IMG/VR virus record: IMGVR_UViG_2728369553_000006
Length of the DNA: 5,128 bases
Direction: 5' to 3' (one strand)
Source: a virus
Taxonomy: Duplodnaviria; Heunggongvirae; Uroviricota; Caudoviricetes
Made by a program: the position numbers and the translations under genes. Under the pieces are notes generated by a model that did no database searches, had not been told where the DNA came from, and was given only the letters and a program-made list of their open reading frames with translations. The stretch's first letter is position 1; every line of letters begins with the position of its first letter. Of this stretch, positions 1 through 5,128 are shown piece after piece.

Positions 1-214
1 GTTTGCTGCGCTGAAGCAGCCACAGTCGGGAGCCGTAACGGTCATTCTGTACCGCAGGCCAGGTATCCCCCCACCATCCCATCGGGACGTCGGCATTGTC
101 ATCAGGTTCAGCCCGCCGCCAGGTGAACAGGGAAATCACCACGGCACGGGTCAGCGGATCCATCGGTGCGCTGGCACAGGTGCGTTTACCGTTCACCGTC
201 AGCCACAGTTCCAT
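1..214 (-). CDS. Partial (5' portion only) baseplate protein, Mu gp46-like; gene continues past the left edge of the window
   Basis: Hand translation of the minus strand from ATG at 214-212 gives MELWLTVNGKRTCASAPMDPLTRAVVISLFTWRRAEPDDNADVPMGWWGDTWPAVQNDRYGSRLWLLQRSK..., open to position 1. The start overlaps the stop of the upstream gene in an ATGA arrangement (212-216). Its position directly downstream of the V-type spike gene matches Mu gene order. It is absent from the ORF track, presumably because it has no stop within the window. Family assignment is by synteny and general resemblance only. Confidence 0.5.
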   Translation of the reverse strand, partial: MELWLTVNGKRTCASAPMDPLTRAVVISLFTWRRAEPDDNADVPMGWWGDTWPAVQNDRYGSRLWLLQRSK

Positions 215-762
215 CATGCCTCCATCGCTTTATCAGGTTTGTCGGTGTTACTGCCCTGACCGTTCTCTCTGTGACGATGCCCGTTATAGGCAAGCCGCAT
301 CGCTGACATGGTGGTGCCGCTGGAGTCGCACAGGTCTTTCACCTGTCCGGTCACTTCCAGGTCCATTTCAAAACGAGCCTTAGGCGCATTGCGAAACGTG
401 ATCGTTTTACCTGCACCATCCACCACGATCCCCGCCCGGGTCAGCGTCACGGACTGCCCCTGATCGTCATAGACAGCCACCTCACCCGTCTGCAGCCCTT
501 TCAGGCGGTAGCGTCGGTCCGACACCGTAACAACCACCGCATGAGAACGGTCACCATCCGGAAACAACACCACCGCTTCCGCACCGCTGTTTGCCCTTGC
601 GGTAAAACCGTAGGGTTCAAGATGTTCAACCCCGGCTTTGGGTTCACCGGCAATCAGGGACACATCCACGGTCTGACATTTCGTGGCGGCACTGATGCTT
701 TTCACCACCGCCCGCCCAATCAGGCCGAGGAGTTGTCGCTGTATGGTTTCAATCGCCTTCAT
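214..762 (-). CDS. Phage baseplate assembly/spike protein, gpV-like (Mu gp45-type)
   Basis: 182-aa ORF from the track with a Gly/Val-rich beta-type sequence (…VVVTVSDRRYRLKGLQTGEVAVYDDQGQSVTLTRAGIVVDGAGKTITF…) typical of gpV-type spike proteins. It is coupled at both ends by ATGA overlaps (760-764 and 212-216) and lies between the hub and gp46-like genes as in Mu. Confidence 0.7.
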   Translation of the reverse strand: MKAIETIQRQLLGLIGRAVVKSISAATKCQTVDVSLIAGEPKAGVEHLEPYGFTARANSGAEAVVLFPDGDRSHAVVVTVSDRRYRLKGLQTGEVAVYDDQGQSVTLTRAGIVVDGAGKTITFRNAPKARFEMDLEVTGQVKDLCDSSGTTMSAMRLAYNGHRHRENGQGSNTDKPDKAMEA

Positions 763-1909
763 CAGAACGGGTCCTCCTGTACTCTGGTTTTTTTCTTTTT
801 CCGCGCGCCGGGGGCTTCGGGTTCAGGCAGATAAGCATCAGGTGGGCCGACACGGATTTCCGTCAGGGTGCCATTCTGGTCCTGAGTAAACGTGACTTCC
901 GAGACAAGCAGTTCGGTATTGTCGAAACCACAGACCGGATCGAAGACAATCACCCGCTGGTTGGGCTGCCACAGCGTACCGTTACCCTGTCGCCAGCCCT
1001 GCACCACATAGGTGGTTTCATCCGTCCGCGCCGCCCGTTGNNNNNNNNNNNNNNNNNNNNNNNNNNNNNNNNNNNNNNNNNNNNNNNNNNNNNNNNNNNN
1101 NNNNNNNNNNNNNNNNNNNNNNNNNNGCCTGCCCCCGTAGCCTGCCCTGTCTGCCTGATATACATCGGACGGTAACGGGCAATAAATGCATCCTCTGTGC
1201 GGGCCCGCAGCGCGGTGGTGGTGGCCTCACCGAAATCATCGTCGTTTCCGGCACGCTGCCCCGCCACCTGGTAAACTGAAAACCGCTCCCGGATACTCTT
1301 CTCCGTATCACAGGAAAGGATGTTTTCCCCAAGTACCAGCGCGGTATGTGCCCGCGTTGAGCCAATACCACCAATCACCAGCCTGCCGTGCGGGTCGTCA
1401 TAAGCCAGCGCCTGCTGCTGACCGAGTATTTTGTTGATCACCTCGATCACCGTTTCACCGTGATCAGGCTGGACATCCGGAATAACACCCGACGGCGCAT
1501 CGCTGTTCACCACCTCAATGCCGAAAGGCGCAGCAAGCGCCTGCGCAATCTGTACCAGCGATCGTCCGTTAAACTGTGTCGGTTCGGCTGCACAGTCAAT
1601 CAGGTCAGCAGTCAGACTACGTCCGGCAATACCGGTGCTGACCGAACGGGCATCGTAACGAACGGGGGTCGCCTCCACCCAGCCGGTGATCACCAGCTCA
1701 TCACCAATCAGCACTTCCACTTTTGAACCATTTTTAATGCGCGGCTGAAGCGTGGTGATACCCTCATCTCCCGGCCACTGGCGGGTGATCTCCACGCTGA
1801 AATCCNNNNNNNNNNNNNNNNNNNNNNNNNNNNNNNNNNNNNNNNNNNNNNNNNNNNNNNNNNNNNNNNNNNNNNNNNNNNNNNNNNNNNNNNNNNNNNN
1901 NNNNNNCAT
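762..1909 (-). CDS. Baseplate hub protein (Mu gp44 / P2 gpD 'late control D' family), interrupted by two N gaps; exact sequence and length uncertain
   Basis: ATG at 1909-1907 followed by an N run, then a long protein-like reading (DFSVEITRQWPGDEGITTLQPRIKNGSKVEVLIGDELVITGWVEA…RYRPMYIRQTGQATGAG) down to the second N run. After 1041-1126 the protein-like frame is the one of track ORF 762..1007 (…VIVFDPVCGFDNTELLVSEVTFTQDQNGTLTEIRVGPPDAYLPEPEAPGARKKKKTRVQEDPF), ending with a stop at 762-764. Total span of about 1.15 kb (~380 aa) is in the range I recall for Mu gp44. Confidence 0.6.
1041..1126. other. Run of 86 N (assembly gap or masked sequence) inside the hub gene
   Basis: Literal n characters in the sequence. 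The protein-like reading frame differs on the two sides, so the N length is not the true length modulo 3. Confidence 0.95.
1806..1906. other. Run of 101 N (assembly gap or masked sequence) covering the N-terminal ~34 codons of the hub gene
   Basis: Literal n characters. The hub frame continues in phase across it, so its length may be approximately correct. Confidence 0.95.
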
Positions 1910-3234
1910 TGCACTGGCACCTTCAGAGGGATTACCGGCACAAAGCCGGGATGCGTAATGGCATTACGCCGGATAATGTCCGCGTCACGCGCCGCGTTAT
2001 CAAACCAGGTCGCCGCCAGCACCAGCGCGGGTAAAACCTCATCCGGCGTGCGCTGAATGATCCGAGCAGACTGTTCAAGGCGCGTGTTGATATCCGCATT
2101 CAGATCTGCTTTCACCCGGCGCAGAGCCAGAAACAGCGCATCACTGGTTGTACGGGACAACTCCTTATCAATTGCCGTATTCAGTGTGTCGCGAATGTCG
2201 GTCAGTTCTTCCCACGTTGGCAGGTCAACCGTGTTTTTCACCGCCGGTGCATTGTTCAGCACCGGATGCGTGACGGCAGGCCAGCCGGAGCTCTGCGCGG
2301 GTGTTGTTGACTGCCCCACTGCGGCATTCTGCATCACCGCAGAAGTTGTTGGCGCAGGCAATCGGGTAACGGCATACGCCGCTTCGCTGATTGCAGTCGT
2401 ACGAAGGGTGCTGGCAACCATGTTACGCTGCTGCGTCGCTGTGGCGGTGGTTTTACTGTCCGTTTTCCAGACGCCGCGCGGTTGCAAATCGCTGCCGAGG
2501 CTGACACCAGAAAGCGTTTTGATCATGGTGACCAGGTCGCTGGCGTTACCATAAAGGCGTTTCCCGGTACGCCACATTTTCTGCACCTGCTCAACGAAAT
2601 TTTTGCCTGACGATGGCGGCGGCAGAAGTACCGAGATATCCCCCTGCAACAGCCTGGCGGCATCCGATACGGCAGAATCCACCACTTTCATCGCATCAGA
2701 AACATACCCCAGCATTATGCTGGCATTACCGATAACGTCGTTCTGCACGAAATCCGCCACACCATCGATACTGAAACCGCTGAAGCTGTCACTGATGCAG
2801 TCATCCAGTGCAGAACAGGATGACATCAGCGTCTGCGCCGTCGCCGCACCTGATGTGGGGTAAGAGAGTTCTCCTGCTTCGACAAACTTCAGGTCAAAGC
2901 GGACAATACGCCCTTCACTTTTCGATGTGCTGACCCGAACTTCCCCGTCAACACAGACTTTCAGCTCACCATATGTCGGGTGGACAAGCGTGCCGGGACC
3001 TGGTTTATTCAGCGCTTCAATCAGGCGATCGCGCTGGTCAAAGCAGTCATCTCCCACCACATAAGCCGTGATGGACGGGCGAAAAGTGATTTTCCCCAGG
3101 TCTTCGGTATAGGGTTTGTCGCGGTTCGGGTATTCATGTGTTTCCACACGGCGACCGGTTCCCGCACTTTCTTCTTCAACCTTAAACGGCACGCCGCGAA
3201 ATGACGCGTCCTGAAGCCTGTCTTTCCACGTCAT
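1906..3234 (-). CDS. DNA circularization protein N homolog (Mu gp43-like), ~442 aa
   Basis: N-terminus MTWKDRLQDASFRGVPFKVEEESAGTGRRVETHEYPNRDKPYTEDLG… matches what I recall of the conserved N-terminal domain of Mu protein N. Good SD (GGAG at 3240-3243, 5-nt spacer) before ATG 3234-3232. It is directly followed by the hub gene as in Mu. The in-frame codon at 1908-1906 is T-G-N (third base masked) and overlaps the hub ATG at 1909-1907, which I infer is a TGA stop in an ATGA coupling. The track's extension to 1708 reads through the N run and gives an implausible tail, so I end the gene at 1906. Confidence 0.7.
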
Positions 3235-3239
3235 ATATA

Positions 3240-3243
3240 CTCC
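3240..3243 (-). promoter_or_regulatory. Shine-Dalgarno sequence (GGAG) for the N-homolog gene
   Basis: Minus strand reads …ttttCGGAGtatatATG; GGAG lies 5 nt before the start codon. Confidence 0.55.
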
Positions 3244-3244
3244 G

Positions 3245-3276
3245 AAAATTAAAAAGCCACCTATTAGAAGGTGGCC
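3245..3276 (-). terminator. Rho-independent terminator downstream of the 176-aa moron ORF
   Basis: Plus strand 3256-3262 gccacct and 3269-3275 aggtggc form a 7-bp GC-rich stem with a 6-nt loop. On the minus strand the stem is followed immediately by TTTTTAATTTT (plus 3245-3255). It sits ~20 nt after the moron stop (3296-3298) and ends right at the RBS of the N gene. Confidence 0.6.
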
Positions 3277-3295
3277 TTGTAATGAATTTTATTAA

Positions 3296-3826
3296 TTAGC
3301 GAGTCAGAAACAACGAATCTTTATACTTTTGCTGTTGTTCATTTAAATACTTAGCTGTTTCATCGCTGGCAAATGGAAATATTACCGTATTTTTAGGCAT
3401 GGTAATTTCTTTTTTGTCCAGCGTCAGAGTAAACATAGGAACATACTGAGCAGAGTAACGCACCGCAGAAACGAGCTCTAGTTTAGACTCTTCAATAACA
3501 CTTAAATTATCCAGGCTAACTTTCTCTTCATCTTTTTTCTTTGACGCATTTAAAGTTTTTATTACTTTATTTAATTTCTCCTGAAAATCCTCCTTAAAGT
3601 TTTCAGGATTGCCGTCGACAACAAGAATCTGTTCACCCTGATTATCTGGAAAAATAATCTTTGCACTTATCAATTTATTTTCTTTATAAACATCACCAAG
3701 TTTTATGGCTCCTCCAGATAACTGAATAATATGTTCATCTTTAAAGGAGATGTTGCCAGAGATTATGAGAGATGAAAAAATAGCCGCTGCTCCAAGAATT
3801 ACACTTGCTGTGATATAGCCTTTCAT
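3296..3826 (-). CDS. Hypothetical protein, 176 aa, with N-terminal hydrophobic signal/anchor segment; AT-rich moron (cargo) gene of unknown function
   Basis: Intact ORF (ATG 3826-3824, TAA 3296-3298) with no competing ORF on either strand. N-terminus MKGYITASVILGAAAIFSSLIISGNISFK has a ~19-residue hydrophobic stretch; the rest is Lys/Glu/Asp/Asn-rich. Weak SD (AGGCG) upstream. Hand counts on sample lines give ~25-35% G+C here versus ~60%+ in the flanking tail genes. It has its own promoter-like sequence and terminator. I do not recognise the family. Confidence 0.7.
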   Translation of the reverse strand: MKGYITASVILGAAAIFSSLIISGNISFKDEHIIQLSGGAIKLGDVYKENKLISAKIIFPDNQGEQILVVDGNPENFKEDFQEKLNKVIKTLNASKKKDEEKVSLDNLSVIEESKLELVSAVRYSAQYVPMFTLTLDKKEITMPKNTVIFPFASDETAKYLNEQQQKYKDSLFLTR

Positions 3827-3861
3827 TTTTCGCCTATTAACATTTTTCTAAATGTGCATTA

Positions 3862-3889
3862 ATTCTATCACTCTATTTATGACTTACAA
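3862..3889 (-). promoter_or_regulatory. Candidate sigma70-type promoter for the moron ORF
   Basis: Minus strand reads TTGTAA (plus 3884-3889), a 16-nt spacer, then TAGAAT (plus 3862-3867), about 35 nt upstream of the ATG at 3826, within the AT-rich intergenic region after the tape-measure stop. Found by eye; -35 match is weak (4/6), -10 is 5/6. Confidence 0.3.
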
Positions 3890-3917
3890 CCAGCAATACC
3901 TGTGAGGGGAATCCTGG

Positions 3918-5128
3918 CTACCAAAATCGGGTATAGCCAACATCGTGATTTATATCAATGCCACTGGAGCGTGTTTCCGTAACCCGCATACCTGGTGGCA
4001 TATTTATAAATGATACCTTGATCTCACCATCAACTTTTGGCGCGGTAGCTTTATTAATCATGAAGGGATTCGGACCTGTGGCACCGGAGGCGTTGTTTGC
4101 CTGAGCCGGATCCACCTCCGGATAAGGAGTGTATCCCCGTGGCGGTATTCCCGTCCCATAAGCATCATAAGCACCCGCGCCCCACTGCGCCGAGTTAATG
4201 GCATCGACCGTGTCACCGGAACTGTCGGTAAACCATTCAATAATCGGCTTCAGCTTATCCCACATATCCTGAAACCACTTAACAACCGGTCCCCAGTTAT
4301 TGATCACCATCCCCAGCGGCGACCAGGCAAAAACCTTCTTCAGAAGTTCCCAGCCAGCCTCAAAATAAGGACTAATGGTTTCCCAGAGCTTCTTAAAATA
4401 AGGTCCGACAACATCCCAGTTAGTGATAATTAATCCCGCAGCCAGGGCAATCGCCGTCGCAATCATGCCAATCGGCGTCATCGACATGATCCTGCTGACG
4501 ATACTGATGGCACTGCCCACGCCCATCAATCCCAGTTTCAGAATCGCAAGACCGGCAGCAAGCCCGACGACGCCGCGAATAACCCGGGGATTTTCATCCG
4601 CAAACTTCGTGAATTTTTCCCCTAACTCCCCCAGCCATTGCGTGATATTTTTGACGTCACCAGAAAATGCGCCGCCAATAGCCGCAAGGCCGTTAGTTGC
4701 GGTCCCCGTCATTGCCTCCCACAGGTTGGACAGCGTACCAAGCTGGGCCTGAACACGTTTATTCAGGCTGGCCTGTTTATTCATCTTCTGCTGGATCTGA
4801 TCGTAACCATCCTTTCCTTTATCGATCAGAGCATTGACCACCTGAAGGGTTTCGGCATCATCACCAAATATTGCCTTAAGTACACCGGTTCGCTTAACGT
4901 CGGTCAGTTTTCGCAGCTTTGCCAGTTGCCTGAACATGTTATCAAGACCGCCAAAACTCCCTTTGCCGTCAGTAAAATCGAGCTGTACCCCGAGTTTCTG
5001 GCGGGCCATAACTTTATTAACGTCCCTGATTTTCTTAACGCTTAATCCGGACTGGATAACTTTTCGCAGGGCATTACCTGCCGACTCCCCGTTCATCCCC
5101 ATCTGATCCATCATGACGCTGATGGGGG
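3918..5128 (-). CDS. Tail tape measure protein, C-terminal ~400 aa (5' end of gene lies beyond the right edge of the window)
   Basis: Frame is open from the window edge (…PISVMMDQMG…) to TAG at 3918-3920. It contains a long Gly/Ala/Ile-rich hydrophobic segment (RVIRGVVGLAAGLAILKLGLMGVGSAISIVSRIMSMTPIGMIATAIALAAGLIITNW), followed by Trp residues at ~11-residue spacing (W233, W244, W255, W264, W274…), and an N-proximal charged, helix-like region. It lies upstream of the N-homolog gene as the tape measure does in Mu. Confidence 0.75.
   Translation of the reverse strand, partial: PISVMMDQMGMNGESAGNALRKVIQSGLSVKKIRDVNKVMARQKLGVQLDFTDGKGSFGGLDNMFRQLAKLRKLTDVKRTGVLKAIFGDDAETLQVVNALIDKGKDGYDQIQQKMNKQASLNKRVQAQLGTLSNLWEAMTGTATNGLAAIGGAFSGDVKNITQWLGELGEKFTKFADENPRVIRGVVGLAAGLAILKLGLMGVGSAISIVSRIMSMTPIGMIATAIALAAGLIITNWDVVGPYFKKLWETISPYFEAGWELLKKVFAWSPLGMVINNWGPVVKWFQDMWDKLKPIIEWFTDSSGDTVDAINSAQWGAGAYDAYGTGIPPRGYTPYPEVDPAQANNASGATGPNPFMINKATAPKVDGEIKVSFINMPPGMRVTETRSSGIDINHDVGYTRFW

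What the first reader, a model, noticed from the sequence alone, without database searches (positions are those of the whole stretch)
3241..3917. Compositionally foreign single-gene insertion (moron) between the tape-measure and N genes
In Mu as I recall it, the tape-measure gene is followed directly by gene N. Here ~680 bp of strongly AT-rich DNA sits between them, in an otherwise GC-rich, tightly packed and translationally coupled tail operon. It carries one intact ORF in the same orientation, preceded by a promoter-like sequence and followed by a canonical intrinsic terminator. That is the classic moron architecture: a horizontally acquired, independently expressed cargo gene that can be expressed from the repressed prophage. 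Such loci are where phages carry superinfection-exclusion, defence or host-fitness genes.
Basis: partly seen in the sequence, partly recalled or inferred. Interest (0 to 1): 0.8.

Follow-up and report, generated by a model that had tools for sequence, protein, structure and literature searches.

The report
Tail-operon cargo gene in prophage hotspot
A real, self-contained AT-rich "add-on" gene sits between the tape-measure and baseplate-hub genes of an SfV-like E. coli prophage, at a junction where related phages carry nothing or other cargo, and it encodes an uncharacterised membrane-anchored periplasmic protein that most likely blocks entry of other phages.

Summary
Bases 3235-3917 are 34% GC against 51-57% in the flanks, a z of -8.8 against the rest of the late operon. 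They carry one 176-aa ORF (3296-3826) on the minus strand, like the tail genes. An extended -10 promoter-like site lies upstream and a strong hairpin plus T-run terminator abuts the ribosome-binding site of gene N.

The phage is not Mu. It is an SfV/e14-like lambdoid prophage with a Mu-type tail and a Q-like antiterminator.

About 1090 of 5426 complete E. coli genomes carry this tail module. At the junction, roughly 45% are empty (60 bp, still with a terminator) and 16% carry this gene. Others carry unrelated cassettes: bPH_1, a membrane OB-fold, a secreted 164-aa protein and a 225-aa lipoprotein.

The cassette is at least 99% identical across prophages whose N genes differ by about 8%. Yet 30-58% identical homologues occupy the same slot in Leclercia, Edwardsiella and others. 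They stay AT-rich and track N in divergence.

The protein has one N-terminal transmembrane helix plus an alpha/beta sandwich (pLDDT 91.7). It matches no Pfam, PADLOC or PDB entry. A lipoprotein relative occurs in a virulent Pseudomonas phage.

The moron reading is well supported (about 0.9). A superinfection-exclusion function is inferred only (about 0.4).

The parts
3918..5128 (-). C-terminal roughly 400 codons of the tail tape-measure gene. This is the upstream flank, and its stop codon is at 3918-3920.
   Evidence: PF10145 PhageMin_Tail and phrog_17727 (E 5e-163). RefSeq annotates it as 'phage tail tape measure protein' in identical prophages. Homology between junction alleles breaks within the last 1-4 codons.
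3862..3889 (-). Sigma-70 promoter-like site with an extended -10: TTGTAA, 16 nt, TGaTAGAAT. Its -10 element ends 35 nt upstream of the ATG.
   Evidence: It is a consensus match only and is not above chance by count. Comparable extended -10 candidates lie upstream of the 164-aa and 225-aa cassettes and of the homologues in L013, L014 and L029.
3296..3826 (-). Cargo ORF of 176 aa (WP_000679479.1, phrog_5485). It has an N-terminal transmembrane or signal-anchor helix (residues 2-23) followed by a roughly 150-aa two-layer alpha/beta domain.
   Evidence: The AF2 model reaches pLDDT 91.7. Kyte-Doolittle hydropathy peaks at 2.1 over residues 5-23. dN/dS is 0.08 between two homologues. There is no Pfam, NCBIfam or PADLOC hit.
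3243..3278 (-). Intrinsic terminator: a 10-bp stem, a 6-nt loop and a T-rich tail.
   Evidence: dG -17.3, z -4.05. Each same-strand allele carries its own hairpin in this position, and so does the empty allele.
3235..3252 (-). Shared junction sequence holding gene N's ribosome-binding site (GGAG at 3243-3240) and the T-run. This is the N-side boundary of the variable cassette.
   Evidence: Alignment of seven alleles.
1906..3234 (-). Gene N (DNA circularization / baseplate hub protein), the downstream flank. Its 3' end falls in a masked N run.
   Evidence: PF07157 (E 1e-33) and phrog_184 baseplate hub (E 1e-145). Coordinates come from RefSeq annotation of the identical prophage. N runs lie at 1041-1126 and 1806-1906.

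Best explanation
The segment is a moron: an exchangeable one-gene cassette. It lies in a polymorphic cargo slot between the tape-measure gene and the hub gene N of SfV-like temperate phages, which combine lambdoid regulation, an HK97-type head and a Mu-type contractile tail.

Shown here:
- The cassette is dispensable, because relatives with an empty site include isolated phages.
- Its composition is distinct from the rest of the operon.
- It is bounded precisely by the tape-measure stop codon and N's ribosome-binding site.
- It is exchanged between prophage backgrounds.
- It encodes a conserved protein under purifying selection, with one N-terminal membrane helix and a confidently modelled alpha/beta domain.

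Inferred:
- In the lysogen it is transcribed from its own extended -10 promoter and stops at its own terminator.
- During lytic growth, Q-modified RNA polymerase reads through, so the gene is also made late.
- The protein inserts into the inner membrane with its N-terminus inside, so the globular domain sits at the periplasmic face.
- There it acts as a superinfection-exclusion factor. It interferes with genome delivery (channel formation by tape measure and hub at the inner membrane), or with an envelope receptor, of incoming phages that carry related tails. Late in infection it would also spare progeny from wasted injection.

Confidence by layer: moron cassette in a hotspot, about 0.9. Envelope-located protein, about 0.8. 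Phage-exclusion function, about 0.4.
For: - Polymorphic junction with an empty allele and at least five unrelated cassettes at identical boundaries.
- Cassette at least 99% identical in 179 of 180 E. coli records.
- SNP density 0.3-0.9% in the cassette, against 7.5-8.8% in N and 2.5-3.1% in the tape-measure gene.
- GC z = -8.8.
- Terminator and promoter-like site.
- Q-like antiterminator gene in the prophage.
- Transmembrane helix and fold.
- Four of the five alternative cargo types are also envelope-targeted: signal peptide, lipobox, membrane-anchored OB-fold, and this transmembrane protein.
- A remote homologue in the virulent Pseudomonas phage ventosus is a lipoprotein encoded outside that phage's tail-gene region, among small, mostly unannotated genes. 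The family motif follows directly after its lipobox.
- The family recurs as an AT-rich island next to hub, tape-measure or spike genes in a different baseplate module and convergent with another tape-measure gene.
- The layout is the same as the HK97 gene 15 moron, an inner-membrane protein that blocks DNA injection (PMC3594210).
Against: - There are no expression data, and the promoter match is not above chance by count.
- DNA at 34% GC in E. coli is a typical H-NS target and may be silenced (general knowledge).
- Homologues persist in this slot down to 30% identity and their divergence tracks N (r = 0.89). That pattern would also fit a tail-linked phage function.
- The Edwardsiella homologue has no terminator before N, and the L027 homologue overlaps the next gene by 4 nt. 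Autonomy is therefore not universal in the family.
- Some distant members lie in contexts that do not look like phage.
Confidence: 0.5

Rival explanations
1. It is a tail-linked phage function rather than host-directed cargo. The protein would be an optional accessory of the hub and tape-measure machinery. It might be a membrane-anchored assembly or ejection helper, or a late-expressed factor that only serves the phage's own lytic cycle. It would be expressed mainly from the late operon.
For: - Homologues at 30-58% identity occupy the same tape-measure/N slot in at least six lineages.
- Another homologue sits between hub and spike genes of a different baseplate and overlaps the spike gene's start.
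- Divergence of the protein tracks N (r = 0.89).
- Low GC is maintained over deep divergence, so it is not evidence of recent import.
Against: - The gene is absent from about 45% of nearly identical tail modules, including the isolated phages SfV, SfI, SfII and vB_EcoM-689R6. It is therefore not needed for assembly or infection.
- It is replaced by unrelated proteins at the same site.
- It has its own terminator and promoter-like site.
- A homologue lies outside the tail-gene region, among small, mostly unannotated genes, in a virulent phage.
- A membrane-anchored periplasmic protein cannot join cytoplasmic tail assembly (inference).
Confidence: 0.15
2. It is a lysogenic-conversion or host-fitness factor unrelated to phages. 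The envelope protein would change surface properties, for example serum or bile resistance, adhesion or an envelope stress response, in the manner of lambda Bor and Lom.
For: - Predicted envelope location.
- Carried by pathogenic and commensal strains from many hosts, including ETEC H10407 and APEC strains.
Against: - The family also occurs in a virulent Pseudomonas phage and in environmental metagenome contigs, where host conversion makes little sense.
- There is no known virulence or adhesin domain.
- The repeated association with tail-hub genes is not explained.
Confidence: 0.15
3. It is a silent passenger. The cassette would be a relic kept by linkage, not expressed at useful levels in either state, and spread only by hitch-hiking with recombining tail modules.
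For: - The promoter match is at chance level.
- AT-rich DNA is prone to H-NS silencing (general knowledge).
- One strain has an IS5-family transposase annotated within the cassette region (H38).
Against: - Strong purifying selection, dN/dS 0.08.
- Full-length conservation across 79 clusters at 50% identity.
- Intact in 174 of 178 E. coli genomes that carry it.
- A confidently folding domain.
Confidence: 0.05

Closest known systems
HK97 gene 15 moron (gp15 superinfection-exclusion protein; Juhala et al. 2000, Cumby et al. 2012, as summarised in PMC3594210)
   Same: Both are single-gene, AT-rich additions inside the tail operon next to the tape-measure gene, in the same orientation as the late genes. 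Both have their own terminator, whose T-run abuts the next late gene's ribosome-binding site (searches compared with 29, 59). Both products are membrane proteins. Both phages use lambdoid late antitermination.
   Different: There is no sequence relationship (hhalign probability 0.1%). gp15 is 62 aa and lies upstream of the tape-measure gene. This protein is 176 aa with a large periplasmic domain and lies downstream, before the hub gene N. An exclusion phenotype is shown for gp15 and only inferred here.
Variable cargo hotspots of P2-like phages and P4 satellites (Rousset et al. 2022, cited from the reference lists of PMC12952977 and PMC10884400)
   Same: Both are fixed slots between conserved phage core genes that hold alternative, unrelated cassettes in otherwise near-identical elements across E. 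coli genomes.
   Different: This slot lies inside the structural tail operon of SfV-like phages. None of the five cargo proteins tested matches a PADLOC v2 defence model. The cargo is mostly small envelope proteins rather than cytoplasmic immune systems.
Early-expressed envelope exclusion proteins of virulent phages (T5 Llp lipoprotein, T4 Sp and Imm) and type-II membrane Sie proteins of lactococcal prophages (Sie2009). These are recalled from general knowledge and were not tested.
   Same: All are small phage-encoded proteins anchored to the envelope by one transmembrane helix or a lipid, with the functional part outside the cytoplasm. The family has both a transmembrane-anchored form (this gene) and a lipoprotein form in a virulent phage.
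   Different: No homology was tested or expected, and the mechanism and target here are unknown.
phrog_5485 (PHROGs v4, unknown function)
   Same: The protein matches the profile end to end at E 3.8e-108, and all 60 sampled family members hit it.
   Different: The family has no annotated function, so membership says nothing about mechanism.

Membership tests
Moron (Juhala/Hendrix definition, as restated in PMC3594210) | Extra DNA that is absent from closely related phages | tested here: met
   The site is empty (60 bp) in SfV, SfI, SfII, vB_EcoM-689R6, UTI89 and O157:H7 prophages. The gap is 24 bp in SfIV and 4 bp in Mu.
Moron (Juhala/Hendrix definition, as restated in PMC3594210) | Base composition different from the surrounding genes | tested here: met
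   GC is 0.340 against 0.555 +/- 0.024, giving z = -8.8. GC3 is 0.30 against 0.56-0.64.
Moron (Juhala/Hendrix definition, as restated in PMC3594210) | Own promoter | tested here: inconclusive
   An extended -10 consensus match sits in the right place. However, the number of such matches in the window equals the chance expectation, and there are no transcript data.
Moron (Juhala/Hendrix definition, as restated in PMC3594210) | Own terminator | tested here: met
   A 10-bp hairpin plus T-run, dG -17.3, z -4.05. Caveat: the empty allele also has a terminator at this spot.
Moron (Juhala/Hendrix definition, as restated in PMC3594210) | Expression from the repressed prophage | not testable with these tools
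   Needs RNA-seq or 5'-RACE on a lysogen.
HK97 gp15 / YebO-type superinfection-exclusion proteins | Sequence homology to gp15 | tested here: not met
   hhalign of the family profile against HK97 gp15 gives probability 0.14%.
HK97 gp15 / YebO-type superinfection-exclusion proteins | Inner-membrane location and a block of DNA injection | not testable with these tools
   Only a predicted transmembrane helix. The phenotype needs experiments.
Known anti-phage defence systems (PADLOC-DB v2.0) | Match to any defence-protein model | tested here: not met
   No hits at E up to 1 for this protein or for the four alternative cargo proteins.
Prophage cargo hotspot (P2/P4 type) | Conserved flanking core genes with alternative unrelated cassettes at fixed boundaries | tested here: met
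   Seven alleles were aligned. Homology breaks at the last 1-4 tape-measure codons and about 20 nt upstream of the N start codon. The alternative cargo proteins are not homologous to each other.
phrog_5485 | Full-length match to the family profile | tested here: met
   E 3.8e-108 over residues 1-176 of 176. All 60 of 60 family members match.
Bacterial lipoprotein-type exclusion factors (Cor, Llp) | Lipobox with an invariant Cys | tested here: not met
   The protein has no cysteine. Only the remote homologue in phage ventosus has a lipobox, LLTGC.

The most novel reading that the evidence does not exclude
phrog_5485 may be a new family of tail-module-linked superinfection-exclusion proteins. 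They would act at the periplasmic face of the inner membrane against genome delivery by contractile-tailed phages, and would co-evolve with the hub protein N. On this reading, the tape-measure/N junction of SfV-like prophages is an undescribed exclusion hotspot. That tail module is present in about 20% of complete E. coli genomes. The other cassettes at the junction (bPH_1, membrane-anchored tRNA_anti-like OB-fold, a 164-aa secreted protein, a 225-aa lipoprotein) would be further new exclusion genes. The AT-richness, which persists across deep divergence, would be a selected regulatory feature such as H-NS-gated expression rather than a trace of recent import.
Probability: 0.3. Interest if true: 0.65.

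Novelty: new member of a known kind. Interest (0 to 1): 0.5.

Why it matters
Morons in tail operons have been known since HK97 gene 15. This junction, its set of alternative cassettes and this protein family do not appear in the literature I could search or in the defence-system models tested.

The tail module is present in about one in five complete E. coli genomes. The slot holds at least five unrelated small genes, most of them envelope-targeted. It is therefore a compact and experimentally easy place to look for new entry-level phage-resistance genes, which matter for phage therapy host range.

It also gives a clean case in which low GC is a maintained property of a cargo family over deep divergence, not a marker of recent acquisition. 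That is a caution for scans based on composition alone.

Tried and rejected
- **Domain searches.** Pfam, NCBIfam and PADLOC scans of the protein found nothing, even at permissive thresholds.
- **Rfam.** Only a sub-threshold Phe_leader match over the terminator (25 bits against a gathering score of 55). Rejected as chance.
- **Phage records.** tblastn against 50,697 phage records gave no hit. The family is missing from isolated phages at BLAST sensitivity, although a profile and fold search found the ventosus lipoprotein.
- **Related-loci scans.** Scans with the wide alignments failed for lack of a conserved stretch. Single-protein viral scans for P0037, P0057 and P0031 found nothing.
- **One divergent superfamily in the slot.** Rejected: hhalign probabilities were below 1%.
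- **A Mu-like transposable prophage.** Rejected: the context has a P27-type terminase, an HK97-type head, a Q antiterminator, lambdoid replication and lysis genes, and 94% nucleotide identity to SfV, SfI and SfII over the flanking genes.
- **Literature.** Searches for the accession, the PHROG id, and 'moron' plus 'tape measure' plus 'DNA circulation' gave no description of this locus. The SfIV paper describes a different moron in the Q-lysis region.

Full report
**1. What is in the window**

All genes run on the minus strand. From high to low coordinates they are as follows.
- The C-terminal roughly 400 codons of a tail tape-measure protein, ending at 3918 (PF10145, phrog_17727).
- A 176-aa ORF at 3296..3826.
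- Gene N at about 1906..3234 (PF07157 DNA_circ_N, phrog_184 baseplate hub).
- A gpP-type hub gene.
- A gp45-type spike gene.

Two stretches of the window are masked as N, at 1041-1126 and 1806-1906.

**2.

Composition:
- The 683 bp between the tape-measure stop codon and the N start codon (3235-3917) are 34.0% GC.
- The flank to the left is 57.3% GC and the flank to the right is 50.8%.
- An identical prophage was fetched from strain ECONIH4 (L001). There, every other 683-bp window of the 17.5-kb structural operon lies between 0.49 and about 0.60 GC, with mean 0.555 and sd 0.024. The segment is therefore 8.8 sd below the operon and is its only AT-rich island.
- GC3 of the ORF is 0.30, against 0.56-0.64 for N, the tape measure, the sheath and the capsid genes.

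Terminator:
- Downstream of the ORF there is a 10-bp hairpin followed by a T-run, at 3278..3243 on the gene strand.
- It has dG -17.3 kcal/mol and z -4.05, and none of 200 shuffles folded as well.
- Its T-run runs straight into N's GGAG ribosome-binding site.

Promoter:
- Upstream there is a promoter-like site with an extended -10, TTGTAA-16-TGaTAGAAT, at 3889..3862.
- By count this is no better than chance: 4 sites were found in the window and 4.4 were expected. Only its position, 35 nt before the ATG, speaks for it.
- Similar extended -10 candidates precede other cassettes and homologues.

**3. The element is SfV-like, not Mu**

The window is 100% identical to prophages in many E. coli genomes. 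The 41-kb context shows the following.
- A P27-type small terminase, an HK97-type protease and capsid, and a portal.
- A Mu-type contractile tail and baseplate.
- pinE, stfP, ymfQ and ymfR, which are e14 relatives.
- A holin, endolysin and spanin, and a Q-like antitermination protein.
- RusA and a lambdoid early region.

The closest isolated phages are Shigella phages SfV, SfI and SfII and Escherichia phages SKA5 and vB_EcoM-689R6, at 94-95% nucleotide identity over the flanking genes.

In Mu, gp42 (tape measure) and gp43 (N) are 4 bp apart.

**4. The junction is a polymorphic cargo slot**

A 1.5-kb query across the junction matched 1093 of 5426 complete E. coli genomes. Only 172 of them cover the whole query. 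An evenly spaced sample of 60 matching records gave these approximate shares.

| Allele at the junction | Share of sample |
|---|---|
| Empty | 45% |
| This cassette | 16% |
| 164-aa signal-peptide protein | 10% |
| 125-aa bPH_1 (PF08000) protein | 5% |
| Membrane-anchored tRNA_anti-like OB-fold protein (PF12869), on the opposite strand | 5% |
| 225-aa lipoprotein | 2% |
| One flank only | 17% |

- None of the alternative cargo proteins is related to this protein.
- None of the five hits a PADLOC defence model.
- In an alignment of seven alleles, homology breaks within the last 1-4 codons of the tape-measure gene (...GYTRF|W*). It resumes about 20 nt upstream of the N start codon.
- All the cassettes are AT-rich, at 0.31-0.41 GC.
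- The isolated Edwardsiella phage EPP-1 carries the bPH_1 cassette at the same junction. Such cassettes are therefore compatible with a viable phage and are shared across genera.

The empty allele is an unexpected detail. In UTI89, SfII and SfV it is 60 bp long and still contains a hairpin plus T-run terminator next to N's ribosome-binding site. The SfII record annotates it as such. Each same-strand cassette has its own hairpin sequence at that position. The terminator therefore belongs to the slot and not only to this cargo.

**5. The cassette moves between phage backgrounds**

- The cassette alone is found in 178 genomes, essentially always at this junction.
- It is at least 99% identical in 179 of 180 records.
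- Three cassette-bearing prophages were compared with the window. The cassette differs at 0.3-0.9% of sites, N at 7.5-8.8%, and the tape-measure part at 2.5-3.1%.

This mosaic pattern is what recombinational exchange of a cassette, or of its flanks, would produce.

**6. The family is nevertheless an old resident of the slot**

Homologues sit between a tape-measure gene and a DNA_circ_N gene in several other lineages.

| Source | Identity to this protein |
|---|---|
| Leclercia and Lelliottia prophages | 53-58% |
| Citrobacter | 59% |
| Edwardsiella | 41% |
| Two metagenomic lineages | 30-34% |

- Across 15 pairs, identity of the cargo protein tracks identity of N (r = 0.89). It does not track the tape measure, which is itself mosaic: 36% against 77% identity for two loci whose cargo proteins are equally distant from this one.
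- At all these depths the gene stays at about 35% GC within 50-56% GC flanks.

Low GC is therefore a maintained property of the family and not a trace of recent import. Autonomy is also not universal. The Edwardsiella copy is 13 nt from N with no terminator.

**7. The wider family**

- A profile search of 1.84 billion representatives found 79 clusters. Full-length members are 166-250 aa, mostly 170-195.
- One member at 30% identity lies in an AT-rich island (0.38 against 0.53-0.59 GC) between hub and spike genes of a different myovirus baseplate. It sits next to a second signal-peptide protein.
- One is convergent with another tape-measure gene.
- Others are near HTH genes or in contexts that do not look like phage.
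- All sampled members belong to phrog_5485, which has no known function.
- The one unsaturated pair gives dN/dS = 0.08.

**8. The protein**

- With the 60-sequence alignment, AlphaFold2 gives pLDDT 91.7 and pTM 0.76.
- The model has a helix at residues 2-23, followed by a two-layer sandwich. The strands are at 32-36, 39-44, 46-58, 65-72, 114-126 and 132-143, and they pack against helices 74-93 and 149-171.
- Hydropathy peaks at 2.1 over residues 5-23. There is a lysine at position 2 and no cysteine. This fits a signal anchor with the N-terminus inside and the domain in the periplasm, although a cleaved signal peptide is not excluded.
- The most conserved motif, G-x-V-x-L-G-x-V-Y-x-E, lies immediately after the anchor.
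- The viral structure library gave one real match, a protein named 'Lipoprotein' from Pseudomonas phage ventosus, at E 1.3e-6 and TM 0.56/0.66. I located it as CNR37_00111. It has a lipobox (LLTGC) followed by the family motif (hmmsearch E 6e-7). It lies outside the tail-gene region, among small, mostly unannotated genes, in this 97-kb virulent phage.

The same domain is therefore tethered to the envelope in two ways, and it is also used by a lytic phage.

**9. Interpretation**

Well supported:
- The segment is a dispensable, exchangeable, compositionally distinct one-gene cassette in a cargo hotspot.
- It copies the layout of the archetypal HK97 gene 15 moron (PMC3594210).
- The prophage's Q-like antiterminator gives a plausible means for late transcription to pass the terminator (inference).

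Inferred: the function. I favour superinfection exclusion at the envelope, most likely at genome delivery across the inner membrane, for these reasons.
- The protein is envelope-anchored.
- Most alternative cargo in the slot is envelope-targeted.
- A lipoprotein homologue is encoded outside the tail-gene region of a virulent phage, the classic setting for exclusion proteins.
- The family repeatedly sits beside tape-measure, hub and spike genes. This would keep an exclusion gene linked to the tail type it recognises.
- The best-studied analogue, HK97 gp15, does exactly this.

I put this at about 0.4. Three rivals remain open: a tail-linked phage function, a host-fitness factor, and silent cargo. 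None is favoured by the dispensability, the purifying selection and the homologue in a virulent phage taken together.

**10. Novelty**

The kind of element is known. Morons and prophage cargo hotspots are both established. The slot, its set of cassettes and the protein family are undescribed in the literature and model libraries available to me. I rate it as a new member of a known kind, of moderate interest.

Noticed in passing
L002 836-895 (UTI89); L019 1545-1583 (SfII); window 3243-3278: The 'empty' tape-measure/N junction (60 bp) still carries a hairpin plus T-run terminator abutting N's ribosome-binding site. Every same-strand cassette has its own different hairpin at that spot. A terminator inside the late tail operon therefore seems to be a standing feature of the slot. 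It could be a scar of lost cargo or a native regulatory element.
   Followed up: partly
L008 8013-9808; L009, L010, L012 and L013 equivalents: In the Leclercia/Lelliottia prophages two extra ORFs with no Pfam hit (503-507 aa and 94 aa) lie between N and the gpP hub gene. These two genes are adjacent in the E. coli and SfV-like phages. This may be a second cargo slot in the same tail module.
   Followed up: no
L031 (NZ_CP081716.1, 37,667-bp circular 'plasmid' of E. coli CX04): This record is a circular copy of the same phage genome, with the same capsid, connector and terminase protein accessions as the ECONIH4 prophage. The same strain's chromosome also holds the window sequence at 100% identity. 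This suggests the prophage excises or replicates spontaneously. The cargo ORF appears truncated there, probably through assembly errors.
   Followed up: partly
L001 34801-35801, 33051-33701 and 8501-11551: The same prophage has other AT-rich islands (below 0.40 GC). One lies between the Q-like antiterminator and the holin and holds a 111-aa hypothetical protein. One lies between the HNH gene and the lysis genes. One lies beyond the tail-fibre and pinE end and holds 488-aa and 139-aa hypothetical proteins next to a LEM-3-like GIY-YIG gene. These are further candidate cargo sites.
   Followed up: no
H38 (NZ_CP101274.1, 871121-873493): In strain EC21Z-014 an IS5-family transposase is annotated inside the cassette region. 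The cargo is annotated as two hypothetical proteins and the span is about 870 bp longer.
   Followed up: no
L030 2079-2456 (Edwardsiella phage EPP-1) and L003 899-1276: The bPH_1 (PF08000) cassette, with the same terminator hairpin, is shared between an isolated Edwardsiella phage and E. coli prophages at the same junction. The proteins are about 90% identical by eye.
   Followed up: partly
L004 836-1281 compared with L005 836-1424: There are two versions of the opposite-strand OB-fold cassette. The shorter one lacks about 143 bp that encode the N-terminal membrane segment and upstream region, so it may be a decayed copy.
   Followed up: no
L027 5576-5917: In a different myovirus baseplate module, the family member is preceded by a 113-aa signal-peptide protein within the same AT-rich island. 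This makes a two-gene envelope cargo island between hub and spike genes.
   Followed up: no
window 1041-1126 and 1806-1906: There are two masked runs of N, of 86 and 101 bases. They fuse neighbouring ORFs in mechanical ORF lists and depress the apparent GC in the composition profile at about 900-1200 and 1700-2000. These dips are artefacts, not AT-rich islands.
   Followed up: yes

Follow-up and report, generated by a model that had tools for sequence, protein, structure and literature searches.

A G/C-rich hairpin followed by a U-run, placed immediately upstream of the N gene, is likely to be a Rho-independent terminator that lies within the one late operon of a lambdoid prophage whose tail is of the Mu type, and that would be overridden by the antitermination protein Q. 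The window (the whole 5,128-nt stretch of viral DNA that was analysed) has all of its genes on the minus strand. Its unmasked segments, three in number, all match exactly a prophage of E. coli ECONIH4 (locus L107), and a prophage of E. coli AMSHJX01 (L003) matches the window segments near-exactly; the L003 copy is integrated next to icd, at the e14 site. The flanks of the junction under study are ~91–92% identical to those of the Shigella phages SfI, SfII, and SfV, lambdoid phages whose heads resemble that of HK97 and whose contractile tails resemble that of Mu. The window prophage belongs to the SfV/SfII/ST64B group, which combines lambda-like regulation with a Mu-like contractile tail.

The gene order of L003 and L107, in which all genes point the same way, begins with RusA, KilA-N, DUF968, an antitermination protein, holin/lysin, HNH, terminase, portal, protease, and capsid, and continues with connectors, sheath, tube, chaperone, tape measure, a 176-aa gene, N, P, gp45, gp46, a J-like gene, and the tail fibre. 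According to the annotation tables of both loci, the lysis, head, and tail genes form a single co-oriented string with no other promoter-sized gaps. The window covers the 3′ part of the tail tape-measure gene (3918–5128, minus strand; stop codon TAG at 3920–3918), which exceeds the window and is annotated in the exact-match genomes; the N or DNA-circularisation gene (Mu gp43 homologue; 1906–3234, minus strand), identified by annotation and by PF07157 DNA_circ_N (E = 8.4e-34); and the baseplate hub gene P (Mu gp44 homologue; 762–1909, minus strand), identified by comparison with L003 and L107. Both masked runs of the window lie inside P, with the 101 N at 1806–1906 standing for 89 nt, and the 86 N at 1041–1126 for 30 nt. 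Because the masked runs alter length, coordinates and reading frames across them are unreliable, and ORFs of 508 aa and 319 aa in the mechanical list were dismissed as artefacts of reading through the masked letters. P and gp45 overlap as ATGA (762–764), as do N and P, and at the gp45/gp46 boundary (~214) stop and start overlap by one shared base in L003 coordinates; these overlaps suggest translational coupling of the baseplate genes. The start of N, unlike those of the coupled baseplate genes, is uncoupled and placed after the terminator.

The terminator stem-loop AAGGCCACCU-UCUAAU-AGGUGGCUUU (3253–3278, minus strand) was recovered by folding, by a consensus scan, and by a hairpin-plus-T-tail score. 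Its 5′ arm AAGGCCACCU spans 3278–3269, the 6-nt loop UCUAAU spans 3268–3263, and the 3′ arm AGGUGGCUUU spans 3262–3253; the stem has 10 pairs, including one G·U, with seven in the G/C-rich core (3275–3256). The U-run UUUUUAAUUUU (3245–3255, minus strand; tail score 4.34) lies directly 3′ of this core, and pairing with the stem base is possible for the three U at its start. On the upstream side, the stem starts 17 nt 3′ of the stop codon of a 176-aa ORF on the same strand (3298–3296); on the downstream side, a single nucleotide (C3244) separates the U-run from the Shine–Dalgarno sequence GGAG of N (3240–3243, minus strand), which has a 5-nt spacer to the start codon (ATG, 3234–3232), so that 18 nt lie between stem and ATG. 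Stem, loop, U-run, and placement past a co-oriented stop codon are all those of an intrinsic terminator. The original prediction of a strong intrinsic terminator at 3245–3276, with a T-tract ending within a few nucleotides of the GGAG of the N homologue, therefore holds: the anatomy is canonical, the coordinates are right, the U-run extends to 3245 with GGAG at 3243–3240, and this is the only positive-scoring site in the window.

Folding, proposed as a check on the site, gave a favourable energy of −15.0 kcal/mol for the hairpin alone and −17.7 kcal/mol for a 76-nt terminator region (z = −2.77; an equally good fold in one of 200 shuffles). The centroid structure of this region consists of the hairpin alone and leaves GGAG unpaired. 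With the hairpin-plus-T-tail score, a home-made one in the style of d'Aubenton-Carafa whose absolute thresholds are approximate, and with stems trimmed to the last G–C pair, the studied site reaches d = 19.5 and is the only one with a positive value anywhere in the window, both strands included; this value was reached in two of 200 whole-window shuffles and in none of 500 local shuffles. The terminator appears unidirectional, having a poor T-tail on the complementary strand. The same score places the SfII-type hairpin below threshold and is blind to the compound SKA5-type hairpin (−21 kcal/mol). The stem escaped an inverted-repeat finder that required exact seeds of 9 nt, its perfect core being only 7 bp. 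When the window was scanned in full against Rfam (E ≤ 1), nothing was returned beyond a sub-threshold Phe_leader match over the hairpin (3247–3329, minus strand; 25 bits, E = 0.58, gathering score 55), and this identity was rejected as almost certainly due to chance.

The probability that the structure is a chance inverted repeat with no function is next to nil. Simple terminator-like patterns are indeed common, the consensus scan of the window having returned 10 matches against 5.1 expected by chance, but the studied site ranks first among them, alone has a positive score, is intergenic, and is co-oriented with its neighbours. The comparative data, in which the position is kept across many genera while the stem shows compensatory changes, effectively refute the chance reading.

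These data come from ~200 related loci in which the tape-measure/N junction was compared, the E. coli/Shigella set comprising 80 viral contigs. A hairpin and T-run recur 17–25 nt before the ATG of N, beside a conserved (C)CGGAG, both in loci that carry an insert and in loci that do not, in Shigella, Yersinia, Pantoea, Erwinia, Serratia, Buttiauxella, Atlantibacter, Edwardsiella, Leclercia, and Salmonella ST64B. The common backbone stem is (A)CCCRC-UYCG-GYGGG(U), with an A–U/G–C swap. Across a 12-sequence stem alignment, 87% of cells are paired and four pairs are changed on both sides, a covariation equalled in none of 500 shuffles and by no slid register. In Pantoea-type loci, whose N is ~52% identical to that of the window and whose gaps are mostly 35–75 nt, a positive-scoring site ends ≤60 nt from the ATG of N in 78 of 80 cases, the 80 loci being related rather than independent events; the background elsewhere on the same strand is 0.023 positive-scoring sites per kb. 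The window stem (GCCACCU/AGGUGGC, with its 6-nt loop) is unlike the backbone stem but is identically positioned relative to the N ribosome-binding site. ST64B (L209) has a weaker hairpin and T-run, ACCUGC-UCCG-GCAGGU UUUUCUUAU, at 11888–11922 of NC_004313, where sb16 and sb17 meet.

The terminator follows an inserted gene of the kind known as a moron, a class defined by a promoter and a terminator belonging to the element itself, through which it is expressed while the prophage is repressed (PMC3594210). This gene (3296–3826, minus strand; 176 aa) was recognised by its ORF, its low GC content, and its absence from SfII, SfV, and SfI. GC content is ~30–37% across 3300–3900 (~35% for the gene), vs. 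52–60% in the flanks, and the tape-measure/N junction measures 683 nt in the window vs. 63 nt in SfII, SfV, SfI, and many E. coli and Shigella prophages. Extra DNA, deviant base composition, and a terminator past the gene are among the marks of a moron in the sense of Juhala and Hendrix. The encoded protein has an N-terminal hydrophobic segment and belongs to phrog_5485, a family of unknown function; a Pfam scan of the protein gave no match, and its mediocre AlphaFold model (pLDDT 63) gave no meaningful fold match in comparison with the PDB. Its homologues, all unnamed, are restricted to E. coli and Leclercia/Lelliottia (52–58% identity for the latter), and the Leclercia-type genes occupy the same tape-measure/N junction.

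Between the tape-measure stop codon and the 176-aa ORF lies an A/T-rich spacer of 91 nt, in which the consensus scan identified a putative sigma-70 promoter (3862–3889, minus strand; 9/12): TTGTAA, a 16-nt spacer, and TGnTAGAAT with an extended −10 element. Matches of 9/12 are no commoner in the window than expected by chance. The TTGTAA/TAGAAT pair aligns with TTGCAA/CGCAAT and TGGCTA/CATAAT upstream of the Leclercia-type homologues, which lends the promoter weak support. The Leclercia-type homologous morons are followed by a backbone-type stem; the difference from the window stem past homologous genes indicates that stem sequences turn over while the position is kept. As moron-less relatives also carry a terminator at this position, it may have been resident at the junction rather than imported with the moron.

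The same junction has received other genes. Among the 80 E. coli/Shigella viral contigs, junction classes comprise one of ~63 nt with no insert; one of 683 nt with the window gene (phrog_5485); one of 684 nt, represented by phage SKA5, with an unrelated protein that looks secreted (phrog_8976); one of 589 nt with an antisense membrane protein carrying a tRNA_anti-like OB domain; and one of 496 nt with a bacterial PH-domain protein. Two more kinds of insert, an antisense transmembrane protein and a lipoprotein-like gene, were seen in other genera. Over the loci compared for this purpose (L002, L007–L018, L026, L089, L102–L106, and L207), the phrog_8976 cassette is found in SKA5, Atlantibacter, and Pantoea L016; the bPH_1 domain protein in L026 and L012; the antisense tRNA_anti-like OB-fold membrane protein in L089 and L007; the antisense transmembrane protein in L008 and L010; and the lipoprotein-like gene in Serratia L018. 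As judged from these sequence comparisons, the tape-measure/N junction is an insertion hotspot with at least five unrelated cassettes. Two cassette families recur there across different genera. Gene 16 of Pantoea phage AH07, a phage with the backbone stem, is also located at the tape-measure/N junction, outside the family comparison. STMMW_20121, a gene expressed in ST64B lysogens (PMC7067206), was considered as a further occupant and set aside, its locus tag being far from those of tail assembly (STMMW_19861–19871), which suggests that it lies elsewhere.

According to the original prediction, the terminator insulates the moron transcript from the tail genes. Ending the 176-aa transcript is a reasonable role, because the terminator follows a low-GC inserted gene, and this part of the claim has support; but moron-less relatives likewise carry a terminator at precisely this site, with gaps of 63 nt in SfII and S. 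flexneri, 56 nt in Yersinia, and 33 nt in ST64B. If ending moron transcripts were its only task, there would be no reason for phages without a moron to keep it almost universally, and this counts against our main account. Exceptions to this retention are found as well: L011, which is moron-less with a 24-nt gap, has no terminator, and phages with antisense inserts have no forward terminator upstream of N, so that the terminator appears dispensable for N expression. In L089 (~2419–2440), a perfect G/C-rich hairpin (e.g., CAGGGAGGGCCGCCCCTCCCTG) lies directly past the tape-measure stop codon, as likewise in L007, L008, and L010, with a clear forward T-run only in L010; the post-tape-measure hairpin of these antisense-insert loci presumably serves to end the antisense transcript.

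A strong terminator at this position raises the matter of how the baseplate genes are reached. The original prediction reasoned that the phage must antiterminate, read through, or restart transcription from a downstream promoter, and antitermination is the one of these three ways that the genomes support, through a Q gene and two further strong terminators upstream. In both L107 and L003, an antitermination gene is annotated directly upstream of the co-oriented lysis, head, and tail genes, and the L003 protein is identified as Q by PF03589 Antiterm (E = 3.7e-53) and by phrog_127 ("Q-like"). The late strand of L107 has three strong terminator-like sites, of which the first is 109 nt past the stop codon of Q (d = 32), the second separates the lysis genes from HNH/terminase (d = 34), and the third is the studied site (19.5); in L003, such sites lie 107 nt past Q (d = 39), before the holin gene (d = 27), at the studied site, and after the last tail gene (d = 19). 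Every structural gene is therefore located beyond at least two strong terminators, and late transcription must already resist terminators.

A terminator placed ~100 nt past Q corresponds to the classical PR′–tR′ layout of lambdoid phages, where polymerase at the late promoter is modified by Q. Between Q and the first terminator, a promoter-like TTG(C/T)AT, 17 nt, and TAAGAT were recognised by eye, below the threshold of the scan (TTGCAT in L107), and the TTG(C/T)AT–TAAGAT arrangement and the terminator are conserved between L107 (5377–5520) and L003 (4109–4250). On sequence grounds, the promoter-like site and terminator past Q resemble PR′–tR′, which would give a short (~65-nt) transcript without Q. 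Different small genes occupy the interval between Q and the lysis genes in L003 (4324–5650) and L107 (5563–5898), those of L003 being closed by the pre-holin terminator; this variable region resembles a second moron site. In the late operons of lambdoid phages, Q enables polymerase to transcribe through terminators (PMC3851460; PMC8022706), and Q-dependent read-through at the studied site is accordingly probable.

Mu-type phages offer a comparison of two clades rather than of independent events. In Mu, the gap between the tape-measure gene (gp42) and N is 4 nt with no terminator, likewise in 16 of 17 Mu-type loci, and none of the 17 has a terminator at this junction. The near-constant association of the terminator with the Q group, and never with the Mu-type loci, fits a scenario in which only processive antitermination allows a phage to tolerate terminators inside its operons.

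In the proposed mechanism, polymerase that starts in the lysogen from the moron promoter, or from a stray promoter in the tape-measure gene, would carry no Q. Such polymerase would transcribe the 176-aa gene and halt at the hairpin and U-run, presumably leaving the baseplate genes silent. Upon induction, the late promoter immediately past the Q gene would be the place where Q loads on RNA polymerase, and the Q-modified polymerase would read through the post-Q terminator, the pre-terminase terminator, and the studied terminator in turn. N and the translationally coupled baseplate genes could then be expressed from that single late transcript, with a downstream promoter unneeded. The terminator itself would be resident at the tape-measure/N junction, with unrelated genes repeatedly inserted upstream of it.

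The alternative that the original prediction had raised for the downstream genes, namely that the terminator is efficient and polar and that transcription of the baseplate genes starts further downstream, at an activator-dependent promoter of their own, as with Pp of Mu, is highly improbable. In its favour, the tail module resembles that of Mu, where P is served by a late promoter of its own, the Mu late promoters Plys, PI, PP, and Pmom being C-dependent. Mu N and P overlap by 8 nt, so a promoter can sit inside coding sequence; because of this Mu overlap, the missing intergenic gap between N and P in the window does not by itself exclude a promoter. However, N lies between the terminator and P, so that a promoter before P could not serve N, and the 18 nt from stem to ATG leave no room for a promoter and leader ahead of N itself. 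The masked run at 1806–1906, which had been proposed to hold or adjoin such a promoter upstream of the hub gene, was recovered from the exact-match genome and proved to be codons 2–31 of P, with the N stop and P start overlapping as ATGA at 1909–1906; a scan of the late strand around the N/P junction found no sigma-70-like site. SfII, ST64B, and AH07 are lambdoid, being annotated with cI, cro, and Q, and no Mor/C activator is listed in the annotations of these complete genomes or of the L003 and L107 parts. Together with the absence of the terminator from all of the Mu-type loci, these points lead us to abandon the proposed promoter upstream of the hub gene in favour of Q-mediated read-through.

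Other roles for the terminator take account of its retention in moron-less phages. The roles of intra-operon terminators have been described as "not known," with two ideas advanced, namely partial termination that lowers downstream mRNA, or the blocking of spurious transcription that has not been antiterminated (PMC8022706). As a late-operon attenuator, the site would halt part of the lytic polymerases and keep baseplate mRNA below that of the head, sheath, tube, and tape-measure genes, so that it would be kept for dosage rather than for the moron; this is unlikely. Its occurrence at the same position in moron-less relatives (the 78 Pantoea-type loci, SfII, Yersinia, and ST64B) is in its favour, as is its being the only strong intergenic terminator within the string of structural genes, and partial termination is among the roles considered in the literature. 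Polymerase modified by Q is nevertheless expected to ignore intrinsic terminators such as this one, and phages with antisense inserts, L011, and Mu manage without it. The boundary does not split high-copy from low-copy products either, because the tape-measure protein encoded upstream is itself required in low copy number. A function in RNA stability or processing, by which the hairpin in read-through RNA would, after cleavage in the A/U-rich tract, shield the mRNA upstream of it against 3′ exonucleases and the U-rich tract would keep the N ribosome-binding site open, is decidedly improbable. It would account for the fixed position relative to the Shine–Dalgarno sequence, for the UUUUUUAU...CCGGAG context conserved across genera, for the unpaired GGAG in the centroid fold, and for the G/C-rich hairpin that is found past the tape-measure stop codon even in antisense-insert variants lacking a forward T-run before N. 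It is purely inferential, though, and the simplest reading of a hairpin with a U-run is a terminator; only a terminator, and not a mere block to exonucleases, would need the T-run to be conserved. We regard as possible, but doubtful, a broader account in which the terminator is a conserved late-operon element of SfV/ST64B-type phages and not a moron accessory, kept through tens of percent of protein divergence at a constant distance from the N ribosome-binding site, moron-less phages included. It would either set the ratio or stability of tail-shaft vs. baseplate mRNA, or act as a firewall against non-antiterminated transcription into the baseplate genes, and would as a side effect provide a safe landing site that has repeatedly captured unrelated lysogen-expressed genes.

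The preferred reading, a terminator inside a Q-controlled late operon, has parallels in known systems. The moron prototype, the gene 15 element of HK97, lies between the tail assembly chaperone and tape-measure genes (PMC3594210). The window arrangement shares with it extra DNA between adjacent conserved tail genes, deviant GC content, a promoter-like site, and a Rho-independent terminator, as well as a small protein with a hydrophobic N-terminus and a setting in a Q-controlled late operon (PMC3594210). Unlike the HK97 element, the window moron is on the other side of the tape-measure gene and belongs to an unrelated protein family, and its terminator appears to be owned by the junction rather than by the cassette. 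The closest counterpart is in SfII (KC736978.1), where the depositors annotated a "putative rho-independent terminator" at 11928–11966, between the tape-measure and N genes, the only intergenic one annotated among the structural genes of that phage. SfII and the window agree in junction, distance to the N start, T-run/CGGAG/ATATG context, and phage group, with flanks ~91% identical; they differ in the stem (CCCAC-UCCG-GUGGG in SfII vs. GCCACCU-UCUAAU-AGGUGGC in the window), in the insert, which SfII lacks, and in the score, by which the SfII hairpin is weaker. The N start given in the SfII (L208) GenBank record, 11934, falls inside the annotated terminator, 42 nt upstream of a conserved MTWKDRL start with GGAG, and is probably mis-called. 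The P22-like phage L likewise has a predicted intrinsic terminator within a late operon served by a single Q-type antiterminated promoter, and its authors describe such terminators as not unique (PMC8022706); phage L is of a different type, and its terminator is at the end of the procapsid module. With Mu, the window phage shares homologous tail genes (sheath, tube, tape measure, N, P, and gp45–48) but not regulation, which is lambdoid in the window phage, whereas Mu is without Q; a Mu-style reading of the region should therefore be dropped.

The arrangement is thus a textbook one, a moron and its terminator in a Q-antiterminated late operon, and a positional homologue had already been annotated in SfII. 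A terminator that is maintained at this junction even in phages without a moron may make the site a preferred landing place for lysogen-expressed genes. RNA-seq of ST64B induction is public (PMC7067206), and the junction, conserved in hundreds of prophages, would be a convenient site at which to test the role of an intra-operon terminator.

What the first reader, a model, noticed from the sequence alone, without database searches (positions are those of the whole stretch)
3296..3826. 176-aa membrane-anchored, Lys/Glu-rich protein of unknown family; candidate superinfection-exclusion, defence or conversion factor
The protein has one N-terminal hydrophobic segment of ~19 residues, which is long for a cleavable signal peptide h-region and more consistent with a signal anchor. 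There is no Cys, so it is not a lipoprotein. The remainder is a highly charged, probably helical domain. I cannot match it to a known family. By analogy, HK97 gp15 (as I recall) is a moron-encoded inner-membrane protein in a tail-gene region that blocks DNA injection by superinfecting phage. A small envelope protein encoded next to the tape measure is a plausible exclusion factor, but this is a hypothesis, not something the sequence proves.
Basis: inference. Interest (0 to 1): 0.7.

Follow-up and report, generated by a model that had tools for sequence, protein, structure and literature searches.

The report
Exported accessory protein in prophage tail
A small AT-rich cargo gene sits between the tape-measure and baseplate genes of an E. 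coli prophage; it encodes an uncharacterised membrane-tethered periplasmic protein that is a reasonable but untested candidate for blocking infection by other phages.

Summary
The ORF is real: 3296..3826 on the minus strand, 176 aa. It has an N-terminal hydrophobic helix, no Cys, and 34% GC against 50-56% in the flanks. It sits between the tape measure gene and a Mu gp43-like DNA-circularisation gene of an SfV/e14-like E. coli prophage.

It is dispensable cargo. Homology to related prophages stops exactly at the tape measure stop codon and resumes just before the next gene. In relatives the slot is empty (SfII) or holds unrelated genes (a bPH_1 protein, an OB-fold protein). 175 of 5426 complete E. 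coli genomes carry this insert.

The protein belongs to PHROG 5485, function unknown. It has no Pfam, NCBIfam, PADLOC or PDB match. The family has about 78 clusters at 50% identity, mostly in Enterobacterales, and lies in several different phage and island slots. One copy is next to SieB and one next to an Mrr nuclease.

The cargo status is well supported. Superinfection exclusion is the best guess (about 0.4) but unproven.

The parts
3296..3826 (-). CDS of the 176-aa protein, including the TAA stop. It is identical to RefSeq WP_000679479.1 'hypothetical protein' and a member of PHROG 5485.
3755..3826 (-). Codons 1-24: the N-terminal export signal or signal-anchor helix (MKGYITASVILGAAAIFSSLIISG).
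   Evidence: Hydrophobicity and flanking charges, conserved across 59 family members. Modelled as helix 2-23. Cleavage cannot be decided.
3299..3742 (-). Codons 29-176: the predicted periplasmic alpha/beta domain. Strands at 33-36, 39-42, 46-58, 67-72, 114-126 and 132-143; helices at 74-93 and 149-171. The conserved motif is G39-x-x-x-L43-G44-x-x-Y-x-E49, with Y124 and L134 also conserved.
3862..3889 (-). Sigma-70-like promoter candidate, TTGTAA-16 nt-TAGAAT with an upstream TG, in the 91-nt spacer after the tape measure stop.
   Evidence: The number of such sites in the region is not above chance, and close homologues have shorter spacers with no detected site. This is a candidate only.
3831..3835 (-). 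Weak Shine-Dalgarno-like AGGCG; six bases separate its AGG core (3835-3833) from the ATG.
   Evidence: read directly from the sequence
3243..3278 (-). Intrinsic-terminator-like hairpin (10-bp stem) plus a U-tract. It lies 18 nt after the stop codon and 9 nt before the start of the next gene.
   Evidence: RNA fold gives -17.3 kcal/mol, z = -4.05. A terminator-like hairpin follows the gene in Leclercia, Edwardsiella and two other loci.
3259..3917 (-). The variable cargo cassette, 659 bp at about 34% GC. Homology to prophages with other cargo or none ends at 3918 and resumes at 3258 or 3237.
3918..5128 (-). Flank: the 3' part of the tail tape measure gene, which runs off the window end.
1906..3234 (-). 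Flank: the Mu gp43-like DNA circularisation / baseplate hub gene. Its true end is hidden in the masked N run at 1806-1906.

Best explanation
The region is a single-gene cargo cassette (a 'moron') in the intergenic junction between the tape measure gene and the Mu gp43-like gene. The host is an SfV/e14-like contractile-tailed E. coli prophage.

The product is exported by its N-terminal hydrophobic helix. A folded alpha/beta domain of about 145 aa then sits in the periplasm, probably tethered to the inner membrane with the N terminus in the cytoplasm.

I think it most likely acts at the envelope against incoming phages. It would interfere with the periplasmic or inner-membrane step of genome delivery, the step that involves the tape measure and tail tip. 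That is superinfection exclusion of the HK97 gp15 or P22 SieA type, carried out by an unrelated protein.

Shown here: cargo status, export signal, periplasmic location of the domain, family distribution and fold.
Inferred here: expression in the lysogen, retention of the anchor, and the exclusion activity and its target.
For: Cargo status:
- GC is 34% (GC3 30%) against 50-56% in the flanks. Homologues in other Enterobacterales show the same dip.
- Homology to relatives breaks exactly at the tape measure stop and resumes just before the next gene.
- The slot is empty in phage SfII. SfV, SfI and SfIV match only the flank, and no isolated phage record encodes the protein.
- Other E. coli prophages hold unrelated genes in the slot, a bPH_1 protein and a reverse-strand OB-fold protein.
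- 175 of 1049 E. coli genomes that have the flank carry this insert.

Mobility of the family. Homologues lie in:
- the same slot in Leclercia, Lonsdalea, Edwardsiella and others;
- between the Q antiterminator and the holin of a lambdoid Citrobacter prophage;
- an E217-like baseplate module and a Yersinia prophage;
- next to IS3 in a Pectobacterium island, and as a chromosomal orphan in Enterobacter;
- beside recombinases in integrative elements.

Envelope location:
- The hydrophobic N terminus is conserved family-wide: median uncharged stretch 22 residues, median KD19 2.2, a basic N-side and an acidic C-side.
- A distant homologue in lytic Pseudomonas phage ventosus has a lipobox (LLTGC) in place of the helix. 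Support: Foldseek E 6e-6, probability 1.0; hhalign E 5e-5, probability 67%.

Hints of exclusion or defence:
- One homologue directly follows a SieB gene (PF14163, E 4e-30) and precedes a weak HEPN-like ORF.
- Another lies beside an Mrr-type restriction nuclease.

Signals: a terminator hairpin follows the gene and a promoter-like site precedes it.

Precedent: tail-operon morons and inner-membrane proteins that block injection (PMC3594210; PMC10883804).
Against: - The promoter-like site is no better than chance, and homologues in the same slot have 35-70-nt spacers with no detected promoter. The gene may be transcribed only with the late tail operon.
- The junction carries a terminator even without cargo in SfII, so the terminator need not belong to the cassette.
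- The links to SieB and Mrr are two of about 17 distinct contexts.
- Some members are chromosomal orphans, which also fits a host-fitness role.
Confidence: 0.4

Rival explanations
1. It is a lysogenic-conversion or host-fitness factor that acts on the host envelope and is not aimed at phages. Examples would be stress tolerance, resistance to colicins or other toxins, or interaction with an animal or plant host.
For: - It is cargo with an exported product.
- Members survive as chromosomal orphans or island genes outside intact phages, in Enterobacter and Pectobacterium.
- One lies in the Q-to-holin slot. From my own knowledge, that slot often carries conversion genes in lambdoid phages.
- Morons are known to have diverse host-benefit roles (PMC3594210).
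Against: - No similarity to any known virulence or conversion protein.
- A homologue exists in a strictly lytic Pseudomonas phage, where lysogenic conversion cannot apply.
- The hosts range widely: animal, plant, fish and environmental Enterobacterales.
Confidence: 0.22
2. It is an accessory function of the lytic cycle, made late together with the tail genes. Its periplasmic domain might tune lysis, or might modify the envelope of the infected cell so that progeny are not lost on debris or already infected cells. The second option resembles the T5 Llp 'lytic conversion' lipoprotein.
For: - Most copies sit inside late operons, in tail or baseplate modules or after Q.
- Upstream spacers are short and no promoter was detected in homologues.
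- The lipoprotein homologue is in a lytic phage.
Against: - The gene is dispensable in the phage lineage: it is absent from SfV, SfI, SfII and SfIV.
- It lies outside the lysis cassette, which is complete elsewhere in the prophage.
- Members in non-phage islands and as chromosomal orphans have no late operon to ride on.
Confidence: 0.2
3. It is a virion structural protein or a tail-assembly factor.
For: Only its position between the tape measure and baseplate genes.
Against: - It is present or absent among otherwise homologous prophages, and absent from the SfV-group phage genomes.
- Other genes replace it in the same slot.
- The exported periplasmic domain cannot meet tail assembly in the cytoplasm.
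- The tail chaperone is already encoded upstream (PF10109).
- No structural PHROG or Pfam match.
Confidence: 0.03
4. It is a decaying or non-functional ORF, or AT-rich junk that happens to be open.
For: - Truncated copies exist in some genomes: 97-140-aa fragments and PHROG 34391.
- No function is known.
Against: - Full-length architecture is conserved down to about 20% identity in 78 clusters.
- The co-evolution signal is strong enough to give a pLDDT 90.8 model.
- The sequence is identical or nearly so in 175 complete E. coli genomes.
Confidence: 0.02

Closest known systems
HK97 gp15 (YebO-like moron product; superinfection exclusion)
   Same: A single small gene inserted in a tail operon next to the tape measure gene and followed by a terminator. 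It has an N-terminal membrane segment, and it blocks DNA entry in a way that depends on the incoming phage's tail region.
   Different: gp15 is 62 aa, lies upstream of the tape measure gene, has no folded periplasmic domain and belongs to the YebO family. There is no detectable homology (hhalign probability 0.1%). The host phage is a siphovirus, not a contractile-tailed phage.
P22 SieA
   Same: [quoted passage not shown]
   Different: No sequence match was found; the Pfam and PADLOC scans were empty. The genomic location differs, and P22 is a podovirus that uses ejection proteins rather than a tape measure.
PHROG 5485 (function unknown)
   Same: Full-length match, E 3.8e-108. Distant members of the family map to the same PHROG.
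   Different: This is a sequence cluster only. It carries no functional or structural annotation.
Predicted lipoprotein CNR37_00111 (UniProt A0A2H4P829) of lytic Pseudomonas phage ventosus
   Same: The same fold and a weak but consistent sequence relationship. This includes the post-anchor motif (TIIHTRSAVVNVGEV against HIIQLSGGAIKLGDV) and the C-terminal helix.
   Different: It has a lipobox (LLTGC) in place of the hydrophobic helix, is 144 aa long and 13-15% identical, and sits among early or middle genes of a 97-kb lytic phage. Its function is also unknown.
Phage lipoprotein or periplasmic exclusion factors: T5 Llp, Cor, T4 Imm and Sp
   Same: Small envelope-located phage proteins that stop superinfection at the receptor or injection step. 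Cor is described in PMC3594210; the others are from my own knowledge.
Rz-type i-spanin
   Same: Predicted N-in/C-out single-pass topology with a periplasmic domain of about 150 aa.
   Different: It is not in the lysis cassette, which is complete elsewhere in the prophage. The domain is alpha/beta rather than coiled coil. It has no Cys and no partner o-spanin gene.

Membership tests
Moron (independent cargo unit in a phage genome, as first defined for HK97) | Present or absent between otherwise homologous phage genomes, at an intergenic boundary | tested here: met
   Homology ends at the tape measure stop (3918) and resumes at 3258 or 3237. The slot is empty in SfII and holds other genes in L097 and L098.
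Moron (independent cargo unit in a phage genome, as first defined for HK97) | Nucleotide composition differs from the neighbouring genes | tested here: met
   34% GC against 50-56% in the flanks. The same contrast appears in homologous loci.
Moron (independent cargo unit in a phage genome, as first defined for HK97) | Own promoter | tested here: inconclusive
   A TTGTAA-16-TAGAAT site with TG lies at 3889-3862, but the scan finds no more sites than chance, and none in homologues with shorter spacers.
Moron (independent cargo unit in a phage genome, as first defined for HK97) | Own terminator | tested here: met
   Hairpin at 3278-3253 plus a U-tract, -17.3 kcal/mol, z = -4.05. Caveat: the junction also has a terminator in SfII, which lacks the gene.
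Moron (independent cargo unit in a phage genome, as first defined for HK97) | Expressed from the repressed prophage | not testable with these tools
   Needs RNA-seq, 5' RACE or a reporter in a lysogen.
HK97 gp15 / YebO family | Sequence homology to gp15 or YebO | tested here: not met
   hhalign of the family profile against gp15 gives probability 0.1%. gp15 is 62 aa.
Superinfection exclusion proteins (functional class) | Reduces infection by incoming phage when expressed alone, without blocking adsorption | not testable with these tools
   Needs plating, adsorption and DNA-entry assays.
Known defence or exclusion families (PADLOC-DB, Pfam SieB and others) | Profile match | tested here: not met
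   No PADLOC, Pfam or NCBIfam hit even at permissive E-values. No Pfam family is shared by the 59 members.
PHROG 5485 | Full-length profile match | tested here: met
   E 3.8e-108, residues 1-176 against profile positions 1-176.
Bacterial lipoprotein | Lipobox with an invariant Cys | tested here: not met
   The protein has no Cys. The distant ventosus homologue does have LLTGC.
i-spanin (Rz-like) | Located in the lysis cassette with an o-spanin partner; coiled-coil periplasmic domain | tested here: not met
   Holin, endolysin and lysis protein genes lie about 13 kb upstream in L001. The domain is alpha/beta.
Tail structural or assembly protein | Conserved in all members of the tail-module lineage; match to a structural family | tested here: not met
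   Absent from SfV, SfI, SfII and SfIV and from most related E. coli prophages. No structural family matches.

The most novel reading that the evidence does not exclude
The gene founds a new family of periplasmic, membrane-tethered superinfection-exclusion proteins, possibly with a new fold. On this reading, the family is carried next to tape measure genes because it targets the tape-measure and tail-tip step of inner-membrane penetration by contractile-tailed phages. The membrane tether is interchangeable: a transmembrane helix in Enterobacterales prophages and a lipid anchor in a lytic Pseudomonas phage.
Probability: 0.15. Interest if true: 0.7.

Novelty: new member of a known kind. Interest (0 to 1): 0.42.

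Why it matters
Cargo genes in prophages are a main source of phage-resistance and host-fitness traits, and most of their products are uncharacterised.

This one is common (about 3% of complete E. coli genomes) and belongs to a family spread across Gammaproteobacteria, chiefly Enterobacterales. It gives a confident structural model with no solved relative, and it sits at a clean, swappable hotspot beside the tape measure gene.

If it blocks injection, it would add a new protein family, and perhaps a new target step, to the few understood exclusion mechanisms. Little is known about exclusion of contractile-tailed temperate phages in particular. It could also matter for choosing phages for therapy or typing in strains that carry SfV-like prophages.

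If it does nothing to phages, it is simply one more hypothetical prophage envelope protein.

Tried and rejected
- Pfam, NCBIfam and PADLOC scans of the protein found nothing. A Pfam scan of 59 family members gave only scattered sub-threshold noise.
- PDB sequence searches with the single sequence and with the family profile found nothing.
- The AFDB Foldseek library was not available.
- tblastn against 50,697 isolated phage genomes gave no hit for the window protein or for P0042.
The species-representative genome scan gave only one locus. IMG/VR scans with distant members found nothing new.
- Homology to HK97 gp15 was tested and rejected.
- The spanin, lipoprotein and structural-protein readings were rejected (see the membership tests).
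- I checked the 'plasmid' records that carry the gene as possible excised phage genomes. The one I inspected holds IS26 and only part of the prophage, so it gives no evidence of induction.
- Rfam found nothing in the window.
- A literature search for the RefSeq accession and for the gene's context found nothing.

Full report
**The observation**

The window has an ORF at 3296..3826 on the minus strand, with an ATG start, a TAA stop and 176 aa.

- Residues 3-28 carry no charge. The best 19-residue hydropathy mean is 2.11, with K2 before the segment and K29-D30-E31 after it.
- There is no Cys. K is 11.9% and E 8.0%. The part after the hydrophobic segment has 22 basic and 24 acidic residues.
- Upstream is the 3' part of a tape measure gene, with its stop at 3918. 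Downstream is a Mu gp43-like 'DNA circularisation' gene starting at 3234, followed by gp44-like and gp45-like baseplate genes.

**Origin of the window**

The 851 bases around the ORF are 100% identical to many E. coli chromosomes. In strain ECONIH4 the gene is annotated as WP_000679479.1, 'hypothetical protein'. It lies in a complete-looking prophage with:

- an HK97-type head;
- a Mu-like contractile tail;
- e14-like tail-fibre inversion genes (ymfQ, stfP, pinE);
- lambdoid regulation, including an antitermination protein;
- its own holin, endolysin and spanin-like lysis cassette.

The nearest isolated phages are the Shigella and E. coli SfV, SfI, SfII and SfIV group.

**It is cargo, not a tail gene**

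- GC is 34% (GC3 30%) against 50-56% in the flanking genes.
- Homology to related prophages stops at the tape measure stop codon (3918). It resumes at 3258 or 3237, just before the next gene.
- In phage SfII the junction holds only a terminator.
- In other E. coli prophages whose tape-measure end is 90-93% identical and whose next gene is 94-99% identical, the slot holds something else. One holds a 125-aa bPH_1 protein. Another holds a 128-aa tRNA_anti-like OB-fold protein on the opposite strand.
- 1049 of 5426 complete E. coli genomes match the downstream flank, but only 175 carry this insert.
- No isolated phage in a collection of 50,697 genomes encodes the protein.

The tape measure / gp43 junction is therefore a cargo hotspot. 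The 659-bp cassette at 3259-3917 is one of its alternative occupants.

**Signals around the gene**

An intrinsic-terminator-like hairpin lies at 3278-3253, followed by a U-tract. It starts 18 nt after the stop codon. The RNA fold gives -17.3 kcal/mol, and none of 200 shuffles folded as well. A similar hairpin follows the gene in Leclercia, Edwardsiella, an unnamed relative and Citrobacter.

A promoter-like site (TTGTAA, 16 nt, TAGAAT, preceded by TG) lies in the 91-nt upstream spacer. The scan finds no more such sites than in shuffled sequence. Homologues in the same slot have 35-70-nt spacers with no detected site.

The classic layout of promoter, gene and terminator is thus only partly demonstrated. 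Expression in the lysogen remains an inference.

**The protein and its family**

Pfam, NCBIfam, PADLOC and PDB sequence searches return nothing. PHROGs places the protein in phrog_5485, of unknown function, over its full length.

- A word-indexed search found 53-58% identical homologues in Leclercia and Lelliottia.
- An exhaustive profile search of 1.84 billion cluster representatives found 78 with E of 0.001 or lower. Nearly all are 165-195 aa.
- Named sources are E. coli, Leclercia, Lelliottia, Edwardsiella, Mangrovibacter, Citrobacter, Lonsdalea, Serratia, Yersinia, Pectobacterium, Enterobacter, Pantoea, Pseudomonas and Alkanindiges. All are annotated as hypothetical.
- All share the hydrophobic N terminus (median uncharged stretch 22 residues) and a motif just after it, N-x6-G-x-V-x-L-G-x-V-Y-x-E. 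Y124 and L134 are also conserved.

With the 59-sequence alignment AlphaFold gives a confident model, pLDDT 90.8 and pTM 0.77. It has a helix at 2-23 and a short linker. Next come a beta hairpin, two longer strands and a 20-residue helix. A charged loop, two long strands and a final 23-residue helix complete it.

**Where the domain sits**

Foldseek against predicted viral structures gives one significant hit: a 144-aa protein of the lytic Pseudomonas syringae phage ventosus (E 6e-6, probability 1.0).

I located the gene in the phage record. It starts MKRLLFLGITALLLTGC, which is a lipoprotein signal. It continues with TIIHTRSAVVNVGEV, which echoes the family motif. A profile comparison supports the relationship (E 5e-5, probability 67%, covering residues 30-174).

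The same domain is thus attached either to a hydrophobic helix or to a lipid anchor, which places it outside the cytoplasm.

Whether the E. coli helix stays as an anchor or is cleaved cannot be settled here:
- S23 is invariant in close homologues, and I-I-S is an acceptable signal-peptidase site.
- The following residue is often D or E, and no AxA site is conserved.
- One source labels a Leclercia homologue 'Secreted protein'.

**Genomic contexts of homologues**

| Context | Where |
|---|---|
| Same tape measure / gp43 slot | Leclercia (53% identity), Lonsdalea (33%), Edwardsiella (41%), an unnamed relative (30%), an IMG/VR contig (59%) |
| Between Q antiterminator and holin | lambdoid Citrobacter prophage |
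| Ahead of a baseplate wedge gene | E217-like tail module |
| Tail region | Yersinia rohdei prophage |
| Directly after a SieB gene (PF14163, E 4e-30), before a weak HEPN-like ORF and a multi-pass membrane protein | short metagenomic contig |
| Beside serine recombinases and a D5-like primase; in one case beside an Mrr-type restriction nuclease | integrative elements |
| Beside an IS3 transposase, in an island with a CbtA/CbeA toxin-antitoxin pair | Pectobacterium |
| Lone chromosomal gene | Enterobacter asburiae |

No partner gene is conserved across these contexts. The gene is AT-poorer... rather, lower in GC than its surroundings in all the Enterobacterales loci.

This is how a self-contained, mobile accessory gene behaves.

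**What it most likely does**

The domain is periplasmic and the gene is dispensable, so a role in cytoplasmic tail assembly or in the virion is very unlikely. A spanin role is also unlikely: the lysis cassette is complete elsewhere and the domain is not a coiled coil.

The remaining readings are all envelope functions. I favour superinfection exclusion at the injection step, at about 0.4, for four reasons:

- It is the best-documented job of small inner-membrane or periplasmic prophage proteins. Examples are HK97 gp15 (PMC3594210) and P22 SieA (PMC10883804).
- The gene repeatedly lies in tail modules, next to tape measure genes.
- Two homologues neighbour known exclusion or restriction genes.
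- A lipoprotein version in a lytic phage recalls T5 Llp (my own knowledge).

Against this:
- There is no homology to any known exclusion protein. gp15 was tested directly, at probability 0.1%.
- There is no firm promoter.
- The defence-gene neighbours are a small minority of contexts.

The main rivals are a host-fitness or conversion role (about 0.22) and a late lytic-cycle envelope role (about 0.2).

I looked for a link between presence of the gene and a particular tape measure allele. Prophages with other cargo or none have 87-93% identical tape-measure ends. No such link is visible, which neither supports nor refutes a tape measure target.

**Comparison with what is known, and novelty**

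As a kind of element it is ordinary: a tail-operon cargo gene of the type first described in HK97. As a protein it is a member of an unnamed family (PHROG 5485). That family has no curated domain model, no solved relative and no assigned function.

I file it as a new member of a known kind. It would rise in interest only if an exclusion phenotype and a target were shown.

**Caveats**

- The window contains two masked N runs, at 1041-1126 and 1806-1906. They make the downstream ORFs look longer or split, and they do not keep register with the reference. They do not touch the finding.
- The context sample is small and was not drawn at random.
- No topology predictor or full AlphaFold-database search was available.

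Noticed in passing
window 3238-3917, compared with L097 1586-2078, L098 1584-2029 and L006 2969-3004: The junction between the tape measure and gp43-like genes of E. coli SfV-like prophages is a cargo hotspot. It can be empty apart from a terminator (SfII), or hold this gene, a 125-aa bPH_1 (PF08000) protein, or a 128-aa tRNA_anti-like OB-fold protein on the opposite strand.
   Followed up: partly
window 1041-1126 and 1806-1906: There are two masked N runs, of 86 and 101 bases. They remove the true stop of the gp43-like gene and make the gp44-like hub gene look split (ORFs 950-1909 and 762-1007). The window is 68 bases longer than the identical reference prophage across this stretch, so the masks do not preserve length.
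   Followed up: partly
L090 158-2516: A short metagenomic contig carries four small genes in a row: a SieB-family gene (PF14163, E 4e-30), a homologue of the finding, a 169-aa ORF with an RRNEIVH motif and a weak HEPN_RiboL-PSP match (below threshold), and a 170-aa multi-pass membrane protein. It looks like a small exclusion or defence cluster.
   Followed up: partly
L002 12013-13808 (Leclercia prophage): Two extra ORFs with no Pfam match (503 aa and 94 aa) sit between the gp43-like and gp44-like genes. E. coli has none there, so this looks like a second cargo slot in the same tail module.
   Followed up: no
L112 6637-7330 (Lonsdalea prophage): Two further small ORFs follow the homologue in the same slot: 119 aa (phrog_4293, unknown function) and 83 aa. 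The hotspot can therefore stack several cargo genes.
   Followed up: no
L117 1995-2429 (Pseudomonas phage ventosus, MG018930 51995-52429): The record annotates this 144-aa protein as hypothetical. It has a clear lipobox (LLTGC) and is a distant structural and sequence relative of the finding. It lies among early or middle genes of a lytic 97-kb phage.
   Followed up: partly
L089 1104-3254 and L101 8341-10071: In small integrative elements with a D5-like primase (DUF5906), distant homologues lie convergent with a 576-716-aa protein that matches the TMP_3 tape measure domain. What such a protein does in an element with no visible tail genes is unclear.
   Followed up: no
L118 (CP088862.1, a 35.4-kb 'plasmid'): Five records deposited as non-mobilisable E. 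coli plasmids carry the gene. The one I inspected is a circular piece of the prophage that includes IS26. It is probably an IS26-mediated circle or an assembly artefact, not an excised phage.
   Followed up: partly
window 3823-3843: A six-codon mini-ORF (ATG TTA ATA GGC GAA AAA TGA) overlaps the start codon of the gene in ATGA fashion. It is probably meaningless.
   Followed up: no
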